64,000 nucleotides of DNA from the NCBI GenBank assembly GCA_019058365.1, contig JAHPZE010000007.1, positions 64,001 to 128,000 of the forward strand, in the 5' to 3' direction. The stretch comes from Promethearchaeota archaeon. GTDB lineage: Archaea > Asgardarchaeota > Lokiarchaeia > Sigyniarchaeales > SOKP01. The notes under the pieces are model-generated. The model saw only the letters and a program-made list of their open reading frames with translations, was not told where the DNA came from and did not search any database. Of this stretch, positions 1-64,000 are shown piece by piece; position 1 is the stretch's first letter, and every line of letters starts with the position of its first letter. Made by a program: the position numbers and the translations under genes.

Positions 1-1199
1 TCTCGTGTTGTAGAATTTAATCCTTGAAAATATAACTTCTCATTCTCATATAATGGATCAAATTCACCAAAAAAATGTTTCCAATACTCCCAAGCAGGGG
101 GTTTCGAATCAGTATAGCCTGGTACAACTAAATATGGATGATTTAATTTACATATTTTATCTTTTGCAATTTTGAATTCTTCCTTATAACTATTACGCGT
201 TACATTCCCAGTATGTACGACTAAATCCACATCTTCTATAGTATTAATTTTATCTATTGCTCTATCAAAATTGGTATTTATATTTTCTGACTGTTGATTA
301 ATTAATGAATCTGATATTTGAATAAACTTACATATAGGTTTTTGATGAGGCTCAATTTCTAATGGAAGATAATAGTTAATTTGACGTTGAATTTCATGCT
401 TGGAATTGGAATCTAAGATAGGAATTATCTTAAAGGTGATATTACTTTCTTTAATATCTATAATTGAATAGGTAAATAACTCTCGATATCTAGTTTTATT
501 ACAACAAAATGTCCCCGCATTAAAAATGTATAAATCTTTTTCACTACTGCTTATGGTATACAAATTCGAAGTGTGTCTATGTCCATTCAAAATTAAATCT
601 GCTTTTGTTTCTAAAAGCATTTTAAACATATCTCCAGAATCATCAATTGCTGACCTTTCTTTCCCAGTATTTGGAATGGGGATGAGTTGATGATGAAAGC
701 AAACTATATTAAATTTATTTTCTCTTTCTTGTTTTTCTAATCTCCTTCTCACAGCTTCTATTACATTATGATGAATAATACCTCCAGGCAAGTCTGGTTT
801 AGTACTATCTATCCCAATTACATATATCTCATCATCTTCATATTCATAGTGCCTCTTTCCAATCATTTCTTCAAAAAGCAAGTACCCTACGTTCATTGCA
901 TCATGATTTCCAATAAGAATCATAATAGGACATTTAGATCTCGGCTTAAATTTCTTAAACTGTTCCATAGCATATTCATAATCTAAAAGAGTGCCAGTAT
1001 GCGTAATATCTCCAAGATGTAAATAAAGATCAACATCTTTTATCTTATTTATCTGTTCAATACCTAAATTGTATGCATGAAGATTAAAAGGACCTCTAGA
1101 ACGAGTAATATGAGTATCCGATATTAAAACAATTCTTTTTTTCCATGAAATTTTCTTTTCGGGATTTATTTTAACACTCCTTTCTGAAATCATCTTCAT
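1..1199 (-). CDS. Calcineurin-like metallophosphoesterase with a second, degenerate MPP domain; runs off the window start
   Basis: Not in the ORF track. ATG at 1199 directly follows the TAA of the upstream gene. Translation gives ISDTH, HLGDIT, IGNHD, then a second QISDS/HTGNVT/PGYTD unit. Confidence 0.85.
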   Translation of the reverse strand, partial: MKMISERSVKINPEKKISWKKRIVLISDTHITRSRGPFNLHAYNLGIEQINKIKDVDLYLHLGDITHTGTLLDYEYAMEQFKKFKPRSKCPIMILIGNHDAMNVGYLLFEEMIGKRHYEYEDDEIYVIGIDSTKPDLPGGIIHHNVIEAVRRRLEKQERENKFNIVCFHHQLIPIPNTGKERSAIDDSGDMFKMLLETKADLILNGHRHTSNLYTISSSEKDLYIFNAGTFCCNKTRYRELFTYSIIDIKESNITFKIIPILDSNSKHEIQRQINYYLPLEIEPHQKPICKFIQISDSLINQQSENINTNFDRAIDKINTIEDVDLVVHTGNVTRNSYKEEFKIAKDKICKLNHPYLVVPGYTDSKPPAWEYWKHFFGEFDPLYENEKLYFQGLNSTTR

Positions 1200-1937
1200 T
1201 TAGCTTTGCTTTATTTTTGCGGGATGCCCAATATAAATTGAATCTTCTTCTAATATATCATCAAATTTTGTATAAGAATGAGCAGATAATTTTGTATTGC
1301 GTTTAATGTAAGTTCCTGGTAATAATACACACTTAGCTCCGATTAGAACATCATCTTCCAGAATTATTCTTTTTAAAATAAACTTATCTTGCTCGATTCC
1401 AAAACTTAAAAGAGTGCTATTCATTCCAATAATAACGTTCTTTCCAATAGATACTAATTCAGAAGAGATCCAGCTATTATCATGTATCCCGTTGTTACCA
1501 ATCTTTACTCCAAAAAATCGGAGTGTGAAACGATTTTTGAACCAGGGAAAGGGATTTGATGCACTAATAAAAAGTGGCCATTTCTTAATGATGTTTCTTA
1601 AATTCCAATAAAAATAGTTCTTATCTTTTATATCTCTCTTAAATATTCCCTCTTTTGGACGAAAAATTAATTTAATTAAAGCTAAAAATAAAACTGAAAT
1701 TAATATTGCACTGAATTGCAATACATAAATTAAAATAATAATATTTAAAGGTATAAGGAAGAAGAAAAAGAGATATACTCCTTCTTTCCAGAATAAGAGA
1801 AGATACATATATTCAAAAAGAATACATGGATAAAAACTAAAAATAATGATAATAAAATATAAGATAAGATATTTATTTCTAAGTCTTTCATCTATAGGAG
1901 TTGGCGAATCTCCTTTTAAACTTGCTGGTTGAAACAT
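1200..1937 (-). CDS. Membrane protein with left-handed beta-helix (hexapeptide repeat) acyltransferase-like domain
   Basis: Two N-terminal TM segments, FFGVKIG, IGKNVIIG, LEDDVLIGAKCVLLPG, GHPAK end motif. Confidence 0.8.
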   Translation of the reverse strand: MFQPASLKGDSPTPIDERLRNKYLILYFIIIIFSFYPCILFEYMYLLLFWKEGVYLFFFFLIPLNIIILIYVLQFSAILISVLFLALIKLIFRPKEGIFKRDIKDKNYFYWNLRNIIKKWPLFISASNPFPWFKNRFTLRFFGVKIGNNGIHDNSWISSELVSIGKNVIIGMNSTLLSFGIEQDKFILKRIILEDDVLIGAKCVLLPGTYIKRNTKLSAHSYTKFDDILEEDSIYIGHPAKIKQS

Positions 1938-1940
1938 CGT

Positions 1941-2807
1941 CTATCTGCTCCCTCCACTATTAACTTTATCATTGTTATTAAAAATCTCTCTAGAGTCTCC
2001 TTTTATTCTTTCTGCTTTCTTTTGAGAATCTTCTACCGACTGGATTTGAAGTGTCATACTTACCGGTGTTCCCACATGAATTAAATCTCCTTCTAATACT
2101 TGATTTATCCACGTATAGCTATTTACTCCCAAAATAGCTCCATCTTGGAGTATAGTCCCAGGACTAATTATAGTTTGTGGTCCAACAATACAAGTTTTCC
2201 CAACTTTTACCTTCTTGATTAAAATTTTATCGTGATAAATTAAATGTGAAAAAATGCAAATATTAAGTGAGGTCATTGTATAATCTCCAATCTCTACAAA
2301 TTCTGGATCTATGTACCCTTCGTAAGCAACAACATTTCTCCCTATATGAACTCCAAGAAATCGATAAACAAAAATATCTGACCATGGTAAAGGTAAAGCT
2401 CTTGCTAGCCAGATTGGAAAATAAGCAGTCCAAAATCTTCGATGGGTATATTTCCATTCTTTACTTCCCCTTTCAAATACTCCTTCTTTAGCAGGATACA
2501 GCTTTGTTAATATCTTATAAATGACAGTTGAAAACAATATTATGGAGAACGCAAATAATAGAAGATTCCCATAAATATTTAATGGAAGCAACAACCATTC
2601 CCACCACTCACCAATCAAAATAAATGACAAAAATGACTCTCTTGTTAATAGAAAATAGAGATCATTGTAAAACCAAAGATTGATTAAAATAACGACTATG
2701 CAACCTACAAATAACTGTAAAAGGATAATTAAAGTAAATGGTGTTTTATATACTCCTGAAGTGGAAATATATTCAATTACCTCTTGACAATCTTCCTTAT
2801 TTTCCAT
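1941..2807 (-). CDS. Membrane protein with left-handed beta-helix acyltransferase-like domain (paralog of 1200-1937)
   Basis: TM segments, PAKEGVF, FLGVHIG, VKVGKTCIVG, GTPV. Confidence 0.8.
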   Translation of the reverse strand: MENKEDCQEVIEYISTSGVYKTPFTLIILLQLFVGCIVVILINLWFYNDLYFLLTRESFLSFILIGEWWEWLLLPLNIYGNLLLFAFSIILFSTVIYKILTKLYPAKEGVFERGSKEWKYTHRRFWTAYFPIWLARALPLPWSDIFVYRFLGVHIGRNVVAYEGYIDPEFVEIGDYTMTSLNICIFSHLIYHDKILIKKVKVGKTCIVGPQTIISPGTILQDGAILGVNSYTWINQVLEGDLIHVGTPVSMTLQIQSVEDSQKKAERIKGDSREIFNNNDKVNSGGSR

Positions 2808-3012
2808 TAAGCTAATTATATTTTAATTATGATTTCTTTATATTATATTATAATTTCGAAAATAATTAAATCATAATATTTAATTTTCGAAATTGAACTC
2901 TAAAAATAAAAATAATTTAAAACTTAATACACTATGATTTATATATTATTAAAAAATTAAATTCATAAAATCAATTCAAAATACAAAAAAATTTGAATAT
3001 GGTGAAATAAAA

Positions 3013-3903
3013 TTGTCAATAGACTGGGCAAGGGCAGAAGAAAAACCTGATAAGAAAATGTCGGTTGAAGGAAAATTCTTACTTGATCTAAGAGCCAAAG
3101 TAAATGATTTAGAAAAGCAATTAACTGAGACCAAAAAGGGATTAATTGAAACAAAAGATAAACTTGCCGATACTATGAACGAGCTCGATGAAACTCAAAG
3201 TAAACTTGGACAAACAGAAAACACGTTAACAGAAACGAAAGCTGACTTTGAAAAAACTAAAATGGATGATCAAGAAATAATTAGAGATTTGAATACTGAA
3301 AATAATAACCTTAAAACAGAATTAGCAAAATTTAAGACTAAAACCAGTGATCTTGAAAATAGTTTGGCTGTAAAGGAAGCAAAAATTTCTGAACTAGAAG
3401 GAGATATATCAAATTTAGAAACTTTAAAAGGAAAATCTTCAAATTTAGAAGCAGAATTGGATGATGCTAATAATACAATATCAGCAAAAGAAGAGGAAGT
3501 AAGTAATTTATCTTCTCAAGTTAAAGAATTAAATTCAAAAGTCACATCCGCTCAAGGTGAAATTACTCAGTTAAACTCTCAATTAAGTGAATTGAATAAT
3601 ACCCTTTTACAAAAAGATACTCAAATCCAAGAATTGACGGATCAAGTATCTGAAAAAGAACATGTACTCGAATCTACGACAGCACACCTTACGGAAGTCG
3701 AATCTGAACTCGATGAACTAAAACCTCCAGAAATTGGTGCAGGAGGTTTCGCAAGTGACGAGCGAATTACCTGCCCAATGTGCGGCGCCGTGGGGACAAA
3801 CATCAAGGTTATAGAAGATAAGACCAAAGTCCTCTCCTACGTAGGACATATCCCTATGTATGCTAAAAAACATGTATGTAAAAAATGTGGTTATGAATTT
3901 TAA
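3013..3903 (+). CDS. Long coiled-coil protein with C-terminal Zn ribbon
   Basis: About 210 aa of heptad pattern, then CPMC...CKKC. TTG start preceded by GGTGA. Confidence 0.8.
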   Translation: MSIDWARAEEKPDKKMSVEGKFLLDLRAKVNDLEKQLTETKKGLIETKDKLADTMNELDETQSKLGQTENTLTETKADFEKTKMDDQEIIRDLNTENNNLKTELAKFKTKTSDLENSLAVKEAKISELEGDISNLETLKGKSSNLEAELDDANNTISAKEEEVSNLSSQVKELNSKVTSAQGEITQLNSQLSELNNTLLQKDTQIQELTDQVSEKEHVLESTTAHLTEVESELDELKPPEIGAGGFASDERITCPMCGAVGTNIKVIEDKTKVLSYVGHIPMYAKKHVCKKCGYEF

Positions 3904-4085
3904 GCGATTTTTTTAATTTTCCTTTTTTCTTTTCTATTATTACTTAATTAATTGACAATTAGGCAATTTAATTTTAGAAGAGAATTTTATTTTTGAATAT
4001 AAACAAGACTTATTAAAATAATATATATTAGTATTGAGACAAATTTTCAAAATTTTAAAATAATAAAACACTTTTATTTAACATT

Positions 4086-5399
4086 ATGAATGGGAATCCT
4101 AAGGAAAAATATATTGGAACTTTGTCTCAAAAGAAATTACTTAAATTGTATTCAAAACATGTAAATGGGCCTAAGGTTCGAATGTTTAAAGGATTTGGAT
4201 TAGGAATGATTCCTGGGGAAAGAGAGGGAATCCATCTGAAAACATTAGAAGGTTTAAAACCAGGAGAACCGCCATTAGAATTATATAATTGTCGTTCTTC
4301 TGGTGGTGTATTTAATCTAGGACATCGAAATCCAAAGATCGTTCAACGGCTAAAAGATGCTTTAGATGGAGGATTAGATTTAGGTGACCATCTACTTTTA
4401 TCAGAATGGAGAGCCTTATTAGGAAAAAAAATAGCAGATTTGATGCCTGGAGATATTAGTAAAACTACTTTTGGAGTAAGTGGAGGTGAAGCAATAGATA
4501 CTGCTATTAAATTTTCAAGAGCCTATACTAAAAGAAAGGGATGTATCTCGGCAGTTGGAGGATATCATGGTCACACAGGCTATGCTCTGTTGACAGGAGA
4601 TCCTGACTTTAAAGATCCTTTCCTCTGGGATTTTCCCGAATTTAAACAAATTCCTTATGGAGACATAGATGCTATGCGAAAAGTTGTAACAGAAGATATT
4701 GCATGCGTTATTTTAGAAACAATTCCGGCAAGTGGTGGTGTGTTGATTGCTCCAGAAGGTTATTATCCTGAAGTTCGAGAAATTTGCGATGATAAAGGTG
4801 TAATGATGATAAATGACGAAGTTCAAGCAGGATTAGGACGAACAGGTGTTTTTTGGGCAATTTATGGTGGATTATACCCGAATGAAAAAGTAGTGCCAGA
4901 TTTTATAGTTTGTGGAAAAGGAATGAGCTCTGGTGTATATCCTTTATCGACTTGTAGCTATAAACCATTTATAGAAAAAGCAGTTTACAAAGAAGATCCA
5001 TTTATCCATATTTCAACCACGGGAGGGTCAGATTTAGGATGTGCTATTGCTTTCGAGATGTTGGAGATACAATCTGATCCGAAATTTTTGGATCACGTTA
5101 AAGAAATGGGTATTTTATTTGGTAAAGGGTTAGAAGAGATTGCAGAAGATAATTCAGATATTATTAAAGAAACAAGGGGTAGAGGTCTTATGTGGGGCGT
5201 AGAGTTTCATAACGAGGACGATAGCCAGTTAGGTATGCTTTCTATAATTAAAGCAGGTGTCTTACTGAATTATTGTGCAAATAAAAAAGATACTCATATT
5301 ATCATGCCACCATTGATAGTAAAGAATGATGAAATTGAAAAAATACTTGAAAGAATACGTCAAGGAATAATAAATTTAAAAAAAATAAAGAAAAATTAA
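4086..5399 (+). CDS. Class-III PLP aminotransferase (putrescine/acetylornithine aminotransferase-like)
   Basis: SGGEA, YHGHT, DEVQAGLGRTG, PDFIVCGKGMSSG, RGRGLM. Confidence 0.92.
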   Translation: MNGNPKEKYIGTLSQKKLLKLYSKHVNGPKVRMFKGFGLGMIPGEREGIHLKTLEGLKPGEPPLELYNCRSSGGVFNLGHRNPKIVQRLKDALDGGLDLGDHLLLSEWRALLGKKIADLMPGDISKTTFGVSGGEAIDTAIKFSRAYTKRKGCISAVGGYHGHTGYALLTGDPDFKDPFLWDFPEFKQIPYGDIDAMRKVVTEDIACVILETIPASGGVLIAPEGYYPEVREICDDKGVMMINDEVQAGLGRTGVFWAIYGGLYPNEKVVPDFIVCGKGMSSGVYPLSTCSYKPFIEKAVYKEDPFIHISTTGGSDLGCAIAFEMLEIQSDPKFLDHVKEMGILFGKGLEEIAEDNSDIIKETRGRGLMWGVEFHNEDDSQLGMLSIIKAGVLLNYCANKKDTHIIMPPLIVKNDEIEKILERIRQGIINLKKIKKN

Positions 5400-5404
5400 T
5401 GTAA

Positions 5405-6814
5405 TTATATTTTAGATTTTTTTTCTTCGTGAAGTCTTTGAACTTCCTCTTTTACTTTAATTAATTTTTCTCCATCTAAAGGGTATTTATAAATAGATAA
5501 GATAGCAATTATCAAAGCAACAGCGGGATAAACAAACATTAGCGTTCGAAGCCCCACCTCGACTGCGGTAGATACAGGAAGAGTGAAGACTTGCCAATCA
5601 GCGATGATAAAAACAGGACCGATGCTTACAAATACAACTATAATTGCTAATCTAAGAAAGAATGCATTCACACCATAATATCCTGCTTCTCTACGTGTAC
5701 CTGTATTCACCTCATCTTCGTCAATTATATCTGAAACGATTAAATCAATTATGTACAAAGAACCAGATAATCCAAGTCCAATAAAGAAAAATACTATCAT
5801 TGCGATTATTTCCATATTTGGTCCAAGAAACATCAATGGTAAAAGGGTAAAAATCCATGTTGTCATTGAAATCATCCATGCTTTTCTATTACCGATTTTT
5901 CTCACTACAGGTTTCCATAAGAATGTTATGAAAAGAGCCGATGCTATAAAAGTCAACCCTAATAAGAGTGAGATCATAAAAGCATCTTCCATTCCTAAAA
6001 CCGCTTTTGCGTAAAGTGGTACTAATGTAGGAAGAATGCCATATACAAACCAATTAGCAATTTCCGCAGGAATATACCACATAAAAGATTTACTTTTCAC
6101 GCAAAGTTTTATAGTACTAAAAAAACCTGGTGCGTTCTTATAATCTTCTTTGAATTCAACCTTTTCTCGAGGTGTAAATTTTATAAAAATACCTCCAACA
6201 GCAATTACAATAATAGCTAATACTATCCCAAAAATCTGATATTGTCCTAAAGCCGTAACCCTCTCTGCTGGTGTATCAGGAGCATAATTAGCTATAAATG
6301 CTGAAGGTAAAATGAATGCTACAATTAAACCCAGAATAAGAAATACTTGTCTAACATTATTAGCCATTGTTCTTTCTTCTTTAGAGATAAAAGTTTCAGG
6401 AAATAGAGAGGTAGCATTAAGGCTGAACATTGTATAGAACAATTCAAAAACAATAATTATGATCATAAAATATGCGAAATTACCTAGTTGATTTGCAACA
6501 CCAATGGGTAAAGGTGGTGTGAATAATAAAAACAAGACGATCCCTAGAGGAATTATAGCAATCATAATATATGGCATACGACGACCAAATCTAGTATGTG
6601 TTCTATCTGAAAGATAACCTAGCATAGGGTCATTAAGGCTGTTCCAAACTGCCCATATTATAAACCCTATTGTAATTAATGTAATATTAAGTTGAACCAC
6701 CGCAAAATAGAAAGTGAATACAAGAAATGTAAAGGATTGATATGCTGCTTGATCTGCAATTTGCCCAGTAGCATAGCTAGCTGCTCCTTTAATTGAATGA
6801 CCTTCATTTTTCAT
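5405..6814 (-). CDS. MFS transporter, glycoside-pentoside-hexuronide (MelB-like) family
   Basis: NDPMLGYLSDRTHTRFGRRMP, DIIDEDE..TGTRREAGYYG, about 12 TM. Confidence 0.92.
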   Translation of the reverse strand: MKNEGHSIKGAASYATGQIADQAAYQSFTFLVFTFYFAVVQLNITLITIGFIIWAVWNSLNDPMLGYLSDRTHTRFGRRMPYIMIAIIPLGIVLFLLFTPPLPIGVANQLGNFAYFMIIIIVFELFYTMFSLNATSLFPETFISKEERTMANNVRQVFLILGLIVAFILPSAFIANYAPDTPAERVTALGQYQIFGIVLAIIVIAVGGIFIKFTPREKVEFKEDYKNAPGFFSTIKLCVKSKSFMWYIPAEIANWFVYGILPTLVPLYAKAVLGMEDAFMISLLLGLTFIASALFITFLWKPVVRKIGNRKAWMISMTTWIFTLLPLMFLGPNMEIIAMIVFFFIGLGLSGSLYIIDLIVSDIIDEDEVNTGTRREAGYYGVNAFFLRLAIIVVFVSIGPVFIIADWQVFTLPVSTAVEVGLRTLMFVYPAVALIIAILSIYKYPLDGEKLIKVKEEVQRLHEEKKSKI

Positions 6815-6975
6815 TTTTTCTTACTCTCTTATTTTATTTTATTTAAAAATATTAAATTGATATTATTTCTCTTTGCTTCCTAATAAAGGTTTAATTTAGA
6901 TGAATCTAAATAATAAACAAATTTATTTAAATCTTAAAAGAACATACTTTAATACAAACCAATTTTAGAATTATT

Positions 6976-8433
6976 TTGTTTAATATGGATTTAGAAAAGC
7001 TTTTTAAACCAAAATCAATAGCAGTTGTTGGGGTCTCAAAAAAGAACCCTCTTAGTCCGGGGAGAATTGTTTTATTAAAAAATGAATTTGAAATGGATGT
7101 TAAGGTTTATGGAATTTATCCTAATGGGGGTGAAGTTGAGGGAGTAGCGTTATATGAACGACTAGACAAACTCCCCGAGATTCCTGATCTTTTAGTTATT
7201 GCTGTAGGTCCAGATGATACATTGGGATACATTCAAAATTGTGCTGATTTAGGTATCCCAGCAAGTGTAATAATTGGAGGTGGCTTTGCTGAAGTAGGTG
7301 GTGAAGGTATAAAGCGTCAAAAAAAATTAGAAGAAATAGCGTTTGATAATGATATTGCTGTTCTAGGTCCTAATTGCCTTGGTGTTTATGCACCTCCTAC
7401 AGTTGATACTATATTTCTACCTACAGAACGCATCACAAGACCACCAAAAGGTTCTGTAGCGCTAATAAGTCAAAGTGGAGGATTTTTGGTTGATCAATTC
7501 TTTGTGAAATTTGCGGAAAGAAATATAGGTGTCTCTACTGCGGTTTCTATAGGTAACCGTTCGGTAGTAGATGAATCGATGTTGTTAGAATACTTTAGTA
7601 AAGTAGACAAAGAAACTTCTAATATTGCATTTTATTTAGAAGGTTTTAAAGAAGGTAAAGCAAAAAAATTTACACAATTAGCAAAAGAATCAGATGATAC
7701 TGTTATAGTATTTTACGGAGGAAAAACAAAGGAAGGAAAAATAGCAACTAAATCTCATACGGCAAGTCTTGCTGGGAATTATAATATTATTTACAATGCG
7801 CTGAGACAAAATTACGTCATTCAACCTCATTCTGAGAGAGAATTATTAACATGTCTCAAAGTTTATGATGTATTATCACATCGCAGAAACCCATTTGGTA
7901 AGAATGTAGTGACATTTGGAAATGTTGTAATAGTTTCTGGATCTGGAGGACACGGCGTTATAGCAAGTGATATGTTAAGAAAATATGGTTTGAATGCTGT
8001 TCAATTAACAGAAAAGGAGAAAGATGAATTAAAATCATTAACTAGCCCTACTGCTAGGGAAATTGCTTCATTTAACAATCCAATTGATTTAACAGGGTCA
8101 GTATTAGATACTGATATTGAAAATGTTGTTAAATTTTTATCTGATATTGAAAGAATTGAATGTATTATTTTATTAATACTTCCATATCCTCCTAATATTT
8201 CTTTTCAAGTAGGGAGAAGAATTGCTAATGTTGTACTAACAAAAAGAAAACCACTTGTTTGTTTTATGCCCTATATTCCGAAATATTCTTTAATAATTGA
8301 TTCATTAGAACTTGCAAATATACCGGTTTTTCATTCTATCAAAGAAACAGTTCAAGCAGTTTCTGCACTTAAAGAAAGAACAAGAATTAGAAATATTAAA
8401 CAAGGCAATGTATTTTGGGAACAAAGATCTTAA
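6976..8433 (+). CDS. acdA: ADP-forming acyl/acetate-CoA ligase, alpha subunit
   Basis: LFKPKSIAVVG, GGGFAE, GPNCLG, SQSGG, catalytic SHTASLAG, NPIDLTG. Confidence 0.88.
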   Translation: MFNMDLEKLFKPKSIAVVGVSKKNPLSPGRIVLLKNEFEMDVKVYGIYPNGGEVEGVALYERLDKLPEIPDLLVIAVGPDDTLGYIQNCADLGIPASVIIGGGFAEVGGEGIKRQKKLEEIAFDNDIAVLGPNCLGVYAPPTVDTIFLPTERITRPPKGSVALISQSGGFLVDQFFVKFAERNIGVSTAVSIGNRSVVDESMLLEYFSKVDKETSNIAFYLEGFKEGKAKKFTQLAKESDDTVIVFYGGKTKEGKIATKSHTASLAGNYNIIYNALRQNYVIQPHSERELLTCLKVYDVLSHRRNPFGKNVVTFGNVVIVSGSGGHGVIASDMLRKYGLNAVQLTEKEKDELKSLTSPTAREIASFNNPIDLTGSVLDTDIENVVKFLSDIERIECIILLILPYPPNISFQVGRRIANVVLTKRKPLVCFMPYIPKYSLIIDSLELANIPVFHSIKETVQAVSALKERTRIRNIKQGNVFWEQRS

Positions 8434-8435
8434 AG

Positions 8436-9251
8436 TTAGGCAATATCAATGATATTGTCTATTTCCTCAATTGATTTTTTCACATAATTAACATCTTCAA
8501 ATAATATTTCTATAGCTTTTTGAGGGCAAATTTCAACACATCGACCATATTCTCTGCATTCATTACTTATAAACGCTTTGTTATTTATTAAATCTATAGC
8601 ATTAACAAAACATACCCCCTTAATGCATGTTCCGCAACCAATACATTTTTCAGTAACTTGAACTTTAACTCCAGGCATTTTTTTAATTTTTAATCCGATT
8701 TAGGGAGCTAATATTGAAGATACTCACCATAAACAACAACATGGATCGCAATTACAAATACTTAAAAGTTTTTCTCCAGGTTTAACTCCAAGCCATTGGG
8801 CATCTAATTTATTTCTACCAATCTTTTGGACTAATCCCGCTTCTCTACACTTTTTCAAATTTTTCAGAGCTTCTTTTTTAGAAACTAATCGTCCTAATTG
8901 AGGATTGATATCCAATACTGCATTTCCAAGAAAAAGACATCCTAAATCAACAGGATAGTTTTGACAATCCATGCTCGATCTACATATACAGAAATTCATG
9001 ATCCAATGGTGCTTAGCTTTGTTAATAAAATATTCCAACACTTGAGAAGGTAGAACAAATTCTTTATATTGTCCTATTGGTTTGTTAATATCTATGACTT
9101 TCTCTTGAGGAAGGTATATAATATCATCCCCCTTAAAAAGCAAATGATCAAAAAGAGTGCCTAAAATAGGCAGATTTGTCAATTTAGTAATAAATTTAAC
9201 ATTTGGAAATACTTTTTTAAGTAATTTTACAAACCATAAAGGACGAGCCAT
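8436..9251 (-). pseudogene. 4Fe-4S ferredoxin-domain protein interrupted by two in-frame stops
   Basis: ORFs 8724-9251 and 8436-8678 share one frame, separated by TGA (8724-8726) and TAA (8700-8702): CNCDPCCCLW*VSSILAP*IGLKIKKMPG. The second ferredoxin motif is also damaged (ECREYGRC). Confidence 0.8.
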
Positions 9252-9329
9252 TTAATCACCCTGCCTTTGAAATACTTTCTAAATATAATTCTAAGTAAAT
9301 TTTAATTTAATAACCCTGTTAAATCCAGA

Positions 9330-12494
<3,165 letters not shown>

Positions 12495-12622
12495 CTAGCT
12501 ACTGTAATTACCATTAATTTTAATTAATTAAAGAAGCTAAAATGAATAAAGTTTATACTTTTAAATAAAAGCAATGTTAAATTAAAATTAAAGGAAATTT
12601 CTAAATTCCACAATGAAACCTT

Positions 12623-13585
12623 ATGAAAGTAAATATTGAATTGTTAAAAGAATTTGAAAAAACACTTGATACTATACACCCAGAAAAGGGTAAAATCCCA
12701 ATTAAAATTCTTGGATTTGGAGAAATTAGCTTAGTTTTTGAAATTCTTGATGATCCTGAACGTTTAGCTTATAAAAGGATTCCTATTTTTGATAACGAAA
12801 AACAAGTTAAAAGGCATCTTTGGGCTTATAATGAATACTGCAAAATCTTAAATGAAGATATTGGTCTAAACCTTCCTGAACATAAAGCACTTTGGTTTAA
12901 AGATCATAAAGGACAAATACAGTTTTACTGTGTCCAACAAAAGATAAATCCTAAAGCTGTAGGGAATAAGGTTATTCATAATATTTCCGATGATGAAATT
13001 GAAAACTTAATTATTCTTACAATGAGAGAATTAAAAAAAGTATGGACATTTAATCGTGAAAATAAGATTTATGATGTTGGATTAGATGGACAAATATCAA
13101 ATTTTGTTGTTATTGATTACGATCATAATAATCCAAGGATCAATGAATCCTCAAAATTATTATATCTAGATACAAGTACACCACTTTTTCGAAAAAATAA
13201 CATTGAAGCAATGGAAGCAGAACTGTTTTTAAAAAGTGCTCCGTCATTCTTGAGATTTCTTTTAAAAGCGTTGTTTGTACAAGAAGTTGTAGATAGATAT
13301 TATGATTGGAGGTTAGTAACTATTGATTTAATTGCCAATTTTTTCAAAGAACAGAAACCTGAAATTATCCCTCGGGTAATTAGAAGAATTAATAGATTTT
13401 TTAAAGAAGAAGCAGATACTTTTAAAATAGAACCAATCACATTTGAAGAAGTTTATAAATATTATAAAAACGATAAAATGATTTGGGTTATTTTCCAAAA
13501 TGCCAGAAGATTTGATAGATATATGAAAACTAAACTACTTAAGAAAACATATGATTTTTATCTTCCAGAAAAAATAAAGAGGTAA
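12623..13585 (+). CDS. Hypothetical protein, DUF6206-like, possibly kinase-like fold
   Basis: LGFGEISLV glycine loop, AYKR, GLDGQISNF, YLDTSTP. Family name is from recall. Confidence 0.55.
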   Translation: MKVNIELLKEFEKTLDTIHPEKGKIPIKILGFGEISLVFEILDDPERLAYKRIPIFDNEKQVKRHLWAYNEYCKILNEDIGLNLPEHKALWFKDHKGQIQFYCVQQKINPKAVGNKVIHNISDDEIENLIILTMRELKKVWTFNRENKIYDVGLDGQISNFVVIDYDHNNPRINESSKLLYLDTSTPLFRKNNIEAMEAELFLKSAPSFLRFLLKALFVQEVVDRYYDWRLVTIDLIANFFKEQKPEIIPRVIRRINRFFKEEADTFKIEPITFEEVYKYYKNDKMIWVIFQNARRFDRYMKTKLLKKTYDFYLPEKIKR

Positions 13586-13606
13586 TGCTAAAAGCATAAT
13601 TTAATT

Positions 13607-13753
13607 TTACTTTTCCCCGTTAGAAAACCATTTATCTTTACAAGATTCAAAATAGAATCCATGCATGGCTGTTGGCTCGATTGGGTCAAATTCTTGTATT
13701 TTAACACTTCTAATAATTTCATTTTTACATTCTTGACACCTTATTTTAGCCAT
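13607..13753 (-). CDS. Small Zn-ribbon-like protein (48 aa) with a degenerate second CxxC
   Basis: Manual translation MAKIRCQECKNEIIRSVKIQEFDPIEPTAMHGFYFESCKDKWFSNGEK; below the ORF-track cutoff. Confidence 0.5.
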   Translation of the reverse strand: MAKIRCQECKNEIIRSVKIQEFDPIEPTAMHGFYFESCKDKWFSNGEK

Positions 13754-13875
13754 TTTCTACCATCATTAAGTTTTTTTAACTATAAATTAGATTTAATTTG
13801 AATAAATCTTGATAATAATAAAGATACAAATATATTCGATTTGTTATTGAGTTTAAATATTAAATACTTCTAGAT

Positions 13876-15015
13876 ATGGATATAACTTATAAGCCTAAGG
13901 TATTCTTTACCTCAAATGTATTCTCAACTAAGGAGATTGGCTCTAATGAGCAAATATCAGAAAAATATCGCACTGCCATTGATGATCTATGGCAAGAATT
14001 AGATCAAACAGCAGAATTTCAAATATTCAATGGAAGATTTCCTTCAGAGAAAGAAATTAAAAAAGAACTAAAAATATTCAATCCAGATATTCTTGGATGT
14101 CACTTAAGTCATCCTATATCCTCAAAAATATTAAAAAACTCAAATATCTTTGCAATTTCTACATCAACAGCAGGATATAATCATATTCAACGAACTGAAG
14201 AAGATGATATCCTAATTACACATACACCGGGTATTCTTCATAAAACAGTGGCAGATTACACTATAGCTTTAATAATGGCGAATTTAAGAAATTTAATAGA
14301 TCTTCATAATTATGTATGGAATGAGCAATGGACTTCTGATGATAAATGGGATTTAGATCAATCTCTTTCCTCTGTGATAACCGATAAAACACTTGGAATT
14401 ATAGGGTTAGGTGAAATTGGGAAGGAAATAGTAAGAAAACTTTATCCTTGGGGTGTTAAAATCCTTTATAGTGATAAGAATCAAATGAAACAGTTTGAAA
14501 AAGACTATCCTTTAATTGAATTTAAAGAAAATATTAAAGATATTTTCAGAGAATCAGATATAATCAGCCTCCATATTCCCTTGAATAAATATACTATAAA
14601 TTTAGTGAATCGAGACTTACTAAAGTTAATGAAAAAAGGCTCTTTATTAATAAATACTGCACGAGGGGGCATTTTAGAACTAGAAACTCTATTAAATATG
14701 TTAGAAAATAAAGAAGTTCAAATAAATATTGCTTTTGATGTTTTTCCAGTAGAACCTATTGATTCTAATACTCTTATGCGATTGAAAAATATAAAACGTG
14801 AACAACCAAACATACGAATGATTCTAATACCCCATAATGCCTCTGCAGATGCAAATACTCGAGCTAAAATGAATATACTATTTCTAAAAGATATAATTAA
14901 GATTATAAAATCTTCTTGCATAGAAGATTTAAGGGAAATTCATATTATTCCAGAACATAAAAAATTAATAAAAGAAAGAAAATGGAGAATTTTTAATTAT
15001 TGGGAAAAAAAATGA
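13876..15015 (+). CDS. D-isomer-specific 2-hydroxyacid dehydrogenase (glyoxylate reductase-like)
   Basis: GIIGLGEIG, SLHIPL, INTARG, DVFPVEP, PHNAS. Confidence 0.9.
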   Translation: MDITYKPKVFFTSNVFSTKEIGSNEQISEKYRTAIDDLWQELDQTAEFQIFNGRFPSEKEIKKELKIFNPDILGCHLSHPISSKILKNSNIFAISTSTAGYNHIQRTEEDDILITHTPGILHKTVADYTIALIMANLRNLIDLHNYVWNEQWTSDDKWDLDQSLSSVITDKTLGIIGLGEIGKEIVRKLYPWGVKILYSDKNQMKQFEKDYPLIEFKENIKDIFRESDIISLHIPLNKYTINLVNRDLLKLMKKGSLLINTARGGILELETLLNMLENKEVQINIAFDVFPVEPIDSNTLMRLKNIKREQPNIRMILIPHNASADANTRAKMNILFLKDIIKIIKSSCIEDLREIHIIPEHKKLIKERKWRIFNYWEKK

Positions 15016-15584
15016 TTAGATCATTTATTGCTATTGAATTAAAAGATTTAGACACAATTGAGAAAATTGCTTTATTCTCTCAAAGGTTAAGGCAAAATCA
15101 GGCTAAGATTAAACTTGTAGAACCTGAAAATTTACATATGACGATAAAATTTTTAGGAAATATACCTGAGCCTTTAGCTGTTAAGATTTACAGGATTTTA
15201 CAAGAAGAAATTAATGAAAAATTATTTCAAGGAAAAAGTGTCAGATATATTCTGAAAGGCGTTGGCCAATTTAATAATTTTTCAGTTATTTGGACAAAAC
15301 TAGTAGGTGATATTCAATTTTTGCAAAACGTTAAGGATATGGTTGAAAATTACTTATTTGATAAACTACACATTGAACGCGATAAAAGAACAAAATTCAA
15401 ACCTCATCTGACTATTGCACGACTTAAGAAGGGTAAAATAAATTATAAAACATTTGAAACACTTAAGAATTTAATTACTGAGAATAAATATTTAGAGTTT
15501 GGAACTTTTATTATTAACCAAGTGAAATTAAAAAAATCACAGCTGACTCCAAGTGGCCCAATCTATTCTGACTTGGTATATTAA
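15012..15584 (+). CDS. thpR: RNA 2',3'-cyclic phosphodiesterase (2H family)
   Basis: MIRSFIAIEL, two HxT motifs (HMTIKF, HLTIAR), KSQLTPSGPIY. ATG at 15012 overlaps the upstream stop. Confidence 0.9.
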   Translation: MIRSFIAIELKDLDTIEKIALFSQRLRQNQAKIKLVEPENLHMTIKFLGNIPEPLAVKIYRILQEEINEKLFQGKSVRYILKGVGQFNNFSVIWTKLVGDIQFLQNVKDMVENYLFDKLHIERDKRTKFKPHLTIARLKKGKINYKTFETLKNLITENKYLEFGTFIINQVKLKKSQLTPSGPIYSDLVY

Positions 15585-16277
15585 ATGCAGAGAAAAAAAC
15601 CTATTAAAGCGATCGTTTGGGATTTAGATGGTACGTTAATTCATTTTAAGATCGATTACCTACGAGCACGGAGAATTGCTATAGAAATCCTAAAAAGCTA
15701 TGGAATTCCTAAACGTCTCCTTACGATTAATATTTCTATTTTAGAAAATATGAAATCTGCCAGAGAATTTTTTGAAAAGGAAGGTTTGTCTCAGAAAAAA
15801 ATAAATGAAATAATAGAAGAAGTGGATAATGAGATTATAAAAATAGAATACGATGCTGCTAACAATGCTACAATGATAAATGGAATAGACCAAGTATTGG
15901 AATTTGCCAAGAACAATAATCTAAAGCAAGCAATTTTTACATTTAATACAAAAAGAAATGCAGAAATTTCTCTCAAAAAAGTGAATTTATTACAATATTT
16001 TAACCTTATTGTCGGAAGGGATAATATTACCAATTTAAAACCCCATCCAGAACATTTAACTTATATATGTAACCAGCTAAACATAAAATCCGACGAAATT
16101 TTAATAATTGGAGATAATATCCGTGATATTGAGGCTGCTATCAATGTAGGAGCTCATTCTATAGCATTAAATACAAAGTTAGCTAAAGTTGAAACCCTCC
16201 AAATAGCAGATAAAATAGTTAAAGAAAATGAAATACCATTAAAATTAATAGAAGAAATTGAAAAACTTATAAATTAA
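15585..16277 (+). CDS. HAD-family hydrolase (phosphoglycolate phosphatase-like)
   Basis: DLDGTL, KPHPE, IGDNIRD. Confidence 0.88.
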   Translation: MQRKKPIKAIVWDLDGTLIHFKIDYLRARRIAIEILKSYGIPKRLLTINISILENMKSAREFFEKEGLSQKKINEIIEEVDNEIIKIEYDAANNATMINGIDQVLEFAKNNNLKQAIFTFNTKRNAEISLKKVNLLQYFNLIVGRDNITNLKPHPEHLTYICNQLNIKSDEILIIGDNIRDIEAAINVGAHSIALNTKLAKVETLQIADKIVKENEIPLKLIEEIEKLIN

Positions 16278-16287
16278 AAAAAAAAAT

Positions 16288-16331
16288 AATAAAATATCAA
16301 TAAAATATCAATATAATATCAATAAAATATC
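16288..16331. repeat. 4 x 11-bp tandem repeat AATAAAATATC
   Basis: Units start at 16288, 16299, 16310 (one mismatch) and 16321. Confidence 0.85.
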
Positions 16332-16380
16332 CACTAAATCTATTATTGTATAATTACATACAAGGGTTTAAAATAAAATA

Positions 16381-16635
16381 ATGAAAGTAGAATTTCTTTT
16401 GGATGTTCTCAAACCTCATCAACCCGATTCATATATTGTGGCTAAAGAATTAATGAAAGTTACTGGGGTATCAAGAGTTAGTGTTAAAGTAGATGAATTA
16501 GATCAAAAAACAGCTTCTTTACATATTCACATTGAGGGGAGTAATCTCTCCTTTGAAGAAATAACTGAAACACTTGCAATGAATAATTGCGCTTTGCACA
16601 GTCTAGATGAGGTTATTTGTGAAGAAAAAGATTAA
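16381..16635 (+). CDS. DUF211-family archaeal protein
   Basis: LDVLKPH...HSLDEV signature. Confidence 0.8.
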   Translation: MKVEFLLDVLKPHQPDSYIVAKELMKVTGVSRVSVKVDELDQKTASLHIHIEGSNLSFEEITETLAMNNCALHSLDEVICEEKD

Positions 16636-16733
16636 TTAAATCTTTATTTCATATTTTTTTAAATATTGGACTAACCAAAAAAATAAAAATTAGATATACC
16701 GATTTTATTTACAATAAGAAAATTTTTATTGAG

Positions 16734-17087
16734 ATGCAAGATCCAAGTATAATTAAAATCATTCAAGAACAAGGAGAAATCAATGATGAATTAGATTTTG
16801 CCTTAATGAATTACTTACTTCAAAATCGAGGTCCTGGTTTTACTGCTTGTCAACCCTCTTTAGTGGAACTTGAAGGGGGTAAGAAAGCTATTAAAATGAA
16901 TATAGATCATACATTTGTTAATAAAGATAACCAACTAATGGGTTTAGGTATAGTTGGCAAGATTTACGTTGATTTAGATTCTCTTCAAGTGATTTATTGC
17001 ACCCCCAAGGAAGATTTAGAAAGTAATATCAAAGTATTAAAATCAGCTGAAATTGAACCTGAACCTCGACCAAAAGGAAAATATTAA
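16734..17087 (+). CDS. Hypothetical protein
   Basis: 117-aa ORF with protein-like composition, co-oriented with neighbours. Confidence 0.65.
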   Translation: MQDPSIIKIIQEQGEINDELDFALMNYLLQNRGPGFTACQPSLVELEGGKKAIKMNIDHTFVNKDNQLMGLGIVGKIYVDLDSLQVIYCTPKEDLESNIKVLKSAEIEPEPRPKGKY

Positions 17088-17184
17088 TTTGTTATCAATT
17101 CTCAGTTTTGATAAAGTAGGAAGATATATCCTCGTGGGGAAAAAAATATAAAATTAACTTCATTCTTAACCTTACTGAATTATA

Positions 17185-17733
17185 ATGTCGAGTAAAGAAA
17201 GTAATATCACACAACTAATCCAAGACTATTTGTTAGACGAAGGATTATTACGAGGAAAAGTTTCTGATCCTAAACTTGAATTTGGTTTTCAATTCATTTT
17301 TCCTCCTGGAAAAGATCTCCTAGGCCGACCCGTTGGTAGAAATATGGTAGTTTTTCGACCTAAAAATAAAGGGCTAATTATTGTTAGTTTAGGAGTACAG
17401 ATTTCAGAACCACATATAAATGCTTTGAATTCCCTAGAAAATAACAAAAAAATGAACTTTTTCATGGATTTAAGAAAATCTTTTCTTTTAAAAGATGTTT
17501 TTTATCGAATAGATATAAAAAATCATAGATTTGAAATAATCGATCAAATATTCCTTGATAAGGAAGAATCTATCTCAAAGAATTCTTTATTTAAAATGAT
17601 TCGAAAGGTTTTTAATTGTGCTGCTTATAGTAATTTTATTTTAGACGAATATTGTGCTGGTAAAATAAAACCAGAAGATTTTTTGAAAGCTAAAGAATTT
17701 ACATCTGATTCTGATTTTTCTCTATATTCATAA
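17185..17733 (+). CDS. DUF2299-like archaeal protein
   Basis: IQDYLLDEG start, ISEPH motif; family recalled from pattern. Confidence 0.55.
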   Translation: MSSKESNITQLIQDYLLDEGLLRGKVSDPKLEFGFQFIFPPGKDLLGRPVGRNMVVFRPKNKGLIIVSLGVQISEPHINALNSLENNKKMNFFMDLRKSFLLKDVFYRIDIKNHRFEIIDQIFLDKEESISKNSLFKMIRKVFNCAAYSNFILDEYCAGKIKPEDFLKAKEFTSDSDFSLYS

Positions 17734-17757
17734 TTTCAATTTTATATATTACGGTGA

Positions 17758-18285
17758 ATGAAAATTTTTAAGAAGTGGTTGCAAGCACTAGGAAAACTAG
17801 AGTATGTTCAGGGAAAAGCAAGGCCAAATGTAGATTGCATATTTTGTGCTGTACGTGATAATGATGAAAGAGTAAAATCCTTAAAAATTTATGAAGATAA
17901 TTTGTGTTTTATTGTATTAAATCTATACCCTTATAATCCTGCCCATTTAATGATTGTTACTCATAGGCATTTAACTAAATTCATTGAACTTACTAAAGAA
18001 GAATTAATCCATATTAATAGGACCATTCAAGGAATACAATTGTTATTAAACAATTTATATAATCCCAAAGGATATAATATTGGTATTAATCAAGGACGAG
18101 ATGCAGGGGGTAGTATAGAACATTTACATTTTCATATAATTCCTAGATATGGATCTGAACTTGGATTTATTGATATAGTAGGAGAAACTCGTGTTTTACC
18201 CGAAAGTTTAGATTCTGTTAAAAAAAAATTAGAAAGTGTAATTTATGAATTTTTAAATGAGGAATTTTTTAAGAATTTTAAATGA
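17758..18285 (+). CDS. HIT-family nucleotide hydrolase (Ap4A phosphorylase/FHIT-like)
   Basis: CIFC, NLYPYNPAHLM, GYNIGINQG..AGGSIEHLHFHIIPR. Confidence 0.92.
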   Translation: MKIFKKWLQALGKLEYVQGKARPNVDCIFCAVRDNDERVKSLKIYEDNLCFIVLNLYPYNPAHLMIVTHRHLTKFIELTKEELIHINRTIQGIQLLLNNLYNPKGYNIGINQGRDAGGSIEHLHFHIIPRYGSELGFIDIVGETRVLPESLDSVKKKLESVIYEFLNEEFFKNFK

Positions 18286-18503
18286 TTTTAAAATCAATAA
18301 GATTTAGATTCTTCGAATTTAGAATGATATTCAAGATTTAAAATTAACAGAATTCTTTTTTTATATTAACATCATATATATCAAAATGAAAAGTTTTCTA
18401 TACTTCTCTGATCAAATTATAATCTAACCATCATAAAGCTTTTAAAGTCTATTAATAAAAAAAAAGAAAAAAAATGATTCTTAATTATAAAAATCTGAAG
18501 CAT

Positions 18504-18740
18504 TTATCTTGTAGCATTTCGAATATCTGCAGCTGTTACTCGTTTACGTTTATCAGCTTTACAAACTTTAATAGCATCTTTAGTTGCTGTAGCTGCACTC
18601 GTTTCAAGGAAGTTAATAAGTTTATCTAACGCCTCTGCAGCTACAAGATCTGCTCCTTCTTTCTTCATAAGTCTGCGAATAGGTGCCTTAGCAATATATC
18701 CTTCAGCTTTCTTTTTTGCTGGAGCACTCTTTTTAGCCAT
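18504..18740 (-). CDS. Archaeal histone with short Lys-rich N-terminal tail
   Basis: IAKAPIRRLMK.EGA, RKRVTAADI histone-fold motifs; GTGGAGG RBS upstream. Confidence 0.92.
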   Translation of the reverse strand: MAKKSAPAKKKAEGYIAKAPIRRLMKKEGADLVAAEALDKLINFLETSAATATKDAIKVCKADKRKRVTAADIRNATR

Positions 18741-19362
18741 AATTATTCCTCCACTATTTAATTAGTTAATTTTAATTTATTTTTTTAGATGTTAATTATG
18801 TATAACTACACATTTCTATTATATAAATGTTATGATTGGAATCAATATCAGTATGAAAGAGCAATAAGAGATCATATTGAATCGAAAATGAGATCGTTTT
18901 ATTAATTTGATATTAATTTTTCCGACTAAAATTAAAAATTTAATTTTATTAAATAAAGCCGTAGTTTCTTGATTTTTTGAGTTTTTACTTTTATTCATAA
19001 TTCAATTCAATCCAATATAATTTATTAATCATTAATTAATTTATTTTGAAAGATTAATGATTTGGGAATTAAAAAAAATATAAATTTGACTTTATAAAAC
19101 CTTGAACTCTAATTTTTTTGAACTTTAACTGCTATGAGCAAATCAATAAATAAAGTCAATAAAAAATAATTGCTAATCGATTTTTTAAATTTTTAATGAC
19201 TTTATAAAGTTTTAAGAAATAAATTTTTTGAGCTTGTAATCCTTAAAAACTAAAATTTGATAGCATTTTGTTTTTTTGAGATCTAAAAATTAAAATACTA
19301 AATGTTTGATTAAAGTATTATAAAAAATAGTTACGGATTTCGCCAATAGTTTTTAAAAATTT

Positions 19363-20193
19363 ATGTCGACAAAGAAAAAACTAAATGACTTTGAAATTGA
19401 GGAAGCACTTCAAACATTGGGATTTACAAAAAATGACTCCAAAGTATTACTCACATTGTGTAAGTTCAAGATTTTAAGCCCAGCAGATATTGCAAAGCAT
19501 TCAGGGGTTGACCGAGCAAGGGTTTATGATTCTTTGAACCGATTAATTGAAAAAGGCTTTATTCAAAAAGAACCTATTAAACGTGGTGCTAATTATCAAG
19601 TAATCCCTATTGAAAGAATCTTTAAGGTAATTCGGGATGAATATAAGATAAAAATTGAAGATACTCTATCCCTAGAAAAGATTATTAGTGAATTGGAAAT
19701 TGGTAAAGAGGAATCTGAACCACGGGTTTGGTCAATTAATTCTAGGTCTAAAATTCGGAAAAAAGTCAAAGAATTAATTATTTCAGCAAAAGAGAGGATC
19801 TTTTTTATAATTACGCCTGATTTGCTTATGCAAGAATTAGGAGGTTATGATTGGGTACTAAAGGAACTTTGGAATAAAAAATTCTCTTCAGAAATTCAAA
19901 TCGTTGTTGCTTTAAAATATAATGACCTTTTAAAAGAAGAAGTTAAAAAGTTATTAAATATCTCAGTGATAATTCATTCTATTGAGGGAGATAATGTTAT
20001 TCCTTTTGGATTATTGATAACTGATAATCAATTTTTACTTACAACATTAGATAGCGTGCGAGAAGCGCCAGAATATACCTCAGGCTTATGGTTAGAAAAT
20101 GGTACTCCAAAACAGATTGTAGGATATGAACATTTGTTTAAACATTTCATTACAAGTGAATGTAAATCTATTCAACTAGTGCAAAAAAATTAG
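19363..20193 (+). CDS. TrmB-family transcriptional regulator
   Basis: LGFT...DIAKHSGVDRARVYDSLNRLIEKGFI wHTH plus PLD-like effector domain. Confidence 0.9.
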   Translation: MSTKKKLNDFEIEEALQTLGFTKNDSKVLLTLCKFKILSPADIAKHSGVDRARVYDSLNRLIEKGFIQKEPIKRGANYQVIPIERIFKVIRDEYKIKIEDTLSLEKIISELEIGKEESEPRVWSINSRSKIRKKVKELIISAKERIFFIITPDLLMQELGGYDWVLKELWNKKFSSEIQIVVALKYNDLLKEEVKKLLNISVIIHSIEGDNVIPFGLLITDNQFLLTTLDSVREAPEYTSGLWLENGTPKQIVGYEHLFKHFITSECKSIQLVQKN

Positions 20194-20309
20194 ATTCTTT
20201 AATTTAATTAAAAATATATTGGTGTAAATTATTAAAAAAATATATAACTAAAGTCAAAAATTATTAATTAGATCTTAAATATTATCTAAGGATAGGGGAA
20301 TAAAGTCTT

Positions 20310-20867
20310 ATGTCTTACCGTGGAAAAGTAATTCTATGCGGAGATGCGGGAGTTGGCAAAACAAGTCTATTAGCTCAATATGTTGATGACCAATTTAGTG
20401 AGGAATACCATCAAACTATAGGAGCAAATTTTTTAATAAAGGAAATCGATTTAAGCAGAATAATTGATAAATTAGAGTTAAAAAATCTAAAATTAAAAAA
20501 TGACATAAAACAAAAGGGATTTAAGCTCTATTTTTGGGATATTGGAGGGCAATCAGATAAACTTTGGGCTAATGAATATTATTTCGTCCAAGCGGTTGGA
20601 GCCATGGTTATTTTTAGCTTAGAAAAAGTCTCTTCTTTTGATCATATAGATTTTTGGATTTCAAAGTTAAAGGAATTAAGTGGAGATATACCATATATAG
20701 TGGTTGGAAATAAAGTTGATTTGAAAAGAGAAATTAATACAGAAATGATAGAAAACAAGCTTAAAGAATTAGGAGTTATGTATTTTGAAACTTCCGCAAA
20801 ATTGAATGACAACGTTGATGAGGCATTCGAAAGTTTATCGGTTCAAATTTTAAATACTTTTAAATAA
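20310..20867 (+). CDS. Rab/Ras-superfamily small GTPase
   Basis: GDAGVGKTS, TIGANF, WDIGGQ, NKVD, ETSAK. Confidence 0.95.
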   Translation: MSYRGKVILCGDAGVGKTSLLAQYVDDQFSEEYHQTIGANFLIKEIDLSRIIDKLELKNLKLKNDIKQKGFKLYFWDIGGQSDKLWANEYYFVQAVGAMVIFSLEKVSSFDHIDFWISKLKELSGDIPYIVVGNKVDLKREINTEMIENKLKELGVMYFETSAKLNDNVDEAFESLSVQILNTFK

Positions 20868-20900
20868 ATTCCACATAATCTTAAATATTAAAATTTATTT

Positions 20901-21707
20901 TTGACTTTAATACTTACATTTTATTTTTGTTTAGAGGATTTTCAAGCAATTATTATGAGTATTCTATTGATCCCTATTGCCCCGTTATCGAGAACAAAAT
21001 CTCGTCTCAGAGATTGTTTTTCAGTTGAACAACTTAGAGATTTAACAATTGCAATGTTCAAGGATCTTGGAAAAACTTTAACACAAGTGAATTGTTTTGA
21101 TAAAAAGGTAGTTTACTGTAATACGCCTGAAATATTAGAAATTGCTTATGACTATGACTTAATAGGGATTAAAGAAGAATTAGCAACTCCGCCAAAATCA
21201 TTTGATAATGTAATTAAAGATCTTAATAATATTGCTATTAAAAAGTTTAATGCAAAACAGACAATATTTTCTTTTCTGGATTTAATTTTAATCTCTGCTG
21301 AAAACTTCTATGAAATTGATACACTTGTAAAAAAGAATCAGTTAGTCATATGCCCTGCAATTCATTCTGCGGGAATTTCTATTTTAGGAAGGAATCCTCC
21401 TGATGTGATTTCATCATATTTTTCTCATCCAAACAAACCTTCTTTAATTGCTTTATTTACTAATGCTTACAAGAGAGGAATAGAAAAAATAGCTATCTAT
21501 GATTCTTTTAGAGCTGGTTTTGATATAGATATAAAACAGGATTTAGTACTCGCTTATGAGTATTTAAAAATTCTTAAATTAATGGATACAGAAGTCTTTA
21601 GATTCTTAAAGAGTAATTTAAAGTTCTCTATCAAAAAAATTAATGCTAACAATAATCGATCTTTTAAAATAACAGAAAGAGAACAAGGAATTAAAAAGAA
21701 AAAGTAA
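20901..21707 (+). CDS. cofC: 2-phospho-L-lactate/PEP guanylyltransferase (F420 biosynthesis); true start probably the internal Met of MSILLIP
   Basis: ILLIP...TKSRL...AMFKD...FDIDIKQDL pattern of CofC. Confidence 0.7.
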   Translation: MTLILTFYFCLEDFQAIIMSILLIPIAPLSRTKSRLRDCFSVEQLRDLTIAMFKDLGKTLTQVNCFDKKVVYCNTPEILEIAYDYDLIGIKEELATPPKSFDNVIKDLNNIAIKKFNAKQTIFSFLDLILISAENFYEIDTLVKKNQLVICPAIHSAGISILGRNPPDVISSYFSHPNKPSLIALFTNAYKRGIEKIAIYDSFRAGFDIDIKQDLVLAYEYLKILKLMDTEVFRFLKSNLKFSIKKINANNNRSFKITEREQGIKKKK

Positions 21708-22923
21708 TATTTATTTTCACTTTCTCTTTTAAGATTTCTTCTATAGAATTCTGGAATTCTTCCCTTTCAGTTTTAAGAGTTCCGAGATATCTAGTGTAAT
21801 CTTTGTTTTTTCTCTCAAAATCATTTTGAATGTGCTCTAACTTCACAGTATTTATAGAAATTTCATTTTTTAAATCATCTAATTTTTGAGCGAGCCCAGC
21901 TTCTAGAATTACTAGTTCAATTTCTTTAATTTCATCTTTTAATTGTAAATATTTTTCAATATTTTCTTGTAATTGTTTTTCATTAAAAATTGCATTTATT
22001 TGTTCTATTGTTTTCTGTTTAGTATCTGTTTTAAGATTTAATCTATTCTCTTCTAGACTATGACGTAGCTGTACCATAAGACTTGTGAATTTTGGTAAAT
22101 TTTTTCGTTCGTTAGCTAATATTTTAATTGGATTTTTAATAAAATCTCTTAAATAATTTAAATCAATATTCGGAACATGAATTGTACCTTTTTCTAATTC
22201 AAACCTTAGCTTTTTCAATGCTTTCTTAAAACCTATTTCATCATTAATCGCTAATTGTAATTGAAAAAGATTATCCTTTTCAACTTCCAATCTCTTGAAA
22301 AGCTCATTTTTTTCTAAATCTAACAAATTTGAATTTAATTCTTCTTGTTTTTTATTGCGTTCCTCTAACTGCTTTTTAAACTCATCTAAATCCAACTTCG
22401 CATGCTCAATATTATCTTTAAGGTGAAAGAGTTTTGGTAGCTTTTTAAGGAAATTTTCAGCATTTCTTACATCGGTATATTTCTTTCTTAAAAATGTGTC
22501 CAAATCTGCTTGTTTTTTACCTAATTTTCGAGTAATGTAATTTAATTCTTTAATTTCTGCTTGGACTTCTTTATGAAACTTCGGTAAAGATTTTCTAGCG
22601 ATTTCATTAATACTTGTAAATAATCTCTTAATAGAATTTAACAATTCCATCATATTATCATAATTTATTTCCTTTTCAGGAATTTCTATCTCTTCAATTT
22701 CTTTTCTAATTCTGTCTGAGAAAAAGTTTAATGATCTTTGAGCTTTTTGATCGATCTTTTCCTTACCCGTCTCTAAAAAGTGATCTAAACATACTTTTAT
22801 TTCAAATAAATTCTCTCTAATCTCAGTAAGTAATTTTTTGATCGCTCTCCTTAATTTAAAGAATTGAGATTCGAGCTTCTCTTTATAAAATTCTTCGAAC
22901 TCCTCTAAATCTTTTTCTATCAT
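21691..22923 (-). CDS. Helical/coiled-coil hypothetical protein
   Basis: 410-aa charged, all-helical ORF immediately downstream of serS. Confidence 0.7.
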   Translation of the reverse strand: MIEKDLEEFEEFYKEKLESQFFKLRRAIKKLLTEIRENLFEIKVCLDHFLETGKEKIDQKAQRSLNFFSDRIRKEIEEIEIPEKEINYDNMMELLNSIKRLFTSINEIARKSLPKFHKEVQAEIKELNYITRKLGKKQADLDTFLRKKYTDVRNAENFLKKLPKLFHLKDNIEHAKLDLDEFKKQLEERNKKQEELNSNLLDLEKNELFKRLEVEKDNLFQLQLAINDEIGFKKALKKLRFELEKGTIHVPNIDLNYLRDFIKNPIKILANERKNLPKFTSLMVQLRHSLEENRLNLKTDTKQKTIEQINAIFNEKQLQENIEKYLQLKDEIKEIELVILEAGLAQKLDDLKNEISINTVKLEHIQNDFERKNKDYTRYLGTLKTEREEFQNSIEEILKEKVKINITFSF

Positions 22924-22936
22924 TTTCTTTTAAGTT

Positions 22937-24226
22937 TTATTTTATTGACTTAATAATCTTTCTTCCATCCATATATTTTTGGAGTACGTCAGGTATTGAT
23001 ACCGAATGATCCTTGTTTTGATAATTTTCAAGGATACAACAGATGGTACGTTCGGTTGCTATTGCAGTTGCATTTAATGTATGCACAACCTTTTTAGCTT
23101 CTTCAGAACCAACCTTTCCTATTCTAATTTTTAATTTTCTTGCTTGATAATCTAAACAGTTGCTGCATGAAACTAATTCACGATATGTATTTGAAGCAGG
23201 AAACCATGCTTCTAAATCATACTTTTTAGCAGCATTATCATTTAATTCTCCTGAAACTATATTTACTATTCGATACGGTAGCTTTAATTCTTTGTAAAGT
23301 TCTTCAGAATTAGCGATTAATTCTTCATGATGTTTCCATGAATCTTCGGGTTTACAAAATATAAATTGTTCAACCTTTTCAAATCGATGTACTCTAAATA
23401 TTCCGAGGGTATCTTTTCCATGTGAACCGGCTTCTCTTCTAAAACATGATGAGATACCTGCATATTTAAGTGGCAATCTCTTGGGGTCAATTATTTCGTT
23501 ATAATGGTAAGCTGCTAAGGTTTGTTCAGAAGTAGCAATCATGTAAAGATCTTCTCCATCAATTTTATAAAGCTGCTCTTCAAAATCAGTTAATTCTGCT
23601 GCAGCTTTCATTATTTCATGTTTAGTAAAGAAAGGTGTCCACATTGGGATATAATTTTTACTCAATAATTTTTCTAAAGCATATTTCAAAAGAGCTAAGT
23701 TGAGTAGGACTATATCTCCTTTTAAATAAAAAAATCTTGATCCGGCTATCTCTGAAGCTTTTTTAGTATCTGCTCCATCAATTTTTGAAATTAAATCAAC
23801 ATGAGAAATTGGAATAAAATCAAACTTTGGGATTTTGCCTACAATTCTCACAATTTCATTTTCTTCTTCTGTTTTACCAATAGGAACTGATTCATGGAGT
23901 ATATTACCTACCATATAGCGATACTTTTCTCTTTTCTCTAGATAGTCTTCCTTCAATTCTTCTAATTCATCAATATTTTCTTTTATTTCTTTTGATTTAT
24001 TGATTGCTTCCTCGACTTTTTTATTATCCTTTACTTTTTTATACACTCCAATTTTAACAGAAATCTCATTTCTTTTTTTCCTTAAATCTTGTAATTCTTG
24101 TAAGACTGACCTCCACTTTTTATCATATTCTAAAACATTTTCAACATTTATAGGGTTTTTAAACCTTTTTTTCTCTGATTCAATTATTTTGTCAAGATTC
24201 TTTCTGAATAGTTCAATATCAAGCAA
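22937..24226 (-). CDS. serS: Seryl-tRNA synthetase (standard type)
   Basis: N-terminal coiled arm, ATSEQ, FRREAG, GIFRVHRFEKVEQF, ELVSCSNC, HTLN. Confidence 0.97.
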   Translation of the reverse strand: MLDIELFRKNLDKIIESEKKRFKNPINVENVLEYDKKWRSVLQELQDLRKKRNEISVKIGVYKKVKDNKKVEEAINKSKEIKENIDELEELKEDYLEKREKYRYMVGNILHESVPIGKTEEENEIVRIVGKIPKFDFIPISHVDLISKIDGADTKKASEIAGSRFFYLKGDIVLLNLALLKYALEKLLSKNYIPMWTPFFTKHEIMKAAAELTDFEEQLYKIDGEDLYMIATSEQTLAAYHYNEIIDPKRLPLKYAGISSCFRREAGSHGKDTLGIFRVHRFEKVEQFIFCKPEDSWKHHEELIANSEELYKELKLPYRIVNIVSGELNDNAAKKYDLEAWFPASNTYRELVSCSNCLDYQARKLKIRIGKVGSEEAKKVVHTLNATAIATERTICCILENYQNKDHSVSIPDVLQKYMDGRKIIKSIK

Positions 24227-24335
24227 AGTAAGTCCCTTTATTATTATGGAAACCGGTTTTTATTATTAGAATTTAAAGATTATTATTAAATTAAAATGTG
24301 AAATTTATTCATAAATATTATTATAAAAATTGATA

Positions 24336-24521
24336 TTATTCATGCTGAATCCTATCTGCTATAGTGGAACGTGCTAATGCTGTTCTAATCTTCATTTTAT
24401 CATAACCCACCATATCGATAATCTTCATTATTTTTATTCGTCTTGCTTTTCCTTTTAAACCTTCTTCTGCCATAAACTCTTTTGCAAAATCCTCTTTCTT
24501 ATTTTCTTCTGTCTCTGACAT
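24336..24521 (-). CDS. Small hypothetical protein (61 aa)
   Basis: Protein-like composition, co-oriented upstream of serS. Confidence 0.6.
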   Translation of the reverse strand: MSETEENKKEDFAKEFMAEEGLKGKARRIKIMKIIDMVGYDKMKIRTALARSTIADRIQHE

Positions 24522-24732
24522 AATATTAAATAATTATTTTTCCAATAAAAAATTCACGAGAAGAATTAATTAAAGATTAAAAATGAATTAAAAGAAAATA
24601 TACATTAATACTTATTGAAGTCTAATCAGAAAAAATAAATTAATTCCATAATTTCACAAAGCAATAAGATTTGAAGTAAAATTTTAAATAAACAAAAAAT
24701 TTTTGGTGAGTTTTTACAAAAAGGTGAATTAG

Positions 24733-26718
24733 TTGTCTGAAAGTCAGACCAATGTTAGAATAGGAGTTTATATATGTGAGTGAGGAGTGAATATAAAAGC
24801 TTCTGTTGATTGCGATGCGGTTAAAAATGCTATTGAAAATCTCCCAAATGTAGTGATCTCTAGGGTAAATTCTTTTACTTGTAGCGATCCAGGACAAAAT
24901 ACTATCAGAAATGATATTTTAGAACAGGATTTGAATAGAGTAGTAGTTGCTGCATGTACTCCAAAAATCCATGAACCCACCTATAGAGCAGTTTTAATTG
25001 AAGCCGGTTTAAGTCCATATTATTTTCAAATGGTTAATTTAAGAGAGCACTGCTCTTTTGTTCATAGAGATGATAAAAAAAAGGCTACAGAGAAAGCCAT
25101 AAGATTGGTTAAAGCTGGAATTAATCGTGCACGAGAATTAGAAAATATTCCTCGGAAAGAGATTCCTGTAAAAAAAGCGGTTTTAATTGTTGGAGCAGGA
25201 ATTGCTGGAATGAATGCTGCCTTAGATTTAGCCAATCAAGGAATTCCCGTCTATTTAGTTGAAAAAGAAGCAACTATTGGAGGAAAAATGGCGCAATTAG
25301 ATAGGATATATCCAACAGATGATTGCGGAATATGAGTTCTGGCACCAATAATGGTTAATGCATCAAAACATCCAAACATAAATTTATTTACCTATAGTGA
25401 TGTTGTAGAATTCAGTGGTATACCAGGAAATTATAAGGCTAAGATTAGAAAGAATGCACGGTATGTTGACGAGAACAAATGTACGGGATGTGGATTATGT
25501 ACAACTAAGTGTCCTATTAAAGTCCCTAGTGAGTTTGATAGAGGTATTGGTGAAAGAGGAGCAATCTATATTCCATTTCCCCAAGCAGTACCGAAGTTAG
25601 CTGTTATGGATAGAAGTGTATGTATTGATTGCAAAAATTGTGAACGAATTTGCCCTGCTGAAGCAATTAATTTTGAGCAAGAAACGGAATATATCGATAT
25701 CAATATAGGGGCAGTAATTATTGCAACAGGGTGGGATGAGTATCCAATATGGAAATCTAACGAATATAATTATGGATTTTATCCCGATGTAATTACACAA
25801 ATAGAGTTAGAAAGACTGTTAAGTCCTATTGGACCTACAGGAGGACATGTATATCGAATTTCCAATGGAGAAACACCAAAAAACGTAGTGATGATTCAAT
25901 GTGTAGGTTCTAGGGATGTTAATGCTAATCCATACTGTTCTTTCGTTTGTTGTAATGTGGCACTTAAGAATGCCCAATTACTCAAACAAGAATATCCCGA
26001 CATGGATGTTATTATATTTTATATTGACATTCGAACAACCGACAAGGGAAATGAAGAATATTATAGAAAAATAAGAGAATCAGGTATACGAATGATTAGA
26101 GGAAAAGTAGGCGAAATAATAGAGGATAGTAAAACCAATAAATTAAAAGTTAGAGCATACTCATCTTTAACTGGTGAGATTGTAAAAATTAATGCTGATT
26201 TAGTTGTCTTGTCTACAGGAATGATTCCTTCTAAGGGAACAGAAGAAATGGTTGAAGTAATGGGCTTAAGTAAGGGGCCAGGAGGGTTCCTTTCAGAAAT
26301 TCATGGATGTTTAAGTCCACAAGAAACGAAAGATATAGGAATTTACATTGCTGGATGTGCTGCTGGGCCAAAAAATATTCCATATTCAGTATCTTCAGCT
26401 TTAGCAGCTGCAAGTAAAGCATCTACTATTTTATCTCATGACACCATAAAACGAGAATTAATTATCGCTGAAGTAAATGAAGCACTATGTATGGGATGTC
26501 ATAGGTGTGAGAAATTATGCTTCTATGAAGCAATAAAAGTTAATGATAGGGAAATCGCTGAAGTTAATGATTTAAAATGTAAAGGTTGTGGGGTGTGTAT
26601 ATCTTCTTGCCCCGCAAGAGCTATTGACTTGAAATATTATCGAGATCGGCAATTTTCTCAGGAATTTAAGGGTATTGGCAACACTGAATTAGAAACTGTA
26701 GAAAGTATTGAAGAATAA
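24733..26718 (+). CDS. hdrA: Heterodisulfide reductase subunit A, selenoprotein (661 aa; Sec17 and Sec201)
   Basis: TTG start after AAGGTGA. In-frame TGA at 24781-24783 (GVYICE-U-GVNI, canonical GVYVCHCG) and at 25333-25335 (PTDDCGI-U-VLAP, canonical PTxDCxxC) join the two track ORFs. FAD motif GAGIAG, CVGSRD, ferredoxin motifs. Confidence 0.93.
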
Positions 26719-26736
26719 ACAAATTAGAGGTTAATA

Positions 26737-27168
26737 ATGATGTCTAAAGAAAAAAATAATAGTTCTAGACGGATAGTTGCTTTTGGTTGTGATAAGTGAG
26801 GATACTCTGTAGCAGATTTAACCGGTGTGACAAGAAAATCATACTCTACAGATTTTCATCTCATTAGAGTAAGATGCACTGGAAGAGTCGGAATTCATTT
26901 AATTATGGAAGCTTTCTTAAATGGCGCTGATGGAGTTGCGATAATTTCTTGAAAAGAAGGTGAATGTGAATTTGGAAATGGTAATATTAATACATATGAA
27001 CATATACTTTCTTTAAAGAAATTATTAAAATATGAAGGTATTTCTGAAGATCGTGTTCAGCAATATTTCTGTTCAGCAGCAGAGGTCGAAAAATTTATAA
27101 ATTCAGTTAAAGATATTACAGCTAAAATTTATGCTCTCCCTCCACTCCCAAAATATAATCCGAAATAG
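26737..27168 (+). CDS. mvhD: MvhD/VhuD/FlpD [2Fe-2S] subunit, selenoprotein (143 aa; Sec21 and Sec72)
   Basis: Missing from the ORF track. IVAFGCDK-U-GYSVADLTG (TGA 26797-26799), IRVRCTGR, GADGVAIIS-U-KEGECEFGNGN (TGA 26950-26952), CSAAE, TAG stop. Confidence 0.93.
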
Positions 27169-27229
27169 AATGACCTTTTCAAAAAAATTGTGGTTGAAAA
27201 GCAACTAACCCATTGCTTGGGTTTTCGGA
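27159..27229 (+). promoter_or_regulatory. Candidate SECIS-like structured RNA in the mvhD 3' region
   Basis: AUGAC at 27170, then an 8-bp stem CTTTTCAA/TTGAAAAG with an A-rich loop, a second hairpin AACCCA/TGGGTT, and a closing stem TCCGAA/TTCGGA. Confidence 0.6.
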
Positions 27230-27255
27230 AAAATTTAGAATTATGATAAATTAAA

Positions 27256-28755
27256 ATGATTATGAGTCTTGAAGAAAAATTTTCATGGGAATTTTTAAAA
27301 AATATAGCAGATGCTTTAGATTCATATAGAATTCGAGTACTAATAGATGCTAAACAAGATATTTTAAAAGCTGGAATATATGATGAATCTCAATATGATA
27401 CTATCCTTTATAGAATGTTAGATGAAGAAAAGCTAAAATATTCCCTATTTAATTATTTAAAAAATAATTCTAAAAATAATTTAAAAACTCTAATTAAATT
27501 TTCTGAACTTAACTCTATTGATTTAAGTAAAACATTGAGTTTACTAGAATTACTTAAAAATGAAAAACTAATATTTCTTGAAGAAAAAGTGGATAAAATT
27601 GAAGGAGATGAGAATAATCCTGATAAATTCATCTTTAAAGATTATATAATAAAAATTAATGATGATCAAATTTCAAAATTAAAACCTATATATGAACCAG
27701 TAAAAGTGATTTTTGAGTCTAAAATTTGTTCTGGTTGTGGTTTATGTGCGGGAATATGTCCTGTGAATTGCCTTCATATTTATAATGGTTTTGGGAAAAT
27801 TGATGAAGATAAGTGTATTCGTTGTGGATTGTGTTATTTTGTTTGTCCAAGAACTTTTTTACCAATGAAAATTTTAAATATGACACAAGAAAAAGCTTCT
27901 AAGATTAAAGAATATGAGAAGATTGGATATTTTCTTGAAGCTTATTCAGCAAGAACAAAAATTAAAGAAATTTCTGAAATATGTCAAGATGGAGGAATTT
28001 CAAGCACTTGTTTACATTATCTTTTTGATAAAAGTGAAATCGACTTTGCTTTAGGAGCAAAAATGAGTAATACATTATGGCGACCTGAACCAGTTTTATT
28101 AAAAAATAAGGAAGAACTCCTTTCAACAGCAGGAACTAAATATGTAAACAATCCTAACTTGCAAATACTCAATCAAAGTGAACTTAAAAATAAAAAAATC
28201 GCAGTAGTAGGAGTTCCTTGTCAAATGCAAGCAATCCTAAAATCCGAGATTTACAATATTGGAGTCCCCTCCTTAAATTCTATTAATTATAAAATTGGAA
28301 TCTTCTGCATGGAATCCTTTTCTTATGAGTCACTTTTAGAAATATGTACAAAATTGAATGTGGATATTAAGAATGCAAAAAAGATGGATATTAATAAAGG
28401 AAAGTTCCTTATATACACGAACAATGGAGAAGAATTGAACATTCCAATTAAAGATATCTCACACTTAGCTCGAGAAGATTGTGAAATTTGTTATGATTTA
28501 ACCTCTGAATCCGCAGATATTTCAGTTGGATCAATAGGGTCTCCATCAGGATGGAATACGGTACTTATTAGAACTGAAAAAGGAAAAAAACTCTATAATA
28601 AATTGATTGAAAACGACTTAATTGAGTCGAAACCGATAGCAGAAGTGAAACCCGGCTTACCATTATTACAAAAAGTCGCTGGTTCGAAAAAAAGTAAAAG
28701 CATAAAACACATTAATTCAAAAAAAGAAGAAAATGTAAGAGTACCGAATTACTAG
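27256..28755 (+). CDS. Coenzyme F420 hydrogenase/dehydrogenase beta-subunit family (FrhB/FdhB-like), with 2x[4Fe-4S] and an N-terminal helical/wHTH extension
   Basis: CSGCGLCAGICP, CIRCGLCYFVCP, QDGG, AGTKY, VGVPCQ, GIFCMESF, ADISVGSIGSPSGWNTV. Confidence 0.9.
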   Translation: MIMSLEEKFSWEFLKNIADALDSYRIRVLIDAKQDILKAGIYDESQYDTILYRMLDEEKLKYSLFNYLKNNSKNNLKTLIKFSELNSIDLSKTLSLLELLKNEKLIFLEEKVDKIEGDENNPDKFIFKDYIIKINDDQISKLKPIYEPVKVIFESKICSGCGLCAGICPVNCLHIYNGFGKIDEDKCIRCGLCYFVCPRTFLPMKILNMTQEKASKIKEYEKIGYFLEAYSARTKIKEISEICQDGGISSTCLHYLFDKSEIDFALGAKMSNTLWRPEPVLLKNKEELLSTAGTKYVNNPNLQILNQSELKNKKIAVVGVPCQMQAILKSEIYNIGVPSLNSINYKIGIFCMESFSYESLLEICTKLNVDIKNAKKMDINKGKFLIYTNNGEELNIPIKDISHLAREDCEICYDLTSESADISVGSIGSPSGWNTVLIRTEKGKKLYNKLIENDLIESKPIAEVKPGLPLLQKVAGSKKSKSIKHINSKKEENVRVPNY

Positions 28756-28863
28756 GTAATTTTATTTAAAGAAATTTGCTACTTCTACAATTTATTCTTA
28801 AGTAAAACCAAAAATTTAATATTAAATTCTGGATTTACTAACATTAAATTATAGAAGAAAATA
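28464..28863 (+). repeat. Direct repeat copy 1 (400 bp): frhB 3' end plus downstream non-coding DNA
   Basis: Aligns at a constant offset of 2709 with 31173-31572. Confidence 0.9.
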
Positions 28864-28890
28864 TAATTTTATCTTATCTTTTTTTACTTT

Positions 28891-29274
28891 TTACACAGAA
28901 TTATAACATTCTATAGCCCTATTAATCTCATTTATTAGTTGATCAATCATAAAGGGTTTATCCCAAAAACTAAAAGCTCCAATAGAATAAGCTTCTTCTT
29001 TAATACTAATATCAGCACTTACAAATATAATTTTTACTTTTTTATCAATTTGTAAAATCTCTTTAGTAGCTTCAATTCCAGTCTTCTCTGGCATTCGATG
29101 ATCCATCAATATTACTTTAGGTCTATCTGAAAATGAATTATACTTTATAACGGCTTCCTCTCCATTGTCTGCGATACCGGCTACTTCAAAACCATAAAAA
29201 GATAAAAGTTTTTTATAAAAAAATTGAAGTGCAGGTTCATCATCAACGATAAATATTCTCTCCATTTTATTCAA
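28891..29274 (-). CDS. Stand-alone response regulator receiver (CheY-like)
   Basis: IVDDE, LMDHRMPEKTG, VSA, KPF. Confidence 0.93.
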   Translation of the reverse strand: MNKMERIFIVDDEPALQFFYKKLLSFYGFEVAGIADNGEEAVIKYNSFSDRPKVILMDHRMPEKTGIEATKEILQIDKKVKIIFVSADISIKEEAYSIGAFSFWDKPFMIDQLINEINRAIECYNSV

Positions 29275-30850
29275 CCTCTGGAATTAATACAATAAAATTA
29301 GTTCCTTTCGAATAATCTCCAGTAACTCTATCTTCAACCCATATTTCTCCTTTATATTTATCAATAATTTTTTTCACGAGGGACAATCCTAAGCCCATTC
29401 CATGAATGTATTTATTTTTACCATAACTTCTTTGAAAAATCTTTTCTTTCCGAGTATCCTTTATTCCTATACCATTATCTTGAAATTCAATTTTAAGATG
29501 CTTTATACCCTTTTTTTGCTCTTTTGATATCCTAATATTAATTTCTGGAATTAAACTTTTATTGTGTTTTAATGCGTTAATTAAAATATTCTCGAAAACA
29601 TCTCTAATAAGTTCATTTGATTGGATGTATATTTCTTTACTAATTGAATTGATATTAATTTTAACTTCTTTATCTTGATATATTTTATTTATAAGATCAA
29701 TTGAGTATATTAATATACTATAAATTTCAATCCGATTAAGAGGTATTTCAGATTCTTCAAGTTGAGAAAGTTTACGTATACTTGAAACTAAATTTTTCCC
29801 TCTAATAACTTCATTTTTTATAACTTTTATATTATCTTTTACCCCATCTGGATTATATAACTCTATTTCACATGTCTGCATTCCTGACATTACACCCTGC
29901 AATATGTTGTTAATATCGTGAGCAAATAAATCCTTATATAACTCTACCCTATTATAAGCTTCATGATATTTTTTTTCAGATTTTTTTAGCTTTATAGTGC
30001 GTTCTTCTACCAAGTCTTCGAGTTGTTCATGATATTTAAGTAGTTCTGCTTCACGTAGCTTAAGATCTCTAAAAATAAGATTATAAGGATCTTTAAGACC
30101 TGTTTTAATAATTGCTTTATATAAATAATAAAAAGAAATTATCTTAAAGAGATGTCCAACTAAATTAGAAAATCCATATGCACTAATATATAACGTAAAA
30201 GCCATTTCAGCACAAATTGTAGAAATATTAGAAATAATAATATAATAATAACTTTTTTTTTCAAATTTGATACGGCTTCGGATTATTAGAATTATATTTA
30301 TAAATAGAATTACATCGATAAGATATTCACTATATTTCTTGAATAACGTTAGTCCCACTCCTTCAATGAAGCAAGTAGGGAATATTTTCCAATAGAAAAT
30401 TGTCATCATTATAAGGATAAATATTACCAAATATATGAGAAATATATAATTATAACCAAATTTCTTCTTATTAATTAATAATATCGCAACTAATAGTGAA
30501 ATTGCTTCAAGATATCTTGCAGCAATCCATAACTGGGTCGGGAGATTAGTCTTATAACCTAAAAATATACCCATTCCGCTGTAACCAAGAGTATGTATTA
30601 AATCTATTAGACCTATAAACAAATACGCAATACCTATCATAAGGAAGTAAGAATTATCCATATATTTTCGCGAATTCCAGCCTATGATAAAAATAGAAAA
30701 AGCTATTGTTATGCTGAATAACTCAGCAATTGAATGAAAAAGAAGGTAATTATAATAACTAGTTAAATATATACAAAATAAAGTTAGTAATCCGATGCCA
30801 ATATTAATTCTATTCTTATTCTTTAATTTTTGGTTAGCATTAAGTTTCAT
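29267..30850 (-). CDS. MASE3-domain membrane sensor histidine kinase
   Basis: NYLLFHSIAELFS/TQLWIAAR MASE3 domain, AHDINN H-box, NALKH, DNGIGI, GLGLSLV. Confidence 0.92.
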   Translation of the reverse strand: MKLNANQKLKNKNRINIGIGLLTLFCIYLTSYYNYLLFHSIAELFSITIAFSIFIIGWNSRKYMDNSYFLMIGIAYLFIGLIDLIHTLGYSGMGIFLGYKTNLPTQLWIAARYLEAISLLVAILLINKKKFGYNYIFLIYLVIFILIMMTIFYWKIFPTCFIEGVGLTLFKKYSEYLIDVILFINIILIIRSRIKFEKKSYYYIIISNISTICAEMAFTLYISAYGFSNLVGHLFKIISFYYLYKAIIKTGLKDPYNLIFRDLKLREAELLKYHEQLEDLVEERTIKLKKSEKKYHEAYNRVELYKDLFAHDINNILQGVMSGMQTCEIELYNPDGVKDNIKVIKNEVIRGKNLVSSIRKLSQLEESEIPLNRIEIYSILIYSIDLINKIYQDKEVKININSISKEIYIQSNELIRDVFENILINALKHNKSLIPEINIRISKEQKKGIKHLKIEFQDNGIGIKDTRKEKIFQRSYGKNKYIHGMGLGLSLVKKIIDKYKGEIWVEDRVTGDYSKGTNFIVLIPEVE

Positions 30851-31172
30851 CAGATAATGAAATACCTTTATGATTTTTTTCTAATTTAAATAAAATATAT
30901 CTATTTTTTTGACAATACCCTAAAAAACTAAATAGTACTTTTTTTTACAAAAACCAAATTTTGTTTATAACAATAATATTATCTATGTACGTATATATAT
31001 GTTTTTGGTATATTTATATTTTAATTATACACTAAAAAAGAATTACCAAGGGGAATTTACACTATTCTTTATCTTTCCTAAGAAGCATAAAGACCTAAAT
31101 GTCCTAATCTGCTATATACATTTATACTAGAATTATGAATGAGCTAAAAATCGAGATTAAGTAAAGATCACG

Positions 31173-31572
31173 CTTAGCTCGAGAAGATTGGGAAATTCAT
31201 TACGATTTTATTTCTGAATCAGCAGATATTTCAATCGGATTGATAGAATCTCCTTCAGCTTAGAACAATGTATTTATAAACACTAATAAAGGGAAAAGTT
31301 TTTATAATGAGTTAATTAAAAATAATTCAATTAAGCCCAAACCAATTGAAGACGTAAAACTTGGGTTACCACAATTAATAAGAATTTTAAATTCTAAAAA
31401 AAATAAATGTCTAAAATACATTAAAGGAAAAAAAGAAGAAGATGTGAGAGTTTTAAATTACTAGGTAATTTTATTTAAAGAAATTTGCTAATTCTACAAT
31501 TTATCCTTAAGTAAAACCAAAAATTTAATATTAAATTCTGTATTTACTAACATTAAATCATAGAAGAAAATA
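31173..31572 (+). repeat. Direct repeat copy 2: decayed frhB 3' fragment plus rps13 upstream region
   Basis: The coding part is diverged and has TAG at 31261-31263 where frhB has TGG. The last 117 bp (31456-31572) differ from copy 1 at only 4 positions. Confidence 0.9.
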
Positions 31573-31595
31573 AAATACTAATTGAATGAGTTCAT

Positions 31596-32087
31596 ATGAG
31601 TTCTTTATCTGCGGTTCGACCTAAAAATTTCCGCGAAAAGGTGTTTTTTCGTAAATTAAGATCCCAAGTAGATGGAAATGCTAAAATTGAACATGGTTTA
31701 ACACAAATTAGTGGTATTGGTAGAAGGTTCGCTCAAGTCATCACTAAAGTGGCAGGAGTCGACCCAAATTTAAGGATAGGGGCAATTTCTGAAAAAGATT
31801 TGAATAGACTCGAAGAAATTATCTTAAATCCTATTGAAAATGGCGTTCCTAAGTGGATGGTAAACCGACCAAAAGATTTACGTACTGGTGAAGATCTTCA
31901 CATCATAGGAAATAAATTAGAAATTACTGTCAAAAGAGACGTTGACAGAATGAAAAAAATTAAAAGCTATAAAGGTGTTCGACATCACTTAAAATTGAAA
32001 GTTCGTGGACAACGAACTAGAAGTACTGGGCGTCACGGATTAGTTATTGGTGTCGTAAGAAGGAAAAAAGGTCAAACACAACAATAA
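31596..32087 (+). CDS. rps13: 30S ribosomal protein uS13
   Basis: [34 protein letters not shown]. Confidence 0.97.
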
Positions 32088-32098
32088 AAGGTGAAAAA

Positions 32099-32602
32099 AT
32101 GGGAGATCCAAGACGTTTAAAGAAGAAATTTAAGAAACCAAAACATCCATTTCAAAAAGATCGAATCATAGAAGAACTCGAATTTTTAGGTAAATATGGA
32201 CTTAGAAACAAACGAGAATTTTGGAAAATGCGTACAGTGCTGGGAAATTGGCGTAATATCGCTCGACAATCTAGATCATTATCTAAAGAGCAAGCTGTAG
32301 AAGTTCAACAAACATTAATTCGTAAATTAAATAAGTTGGGTATTATTGGACCAGAAGCAGAATTTGAAGATGTATTACTTCTTACAGTAGAAGATTTATT
32401 AAAAAGAAGATTACAAACTCTTGTTTATGAAAAAGGATACGCAACTACTGTATATCAAGCAAGGCAATATATCACCCATGGGCATATACAAGTCGGCGGG
32501 AAAAAAGTTAATGCCCCTTCCTATATTGTAAAAAAGGATGAAGAAGCTCTTATTCGCTTCGCTCCTAAGAGTCCATTTACAGAAGCAAAAGAAAAAAGTT
32601 AA
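32099..32602 (+). CDS. rps4: 30S ribosomal protein uS4
   Basis: [31 protein letters not shown]. Confidence 0.97.
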
Positions 32603-32614
32603 TGGTGAAAAAAA

Positions 32615-33010
32615 GTGAGTAGAGAAGAAACTAAATGGGCAATTGTGCATATATTCAGTTCTTATAATAACACCCTCGTAACTGCTACGGATCTTTCGGG
32701 TGCAGAAACGCTTGCAAAATGCACTGCAGGAATGGTTGTTAAAGCTAGCCGAGATGAATCATCTCCATATGCCGCTATGCAGTGCGGCTTTAGAGTAGCT
32801 AACGACCTAAGAGATAAAGGTGTTAAAGGGATTCATATTAAAGTAAGAGCACCCGGTGGAAATAGATCACAAACCCCCGGTCCTGGAGCTCAAGCTTGCA
32901 TTCGCGCTCTCGCTCGTGCTGGTCTACAAGTCGGGAGGATTGAAGAAGTAACCCCTCGATCGCATGACCACTGTCGTAGAAAAGGGGGTCACAGGGGCCG
33001 TAGGGTATAA
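32615..33010 (+). CDS. rps11: 30S ribosomal protein uS11
   Basis: [31 protein letters not shown]. Confidence 0.97.
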
Positions 33011-33011
33011 A

Positions 33012-33036
33012 AATCTCTTAGGAGATTGCTCTTTTT
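33012..33036 (+). terminator. Possible terminator after rps11
   Basis: AATCTC-TTAG-GAGATT hairpin followed by a T run. Confidence 0.35.
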
Positions 33037-33138
33037 AAAGAATAAGAAAATTTATTCTTTTGGAATTGACTTTTCTTTATTAAGATATCTTTTTATAAAC
33101 TTTTCTTTCTGTTCATAGTAATAATTAATATAATCATG

Positions 33139-33501
33139 CTATCTTCTATCTTCTTCACTTCCCATAGGGTGATACCAGATAAGATCTTTTTCTTGACATT
33201 CAACACAATACCACGTTTCATGAAGAGGGATATACACCATATCTCTATCACTTTGGGTGCAAAGAGGGCACACACAAATAGATTTATTTAATGCTCCCCG
33301 CAATTTATGTTATGTTCCTTCTAAATAGAATACTTCTTTCTGTTCTTCGGGTGTTAAATCCAAAATTGCTCCATATAAGCTAGAGTAAGTACTTAAAATT
33401 TCGATTTCCTCATAAACTGATCTAATTATAAGTTCTCTGAAATTATTTCTTATCCTTTTCAGTCGTTCATTCCGGATAATAACTCTTCTTTCTTCTCTCA
33501 T
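33139..33501 (-). pseudogene. Zn-finger protein gene interrupted by an in-frame TAA
   Basis: Reading through TAA 33310-33312 gives HKLRGALNKSICVCPLCTQSDRDMVYIPLHETWYCVECQEK, up to TAG 33139-33141. The frame stays protein-like beyond that stop. Confidence 0.7.
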
Positions 33502-34602
33502 AATTATAGTAAAGGTATGGAATAAAAATATTTAAATAAAAAAAAATAATTTTAGGTTTTATTTTCTATGAATCCACTAGTTAATAAATGTGGAGTGCCA
33601 AAGAAGATTATGTTCAAGATATATGTATTTAAAATGGGAGATGGTCGATTTTTCCTAATCCAATCATGGATTATTGTTTTTATTTCTTGATTAATTTTAT
33701 CTTTCGGAATGCTTTTGAAGAATCTATTGAGAGTATAATTTCTTCTCTTTTCATCAGTAAAGTAATTTATAATAAAATTCTCTATACCATTTTCAATTAA
33801 AAAATTTCGTCTTTCGATGTAATCCTGCCATTTTTGTTCTCAATTTTTCACATTTTTTTTATAGTATTGAATTTAGAATTTTCACTGTTCTTTAATCGAT
33901 CTTATATACACATAAATTCCATAACTACCAATAAAAAGAGTGGCGGCAATAGCTACTCCAGCAATTATATAAGGATAAGACGCTTCAACATTATAAATGT
34001 ATAATTCAGGGTCCCAATTATATTGCCAAATAAATCCCATAATCAAGGAAGTTATCACTAAAATAATTCCACTAATAAAGTAAACTAACTTTATTCTACT
34101 TTTCTTAGAAATTTTTTTTCACCCTACAATAGTACTTTAAAAAAATCGTATATTTGGTTAAATATTATTATGTAAGTTGGATTTATAATATTTTTTTCGA
34201 TTAAAACATTAGAAATCGTTTTATAAAAAAATATTGATCTGCTATTTAAGAATTATGATTCTGTTTTTTATTAGGAGACGACTTATCTATTGAAATTTTT
34301 AGTTTCATCCTTCTACAAAAGAGTTAACCTTTAATATTAAGTGTGAATAATGTTATTTTATAAGTTTTTTAAGTAGATCGTGGAAAAGAATGAGATATAA
34401 GGTCCATGAATTCAAATATTAGTGAGTAAAAGGTTTAGCTAGTGAAAAAAATCTAAATGTTTTAGAACAGTTCTTAAATGCGTTAGAAGGAAGGCTTGTA
34501 TCTATTATTAATTACACATATAATAGGCAATATCTTATAATTATTAAGGAACTTGATGATTAGATTTTTTTTAAAAATAATAGCTTCGGTACATGATTAA
34601 AA

Positions 34603-34668
34603 TATCCTTTACATCGGAAAAAAGTATATTAGTAAAGGTTTTTAGGGGGCTTAATGAGATAGTTTTAA
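34603..34668 (+). repeat. Imperfect direct repeat copy 1 (~65 bp) flanking the hydrolase gene
   Basis: TATCCTTTACATCGGAAAAAAGTATATTAGTAAAGGTTTTTA...CTTAATGAGATAGTTTTAA matches 35695-35759. Confidence 0.75.
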
Positions 34669-34719
34669 ATCTTTTTCTTAAAAATCTTCCTTCTTTTATT
34701 ATAAAATCTATTAATAAAT

Positions 34720-35604
34720 TTAAGATTTTAAGGTTTCAAGAATTTCATCAATGTGATTAAAACCAACGGAAAGATGTCCCTCATGTGGAAAGAATTTTCC
34801 CTTACAGTTTGGAATTAACTCACACATTTTGCGTCCCATTGAAATAGGAACGTTCACATCTAGCTCACCATGCCATATATATACCTGAAGATCTGAAGAG
34901 ATCTCTTTTAATTCAAACCCCCATGGTTTTGCATATATCTTACTTTCAAGTACTAAACCATCTGGTCCGGAACGGAAAGCTTCCTTGAAATCTTCTATAA
35001 TTATATTTAACCATTGAGGATCCTGCAAGATTTTTCTATCTGGTTCGGGAAGTTTTTTAGCCATATTTTCTATAGATTTTTGCACTTTTTCTGGGTCTCC
35101 AAATGCTTTCATCTCTGCTTTTATCAGCGGTTTTACGAGGAATGGAAATCTTCGTGCGATAAAAAGACCAATGCGATTCGATCGCATCATCCCTTTCTTA
35201 GGCATATTAATTGGTCCCAAACCAGCAATTATACCACAACTTGTTAACCTTTCTGGAATTTTATAAGCACAAGCTGCTGCGTAAGGTCCTCCACCTGATA
35301 TTCCCATAACAGCAAATTTATCTAGTCCTAAGTGATCAGCAAGTTTAACAACATCATCTGGCCAATCTAAAAGTGTTCGTTCAGGCTGGAAATCAGAAAG
35401 ACCATATCCTGGACGATCAACGGATATTATACGAATTCCATATTCCTTTAGCTTTTCACCAAGAAATCGAATTTCAAGACGAGAACCGGGGTCTCCATGG
35501 AAATGAAAAATTGGTTTACCGTTTAAATTTCCACGTTCAGCATACCCAAGCTTGCGATCGTCTTTTAGTTCAAAAACTTGACTTTCCTTATTGGATTCAA
35601 CCAT
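34720..35604 (-). CDS. Alpha/beta-fold hydrolase
   Basis: HGDPGSR, DRPGYGLS, GISGGG nucleophile elbow, WHGELD, EGH. Confidence 0.92.
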   Translation of the reverse strand: MVESNKESQVFELKDDRKLGYAERGNLNGKPIFHFHGDPGSRLEIRFLGEKLKEYGIRIISVDRPGYGLSDFQPERTLLDWPDDVVKLADHLGLDKFAVMGISGGGPYAAACAYKIPERLTSCGIIAGLGPINMPKKGMMRSNRIGLFIARRFPFLVKPLIKAEMKAFGDPEKVQKSIENMAKKLPEPDRKILQDPQWLNIIIEDFKEAFRSGPDGLVLESKIYAKPWGFELKEISSDLQVYIWHGELDVNVPISMGRKMCELIPNCKGKFFPHEGHLSVGFNHIDEILETLKS

Positions 35605-35694
35605 AGATTATAATTAGACTTTTGATGTTTATAAACTTAAGTGTTTTCTTTGTTTTGTAGAATCATTCATACTTATGAATTTTTAACATTTAAT

Positions 35695-35759
35695 TATCTT
35701 TAACATCGGAAAGAAATATATTAGTGAAATGTTTTTAAATACTTAAAGAGATATTTTAA
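35695..35759 (+). repeat. Imperfect direct repeat copy 2, in the upstream region of the gene at 35795
   Basis: TATCTTTAACATCGGAAAGAAATATATTAGTGAAATGTTTTTA...CTTAAAGAGATATTTTAA. Confidence 0.75.
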
Positions 35760-35794
35760 GACATAATTAAATTAAATCATTCAAGTAATCCTTC

Positions 35795-37426
35795 ATGAGT
35801 GAAGAAGAAAAGTTCGAATCTATTGTTCAAGAGATTAAGGATATTTATTTATACTTGATACAAGGAGAGCCAACTCCTGATGATGAAATCACTGCTCGAG
35901 TGAAACTAATTGAGAAAATACAAACTCTTAAAACTATGAATTCATTCCAAACAGAATCTAATATGAGTCTTATTGAGGATTCTTTGAATAAATTAGATAG
36001 GTGGGACACTTTAGAACTTTGGTTTGTCGAATCTGAATTGCCTGATTATATACAAAAAATAATTAATATCACTGGTGAAGCTCCTGAATTTCAACCTGAA
36101 GAAGAAATCAAAGAATCTTCAACCGCTCACATACATAAAGATTTAGACTCTGCTAGTATAGATATTGATAAAATTGTTGGTAAGGTTTCTGAACAATTTA
36201 AAGGAGAGATAGATGATCTTAAACATGAGATTGATGGCTTAAAACTCGAATTAGAAAAGAAAGATGAGACCCTTAAGCATGTTTCTCAAATGAAAGTAAT
36301 AAAAAAGATTACACCAAAAAAAGATGTGTTGTTACCTCCCCCAAAAATTAAAATTCCTATAATCAAAAAACCTGAAAAAGCTCCTCAAATTAAAGTCCCT
36401 ATTAAGCATGAAACAAAAAAACCTATAGAAAAGATCGGAGTAAAATCTATGAAACAAGTACAAATGAGAATTGAAGAGGAGTTAGAAAAATTAAAAGTTC
36501 CCTCTATTTTTGAAAAAAAACCAAAGACTGAAAAAGCAGAATTTCCAAAATCTGAAGGTTTAAAACCTATACGAAAATTCTCTGAACCAAAGATCATATT
36601 AGAGTCCTCTAAAGGACCAGAATCAATCTCTGGTGCTTCTAATGAATCAAATAAACCTCAAGGTAAACCAATTTTAAAAATGATTTCAGAACTACCAAAA
36701 AAACCTGAATCAATTGCTAAAATCCTTAATGAGTCTGAAAGATCTAAAAAACTTCCAGAACCTCCCACGTTTACTCTTATGCCTGAAAAACCAAAGAAAA
36801 GTTCATTAATCTCTGAAATTATAGAGATAGATGTCTCAAAAGAAGAAAAGGAGATACCTTTTTCTATTAAAAAGCCTAAAGTTGTTGAACAACCCGACAT
36901 TCCTATTAAACCTAAAATTACTTCAGTAAGTATAGAAGAAGTTGAAACTGAAGAAATTAGATCAACAGGTACAGATTTATTCAATGTATTCTCATCGGTT
37001 GGAGAAAAAACAACAGAAAAATTACCTAAGGTAAATGAAGCCTTTGAGCCTTTACCAGTAAAACAAAAGAAAGAGAAAGATGAAAAAAAGAAGAAAAAAG
37101 AAGAGAAAGAACTTGTAAAGAAACCTGATACACTACCATTTATTGAGTTTGGTGGATCTAAACCAGAAATATCAAGTTACAATGAATCTGAGACAACTAT
37201 TACAGAACAATTACCTAAGGATAAGGATTCCTTATATCAAGAATTAATTGCTCTTGAGGGTAAACGGTATTCATTAGAAAAAAACTTTAATGAAATAGAA
37301 AAAAGTTATAATATAGGATCCATCAACGACTCTGAATATCAAAATCAAAGTGAAAAACTTAGGGAGAAATTGGAAAACATAACTTCAAGAATAAATAAGA
37401 TAAGGAGAGTTATCTCGAGCTTATAA
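35795..37426 (+). CDS. Hypothetical protein: helical N-domain, long P/E/K-rich disordered linker, C-terminal helical hairpin
   Basis: Composition of the 543-aa ORF. Confidence 0.75.
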   Translation: MSEEEKFESIVQEIKDIYLYLIQGEPTPDDEITARVKLIEKIQTLKTMNSFQTESNMSLIEDSLNKLDRWDTLELWFVESELPDYIQKIINITGEAPEFQPEEEIKESSTAHIHKDLDSASIDIDKIVGKVSEQFKGEIDDLKHEIDGLKLELEKKDETLKHVSQMKVIKKITPKKDVLLPPPKIKIPIIKKPEKAPQIKVPIKHETKKPIEKIGVKSMKQVQMRIEEELEKLKVPSIFEKKPKTEKAEFPKSEGLKPIRKFSEPKIILESSKGPESISGASNESNKPQGKPILKMISELPKKPESIAKILNESERSKKLPEPPTFTLMPEKPKKSSLISEIIEIDVSKEEKEIPFSIKKPKVVEQPDIPIKPKITSVSIEEVETEEIRSTGTDLFNVFSSVGEKTTEKLPKVNEAFEPLPVKQKKEKDEKKKKKEEKELVKKPDTLPFIEFGGSKPEISSYNESETTITEQLPKDKDSLYQELIALEGKRYSLEKNFNEIEKSYNIGSINDSEYQNQSEKLREKLENITSRINKIRRVISSL

Positions 37427-37442
37427 TTCTTTATTCTTATGA

Positions 37443-38216
37443 TTATTTATCTATTCTGAAAAAAGGGGGCATCTTATTTTTATGTTGTGCTGATTTTATC
37501 ATGCCTTTAACTTTATTTACCTCATCTTTGTTTAAATCATCTAAATCTACTTTATTATCAATCCTAAAAATAATTTCATCTAAAACATCATAGATTATTC
37601 CAATTTCGCCTTCATCTGTTTGACCGTCCCATAATCCAGCACTTGGTGGTTTTTTAACGATTTCTTCGGGAATATTTAATAATCTAGCAATTTTTCTTAC
37701 TTCACATTTATAGAGTCCTCCTATCGGTTCAAAATCAACTCCTCCATCTCCATATTTGGTGAAATAACCAATGGCTAATTCGGTTCTATTACTCGTACCC
37801 GCAACAAGGAATTTCCCCAAAGACTGCCCTACAAAATAAATCGTCATCATTCTTAATCGAGGTTTTAAATTTGCTACTGCCATATTATTAGACTCAAAGA
37901 GAGGTTCTGTAACCTTTACAAATTCGTTATAAATGTTTGTTAAATCTATTTTAATAAATTTTATCCCTAATAATTCAGCTAATTTTTCTGCATCCTTTAA
38001 ATCTTGCGAGATTGATGAACAAGGTAGACCTAATCCAATAATATTCTCCTTTCCAAGAGCATTAACACATAAAGACGTGGTAACAGCGCTATCAATACCA
38101 CCACTAATCCCTACTACGATGCATTTAACTTTTGCAGAACTTACATAATCATATATCCATTTTTGAATTTCAGAAATAGTCTGTTTATAATCCAGTTTTC
38201 GCATAATCTTTTTCAA
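37443..38216 (-). CDS. nadE: NH3-dependent NAD+ synthetase
   Basis: SGGIDS, NLKPRLRM, GYFTKYGDG, KPPSAGLW.GQTDE. Confidence 0.96.
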   Translation of the reverse strand: MKKIMRKLDYKQTISEIQKWIYDYVSSAKVKCIVVGISGGIDSAVTTSLCVNALGKENIIGLGLPCSSISQDLKDAEKLAELLGIKFIKIDLTNIYNEFVKVTEPLFESNNMAVANLKPRLRMMTIYFVGQSLGKFLVAGTSNRTELAIGYFTKYGDGGVDFEPIGGLYKCEVRKIARLLNIPEEIVKKPPSAGLWDGQTDEGEIGIIYDVLDEIIFRIDNKVDLDDLNKDEVNKVKGMIKSAQHKNKMPPFFRIDK

Positions 38217-38358
38217 AAATGTTTTTAATTAACACCATTTTATTTTAGCATAAACTTAAAAGATAAAATTATAATAAAAATTTTATAAGAATAAAAATAA
38301 AAATACTAACTTAATTTATTCTACTAAAAGAAAATTAAATTTATTTTAATGATTTAGA

Positions 38359-38769
38359 ATGAGTGAGGAATTTAAAACAATTGTAGATTCTTCTTACGAT
38401 AATGGAATACCATTATGGATTTATACTACAGATTACATTTATGGTATAGTACCAACTAGCGGTGATAAATGGTTAGAAGTATCTTATACATTCGAAGATC
38501 CTGATGAGCCTTTAATGAAAGGAGAGAAAGGTGCAGATTTTGCTTATCAATTAATGATGGAAGAGATTTCCAAAGGCGTTACTTTTTATATTGAAGATTT
38601 AAAAGTACCTTTACTAAAAGAATTTGCTGGAGGTACTGGAAAATCTGGTTCTGATTTAATTACCGCAGTAATTGAAGAATTAGTTAAAAATACTTCAAAA
38701 TACACAAGCAATACTGATTTTCTAATTAAAAAGAAAGATGAATTAGGTAAGTTAAAAGAGAAAGTATAG
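38359..38769 (+). CDS. Hypothetical protein
   Basis: 136-aa acidic ORF. Confidence 0.65.
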   Translation: MSEEFKTIVDSSYDNGIPLWIYTTDYIYGIVPTSGDKWLEVSYTFEDPDEPLMKGEKGADFAYQLMMEEISKGVTFYIEDLKVPLLKEFAGGTGKSGSDLITAVIEELVKNTSKYTSNTDFLIKKKDELGKLKEKV

Positions 38770-38782
38770 AAATATCTTCTTT

Positions 38783-39277
38783 CTAAATATATAAACCACC
38801 GCGTTGTGGATGCTTTTTCAAGAATTCCTTATCAATCCGCCTTCCTAATGCATTTCCTATATTAGGATCTTGTTCTTTTATTAATTCTTTTAAATAATTA
38901 CCATGTTCTTGGGAATATTTTTCAATACCAGAAGCAATAATATTCTGATCTTTCTTTATTGGGACAACCATTCCAAATAAGCGAAACATGTCGTTTGGGG
39001 ACATTTTTTTCCCTATAGTTTCGTCAATATCCTTGTCTAAATTTCTTACAACTGTACCCATGCTCAAAGCAGAATAAGGACTCAATTGTTTTGATTTTAA
39101 CCAAAAAGCATTGGGCTTCTTTGTTATAAAAGTATCAGAATTTCCTTTATCATCCCTTGATCCTATTACTCTCCAATCTTTAGGGTCATTATCATACTCC
39201 TTTTTCATTTTTTTTACAACTGAACTTATTGGAGCAACTCCGTAATAGTCTTTTTTTTCCTTTTTATCACTCGTCAT
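38783..39277 (-). CDS. Hypothetical protein
   Basis: 164-aa ORF. Confidence 0.65.
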   Translation of the reverse strand: MTSDKKEKKDYYGVAPISSVVKKMKKEYDNDPKDWRVIGSRDDKGNSDTFITKKPNAFWLKSKQLSPYSALSMGTVVRNLDKDIDETIGKKMSPNDMFRLFGMVVPIKKDQNIIASGIEKYSQEHGNYLKELIKEQDPNIGNALGRRIDKEFLKKHPQRGGLYI

Positions 39278-39397
39278 AATCTCTATTATATTAAGTTAAT
39301 TTAACTATAAAAATATAACAAAAATATCATATAAACAATAAAATATTTTAAATTGTAAATTATAGATGGTATACAAAAGAATTTTGAAAATAGAGAA

Positions 39398-41284
39398 ATG
39401 GTATATCAAAAAGATTTTAAAAAATTCAAGGAATTCATTGGATTATTCGATAATTCTATAAGGGCTAACGATTTTCAGCAGTTAAATAAATTATTTCCTT
39501 CAATTGATGAGTATGAAGAACAATTCTTAAGTGGTTACCATAAACGAAAGAAAGAAGGTACCTTTTATACAAACAAACAAATTTCAGATTTTATTGTATC
39601 TGAAATGCTACTTTGCTTAATTAATAAAAAATTCAATATAAATGGTTTGGAGTCAAAAAAGATTAGAAAAGTTAATGAAATTTACAAATATGATATTAAA
39701 TTTAAACAAAAATTAAAAGAATTATTATTAAATATTAAAATTTGTGATCCAGCATGTGGTTCGGGTGAGTTCCTATTAAGTTCGGCTGATATCATTTTTA
39801 ATATTCTCAAAAAACTAAATTCAAATCTAAATGTAGTTAATATTAAGAATCAAATACTAAACAACTTATACGGGTATGATATTAATGAATATGCGATTAA
39901 ATTATGTATATTGAAACTTCTCAAATGGTATCAAAATAACTTAGATGATAGCGTAAAAAAATCAATATCAATATTAAAGTTAAATTTAAAATTACAAAAC
40001 AGTCTTATAAATTCGAATTTTCCCAAATTTGATATAATTTTAGGAAATCCCCCTTATGGGAATATTTTAACTAAAGATGAGAAGGAAATCCTAAAAAAAG
40101 AAAACATTTTCTATAATGATATTTATTGTGCTTTTTTATTAAAAGCTTTAGAGTGGAGCAATGAAGTTATAGGCTTCTTAGTTCCAAAAAGTTTCCTCCT
40201 TCGACAAGGTTATATTAATTTTAGGCAAGATTTTCTTTCTAAAGCAAATATCTTAGAAATCTATGATATTGGTTCCAAGATGTTTAAAACAGCAACAAAC
40301 GAAGTACAAATAATTTTATACGAAAATAAAAATGGATATAATGCTAGAGATTTAGATGTCTATGATTATCCAAAAACTAAGATTACTGCTTATCCAAATC
40401 AAAATGTAGATTCATTAAGAATTTGCTTTAGTTTGAATTGTCCTTTAAGCTTAAAATCTAAAAAATTATATGTATATACATTTAAGAAAAATTGTCCCTT
40501 TTGTGGTTCAGATACGGTCGAAATGAATCGGATTAGAATAAAACCAAATGCGCAAATATATGAATTAATTGAAAAAGTTGAAAAGATCGGAGATTTAAAC
40601 TACTTAAATCCTGTAGATTTTCCAAAAATGATTAGAGGAGAAGAAGAAAAAGGGCTTAAGTTAGTAAAAACAAAATTAAGAAAAGATACAAAAGGGTCTT
40701 GCTTCTTTATCAGCGCGAGAAACGATTTCAATTACTATATTTTCAGAAAAGTTAAATCATTTAATATTGAAGAAGTTGATCCAAAGATCTTAAAAGGTAA
40801 TAATTATGAATATTATAACCAACGAAAATTGTTAATAAAACATAATAATATTATCCCGGAAGTGCTTTATACTGAAGATAATGTGTGCTTTACATCATCA
40901 ATTTATTCATTACTCCATAATAATTCTGATGAACTAAAATACCTTTGTGCTGTTCTTAATTCAAGCTTAATTCAATTTTACTGTATATATGGTATTAATA
41001 ATCAAAAAGATACTACAATTAATTTAAATCAATATATGATTAGACATTTACCTATCGTCATTGTTGATAATGTAATTAAAAAAATAATCGTAGAAAAAGT
41101 TGACACAATAAATAATTTATTAATTTTGAATAACCTAATTAAAAGTGAAAATGTACATCGATTGTTAAAAGACATTGATGATATAATCTTTAACCAATAT
41201 TCAATAACAGAAAAAGAAAGGAATTTGATAATCTCAGAAGTAAGAAACCAAATTAAACATTTTAGAGTGCTTTATAATGAATAA
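39398..41284 (+). CDS. N6-adenine DNA methyltransferase (TaqI/Eco57I-like, gamma class) with C-terminal TRD
   Basis: GTFYT, DPACGSG, GYDIN, GNPPY, YLCAVLNS. Confidence 0.9.
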   Translation: MVYQKDFKKFKEFIGLFDNSIRANDFQQLNKLFPSIDEYEEQFLSGYHKRKKEGTFYTNKQISDFIVSEMLLCLINKKFNINGLESKKIRKVNEIYKYDIKFKQKLKELLLNIKICDPACGSGEFLLSSADIIFNILKKLNSNLNVVNIKNQILNNLYGYDINEYAIKLCILKLLKWYQNNLDDSVKKSISILKLNLKLQNSLINSNFPKFDIILGNPPYGNILTKDEKEILKKENIFYNDIYCAFLLKALEWSNEVIGFLVPKSFLLRQGYINFRQDFLSKANILEIYDIGSKMFKTATNEVQIILYENKNGYNARDLDVYDYPKTKITAYPNQNVDSLRICFSLNCPLSLKSKKLYVYTFKKNCPFCGSDTVEMNRIRIKPNAQIYELIEKVEKIGDLNYLNPVDFPKMIRGEEEKGLKLVKTKLRKDTKGSCFFISARNDFNYYIFRKVKSFNIEEVDPKILKGNNYEYYNQRKLLIKHNNIIPEVLYTEDNVCFTSSIYSLLHNNSDELKYLCAVLNSSLIQFYCIYGINNQKDTTINLNQYMIRHLPIVIVDNVIKKIIVEKVDTINNLLILNNLIKSENVHRLLKDIDDIIFNQYSITEKERNLIISEVRNQIKHFRVLYNE

Positions 41285-41298
41285 ACTTTAAATGATTA

Positions 41299-41793
41299 TT
41301 ATTCTCTTAATTTAAAACAAAAATCGCACTTATTGTCTCCTAAACCCATCGCTTTTTTTCGTTCAAATTTTATTTTTGGATTAAATTCTTTAAAAGCTGC
41401 TTTATAAAAGGGAAAACACATATTATTGCATATTAATGGAATTCTTTCTTGTCGTTCTGGATTTCTATCCATTATTGCTTTATAGGGACACTCCTTTATA
41501 TCGATAATCACTTCTAAGGCAGAAATCCGATTAACTTTATATATCCAACCTTCTATAGACCATCTAAAAGTGATTATATCAACTAAATCACCTAAAGTGT
41601 TTGATTCAATCTTCAGATATTTCTTTATCCTTCTAAAAATAATTCTCATGAGCCTAATCCAAACCGCTTTATCGATTTTTAGAGCAGTATCCCACCCTAT
41701 TTCTTTTTCAGTTTCTATCATCCACACACCATCCATAGTAAAGAAGTTCTTTTCGAAGTAAAACAATTTATCAGCATCAGTTATTTTTCTCAA
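41299..41793 (-). CDS. DUF6125/V4R-like small-ligand-binding protein
   Basis: FFTMDGVW, ECP...C...GDNKCDF pattern. Confidence 0.6.
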   Translation of the reverse strand: MRKITDADKLFYFEKNFFTMDGVWMIETEKEIGWDTALKIDKAVWIRLMRIIFRRIKKYLKIESNTLGDLVDIITFRWSIEGWIYKVNRISALEVIIDIKECPYKAIMDRNPERQERIPLICNNMCFPFYKAAFKEFNPKIKFERKKAMGLGDNKCDFCFKLRE

Positions 41794-42065
41794 ATGACAA
41801 CCCCTAATTTATTTTAATAATATTAATAAAGAAAAAGATATCATTAAATTTTTTAATTGTAAATGTTTCGAAAATATTGTTATATATTAACGATAACATG
41901 GGATATTATTAAAATATGTCATTAAATAAACTCAAATAATCATTCAGATATATGCCTTAACAGAGTCTTAAATATGGAAAACATTCTTTTTGCATTATTA
42001 TAAAAATTTTTCTATAAAACTTCAGTCCCAAAGAATATGAAAAAGAAATGAGAAAAAATGGTTAA

Positions 42066-42224
42066 TTATTCCTGTTTTCTCAAAAGCGAGCTGAGTTCAG
42101 TTTTCAGCAAATCGCGTATAGCAACACGAATTACTTCTGAACGATTGGGATAAAGGTTCATGTTAACTAATTCTTCTATTCCACTTAGATATGCTTCGGG
42201 AATATGACATGTTATTAATTTCAT
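42066..42224 (-). CDS. Ribbon-helix-helix regulator, CdrS-like (52 aa)
   Basis: Not in the ORF track. MKLITCHIPEAYLSGIEELVNMNLYPNRSEVIRVAIRDLLKTE has the YPNRSE.IR.AIRDLL signature. Confidence 0.85.
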   Translation of the reverse strand: MKLITCHIPEAYLSGIEELVNMNLYPNRSEVIRVAIRDLLKTELSSLLRKQE

Positions 42225-42481
42225 TTTTTTTTATAAAACCCCTTTTAATATGTAAAACTTATTGTTTTTGTTATACTTTACACAATTTGACAATATAATA
42301 TATCAGTATAATACTACGATAATATATCTGAAATTCAATAGTAATTATGGTTGTAAAGTATATTTTTTTAACTCTTTGAATTATTTATAATTAAATCATT
42401 AAATAAAAATCTTCATTGATTAATAGACTAAATGTTATAATCATTTATGCTTTATATTTTAAGAGTGAGGCTGAATAATTT

Positions 42482-42940
42482 ATGTTAAACAAATATAATA
42501 GCAAGAAAGCATTATTAGAAAGGTCTAGTAGAGTTATAAATTCTATTATTAATGGTATGGAAGAATTAAGTATAGTAAAAAGAAGGAAAATAATGGAAAA
42601 AAGTGGAGAAGCGTGTGCAATAGCAGGGAGTTATGAAATTGCAAAAAAAATTTCTGAAGAAACGACTTGTATTGAAGAAATTATTGAAAAAATCAATAAT
42701 CAAATTCCATGGTGCGGTCAATGGAATTTAAAAGATAATATTATTAGATCAATATGCAATGAATGTGGATGTCCTCTTGTTAGAAATAAAATTGTAAATT
42801 TAAATAGTACATTTTGTTATTGCTCTTTAGGTTGGGTAAAAATAATTTTTAAAACCTTGCTTAAAAAGCGCGTTCACGTTGAGATGTTAAAATCAATAGG
42901 TGCAGGTGATAATATTTGCGAATATGTTGTATATATTTAA
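42482..42940 (+). CDS. Cys-rich V4R-like protein (DUF6144-like)
   Basis: GEACA, CGCPLV, FCYCSLGW, SIGAGDNICEY. Confidence 0.6.
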   Translation: MLNKYNSKKALLERSSRVINSIINGMEELSIVKRRKIMEKSGEACAIAGSYEIAKKISEETTCIEEIIEKINNQIPWCGQWNLKDNIIRSICNECGCPLVRNKIVNLNSTFCYCSLGWVKIIFKTLLKKRVHVEMLKSIGAGDNICEYVVYI

Positions 42941-42983
42941 ATAAAATAAAAATACTTAAACTGTTTCTTTAATAAAATTAATA

Positions 42984-44114
42984 ATGAGTAAATTAATATT
43001 AGTTGATGGGGCAAAAGGGCATACTGGTACATTTCTTATAAAAAAGATATTAGAAACAAAGCCAGATTGGACTATAATAGCTACAGATTTACCCATGGAT
43101 AAAAGAGATAAATTAATGGCAAAGGAGACAATTTTTAGTAATAGATTCAAGTATATGACTGAAATACTAGAAAATGAGGGAATATTCTTTATCCCAGCTG
43201 ATTTAACTGATAAGAAGTCACTTGACGAATTATTTCAAGACAAGAAATATGATATCATTTTCCATGTGGCTAGCTTGTATGATTATTTTGCTGAATTAGA
43301 CCTTTTAAGAAAAATAAATGTAGGAGGTATACAAAATCTGCTTGAAATTATATGTAAAACTCAAGATTTAACTAAATTAAGATTTATTCACTGGAGTACA
43401 TGTGGTGTTTACGGAGAACCAAAATATCAAAAGAATAAGAAAGGATATCCCCTTCCTGGAGATGAAACAGTGCCTTTTAAACCCCCAAATAATTACAGTA
43501 TAAGTAAAATGGAACAAGAAATGGTTTTAAAGAAATATATGAATGATTATCAATTAAAAGCCACGATTATACGACCAGCACCAATAATGGGACCATATCA
43601 GATGTATGGGGTTTTTCATATAATACAACTAGTTAATAAGTCAGGATTTGGTCCTGGCATCCATATCTACCCTAAAAAGAAACGGTTAGCAATGCCATTA
43701 ATTCATGTTGAAGATTTAGTTAGATCGGCGGTATTTTTAGCAGAAAGTGATCAAACAATAGGTGAAGCTTATAATCTTATTTTAGACACGTGCTTTCAAG
43801 AAGATTTCCTTGAATATCTTGCAGATTTACTAAATGTTGATTATTTTAATTTTCCTGTATGGTGGCCGTTTTATATAATTTTTTCGAAATTTCTTTACTG
43901 GCTTAATAAAAGGAAAGATAAAAAAGCTAAAAAGCTGAACTCAAGACCGCCAGTTGATTTATCAATGGCGGATTATACTACTCATCAATATCTTTTTTCT
44001 AATAAAAAAATTAAAGATTTAGGATTCAAGTTTAAGTTTCCAGATTATAAAAGTGCTACTAAGGATACCGTTGAATGGTATCTAAAAAATAAATGGTTGG
44101 AGAGTGAATACTAA
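42984..44114 (+). CDS. Extended SDR, NAD-dependent epimerase/3-beta-HSD-like
   Basis: DGAKGHTG, STCGVYG, YSISK, HVEDL. Confidence 0.88.
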   Translation: MSKLILVDGAKGHTGTFLIKKILETKPDWTIIATDLPMDKRDKLMAKETIFSNRFKYMTEILENEGIFFIPADLTDKKSLDELFQDKKYDIIFHVASLYDYFAELDLLRKINVGGIQNLLEIICKTQDLTKLRFIHWSTCGVYGEPKYQKNKKGYPLPGDETVPFKPPNNYSISKMEQEMVLKKYMNDYQLKATIIRPAPIMGPYQMYGVFHIIQLVNKSGFGPGIHIYPKKKRLAMPLIHVEDLVRSAVFLAESDQTIGEAYNLILDTCFQEDFLEYLADLLNVDYFNFPVWWPFYIIFSKFLYWLNKRKDKKAKKLNSRPPVDLSMADYTTHQYLFSNKKIKDLGFKFKFPDYKSATKDTVEWYLKNKWLESEY

Positions 44115-44591
44115 ATGGGATTTGTAGAGGGATTAATTCTAAGTTTTATAGTTGGTTGGATAAATTCTTACTTATATCGAAAATATCTACGAAGAAGAAA
44201 CAAAGACTGGATTGTTTTTCTAGCAGTTATTTTCCTCTCAGCCCTATGGACTTTTGATAGTTTAATGTATTTCGAAATATTAGACATGAAATGGTTAAAT
44301 TTTCTTCCTTGGGTTGATTTACCTTCCGTTAGTACTGGAAAATACTTTTTATGGAACTCTTTTATCATCTTTGGAATAGATCAAAAAATTAATTATCAAC
44401 CAGGAATGGAAGTAATCGCAAGCTTTTTATTTTTATCATATTTATTTTGGTATTACCTTGGTTCTAAGCTTGGAAAAGTTATACATGGTTATAGAACATA
44501 CCAACGAGGGCAATATTTTATATTTAGACCAGTGAAGAAATTCATTAAAGACCGCGAAAAAAACAAAGAAAATTCTGAGGTAAACACATAA
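44115..44591 (+). CDS. Hypothetical membrane protein
   Basis: About 3 TM segments; abuts the SDR stop codon. Confidence 0.7.
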   Translation: MGFVEGLILSFIVGWINSYLYRKYLRRRNKDWIVFLAVIFLSALWTFDSLMYFEILDMKWLNFLPWVDLPSVSTGKYFLWNSFIIFGIDQKINYQPGMEVIASFLFLSYLFWYYLGSKLGKVIHGYRTYQRGQYFIFRPVKKFIKDREKNKENSEVNT

Positions 44592-44890
44592 AATAATTTA
44601 AGAAGATAAGACAACCCGACAATTTAGACAAAACTGGTATTCAAAATGCCTTTTTAATTTTAAATATTAGATCAAAAATCGCTGAAATTCTAAGTTTAGC
44701 GAGTAATTATATAATAAATGAAATAACAAATCTAATTTCTAGCTCTTGTTTTTATTATTCATTCTCTTGAGCTCCTAAAGGCTCTTCCTAAGAGTCATAT
44801 CTGGACATATGTCAAATCACAATAAAGTTTAAATAGGAGACTTTTTTTAATATAGTTAAGCATATTTTTTTCAATTTCACAAACTTTCGG

Positions 44891-45658
44891 GTGCTAGAGA
44901 TAGTATTTAAAAGAGATATAGATCAATTTAGGTTTGAGAATAGACCATATAGATTCATGGGACAAGATCCACCAGAGCATCATGGTCCTCCTCTTCCACC
45001 CCCTTTTGATGGTCTTCCGTTTTTCGGACCAAAATTACCTTTTTCACACGGACATTTCAAACCCCCATTACCCATAAGTCGAGAATCATTTCAAGAAATT
45101 AGAGATTTTATAGTTTTATTAATAATTTCAGAGTATCCTGATGGTATAACTGGATATCAATTACAAGAAAAGTATAATTTTCCAAGAGGAACACTTGTGA
45201 GGACACTGCAGGATTTAGAGGATAAACAATATTTGAACTCTAAAGAGGCAATAATTGAAGGAAGGGCAAATAAGTTTTATATAATAACAGAATTAGGAAA
45301 GAGATTCATAGAAGAATTAAAATTGAGATGGGCAAATCTATTTAGTGTAATGTCAGAGATAACACCCCCTAATGGTTTAAAAAGGATAATGTTCGAAAAA
45401 ATAAAAGAGTTTAAGTCTAAAGATGATGCCATTGATCTTTTTCGCGGATTAAGATCATGGATGAAAGATATGCTTCAAAGAATAGAAAATAAAATTGAAA
45501 ACTTTAAGAAAAGTAAAACTGATTTAGATAGTATCATTCTGAAAATTGAAAGAATGGAACAATTAAATAAAGATAAAATAATAGATTTAGTCAAGGAATT
45601 AATTGAAAAAGTGAAAGATAATGAAAAGTCTATTGATAATGTTAATATTAATAAATAA
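44891..45658 (+). CDS. PadR/MarR-type wHTH regulator with Pro/His-rich N-terminus (start uncertain)
   Basis: GITGYQLQ...RGTLVRTLQDLE...KFYIITELG. Confidence 0.8.
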   Translation: MLEIVFKRDIDQFRFENRPYRFMGQDPPEHHGPPLPPPFDGLPFFGPKLPFSHGHFKPPLPISRESFQEIRDFIVLLIISEYPDGITGYQLQEKYNFPRGTLVRTLQDLEDKQYLNSKEAIIEGRANKFYIITELGKRFIEELKLRWANLFSVMSEITPPNGLKRIMFEKIKEFKSKDDAIDLFRGLRSWMKDMLQRIENKIENFKKSKTDLDSIILKIERMEQLNKDKIIDLVKELIEKVKDNEKSIDNVNINK

Positions 45659-45706
45659 TTAAGAAAAAATTGATATAAAACAATTTATAAAAAAACATGA
45701 TATAAA

Positions 45707-46795
45707 ATGATATTACAACCATCAGGAAAGAGTAAAAAAGTAGAGATTGACAATTCAGAAACTGTTATAAAATTAGAAAATTTAACAAAAAAATTTGGGA
45801 ATTTAACAGCAGTTAATAGTATAAACCTTGAAGTTCATAGAGGGGAAACAATTGGGTTAGTAGGTCCTAATGGAGCAGGTAAAACTACTACAATTAAAAT
45901 GATTGCGAAAATTCTAAGACCAAATTCGGGTAGAATTCTTATTAGAACTAATAGTAGTGATTTACAAGATTTAGGAAAAATATCGAGAACTTTAAGTCAA
46001 ATGGGATTTTTAATAGATATTCCCGCTTTTTACAATATGACTGCTTATCAATTATTAAGATATTTCGCAAACCTCCAAAATTACCCTAAAGATAAGATCG
46101 ATCAAAGAATAGATGAGCTTTTAGAGCGCTTCAAGCTCTCTGAATGGAAATTTGAACAGGTAAAAAATTTTTCTAAAGGAATGACTCAGAAGATAGGAAT
46201 CATTCAAGCAATTATCCATGATCCGGAGATAATAATATTGGATGAACCACAAACTGGCTTGGATCCATTAGCACGTGTTGAAATACGGAAATATATCCGA
46301 GAGCTTCAATCACAGGGAAAAACAATATTTGTTGCTTCCCATATGTTATATGAAATATCAGAAGTATGTGATAAAATCGCTTTAATTAATTATGGCTCTA
46401 TAATTGGGTTTGATACAGTAGAGAATTTAGCACTTAAATTAAAGACTAGTGAATTAGATTGTGAATTACTTAAGACCATTAATGATAGTGAATTAAGCCC
46501 ATTAATAGATCGGTTAACTGAAAAACTTAAACCTTATCTAGACAAGAATTTAGACCCGATGATATCAAAAATTCCAGTAAAGTATTATCCTGAACAACAA
46601 GGGTTTAAATTTTTTTATGATGGACGACATGAATCAAAAGGAGAGATCTTAAAGATTCTTATTAAGGAGTTCGAATCAGATTTTACAGTGATCTCATTTA
46701 CTCAGCCAAAAACATCTCAACTCGAAAGAATTTATGCAGAAATGGTAAAAGACAATGATTCAAAAGGGAAAAGCAAATTAAATGGAGGGTTATAG
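45707..46795 (+). CDS. ABC-2 exporter ATP-binding subunit
   Basis: GPNGAGKT, FSKGM, LDEP, ASH. Confidence 0.95.
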   Translation: MILQPSGKSKKVEIDNSETVIKLENLTKKFGNLTAVNSINLEVHRGETIGLVGPNGAGKTTTIKMIAKILRPNSGRILIRTNSSDLQDLGKISRTLSQMGFLIDIPAFYNMTAYQLLRYFANLQNYPKDKIDQRIDELLERFKLSEWKFEQVKNFSKGMTQKIGIIQAIIHDPEIIILDEPQTGLDPLARVEIRKYIRELQSQGKTIFVASHMLYEISEVCDKIALINYGSIIGFDTVENLALKLKTSELDCELLKTINDSELSPLIDRLTEKLKPYLDKNLDPMISKIPVKYYPEQQGFKFFYDGRHESKGEILKILIKEFESDFTVISFTQPKTSQLERIYAEMVKDNDSKGKSKLNGGL

Positions 46796-47654
46796 AAAAA
46801 TGGATAATAGAAAAGAAAATCTTACTGGAATAAAGCCAATTTTATACACCATTGTATTTGAAATAAAAAATCAAAGAAAGAAATTTTATTTCTTTTCATT
46901 AATCGCACTTATTGTTGCTGTTTTATTGGGATATATCTTACAATTAATCCCAACTTATCTTCTATCAGATACACAAGCGGAGTTCTTTAATACTGGGTTA
47001 CAATTTATTTCATTCATCACTTTATTTGCTGCGTGTTTGTTTTTTTCTGGAATAATTTGCTCTGAATTTGATAAAAAAACTGGTTTTATAGTTTTTCCCA
47101 AAATCAACAAATATAAATTAATACTAGGAAAATATCTTGGAAATTTAGTTCTAGTAGTTGTAATTATTACAATTTACTATTTTATTTTAGGGCTTCTCGG
47201 ATTTTTCTATTATGGTGGACCAATTAACATTCGATTCTTATATTCATACGGTATTGCTATATTATATGTAATAGCTCTAAGTAGTTTTGTAACATTTTTT
47301 AGCTCATTTATGAGAAGTGTAAATCTTACAATCATTTCTACTCTAATAATTCTACTCATAGGGTTTAATATCGCTGATCAGCTTGTTACATTGATATTTG
47401 CGGATAATTTCGAACCTTTATACTCTCTATCATATTTAGGTTCTCTCATAACAGGGATACTCGAATATCCTTTTCCAAATCCGAGATATACTGAATTTTC
47501 ATTTAGCGGTATGGGTCCAGGCGGTAGAGGAGGGGACTTCTCATTCGGTCAATGGGTAACACCTACTATTGAGATGGGAATTACCTTACTACTTGTTTTT
47601 ATTGTTGTGTATTTTGTATTAGCTGCATATCTATTTAAAAGGAGGCAATTGTAG
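46782..47654 (+). CDS. ABC-2 exporter permease
   Basis: 6 TM, SEFDKKTG...GKYLG; overlaps the ATPase stop. Confidence 0.88.
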   Translation: MEGYRKMDNRKENLTGIKPILYTIVFEIKNQRKKFYFFSLIALIVAVLLGYILQLIPTYLLSDTQAEFFNTGLQFISFITLFAACLFFSGIICSEFDKKTGFIVFPKINKYKLILGKYLGNLVLVVVIITIYYFILGLLGFFYYGGPINIRFLYSYGIAILYVIALSSFVTFFSSFMRSVNLTIISTLIILLIGFNIADQLVTLIFADNFEPLYSLSYLGSLITGILEYPFPNPRYTEFSFSGMGPGGRGGDFSFGQWVTPTIEMGITLLLVFIVVYFVLAAYLFKRRQL

Positions 47655-47655
47655 A

Positions 47656-48630
47656 ATGAAAAAAAATATAAAAATCAATATAATTGGAGTATCGCTTCTC
47701 TGTATAATTTTCTTGGGAATGTTTTCAACAATTACCATTGCTAATGGGAATTATAATATTGCCTTAACTAAAGGTACTGAAGTCTTTACTGTTACACAAT
47801 ATGATGAAGCTGCTTGGAAAACTACAATTAATTCGTCCACGACACCTTCAGATTGGTTCGAAGGAGATTCAAATCAAACTGGCGCGAAGAGTAAAAATAC
47901 GATTAAAGGCTGGAATTATGTTACTTGGGAATTTTATGATATATTTGTTTCATTATTTTTACCAGCAATGTTTGAATCTGAAGAGCTTATCCCATTATTA
48001 GGATTAATGAATACTCAAGGATATAATGAATCTACTATAAATACTAATTATACAAATAGCTACAATCTATGGGTTGGTCTACGTGCTGTATGGAATTTTA
48101 CAATTGGAAGCTTTGAAGAAGATCCTACAATTGCAAATGATCCACTTTTAATATTTCGAAATCCAACTGATTTTGATGACATTCTTAATAACTATAATAA
48201 TTTATCAGCAGAACTTAATAGCCTTCCCGCGATTATATTTTCAAATATTAGCTTTCCAATCTTAGAACCAGATGAATTTTTATGGTTATTTATCTTTAAT
48301 GGACTCACATTAGGTACTCCCTTTAGTTCATATTTAGAAGAACTCATTACTGCACTCGATTGTAAAAATGCCACAGTTAGCAACAATGTTCTTACAATAA
48401 ACCTGACTGGTGAAACAAATTATATTGTAGAAATTACTTATGGTAATGAAGGAACAATGTCTTCATTTGTAGTAAAAGATGTTGGGAGTAACATAATATA
48501 CCAAATTGTTGCTACAAATACAGATTGGATCTTCTTTATTACAGTTATTATAGTGGTACTTTGTATCGGAGGATTAAGTGTTTATTTAATAATCCGGAAG
48601 CGAAAAATAAATAGAATAAGAAAGAAATAA
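47656..48630 (+). CDS. Secreted, C-terminally anchored surface glycoprotein
   Basis: Signal peptide, many NxS/T sequons, C-terminal TM plus basic tail. Confidence 0.75.
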   Translation: MKKNIKINIIGVSLLCIIFLGMFSTITIANGNYNIALTKGTEVFTVTQYDEAAWKTTINSSTTPSDWFEGDSNQTGAKSKNTIKGWNYVTWEFYDIFVSLFLPAMFESEELIPLLGLMNTQGYNESTINTNYTNSYNLWVGLRAVWNFTIGSFEEDPTIANDPLLIFRNPTDFDDILNNYNNLSAELNSLPAIIFSNISFPILEPDEFLWLFIFNGLTLGTPFSSYLEELITALDCKNATVSNNVLTINLTGETNYIVEITYGNEGTMSSFVVKDVGSNIIYQIVATNTDWIFFITVIIVVLCIGGLSVYLIIRKRKINRIRKK

Positions 48631-48672
48631 ACATATTTTTTTTTAAATTTTAAATATTTAAGTTTGATATTA

Positions 48673-49815
48673 TCATTCTTTTATGTCCTTGGGGTTTATT
48701 TCTTTGCCAAGCATGGAGGATTTTAAAGCTGCTAAAGCAAATTGTGTTGTATATTTTCCTTCCTCCCCCGATAATATTGGATCTCCACCATTCTTTATTG
48801 CTTCAATGAAATGGTGAGTTGAATTTATAAATCCATATTTCCAATCTCGTTCCATATCTGAGATCGTTTCAATTTTTCCATCTCGGAAGATAACAATTGC
48901 GGGAAAAAACTCTGATTTGGACATGGTATTGCCTCCAGCAGTTGCTTGATTTATCCACATAATTCCCTCTGAGCCCGTAATAGATATAAATTCATCCTCG
49001 GGATAATAGGGACTAGGTAAAGTCATGTTTGGAGAATAATTATATTCCATATTTCCATATGTAGGCACAAAAAAATCTGAATCCTGTGGAGGTGCGTACT
49101 TCCACATTATATAAGCAGGGGCATCTAAATTATTAAATCTGTCAATCCATGAATAGACTTTTTCAATTTTTGCCCCAATTAAGTGTATGGCTAACCAAAA
49201 TTTATGGAATCCGTCATCAAATATAATAGGGGATCCACATTCCAATCCACCACCACACAATTTTGGATCTAACCTCCATATCCATGTTGTAGTAGTTATA
49301 TCCCACCCTCCTTTAGATGCTTCAAGTGTTTTAATGTGAATTGAATTTACTTCACCTATAATTCCCTCTTCTAATAATTGCTTCGCTCTCATAATTGGAG
49401 GATAAAAAGTGAAGTTTTCAAAGATTTTTAGCTTTATATTATTATTCTTGCAAGCATTAATCATTTTATCGCAGTCTTTGATAGAGTGTGCCATTGGTTT
49501 TTGTACACTTATTCCTAAAATATTTTTTTGAGTTGCATAAAGAGTCACTTCACAATGTAAATGATGAGGTAATAAAATTTCTAGAATATCAATGTTTTCG
49601 ACATCAAGCATTTCTTTATAATCATGATAATGTCTAACATCGGACCCTAGATTAAACTTTTCAATCTTCTCTTTAATATGTCTTTCTTTACTATCACATA
49701 AACAAGTAATTTCAATATCATCACGATTTAAATAGCCCAGTATATTAAGATCAAAAATAACTCCGCATCCAATGATTCCAACTTTTAATTTTTCCATGAT
49801 TTTCCTCGTTTTCAT
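48673..49815 (-). CDS. Gfo/Idh/MocA oxidoreductase
   Basis: GIIGCG, PHHLH, QKPMA, DDGFH. Confidence 0.9.
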   Translation of the reverse strand: MKTRKIMEKLKVGIIGCGVIFDLNILGYLNRDDIEITCLCDSKERHIKEKIEKFNLGSDVRHYHDYKEMLDVENIDILEILLPHHLHCEVTLYATQKNILGISVQKPMAHSIKDCDKMINACKNNNIKLKIFENFTFYPPIMRAKQLLEEGIIGEVNSIHIKTLEASKGGWDITTTTWIWRLDPKLCGGGLECGSPIIFDDGFHKFWLAIHLIGAKIEKVYSWIDRFNNLDAPAYIMWKYAPPQDSDFFVPTYGNMEYNYSPNMTLPSPYYPEDEFISITGSEGIMWINQATAGGNTMSKSEFFPAIVIFRDGKIETISDMERDWKYGFINSTHHFIEAIKNGGDPILSGEEGKYTTQFALAALKSSMLGKEINPKDIKE

Positions 49816-50048
49816 TATTTCAATCTATTATTTAGAAAATAAATGAAATTATAAAATGCAAATTTTAAGATGATTAATTTAAAAAATAAATTTATTTATT
49901 GTAGTAATTTAATAAGTTAAAGAAATAAAAAGTTCCCATATTTTTTTTTTAAAAATTAATATCTAATTTTTGTAGAAAAAACATCATTATAAAAAAGAAA
50001 ATGTAAAAATAAACAATAAATTAAAAAATATAAAAAAAATAATATTAT

Positions 50049-50124
50049 GTGGGGTGCTTTAGAGTTAGATTTTACAATAGTAATCTTTCGGATACTTTAT
50101 TATCTTAATTCTAAAGCGCTCCGC
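50049..50124 (+). other. Long intergenic hairpin with strand-specific G.U pairs
   Basis: 50049-50067 pairs contiguously with 50106-50124 (19 bp, 4 G.U on the + strand). Confidence 0.7.
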
Positions 50125-50144
50125 CTTTAATTTTGGTATAATGC

Positions 50145-50648
50145 TTAATTTTCACTAATATCTATTTTTTTAGCAGGTATTTTGCTAAATGTTACCTTTA
50201 GTAGCCCATTAGCCATTTTTGAGACTATTGTATCTGTATCTGCATCAACGGGTAAAGGAATGTCCATATCTACATCAATAAATGTAAATCCCTTCCAGAA
50301 GAATGGATTGCAACATTCATGAAGCGTTTTTTCTTCCTCTGGCTTTTCATTTACATTTTTTCTTTCAGGAACCTTCGGTTTCTCTGATTTAATGTTCAGA
50401 TGTTTGTTAATTAAAGAAACCTTAACTTCTTCTTTAGTACGACCAGCTAAAGGTACAGTAATCAAATAGTTATCTCCAAGGTCTTCAACATTAAAAGGTA
50501 TTTGACTCCCCATAAAACCTTTCATAAAATGTGTAGCCATCTTTTTCATTTTATGCAATTGTTGAGGATTAAATGGAAAGCAACCAAACATCGCTTTTTG
50601 ATCATAAACACGACCGTGACTATGACCATGAGGACTTTCATCACACAT
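50145..50648 (-). CDS. Small heat-shock protein (Hsp20/alpha-crystallin)
   Basis: FNVEDLGDNYLITVPLAG, IPLPVDAD, MANGLLKVTF. Confidence 0.85.
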   Translation of the reverse strand: MCDESPHGHSHGRVYDQKAMFGCFPFNPQQLHKMKKMATHFMKGFMGSQIPFNVEDLGDNYLITVPLAGRTKEEVKVSLINKHLNIKSEKPKVPERKNVNEKPEEEKTLHECCNPFFWKGFTFIDVDMDIPLPVDADTDTIVSKMANGLLKVTFSKIPAKKIDISEN

Positions 50649-50704
50649 TTTTTATTTTCCTCCTTAATTTATTTATTTTTTTGTATATATTTTAATGGCA
50701 AAAG

Positions 50705-51355
50705 TTAAAAATTCTCATACTCCTCATCATCCACTATAGGGATGGTCTTTGTATTTTTCTCTCTTTCTTTTTTTAAATCTTTTAAAAAATTCTCATATTT
50801 TTCAAGTTCATTATCAATTTCTGTTAATCGCATTGAGATCCTTTCTCTGCTAAATTTTAAATCATCAATAATTCTTTCAACTCTACTAATATTTGTTAAA
50901 GAAAAATCTCCTTGATTGATTTCTCTATCAATTGGTGCACAATGATAAGGAAAACAAGACATTACTCCTTTAATTCGTTTTTCATGGGGTGACCATGCAT
51001 TCACAACTGTGCGAATATAATCTCCAAGAGTATTCATACTAGATTCAAAATTATCTTTTAAAATTTCTTTTAATCTCTCCATACCTCGTCCGGTAATTCT
51101 GTAAATCTTTTTCTGACGATTGTTTTCATCAATAAATTCTTCTGTATCAACAAAACCTTTTTTATCCAATCTATTTAACAAAGGATATATTGTTCCTGGA
51201 GAAGCTCTCCACATTGGTTTAAATTTTTTATTAATTACTTGACTTATTTCATAACCAGATATCCCTTCTCGATTTCTAATAATAGAAAGTACCAAAATAT
51301 CTAACCCTGAGAACGCTCCACCTTGATAACCACTAAATCGTTTGCCAAAGAACAT
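50705..51355 (-). CDS. PadR-family transcriptional regulator
   Basis: SGYEI...WRASPGTIYPLLNRL...KKIYRITGRG. Confidence 0.92.
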   Translation of the reverse strand: MFFGKRFSGYQGGAFSGLDILVLSIIRNREGISGYEISQVINKKFKPMWRASPGTIYPLLNRLDKKGFVDTEEFIDENNRQKKIYRITGRGMERLKEILKDNFESSMNTLGDYIRTVVNAWSPHEKRIKGVMSCFPYHCAPIDREINQGDFSLTNISRVERIIDDLKFSRERISMRLTEIDNELEKYENFLKDLKKEREKNTKTIPIVDDEEYENF

Positions 51356-51373
51356 TTTTTAACTTCACCAATA

Positions 51374-51388
51374 TATCAGTTTTTGATA
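51374..51388. promoter_or_regulatory. Candidate PadR operator TATCA-N5-TGATA
   Basis: Spaced palindrome about 20 bp upstream of the padR start. Confidence 0.35.
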
Positions 51389-51847
51389 AAATTTATGATA
51401 TTAAAGGAAAGACACCTATATAAATATATCGGAGATCGAATATTCAATAAATATTTGAGAGAAGCCAGAAAAAACAAAATGAAAAACTGAAATACCAAAA
51501 TAATTTATAAGGAATATAGTGATTTAATAATCAATTATTTCTAATCATAGGAAACTTCTTTATCTTCATAATTATTAATTATTCGATTTTTGAGACTTGA
51601 ATTCATAATGTTAATATTTTTCTTATTAAATTTTCAATATTATAATCTCAATTAAAGGAATAAATATTGATAGGTATAATCTCTGTAAAGAATGTTTAAA
51701 AAAATGTCCAATGCGTAACTTTAATAGCCCTAACAGAACGCTACCCCGTTTACCAATAGAAACTAATTTTATTTCTGAATCCTCTAATTAATAGTATAAC
51801 AAAAATACTTATTAATATCAAGTGAAAACTTAAATTAACAAACTATT

Positions 51848-53413
51848 TTGTTATATAAAAATATAATGTCATTATTAGATAAATTGCAAAGGAAAAAAGG
51901 GAAGAGGTGGATTATCCTTTATGTTGTTTTATGTATTAATTTGATAATTTTTCTTACATTAATTCATACAATTGAACCTTATTGGTATGAAATTAATTCA
52001 GAGGTATCAAGTTGGGTAGGATTTGACTTTGATATTGTTCTTTTAGTAAGGATAATTCTAATATTACCATTACTTTATGGTTTAGTATTAATTTTCATCA
52101 ATATAAGAAAATTTACACAAGCAGATGAGCTAAAACCCTGTACTTTAAATAAAATAATACCGTTTATCTTGATTGTCTTGTATAATGTCATATTTAGTGT
52201 TTTATTATACTTTTTTGACCAATATGGGCAAGTTAGGAGAATTTTACAAGTTTTGGATTTTTATAGTATTTACATTATTTTTATTCTTGATATCCTTCTT
52301 ATAGTCTTATTATATCCAATAATCAAAACTGTACCTAAATTAAAAAATTATCTTTCAAGAAAATACTTAGATCCATATAAGAAAGCATTGATAATAGTTA
52401 TATGCCTTATCAGTTGTTACATTTTTACTTTTACAATTCCAATAATATATCGACCTTCAAATGTGATAAATGGAGATTTACCACCAAAACCAGATTTGAT
52501 TGCTCACAGAGGTGCTTCATCCTTAGCTCCAGAAAATACAATTGAAGCGGGTCTTGCAGCTCTTGAATATAATACCGTTATTGGATGGGAAGTAGACATT
52601 AAAATTAGTTTTGATGGAGTTCCGTTTTTAATGCATGATGATACATTATTGAGAACAACCAATGTATCAGATCATTTTCCCAGTAGAAAATACGATAAAG
52701 CAGAAACATTTACAATTTCAGAACTTCGAGAATTAGATGCAGGTTCTTGGTTTGTGGAAGAGGATCCTTTTGATACCATCTCAAAAGGAATTATATCTTA
52801 TGCAAAAGCAGAGTCATACAAGGGTATAAGAATTCCTACTTTTGAAGAAGTCCTTAACTTCACACGGGATAATAATTATTATTTAGATTTTGATGCCGAT
52901 AGGCCAGATCCTAGTCATCCTTATTATGAGGATTTTTATGAAATTCTCTTAAATATGACTATTGAATCTGGTGTTGATTTATCTAAAATGATGATTCCAA
53001 CTTCTAATTCAGAATGGATTGAAATGATCAATATTCGTGCCCCTAATATTTTATTAGGATGGCCCGGTTCACCATCCCCTATTGAATTTGAATCTTCTTC
53101 TTATAATTATTCTTATATTAATACGGATGATACATATTCAAATGCTGGATATCAAGCTTTATATCAATCAAATTTATCAGTAATGGTATATACAATCGAC
53201 GCAAAGGAAAGACATTCTCAATTATGGTGTCTTGGAGCAAAATGGGTGAAAACAAATACTCCTTATAAATTCAACGATTTAACAAAACCTCTGTGGTATA
53301 TGAATATTCTAACTTATGAAACAATATGGTTTATTTTTATTATTGCTGCTATTAGTTCTGCAATTATAATAAAATTTATACTAATTGAAAAATTCAAGGT
53401 AAGAAAAAAATGA
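51848..53413 (+). CDS. Six-TM glycerophosphodiester phosphodiesterase, GDE2/GDPD5-like
   Basis: 5 N-terminal TM; PKPDLIAHRGA..LAPENT, ISFDGVPFLMHD.TL.RTTNV, LWCLG, PLWYM; C-terminal TM. Confidence 0.9.
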   Translation: MLYKNIMSLLDKLQRKKGKRWIILYVVLCINLIIFLTLIHTIEPYWYEINSEVSSWVGFDFDIVLLVRIILILPLLYGLVLIFINIRKFTQADELKPCTLNKIIPFILIVLYNVIFSVLLYFFDQYGQVRRILQVLDFYSIYIIFILDILLIVLLYPIIKTVPKLKNYLSRKYLDPYKKALIIVICLISCYIFTFTIPIIYRPSNVINGDLPPKPDLIAHRGASSLAPENTIEAGLAALEYNTVIGWEVDIKISFDGVPFLMHDDTLLRTTNVSDHFPSRKYDKAETFTISELRELDAGSWFVEEDPFDTISKGIISYAKAESYKGIRIPTFEEVLNFTRDNNYYLDFDADRPDPSHPYYEDFYEILLNMTIESGVDLSKMMIPTSNSEWIEMINIRAPNILLGWPGSPSPIEFESSSYNYSYINTDDTYSNAGYQALYQSNLSVMVYTIDAKERHSQLWCLGAKWVKTNTPYKFNDLTKPLWYMNILTYETIWFIFIIAAISSAIIIKFILIEKFKVRKK

Positions 53414-53596
53414 TGAAATTTTGTTTTTAATATATCTATAATCCATATTAGAAAGTTATTAAATGTAAAAAAAATTGAAATCTCTTTAATATGTAAGTAT
53501 AACACGGAAAATATAGTAAAAGAGAATTATTAAATAACTATAAAACTAATATAAATAAATTGATTAATACTTTTAAAAAGTGATCTTTTTAAGATA

Positions 53597-54328
53597 ATGT
53601 TGGCACAATTAACTGGATTTGAAATATTTTATGGAAGTTTTACATTAATATCTGTTATAATATCCACCGTATTAGGTCTTTTTATTGCATTAAAGTATTT
53701 ACAGCATAAAAAAATAGAATTACTTTTAGTTGGAATTACATGGATACTTTTAGCAAGCCCATACTGGTCTGATGCGATACAATTTATTACAAATACATTT
53801 TTCGGGATAAGCCTAGATCCACCTTTGTATTTCTTCTTAGCTAATGCGTTTATTGCTCCAATTCATATTACATGGCTTTATGCTTTTACTAATTTTCTTT
53901 TTAAGAAGCAACAGAAGAAAATAATGCTATTCTTTACCATTGAGGCAATATTTTTTGAAATTGTCTTTTTGTATGTCTTTTTTTTGAATCCTTTTCTAAT
54001 CGGAGACCAAAGAAGTGCTTTTGTAGTAGAATGGGCAATATGGATACAAGTTTACTTATTATTTTCGATAATTCTATTCTTAGTTACTGGATTTTTATTT
54101 GCTAGAATCAGTCTAAAAGCAGATTCTTCTGAAATTAAACTAAAAGGAAAATTTTTAATAATAGCATTTCTAACTTTTACAATTGGAACGATGATAGATG
54201 TTATTGGAGCAGAAAATCCTACAGAAATAACTATTTTTTTTGCCAGAACTTTTGTAATTGTTAGTTCGATCTGCTTCTACATAGGATTCACATTACCTAG
54301 ATTCATCAAAGAATTATTTATAAAATGA
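53597..54328 (+). CDS. Stand-alone ~7-TM membrane protein
   Basis: Seven hydrophobic segments, no soluble domain. Confidence 0.75.
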   Translation: MLAQLTGFEIFYGSFTLISVIISTVLGLFIALKYLQHKKIELLLVGITWILLASPYWSDAIQFITNTFFGISLDPPLYFFLANAFIAPIHITWLYAFTNFLFKKQQKKIMLFFTIEAIFFEIVFLYVFFLNPFLIGDQRSAFVVEWAIWIQVYLLFSIILFLVTGFLFARISLKADSSEIKLKGKFLIIAFLTFTIGTMIDVIGAENPTEITIFFARTFVIVSSICFYIGFTLPRFIKELFIK

Positions 54329-54390
54329 GAGAATAAAAACGCTTTATCTTTAAAGCGTATAAATTCTTTTTCTTTTTGAGCAGTAAGAGC

Positions 54391-55632
54391 TTAATAAAAT
54401 AATTTTCCTGCTTCTATTAAAAGTAACTTGTTAATTTCTGGTATGAAACTGTTGATTAAATTATAATCATATATAAGCGCGGAACCACGATTAAACATCA
54501 CAATACCTCCAAAAGAACCTCTACTAGATAATTTAATCCACATGTTAGCACTAAAACCAGGCGTTGCTCCACCATGCCCTTTGTAACCAGATTCATAAAT
54601 ACACCAACCTAATCCATAACCTTTATTTGTAAAACCTTCTGTTGAGGTACCTGTACGTATCACTTGGCTAGATAGCATTAATGTCACACTTTCAGGACTT
54701 AGTAACTGAGTTTTATTATACCTACCTTGATTCATAAAAGCGATCATATATTTTACCATATCCGATATAGTGCTTCTTATTGATCCTGCTCCTGTCACGT
54801 TCATATTATAAAGGGGCAATTCAAGATTTGCGTTATCGCTCCATTCATAAGGAATAGCATGGTTATCAATAAAATCTTCGTAGAAATACCCACTATGAGA
54901 CATATTTAATGGATTAAAAATGTTTTCTTGAACATATTCCTCTAAAGATTGATTTGTAATTTGTTCAACTAAATACCCCAGTAATTGAAAACCCGCATTA
55001 GAATAGTGAAACTCTTTCCCGGGTTCTTGATACCAATTATAATCATTATAGTAGGGACCAAGAGGATTTAAACTACCGTTAAGAAATTCTTCCAATGTGG
55101 GTCGATGTGAAAATGCTATAATCCCCCAGCCTAAATTATCATTTATCCAATCAATTGTTTGATTATTAAAGTAATACTCAAGTGACCAGTAGAGGTTTGT
55201 TTGTAAGCCTGCTGTATGTGTTAAGAGCATTCGAGTTGTAATAGGGATGTTAGGATAATCAGGGTGTCTAACGGTAAAGGGGATATAATCACTAATATTA
55301 TCATCTAAATTTAATAGATTACTTTCATTTAGTTGAAGAATCGCAGTTGCAGTAAAAGTTTTTGTGATTGAACCAATCATATATACGGTATCTAAATCAG
55401 ATTGGTTCCCATAACCATTCTCCCATACTAGTGTCTCATTTATGACTATCCCAGCAGCTAATGATGGAATTTCATATTCTGCCATAAGGTTTTCAATTTT
55501 AGTATCGAAAGGGTCTTGGATAGGTGCTTGATTAGGTTTAAGAGATGAAATTATAAAAAACGATGAAATTCCAGCAAGAACTACACCTGCGGTAATAATA
55601 AGCCCATAAATGATGTTCCTTTTAACCTTCAT
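54391..55632 (-). CDS. Membrane-anchored serine hydrolase, beta-lactamase/AmpC-like family
   Basis: GSITK (SxxK), LLTHTAG, YSN, HGG. Confidence 0.9.
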   Translation of the reverse strand: MKVKRNIIYGLIITAGVVLAGISSFFIISSLKPNQAPIQDPFDTKIENLMAEYEIPSLAAGIVINETLVWENGYGNQSDLDTVYMIGSITKTFTATAILQLNESNLLNLDDNISDYIPFTVRHPDYPNIPITTRMLLTHTAGLQTNLYWSLEYYFNNQTIDWINDNLGWGIIAFSHRPTLEEFLNGSLNPLGPYYNDYNWYQEPGKEFHYSNAGFQLLGYLVEQITNQSLEEYVQENIFNPLNMSHSGYFYEDFIDNHAIPYEWSDNANLELPLYNMNVTGAGSIRSTISDMVKYMIAFMNQGRYNKTQLLSPESVTLMLSSQVIRTGTSTEGFTNKGYGLGWCIYESGYKGHGGATPGFSANMWIKLSSRGSFGGIVMFNRGSALIYDYNLINSFIPEINKLLLIEAGKLFY

Positions 55633-55985
55633 AACAAATGTATCATAAGATAAATATGATTTAAAATTAGTTATTGATCCTTATAAATATTGGTCGAAAA
55701 AAAATTATATGAAAGAATTTTCAAAATATACAAGAAAGTAAGATTATAAATAAAAGAATATTCTTATTTAATTTACATTACCATGATTTATTAAAGATTT
55801 TTTAATAAAGTAGATTTAAAAATAATTTTGTTTCTTTTATGTTAATGCAATTTTACCAATAATATTGTAATAATATTGAGGAGTTATTAGAATATATTAT
55901 TTAAAACGTGAAATGAAGCTTTCACGAACATTCTCAGACTTTATTAGAACAATTATTTAAAATAGCGTTTGGTTTTGTAATATTA

Positions 55986-56777
55986 ATGAGTAAAGAAATA
56001 AAATTTAATGAAGTTAAAGGAGTCTTAACAGACATAGATGGAACACTTTATTTTAAAGGAACTCCGATTCCTGGGGCTCTTGAAACACTTTTAAAACTTC
56101 GTGAAATTGGCTTAAAATTTATTTTTTTTACAAATACTGATAGTAAATCACCCAAAACAGTATTAAACATATTACAAGATTATGGATTTAACATTGATAA
56201 GGACGAGATTTTGACTCCAATTATAGCCATAAAAGAATTTTTATCAAAATATCCTGATAAAAAGTCTTATTTAATCACAACAGAAGAAGTTGCAGAAGAA
56301 TTTCAAGAATTTCCTCAAGTTATGGGTTCTGAAATACCAGATTTTGTGATTATAGGTGATTTTCATGATAATTGGGATGTAAATAGGCTTAATGTAGCTT
56401 TTAAGTATGTTCTTAGAGGCGCTAAACTGCTTGGAATGCAAGGTAATAGATTTTATCTTGATAGTAATGGTGAACCAGTTATAGACACTGGTACATTTGT
56501 ACAGATGATTGCTAACGTTACTAATGTGACTCCAAAAATATTTGGAAAGCCTTCGAGAGAATATTTCCTTCAAGCACTAGAAAAATTAAATCTCGTTTCC
56601 GATGAGGTAATTGTGATTGGCGATGATCTTGAATCTGATATTCAAGGAGCTATCAATGCAAATATTAAAGCAATTTTAGTAAAAACGGGTAAAGGTCAAT
56701 ATTATGACCCTACTAAAGTGAAAATTAAGCCAAATCTAGTCCTTGATTCATTCAGTTCATTAATAGAACTAATTTAA
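55986..56777 (+). CDS. HAD subfamily IIA hydrolase (LHPP/HDHD2-like)
   Basis: DIDGTL, FTN, GKPS, IGDDLESDIQGA, LVKTGK. Confidence 0.88.
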   Translation: MSKEIKFNEVKGVLTDIDGTLYFKGTPIPGALETLLKLREIGLKFIFFTNTDSKSPKTVLNILQDYGFNIDKDEILTPIIAIKEFLSKYPDKKSYLITTEEVAEEFQEFPQVMGSEIPDFVIIGDFHDNWDVNRLNVAFKYVLRGAKLLGMQGNRFYLDSNGEPVIDTGTFVQMIANVTNVTPKIFGKPSREYFLQALEKLNLVSDEVIVIGDDLESDIQGAINANIKAILVKTGKGQYYDPTKVKIKPNLVLDSFSSLIELI

Positions 56778-56952
56778 TATTATTTTATTAGATTAAAAAA
56801 CATATCAAATACATAATATTAAACATAAAGAGACCAATCTTTACATTACTATTTTATGGCATGATAATGGGAGAGAATAAAAAAATTTATATACTCCATT
56901 CTTTTGTTAATTCATAAAAAAATAATTTAATTAAAAATAGGATGCATTATCT

Positions 56953-57948
56953 ATGGCTTTAAAAGAATATTTTGTACGAGATTTAGTAATTAACGATGAA
57001 TATGGGATAATTGACTCAAATGCGACGATTCAAGATGCTGCAAAAAAAATGAAAGAATTAGGGGTTCCAGATTTAGTAGTAGTTGAAGGAGAAAATCAGA
57101 AAATTCTGGGTGTTATTGCAGACTTTGATATTGTGCAAAATGCTGTAGCAGAAGGTAAAAATGTAAAAACTGAAAAAGTTATTTCTACAATGTATAAAAT
57201 AACTCCCGTGAATTTAGATACACCTGTCGCTGAAGCATTCACAAGAATGAGAAATTTAAATGTGAATGTAGTACCTGTAGTTGAAAATGAAAAACTTGTA
57301 GGAGTATGTACCATCCAGGACTGTTGGAGCTTCATTCCAGATCAAAATATAGATAAAATTGGACTCATTCCTGTTAGAAATACAAGAGTCGCAGAATTTT
57401 GGTTTGCTAGTGTATGTGCAGTTATGGCATTCACACTAGGAATAATTTTACCTTTAACTGGAATTTTTGGTTTTTTTACAGGATATTATAGTAATCTTAT
57501 GAGTTTACTTGGCATGGGACCAATTGTAGGAGACCCTATATTGTTTTTCACATTATTTGATGTAAGAGGTGCAGGGATAATGATGCCTTTTATTAATCTA
57601 ATTGATCCTGTTTGGATTACAATCGATATTTTTAGTATCTTAATGTTGCTATCTGGAATAATGGGTTTATTTTCGATAATTTATACAAGTTTTTCTGATA
57701 CAAGAAATTTACAGACAAGTTGGATTATAAGAACAATTGTGCCTAGTTTAGCAGTTTTCTTTATGGCATTTGAATGGATCTTATTCGGTATTGCCTTTGC
57801 AATTCAGACTCCACAACCTATTATTTCTATTGATCCTATAGGATTAACGTTATCAATTATATCGATGATATTAATAATATTAGCAATCAATCGAGACTAC
57901 ATTTTCCGGGGAATAGAAGAGCCCGAAATTAAGAGTGGTGAGGTGTAA
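56953..57948 (+). CDS. CBS-pair protein fused to a 4-TM membrane domain
   Basis: Two CBS repeats in the first ~130 aa, followed by TM helices. Confidence 0.82.
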   Translation: MALKEYFVRDLVINDEYGIIDSNATIQDAAKKMKELGVPDLVVVEGENQKILGVIADFDIVQNAVAEGKNVKTEKVISTMYKITPVNLDTPVAEAFTRMRNLNVNVVPVVENEKLVGVCTIQDCWSFIPDQNIDKIGLIPVRNTRVAEFWFASVCAVMAFTLGIILPLTGIFGFFTGYYSNLMSLLGMGPIVGDPILFFTLFDVRGAGIMMPFINLIDPVWITIDIFSILMLLSGIMGLFSIIYTSFSDTRNLQTSWIIRTIVPSLAVFFMAFEWILFGIAFAIQTPQPIISIDPIGLTLSIISMILIILAINRDYIFRGIEEPEIKSGEV

Positions 57949-57957
57949 ACATAAGAA

Positions 57958-59442
57958 ATGCCCCGAGGTGGCGGAGGTGGATTTAGAGGTGGAGGAGCCC
58001 GTGCTGGGGGATTTAGCGGGGGTTTTCGAGGTGGGGGTTTTCGAGGTAGTCCTGGTTCATTTAGAGGAGGATATAGCGGAGGCGGAAGACCTTTTGGAAG
58101 AACTGGCGCTTCAAGAGTAGTATCAAGATCACCAAGAGGACCTTATTCTCACAGTTATTATGGTCCGCGTCGTAGTTACTATAGACCTTATTGGTGGTAT
58201 TATCGTCCATGGTATTATAGATGGTGGTATTCGCCCTATTGGGCAGGACGTTGGAATAGACCTTGGTATTATAGCCCTGTTTATGTTGGTGGAGGAATAT
58301 TATTTATCATAATTCTAGCATTGGTGATTCTTCCAATTGCAGGTGTAGCATTCTGGTTCCCATTTAGCAACACAAATGCAGAGGGCTATGTTAATTATCG
58401 ATCTACAGAGACTTTATATTTTAATGAATTTTGGTATGAATATGAATACACAGAAGCAGGACAAGAAATTACATTCTCAGCTCAATCTTCACCTAGTACT
58501 ATAACATTTGCTCTTTGGAATCAGCCTTTTGAAAATCTTCCTACTACGACTGAATATATTGATATTATGAATTCATCATCTATTAATCCTATTTCAAGTG
58601 ATTATTGGGCGGAGTGGTTATTTCTAAGAGCTGGTTCCTTAGTTCTGTATGATTTTAATTCAAGTGCAAACCTTGATTTCTTTATTGCAGATGGCTATGA
58701 TTTCTATAATTGGTATTATGGAGGTTCTCCAGTATTCCCAGTGAGTGAGATAAATTCTGATCAAAGTAGTGGATATTATAATATTCCCGCTACTCAAGAT
58801 TATTATCTTGTATGGTATAATGAAGGAGGTTCCACAATTGATGTTGATTATACAATAAATTATACAGCTGTAAATGTTCCCGATTTTAGCCCTACTTATG
58901 AGACAAACGAAGATGTCACATTTATTGCAACAGATACATTCATTGTTCCAACATCTGGTAATTGGTATTTTTTTATATATTTTGATCCTATGAATTCCCC
59001 TGATGAATCAACAACAATTACTTTTGATGTAAGCTATGATACTGGTGTTACCTATCAACAGAGATGGCTTGATATTTCATGGATTTTAGTTGTAATTCTT
59101 GTAGTTATAGTCATTATATTAATAGCAGCTGTTGTAGCAAGAAGAGGTCAGAAAAAACTAAAGCTTAAAGCGCCAACAACACCAGAACAAAAAACAACAT
59201 CGCCATATAAAATCGCTCCTCCTGAAACAGTTCAGAAAGAATTTAATTGCCCGCGTTGCAACGCATCGATAAAACCCGATTCTAAATTTTGTCCTATTTG
59301 TGGAGGCAAAATAGAAGGAAGACAACTTGGTACTCCTTCGATAACTACTCCGACTAATGCAAAAACATGTTCTTTGTGTGGAAGTAAACTTACTGGAACA
59401 GAGCAATTCTGTAAATGGTGTGGTACTAAAGTAGAAAAATAA
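57958..59442 (+). CDS. Membrane protein: RGG-rich and Y/W/R/P-rich N-terminus, TM, extracellular beta domains, TM, double Zn ribbon
   Basis: GGFRGG repeats, YRPW repeats, two TM, CPRC/CPIC/CSLC/CKWC. Confidence 0.85.
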   Translation: MPRGGGGGFRGGGARAGGFSGGFRGGGFRGSPGSFRGGYSGGGRPFGRTGASRVVSRSPRGPYSHSYYGPRRSYYRPYWWYYRPWYYRWWYSPYWAGRWNRPWYYSPVYVGGGILFIIILALVILPIAGVAFWFPFSNTNAEGYVNYRSTETLYFNEFWYEYEYTEAGQEITFSAQSSPSTITFALWNQPFENLPTTTEYIDIMNSSSINPISSDYWAEWLFLRAGSLVLYDFNSSANLDFFIADGYDFYNWYYGGSPVFPVSEINSDQSSGYYNIPATQDYYLVWYNEGGSTIDVDYTINYTAVNVPDFSPTYETNEDVTFIATDTFIVPTSGNWYFFIYFDPMNSPDESTTITFDVSYDTGVTYQQRWLDISWILVVILVVIVIILIAAVVARRGQKKLKLKAPTTPEQKTTSPYKIAPPETVQKEFNCPRCNASIKPDSKFCPICGGKIEGRQLGTPSITTPTNAKTCSLCGSKLTGTEQFCKWCGTKVEK

Positions 59443-59458
59443 TAAATTTAAAATTCTT

Positions 59459-61075
59459 GGGTAATTTTATGAATGAAGGAAGAATTATAAATTCTTTCAA
59501 CGGTCTTCGTTTGTAAAATCTTTCTACCCACTTTTTTTTATTGTTCCTTTATTTCTTATTAAGTATTCTTAAGAGAATTTATGAAATTTATCGGCTTATA
59601 AAATAGCTCTATTCACTGCAATTATTTAAAGGAGGCGGAACTCATTTTCATTCAGAAGATATTTAAGTAAAGAATTGTTAAAAGATCCCATGACTGGAAG
59701 ATATAAAAAGGTTTATGAACCAATTTGGCGCTCGATCGAAGCCCAAAATGGAAGAGGAGTGCACTTTTGCTTAGGAAAAATACAAGTTCTTTGTCCGGCG
59801 TGTGGGAGTCCTTTAGTAGGAGGATACGGCACCCATAAACGAAAAACTAAGCGTGTGGAAACATTTCAATGCAAAAATCCAAATTGTGCACATTTAAAAA
59901 AGTTTAAAACACTAAAACAATTTGTTTTGACTACTTCCTATAAATTTCAGGAATTAATAGGAATAAAACTTAAAGAATTTTACGAAGATTTAATGGTAAA
60001 GAGTGCAAAACAAAAAACACTCGCAAAAAAATATGGGATATCTGAATCACAAGTCTCTGCACTTAGAATTAAACTTGAACTTGCGATTCACAGAATTAAT
60101 AGCTTGGATTCGCTCGTATTAACCCCCCAGCCCGATAGAGCCATTGCTATTGATGAAACTTTTCTGAAAATTAAAGGAATGTGCATATATATTATTATTG
60201 CTACGGGATATACTTCTCGAAAAGTATTAGGCATTAAGGTCTCAAAAACTCGTACGGAAGATGATATTAGAAAGGTGTTTGATGAAGCAAACCAAAATAC
60301 TGAGCACCCCATTAACACCGTGAGCTCGGATGCGTTAAATTCAACGCAAGCTATGACTAAAAATCTGGGACGGGAAATCACTCATGTCATCCATCCGCAT
60401 AAAAAGCCCTTCAAAAAAGCAATAATTAAAAACTATAGATATGAAGGCAATGAAAGAGTGACGGGGATTGTCGGCATTGAAAGTGACTTCTTTAAAAAGC
60501 GCGGAAAACGTCAATTCAAATATATGGAAATGAGAGAAGATTTAACTTCTAAACCTCAGAGAAAGAGGGGACGACCATTAGGTTCTAAAACAAAAAAGAA
60601 AAAAAAACCTGCAAAATCAAAACAGAAACGCGGTCGCAAGGGGCTTTATACCGTATTTTCCAAAGGAAAAATTGGATATGCGAGTATAGACCCATATCGG
60701 GATAAATTAAAGATAAATAAGAGGTTGTCCAGCACGGTGACAGCCGCGCTGAACGCGACATTAATAATATATGCCCTAATGTCGATTCAAAATAATCTTG
60801 CAGAAAATATAAATTCTTTCCTCCGTGCTGTTTTACGGTTAACAGGACCGAAAACGATTGAATCCGTGGAGCAACGCATTAGGGCGACTCTAAAAATACG
60901 CAACCATCCCGAACTCTTAGAAGACATTTTGATTGAAAGGAAAGTGAGAGCAGAATTTTTATATAACAATCTAAAATTGATAGAGTATGCCGAACTATTA
61001 GAAAGAGGGATTATTGTGTAAGATTATAAAAAAAAGGGTTAATTTATAATTCTTCATTCATCTATAAAATTAACC
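59459..61075 (+). mobile_element. Complete insertion sequence (1617 bp), IS6/IS1-like
   Basis: 35-bp TIRs 59459-59493 and 61041-61075 (31/35 identical, GG...CC ends). Perfect 8-bp TSD AAATTCTT at 59451-59458 and 61076-61083. Confidence 0.93.
59675..61021 (+). CDS. DDE transposase with N-terminal Zn ribbon and HTH
   Basis: CPAC...CKNPNC, IDETFLKIKG, VSSD, NNLAE. Confidence 0.9.
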   Translation: MLKDPMTGRYKKVYEPIWRSIEAQNGRGVHFCLGKIQVLCPACGSPLVGGYGTHKRKTKRVETFQCKNPNCAHLKKFKTLKQFVLTTSYKFQELIGIKLKEFYEDLMVKSAKQKTLAKKYGISESQVSALRIKLELAIHRINSLDSLVLTPQPDRAIAIDETFLKIKGMCIYIIIATGYTSRKVLGIKVSKTRTEDDIRKVFDEANQNTEHPINTVSSDALNSTQAMTKNLGREITHVIHPHKKPFKKAIIKNYRYEGNERVTGIVGIESDFFKKRGKRQFKYMEMREDLTSKPQRKRGRPLGSKTKKKKKPAKSKQKRGRKGLYTVFSKGKIGYASIDPYRDKLKINKRLSSTVTAALNATLIIYALMSIQNNLAENINSFLRAVLRLTGPKTIESVEQRIRATLKIRNHPELLEDILIERKVRAEFLYNNLKLIEYAELLERGIIV

Positions 61076-61132
61076 AAATTCTTATTTTTTTTCATATAAT
61101 CTTATTTCAAATAATAAAAAAAGTGTTTTAAT

Positions 61133-61741
61133 TCAGAAATCTTTTAGAAGTTTTACACCGCATTTTTCACAGTATTCTTGTTCTAAACTCCTTATCCTTT
61201 CTCCACAATTATTACAATGACCAAGTTTTTTAAGTATTTTCTTTTTAGTTTTTAAAAGCTCTTGCGCTTTTTTCTCTTCTACATATTTAGCATAATCCTC
61301 TTTAGGCTTGATTTCATTCTCAATAAATTCAATTGTGTCTTTTAACCATACGATAAAAATAAATTTTTCAGTGTCTTCAATTGTTTTGAATGATTTAAAG
61401 TCAGCAGTCTTTTTATCAGGAGCGTCTATAAATCTCTTAGATCCAATTTCAAGAAAAGTATTATAAAACAAAATACCATCATATATTAAATACTTCATTT
61501 CTTTATTTTTTTCCACTTCATAAGCTAAATCAAATCCCGTAGCGCCACGATTAATTAACTTCAATAATTTCTTCAAGAAATCTAAATGTTCAATTAAATC
61601 TTTTTTCTCCGTATTCTTATTGTCTATAGGTTTAGGAAGGGGCAGAATTTCCTCATCTAATAAAGTTTTTTTAAAATTTATTTTATATAATCTTTCTATT
61701 CTAAATCTTTTTTCTAGTCTTTCTCGTTGAAGGTCGTCCAT
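61133..61741 (-). CDS. Hypothetical protein with C-terminal Zn ribbon
   Basis: CNNCG...YCEKCG. Confidence 0.7.
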   Translation of the reverse strand: MDDLQRERLEKRFRIERLYKINFKKTLLDEEILPLPKPIDNKNTEKKDLIEHLDFLKKLLKLINRGATGFDLAYEVEKNKEMKYLIYDGILFYNTFLEIGSKRFIDAPDKKTADFKSFKTIEDTEKFIFIVWLKDTIEFIENEIKPKEDYAKYVEEKKAQELLKTKKKILKKLGHCNNCGERIRSLEQEYCEKCGVKLLKDF

Positions 61742-61945
61742 ATCCTTCTAATCCAGATTAATTAAGTTGAAAGATCCTATGAGGTAAATAAGATACAAAT
61801 ATATAAATATATTTATGGTTATGATTGAAAGATCATTGAAATAAAATAATAAAATATGAAGATAACAGTAATAAGCCCTAAGAAAATGAGTTAAAAAGGT
61901 TTTTAAAAGGTATAATTTTAAGTTTTTTATATATCAAAAAATAAA

Positions 61946-62146
61946 TTAATTAGCTTCTTGAGGTGGTTTTTCAGTTTCATGGTTTTTAAAAGAAGAATAG
62001 ATCCCCTTTATCTCAATAAGATCAACTGTCATAATAGTATGATTTAAATGTTTCTTCTCAAACTTTTTTATCTCTAACTGATTAACGGGATTACCAGGGT
62101 GAATTACTACATATTCTCTACATTTAATACATGCACGAGCTCTCAT
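61946..62146 (-). CDS. Small putative Zn-binding protein (CxxC...HxxH)
   Basis: ACIKCREY...FEKKHLNH. Confidence 0.65.
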   Translation of the reverse strand: MRARACIKCREYVVIHPGNPVNQLEIKKFEKKHLNHTIMTVDLIEIKGIYSSFKNHETEKPPQEAN

Positions 62147-62354
62147 AATTATATTTAATATGTTATTTACTAATCATATCAATAAAATAATTGATAAGTA
62201 CGTAATTCTCCACGATCTGAAAAAGTATACAAATATTTCAAAGTTACGGTTTTTAATTAAAAATGTTATATAATTACGAACATAAATTTTTTATCATTAG
62301 ATATTACACAATAATCTTTAAACTTTTTATTTCTATATGTTATAAACTAAAAAG

Positions 62355-64000
62355 CTATCTTTCCATTAAATTTGGAATTGTAGAATCGAAGTATTCCTTT
62401 AATTTTGGAATAGAAAGTTTAAAATCTTTATTTTTTAATCCTCTTACTTTAATTTCGGATTGAGGTATTAAAACTCCTATCTTTTTAAGATATACTCCAT
62501 AATTATTTGCTAAATTCATTATTTTATCAAAATCTTTTGGATCTGTCTCAATAATAAATCTACCATTAGATTCACTGAATAAAAGTTCATCATCTCTTAA
62601 TTTATCATCAAGACAATTGGTAAGATCTAAATTTACACCCAATTTATTCTTAAAACACATTTCTGCTATTGTTATGATAAATCCTCCTTTATTCACATCA
62701 TGATTGGCTTTAACTAATTCATTTCTATAGAGTTCAAATATAAAATCCCAAATATTTTTTATTTTAGCCTCATCAACTTTAGGAGGAATTCCCCCTTCAA
62801 GATTGTAGATTACTGAATGATATTCTGAACCACCTAATTCGGCTTTTGTCTCTCCTACTAAAAAGATATCATCTCCTGCATTCTTAAAGGGGAGGGTTAT
62901 TATATTTTCTTCACCTACCAAAAGACCTAAAATCATTATTATTGGTGTTGCTTTAATCGCGGTTTTTTTGGCCTCATCTTCATTATAGAAAGATACATTT
63001 CCTCCTACTATAGGAATTCTTAAAGTTCTACAAAAATCATTCATACCTTCAACAGCTTTAGAAAAATACCAAAAAGATTCGGGTATTTCGGGGTTTCCAA
63101 AATTACAACAATTTACCATTGCCATTGGTTTAGCCCCATTTGCTATTACATTTCCACATATTTCAACTAATCCCCCTTTAGCGCCTTCATAGGGATCTAA
63201 AAAGCAATGTTTAGAATTAACACCAACGCTCGCTGCAATAAATTTATCTGTACCAATTATTCTTAAAACACCTGAATCACCTTCTCCACATTTTACAACT
63301 GATCTAACACCCACTTCATGGTCGTATTGTCTGTAGACCCATTCTTTACTACAAATGTTTTCTGATGCTATTAATCTATAGATAATATCTTTAAACTGTA
63401 AAGAAGGTTTTGGAGTTTTTTGAGCGAACAATTCATCTAAATAGGAGGGTCGTTTTTCTTGTCGCTTAAAAGTGGGTGATTCAGAAAGTGCTTTTGCGGG
63501 AATACTAACTATGGGATCATCTCCATCATAAACTTTTAAAACTTTTGACTCATCAGTTTTCCCTATTACAGCAAAATTCAATTCATATTTTCTAAATACA
63601 TCAAGAACTATATTTAATCCTTCAGGTTTAACAATGAAAGCCATTCTTTCTTGTGATTCAGAAAGCATTACTTCATAAGAATTCATTCCAGGTTCTCTTG
63701 TAAAAACTTTCTTTAAATCTACTTTTGCTCCTGTGTTTCCATCCCCCGTTAATTCACTAGTTGCGCAAGTTAATCCTCCTCCACCTAGATCTTTCAACCC
63801 TCTTACATAACCTGTTTTTACAGCTTCTAAAGTTGCTTCAATAATCATTTTTTTGGTGAATGGATCACCAATTTGAACCGCGGGTCTATCAGCTTCAGAC
63901 ATATCAGTTAGAGTACGGGAAGCAAATGTAACTCCATGGATTCCATCTCTACCAGTAGATCCCCCCATTAAAATTACATAATCACCAGAATTATAAGCTC
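62355..64000 (-). CDS. purL: Phosphoribosylformylglycinamidine synthase subunit PurL (5' end outside the window)
   Basis: TGRDGIHG, VQIGDPF, DLGGGGL, SESQERM, QYDHEV, NFGNPE, GGNVSFYN. The frame is open to the window edge. Confidence 0.96.
   Translation of the reverse strand, partial: AYNSGDYVILMGGSTGRDGIHGVTFASRTLTDMSEADRPAVQIGDPFTKKMIIEATLEAVKTGYVRGLKDLGGGGLTCATSELTGDGNTGAKVDLKKVFTREPGMNSYEVMLSESQERMAFIVKPEGLNIVLDVFRKYELNFAVIGKTDESKVLKVYDGDDPIVSIPAKALSESPTFKRQEKRPSYLDELFAQKTPKPSLQFKDIIYRLIASENICSKEWVYRQYDHEVGVRSVVKCGEGDSGVLRIIGTDKFIAASVGVNSKHCFLDPYEGAKGGLVEICGNVIANGAKPMAMVNCCNFGNPEIPESFWYFSKAVEGMNDFCRTLRIPIVGGNVSFYNEDEAKKTAIKATPIIMILGLLVGEENIITLPFKNAGDDIFLVGETKAELGGSEYHSVIYNLEGGIPPKVDEAKIKNIWDFIFELYRNELVKANHDVNKGGFIITIAEMCFKNKLGVNLDLTNCLDDKLRDDELLFSESNGRFIIETDPKDFDKIMNLANNYGVYLKKIGVLIPQSEIKVRGLKNKDFKLSIPKLKEYFDSTIPNLMER

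What the first reader, a model, noticed from the sequence alone, without database searches (positions are those of the whole stretch)
51848..53413. Asgard counterpart of metazoan six-TM GDE2/GDE3 (GDPD5/GDPD2) GPI-anchor-cleaving enzymes
The topology is 5 TM + GDPD domain + 1 TM, as in vertebrate GDE2/3/6. Subfamily-type motifs match human GDPD5 as I recall it: PKPDLIAHRGA vs PKPALIGHRGA, ISFDGVPFLMHDDTLLRTTNV vs ISLDGVPFLMHDTTLRRTTNV, AGSWFVEEDPF vs AGQWFLKTDPF, PDPSHPY vs PPREHPY, LWCLG vs LWCAG, PLWYM vs PLWIM. The metazoan enzymes shed GPI-anchored proteins. This may be an overlooked eukaryotic-signature protein acting on archaeal inositol/glycolipids or lipid-anchored surface proteins.
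Basis: partly seen in the sequence, partly recalled or inferred. Interest (0 to 1): 0.78.

Follow-up and report, generated by a model that had tools for sequence, protein, structure and literature searches.

The report
Asgard six-helix GDE2-like surface phosphodiesterase
This Asgard archaeon carries an intact, outward-facing membrane enzyme that is a true full-length relative of the animal cell-surface enzymes GDE2, GDE3 and GDE6, but Anaerolineae bacteria carry it too and the trees pair the eukaryotic enzymes with the bacterial ones, so an archaeal origin of the animal enzymes is not shown.

Summary
The ORF at 51848-53413 (+) is real; its true start is probably the ATG at 51866. It encodes 5 TM helices, a GDPD domain and 1 TM helix. 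The positive-inside rule puts the catalytic domain outside the cell.

The AlphaFold model (pLDDT 93.5) superposes full-length on a chordate GP-PDE cluster (TM 0.81).

The six-TM proteins form one clade, separate from soluble GDPDs (support 100). That clade has three groups: Asgard, Chloroflexota/Anaerolineae, and eukaryotes (animals, an ichthyosporean, Mastigamoeba).

Every tree pairs eukaryotes with the bacterial group (support 98.5-99, ΔlnL 18-25). AU tests reject Asgard+eukaryotes in one data set and not in two.

Within Asgard the gene is widespread but patchy: 64 of 400 genomes, including cultured Promethearchaeum syntrophicum MK-D1. It has no conserved neighbours.

"Counterpart of GDE2/3/6" is supported. 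"Eukaryotic signature protein" and GPI or inositol-lipid cleavage are not shown.

This scan met the same family in other Asgard genomes, with the same verdict. I found no publication on it.

The parts
51848..53413 (+). ORF of the six-TM GDPD protein (521 aa from TTG). The likely true start is the ATG at 51866 (515 aa).
   Evidence: ORF. (homologues P0002, P0003 and P0007 start at the residue-7 Met).
51908..52447 (+). Five N-terminal transmembrane helices (residues 21-200). The loops after TM2 and TM4 are K/R-rich, so they are predicted cytoplasmic.
   Evidence: hydropathy; model helices; 23 K/R on the inside segments against 2 on the outside loops.
52448..53329 (+). Predicted extracellular GDPD (TIM-barrel) catalytic domain, residues 201-494. 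The Pfam match covers 220-472.
   Evidence: PF03009, E=8e-22. (Foldseek to B. subtilis GlpQ 5t9c, E=7e-15, TM 0.79 by target). (orientation).
52505..52513 (+). HRG motif (H220-R221-G222). H220 aligns with the His of the HRG motif of GDPD5, the residue mutated in catalytically dead GDE2(H233A) and GDE3(H229A).
   Evidence: invariant and aligned. PMC7033719 and PMC5576486.
52589..52597 (+). E248-V-D250, the ExD motif. I infer these are metal ligands of the GDPD fold.
   Evidence: D250 invariant, E248 at least 90% conserved. The metal-ligand role rests on general knowledge of GDPD structures.
52634..52639 (+). H263-D264 of the FLMHDD motif, the second conserved catalytic His.
   Evidence: both invariant in 45 sequences. 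(motif kept in 118 of the 121 closest homologues).
53330..53410 (+). Sixth TM helix (residues 495-513) and a short basic cytoplasmic tail (EKFKVRKK).

Best explanation
The gene encodes an intact, probably active member of the six-transmembrane GDPD subfamily, whose characterised members are animal GDE2 (GDPD5), GDE3 (GDPD2) and GDE6 (GDPD4).

**Anatomy.** Both termini are cytoplasmic. Five helices, plus a sixth after the domain, hold a GDPD TIM-barrel on the outer face of the cell membrane. The catalytic His pair (H220, H263) and the ExD motif (E248, D250) are intact.

**Mechanism (inferred).** It hydrolyses a glycerol-phosphate-alcohol diester close to the membrane surface. The most likely substrates are head groups of lipids or lyso-lipids, or glycolipid anchors in the cell's own membrane. 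Inositol-phosphate lipids are plausible because the genome encodes inositol-1-phosphate synthase.

**Evolution.** The protein belongs to a prokaryotic and eukaryotic family with three clades: Asgard, Anaerolineae and eukaryotes. The Asgard clade is a cousin of the animal enzymes, not a demonstrated ancestor.
For: - **Architecture and orientation:**
- **Catalytic residues:** invariant across 45 members from the three groups. They are kept in 118 of the 121 closest homologues.
- **Similarity:** metazoan GDPD5-like proteins score E=1e-38 to 1e-51 over nearly the full length. The best-ranked soluble GDPDs score about 1e-28 to 1e-33.
- **Fold:** the full-length model matches a chordate GP-PDE cluster (TM 0.81 over 495 residues). 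It matches the GPDPase_memb+GDPD architecture only at TM 0.50.
- **Monophyly:** the six-TM family separates from soluble GDPDs with SH-aLRT 100 under LG+C20.
- **Three clades:** vertebrate GDPD5 and GDPD2, a sea-cucumber protein named GDPD4, Anaerolineae and named Asgard lineages.
- **Substrate plausibility:** inositol-1-phosphate synthase is present in the genome.
Against: - No activity or substrate has been tested.
- No neighbour gene is conserved across ten distant Asgard loci, so context gives no functional clue.
- Archaeal lipids are built on sn-glycerol-1-phosphate, while the characterised family members act on sn-glycerol-3-phosphate-type substrates (general knowledge). The native substrate may therefore differ, or may come from outside the cell.
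- Orientation rests on the positive-inside rule, not on experiment.
- The long regulatory cytoplasmic tails of GDE2 are absent; the C-terminal tail here is 8 residues.
Confidence: 0.8

Rival explanations
1. True eukaryotic signature protein. The six-TM GDE arose in Asgard archaea and passed vertically to the eukaryotic lineage. Anaerolineae acquired it later by horizontal transfer, and most eukaryotes lost it.
For: - The gene is spread over many Asgard lineages, with source names Loki-/Promethearchaeota, Hod-, Hel-, Hermod- and Heimdallarchaeota. It occurs in 21 of 85 genera.
- Identity falls with taxonomic distance, as expected for mostly vertical descent.
- In named genomes, bacterial carriers come from essentially one class.
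- When rooted on soluble GDPDs, the Asgard lineages lie around the root and the bacteria+eukaryote clade is derived.
- AU tests do not reject Asgard+eukaryotes in two of three data sets (p=0.23; p=0.17).
Against: - Every analysis prefers bacteria+eukaryotes (SH-aLRT 99 and 98.5; ΔlnL 18-25).
- Asgard+eukaryotes is rejected on the ectodomain-only set (p-AU 0.005 under LG, 0.0025 under C10).
- Eukaryotic proteins are on average more similar to the bacterial clade (163 bits) than to the Asgard clade (147 bits).
- Named eukaryotic carriers are only Metazoa, one ichthyosporean and Mastigamoeba.
Confidence: 0.15
2. Eukaryotes (an ancestor of Holozoa or Amorphea) acquired the gene from an Anaerolineae-like bacterium, or both drew on a shared prokaryotic pool. 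The Asgard clade is then only a prokaryotic cousin.
For: - Bacteria+eukaryotes is the best topology in all four analyses.
- Eukaryotes show higher raw similarity to the bacterial clade.
- The known eukaryotic distribution is narrow.
Against: - The AU tests are inconsistent: the alternatives are not rejected.
- The outgroup branch is long, and many rows have an amino-acid composition unlike the alignment's.
- The direction of transfer cannot be read from these trees; eukaryote-to-bacterium or Asgard-to-both remain possible.
Confidence: 0.4
3. Functional rival: the enzyme is a membrane-tethered nutrient scavenger. It splits soluble environmental glycerophosphodiesters (lipid breakdown products) outside the cell to supply glycerol phosphate, phosphate or the alcohol. 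It does not act on the cell's own lipids or anchored proteins.
For: - The closest solved structures are scavenging or teichoic-acid-trimming GlpQ enzymes.
- The genome also holds five soluble GDPD paralogues, which suggests active glycerophosphodiester metabolism.
- The gene is accessory and patchy even within the genus (7 of 53 other genomes), as is typical of nutrient-acquisition genes.
- Sediment Asgard archaea and Anaerolineae share habitats rich in lipid debris (general knowledge).
Against: - A conserved six-helix domain kept across three domains of life is more than a simple tether would need.
- Positions in and beside the membrane helices are conserved across Asgard, bacterial and eukaryotic members: P203, K214, Y490 and W494 are each at least 90% conserved.
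- Characterised relatives act in cis on membrane-anchored substrates (PMC5576486).
Confidence: 0.3
4. The gene is contamination or a very recent isolated transfer into this genome.
For: Only 7 of 53 other genomes of the same genus have it.
Against: - GC content at the locus (0.27-0.28) is within the range seen across the window (0.26-0.35).
- Orthologues at 71-95% identity occur in genus relatives, with the same PadR, beta-lactamase-like and HAD neighbours.
- The gene is present in two closed single-contig genomes of a sister family, one of them P. syntrophicum MK-D1.
Confidence: 0.02

Closest known systems
Animal GDE2 (GDPD5), GDE3 (GDPD2) and GDE6 (GDPD4): six-TM ecto-glycerophosphodiesterases. 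GDE2 and GDE3 cleave GPI anchors, and GDE3 also cleaves glycerophosphoinositol.
   Same: - 5 TM + GDPD + 1 TM layout, with predicted cytoplasmic termini and an external catalytic domain.
- The HRG His that aligns with GDE2 H233.
- Subfamily motifs: LPxKPxLIAHRGA, DGVPFLMHDxTLxRTTNV, DAGSWFxxxDP, HPY, LWCxG, and the P..W/Y..W segment entering TM6.
- Full-length fold match, TM 0.81.
- Monophyly against soluble GDPDs.
-.
   Different: - About 33% identity in the ectodomain, with only weak similarity in TM1-5.
- Very short cytoplasmic tails: about 14 residues at the N-terminus and 8 at the C-terminus. The trafficking and regulatory C-terminal tail of GDE2 (PMC7033719) is absent.
- It keeps the canonical Glu of the ExD motif, where cetacean GDPD5 has Gln.
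- It forms a separate clade, and eukaryotes pair with the bacterial clade instead.
- The host membrane is archaeal, and the substrate is unknown.
Anaerolineae (Chloroflexota) six-TM GDPD proteins, uncharacterised, annotated only as 'glycerophosphodiester phosphodiesterase family protein'.
   Same: - Same length (about 500 aa), same 5+1 TM architecture and the same motifs.
- This is the closest pair of clades by raw score (mean 192 bits).
-.
   Different: - A separate, strongly supported clade (support 100).
- The bacterial proteins read LWLLG where Asgard and eukaryotic proteins have LWCxG.
- The trees pair the bacterial clade with eukaryotes.
Soluble or periplasmic GlpQ/UgpQ-type GDPDs, e.g. 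B. subtilis GlpQ (5t9c) and S. aureus GlpQ (2oog).
   Same: The GDPD TIM-barrel and the catalytic residues (E=1.6e-14 by sequence, 7e-15 by fold).
   Different: - No six-helix membrane domain.
- They lack the WF..DP insertion and the C-terminal LWCxG/TM6 block.
- They fall outside the six-TM clade.
- The genome has five such paralogues of its own.
Bacillota membrane GDPDs with the GPDPase_memb domain (PF10110 + PF03009).
   Same: A membrane-anchored GDPD domain.
   Different: A different membrane domain: PF10110 does not hit this protein, and the structural match is only TM 0.50.

Membership tests
Six-TM GDE2/GDE3/GDE6 (GDPD5/2/4) subfamily | Six transmembrane helices arranged as 5 + GDPD domain + 1 | tested here: met
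   Hydropathy and AlphaFold2 helices. The same count is found in metazoan members. The family definition comes from PMC5576486 and PMC7033719.
Six-TM GDE2/GDE3/GDE6 (GDPD5/2/4) subfamily | Catalytic GDPD domain is an ectodomain, and the N- and C-termini are intracellular | tested here: met
   Prediction only. The N-tail, loop 2, loop 4 and the C-tail carry 23 K/R, against 2 in loops 1 and 3. There is no experimental topology.
Six-TM GDE2/GDE3/GDE6 (GDPD5/2/4) subfamily | Catalytic His of the HRG motif (GDE2 H233, GDE3 H229) and the second His present | tested here: met
   H220 and H263 are invariant in 45 sequences. H220 aligns with H252 of the 624-aa cetacean GDPD5 isoform. I infer this is H233 in the 605-aa numbering.
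Six-TM GDE2/GDE3/GDE6 (GDPD5/2/4) subfamily | Groups with GDE2/3/6 to the exclusion of other GDPD types in a phylogeny | tested here: met
   The six-TM clade separates from soluble GDPDs with SH-aLRT 100. The outgroups were soluble prokaryotic GDPDs only. The eukaryotic GDE1, GDE4 and GDE7 were not available to include.
Six-TM GDE2/GDE3/GDE6 (GDPD5/2/4) subfamily | Full-length three-dimensional similarity, including the helix bundle | tested here: met
   TM 0.81 by query over 495 residues to a chordate GP-PDE cluster. Both sides are predicted models. The PDB copy searched returned no six-TM GDE.
Six-TM GDE2/GDE3/GDE6 (GDPD5/2/4) subfamily | Cleaves GPI anchors or glycerophosphoinositol at the cell surface | not testable with these tools
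   This needs enzyme assays. The JGI label 'glycerophosphoinositol inositolphosphodiesterase' on homologues is an automatic name transfer, not evidence.
Six-TM GDE2/GDE3/GDE6 (GDPD5/2/4) subfamily | Long cytoplasmic C-terminal tail carrying trafficking determinants (GDE2) | tested here: not met
   The C-terminal tail is 8 residues. This feature belongs to the animal proteins (PMC7033719), not to the catalytic family as such.
Asgard-derived eukaryotic signature protein | Eukaryotic homologues branch within or sister to Asgard archaea | tested here: inconclusive
   Bacteria+eukaryotes is preferred in every analysis. Asgard+eukaryotes has p-AU 0.23, 0.005 and 0.0025, and 0.17.
Asgard-derived eukaryotic signature protein | Absent or rare in other prokaryotes | tested here: not met
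   About 20 named Chloroflexota/Anaerolineae genomes carry full-length copies. 404 relatives of a bacterial member score E<=1e-10.
Asgard-derived eukaryotic signature protein | Broadly distributed in eukaryotes, traceable to LECA | tested here: inconclusive
   Named carriers are Metazoa, Chromosphaera (Ichthyosporea) and Mastigamoeba (Amoebozoa), plus an unnamed eukaryote-like contig. The profile search for more protists had poor recall.
GPDPase_memb-type bacterial membrane GDPD (PF10110) | PF10110 membrane domain N-terminal to the GDPD domain | tested here: not met
   No PF10110 hit at E<=0.1. Structural TM-score is 0.50.

The most novel reading that the evidence does not exclude
The six-helix GDE enzyme family originated in Asgard archaea and was passed to the lineage that became eukaryotes. 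On this reading, enzymatic remodelling or shedding of inositol-lipid or GPI-like anchored surface molecules predates eukaryotes, and the Anaerolineae copies are a secondary transfer. In Asgard cells the enzyme would act in cis on their own inositol-phosphate lipids or lipid-anchored surface proteins.
Probability: 0.12. Interest if true: 0.75.

Novelty: new member of a known kind. Interest (0 to 1): 0.42.

Why it matters
GDE2, GDE3 and GDE6 are studied as animal signalling enzymes that release GPI-anchored proteins in neuronal differentiation, neurodegeneration and cancer. The papers I read treat them as an animal protein family.

This result shows that the complete six-helix architecture, the catalytic site and the subfamily motifs already exist in two prokaryotic groups. 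It therefore gives the family a prokaryotic root.

It also offers small, tail-less, probably more tractable homologues for structural and mechanistic work; no six-TM GDE appeared among the solved structures I searched. One carrier, Promethearchaeum syntrophicum MK-D1, is in culture.

For eukaryogenesis it is a cautionary case. An Asgard protein that looks like a eukaryotic signature protein by motif and topology turns out, on the trees, to be no closer to eukaryotes than a bacterial counterpart.

Tried and rejected
- **Mixture-model AU test, 75 sequences:** the LG+C20 PMSF test via treekit did not finish in five calls, and an LG+C10 evaluation timed out. I replaced it with LG+F+G4 on the full set and LG+C10 on a reduced set.
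- **treekit one-clade test under LG+G4:** it found a constrained tree better than the short free search. That showed the 'quick' tree's 99 support could not be trusted alone and led to the explicit three-topology tests.
- **Gene neighbourhood:** an all-against-all comparison of ORFs from ten distant Asgard loci and the window found no family shared by three or more loci apart from the GDPD gene.
- **Signature columns:** only one column separated any pair of clades from the third, which is uninformative.
- **Profile search for more protists:** it returned only 43 hits and missed some of the query's own alignment members, so it says little about eukaryotic range.
- **Atlas look-up of the unnamed eukaryote-like clade:** it only pointed back to chordate clusters.
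- **Literature:** four searches found no paper linking GDPD or GDE2 with Asgard archaea or discussing prokaryotic six-TM homologues.
- **Contamination or recent isolated transfer:** rejected.
- **GPI transamidase:** Peptidase_C13 hits in the genome are weak and non-specific, and PIG-L is a broad family. Neither is used as evidence for GPI anchoring.
Full report
**1. What is there**

An uninterrupted ORF runs from 51848 to 53413 on the + strand (521 aa from a TTG). The closest homologues (95%, 76% and 71% identical) begin at the Met that is residue 7 here. The real start is therefore most likely the ATG at 51866.

- Pfam finds one GDPD domain (PF03009) at residues 220-472, E=8e-22. It finds no GPDPase_memb domain.
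- NCBIfam gives only sub-threshold partial matches to UgpQ/GlpQ-type models.
- Hydropathy gives five N-terminal TM helices and one C-terminal helix.
- An AlphaFold2 model built on a 45-sequence alignment is confident (mean pLDDT 93.5, pTM 0.90) and shows the same helices around a beta/alpha barrel.
- GC content at the locus (0.27-0.28) is within the range seen across the window (0.26-0.35).

**2. Orientation and catalytic competence**

The N-terminal tail, loops 2 and 4 and the C-terminal tail hold 23 Lys/Arg. Loops 1 and 3 hold 2. By the positive-inside rule both termini are cytoplasmic and the GDPD barrel is outside the cell. This is the topology described for GDE2/3/6 (PMC7033719, PMC5576486).

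H220, G222, E229, D250, H263, D264 and R269 are invariant across 45 Asgard, bacterial and eukaryotic members. R221 and E248 are at least 90% conserved. The HRG, ExD and HD motifs are all present in 118 of the 121 closest homologues.

H220 aligns with the HRG His of a cetacean GDPD5. This is the residue whose mutation inactivates GDE2 (H233A) and GDE3 (H229A). The enzyme is therefore very probably active.

**3. Is it the GDE2/3/6 subfamily?**

An exhaustive HMMER search found 8625 relatives.
- After the Asgard-type proteins come proteins of about 500-650 aa that align over nearly the whole query.
- Look-ups name several of them as GDPD5-like proteins of a crinoid, a gastropod, a nemertean and an annelid. 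Others are vertebrate GDPD5 and GDPD2, a sea-cucumber protein named GDPD4, a tunicate, amphioxus, Priapulus, the ichthyosporean Chromosphaera and the amoebozoan Mastigamoeba.
- These score E=1e-38 to 1e-51. The best-ranked soluble GDPDs come lower, at about 1e-28 to 1e-33, and match only the domain.

BLASTP against cetacean GDPD5 gives 33% identity over 326 residues, including TM6, with E=1e-40.

The full-length model superposes on a chordate GP-PDE cluster at TM 0.81 over 495 residues. It reaches only TM 0.50 on the Bacillota GPDPase_memb+GDPD architecture. Solved structures match the barrel only, and no six-TM GDE appears among the matches.

Under LG+C20 the six-TM proteins separate from soluble GDPDs with support 100. 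Membership of the architectural subfamily is therefore well supported.

**4. Who else has it?**

*Asgard.* Source names on close homologues include Promethearchaeota/Lokiarchaeota, Hodarchaeota, Helarchaeota, Hermodarchaeota and Heimdallarchaeota.
- In 400 genomes of the phylum, 64 have a match at E<=1e-20. That is 21 of 85 genera and 12 of 90 high-quality genomes. Only 7 of 53 other genomes of the window's own genus carry it.
- Identity falls with kinship: 71-95% within the genus, about 40-61% within the family, and about 31-41% beyond.
- Two closed single-contig genomes of a sister family carry it. One is named Promethearchaeum syntrophicum MK-D1.

*Bacteria.* A 16-member clade of the same length and architecture turned out to be bacterial.
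- Source names are Anaerolineae, Anaerolineales, Anaerolineaceae and one Omnitrophica MAG.
- In named genomes, full-length copies occur in about 20 Chloroflexota (Anaerolineaceae, Brevefilum, Anaerolinea). All other bacterial hits are domain-only.

*Unlabelled clade.* A small clade inside the eukaryote group lies on a contig with sparse gene calls, next to Glyco_transf_22 and the C2orf69 family. I take C2orf69 to be eukaryote-specific (general knowledge), so this contig is probably from a protist.

**5. Branching order**

Asgard, bacterial and eukaryotic proteins each form a group (support 79-81, 100 and 84-100). The question is where the soluble outgroup attaches.

| Data set | Best topology | Asgard+eukaryotes (p-AU) | Asgard+bacteria (p-AU) |
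|---|---|---|---|
| 75 sequences, 500 full-length columns | Bacteria+eukaryotes, ΔlnL 22-25; SH-aLRT 99 under LG+C20 | 0.23 | 0.29 |
| 39 sequences, 296 ectodomain columns, long branches removed, full constrained searches | Bacteria+eukaryotes, ΔlnL 19 | 0.005 (LG), 0.0025 (C10) | 0.005 (LG), 0.0025 (C10) |
| 52 sequences, 300 columns, balanced outgroup | Bacteria+eukaryotes, ΔlnL 18, SH-aLRT 98.5 | 0.17 | 0.06 |

- In the first data set, a one-clade test showed that the short free search was not reliable on its own.
- In the second, both alternatives collapse to a star topology.
- The first outgroup had been picked from hits to the Asgard query, which could bias the root. The balanced outgroup has 20 sequences: hits to the Asgard query, hits to the eukaryote profile, hits to the bacterial profile, and the genome's own paralogues.
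- Raw similarity agrees with the trees: eukaryote-bacteria 163 bits, eukaryote-Asgard 147 bits, Asgard-bacteria 192 bits.

Eukaryotes are not nested in the Asgard clade. Their preferred partner is the Anaerolineae clade. The Asgard-sister alternative is disfavoured but not consistently rejected. Rooted on the outgroup, the Asgard lineages lie unresolved around the base. This is compatible with, but does not show, an Asgard origin of the architecture.

**6. Function**

No neighbour is conserved across ten distant Asgard loci. Within the genus, the flanks (PadR, HSP20, a GFO/IDH/MocA oxidoreductase, a beta-lactamase-like protein and a HAD hydrolase) are syntenic but functionally unrelated.

The genome encodes inositol-1-phosphate synthase, so inositol-phosphate lipids are a plausible substrate. 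PIG-L and Peptidase_C13 hits are too unspecific to indicate GPI anchoring. Five soluble GDPD paralogues exist elsewhere in the genome.

*Shown:* an intact external GDPD catalytic domain on a conserved six-helix base.

*Inferred:* hydrolysis of a phosphodiester at the membrane surface, most likely on lipid or lyso-lipid head groups or glycolipid anchors in cis, by analogy with GDE2 and GDE3.

A scavenging role on external glycerophosphodiesters is a serious rival. Archaeal lipids have the opposite glycerol-phosphate stereochemistry (general knowledge), which leaves the native substrate open.

**7. Novelty and verdict**

Four literature searches found no paper connecting GDPD or GDE2/3/6 with Asgard archaea, or describing prokaryotic six-TM homologues. 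Public annotation is generic. Some JGI records carry the automatically transferred GDE3 enzyme name.

This scan has already flagged the same family in other Asgard genomes. Earlier follow-ups reached the verdict that I reached independently here.

It is a new, unpublished but database-visible member of a known kind. 'Eukaryotic signature protein' is not supported and the substrate is unknown.

Noticed in passing
Same genome, outside the window: contig C46 139087-141292 (loci L009-L011) and C46 133630-134010 (L028): Three soluble GDPD paralogues (about 240-250 aa) lie in tandem. A PIG-L-family deacetylase gene lies about 5 kb upstream. This could be a glycerophosphodiester or inositol-glycolipid turnover cluster.
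   Followed up: no
window 53597-54328 (+): A 243-aa multi-helix membrane protein lies directly downstream of the GDPD gene. It is absent from the syntenic locus of a genus relative (L007), which instead has a nitroreductase/ferredoxin gene upstream of the GDPD gene. The locus is variable within the genus.
   Followed up: partly
L054 (DATKZI010000044.1) and L056 (DATKTW010000045.1): Contigs labelled 'Candidatus Bathyarchaeia' and 'Candidatus Nanopelagicaceae bacterium' carry matches that rank among the Asgard genomes in the scan. The public labels of these bins are probably wrong.
   Followed up: partly
L015 8001-9527 (ENA contig k141_270611, 39.6 kb): An intron-less six-TM GDPD of the eukaryotic clade lies on a gene-sparse contig next to a Glyco_transf_22 (ALG9/PIG-B-type mannosyltransferase) gene and a C2orf69-family gene. 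It is probably from an unidentified protist, which would extend the eukaryotic range of the family.
   Followed up: partly
Proteins P0195 (starfish GDPD5-like) and P0199 (Owenia): Some animal paralogues have lost catalytic residues. P0195 reads AYRGA and IMRDD (both His replaced), and P0199 reads HAG instead of HRG. These may be pseudo-enzymes within the animal family.
   Followed up: no
window 48673-49815 (-): A GFO/IDH/MocA-family oxidoreductase lies three genes upstream. This family includes inositol dehydrogenases, but the gene is not conserved next to the GDPD gene in distant Asgard loci, so no link is claimed.
   Followed up: partly
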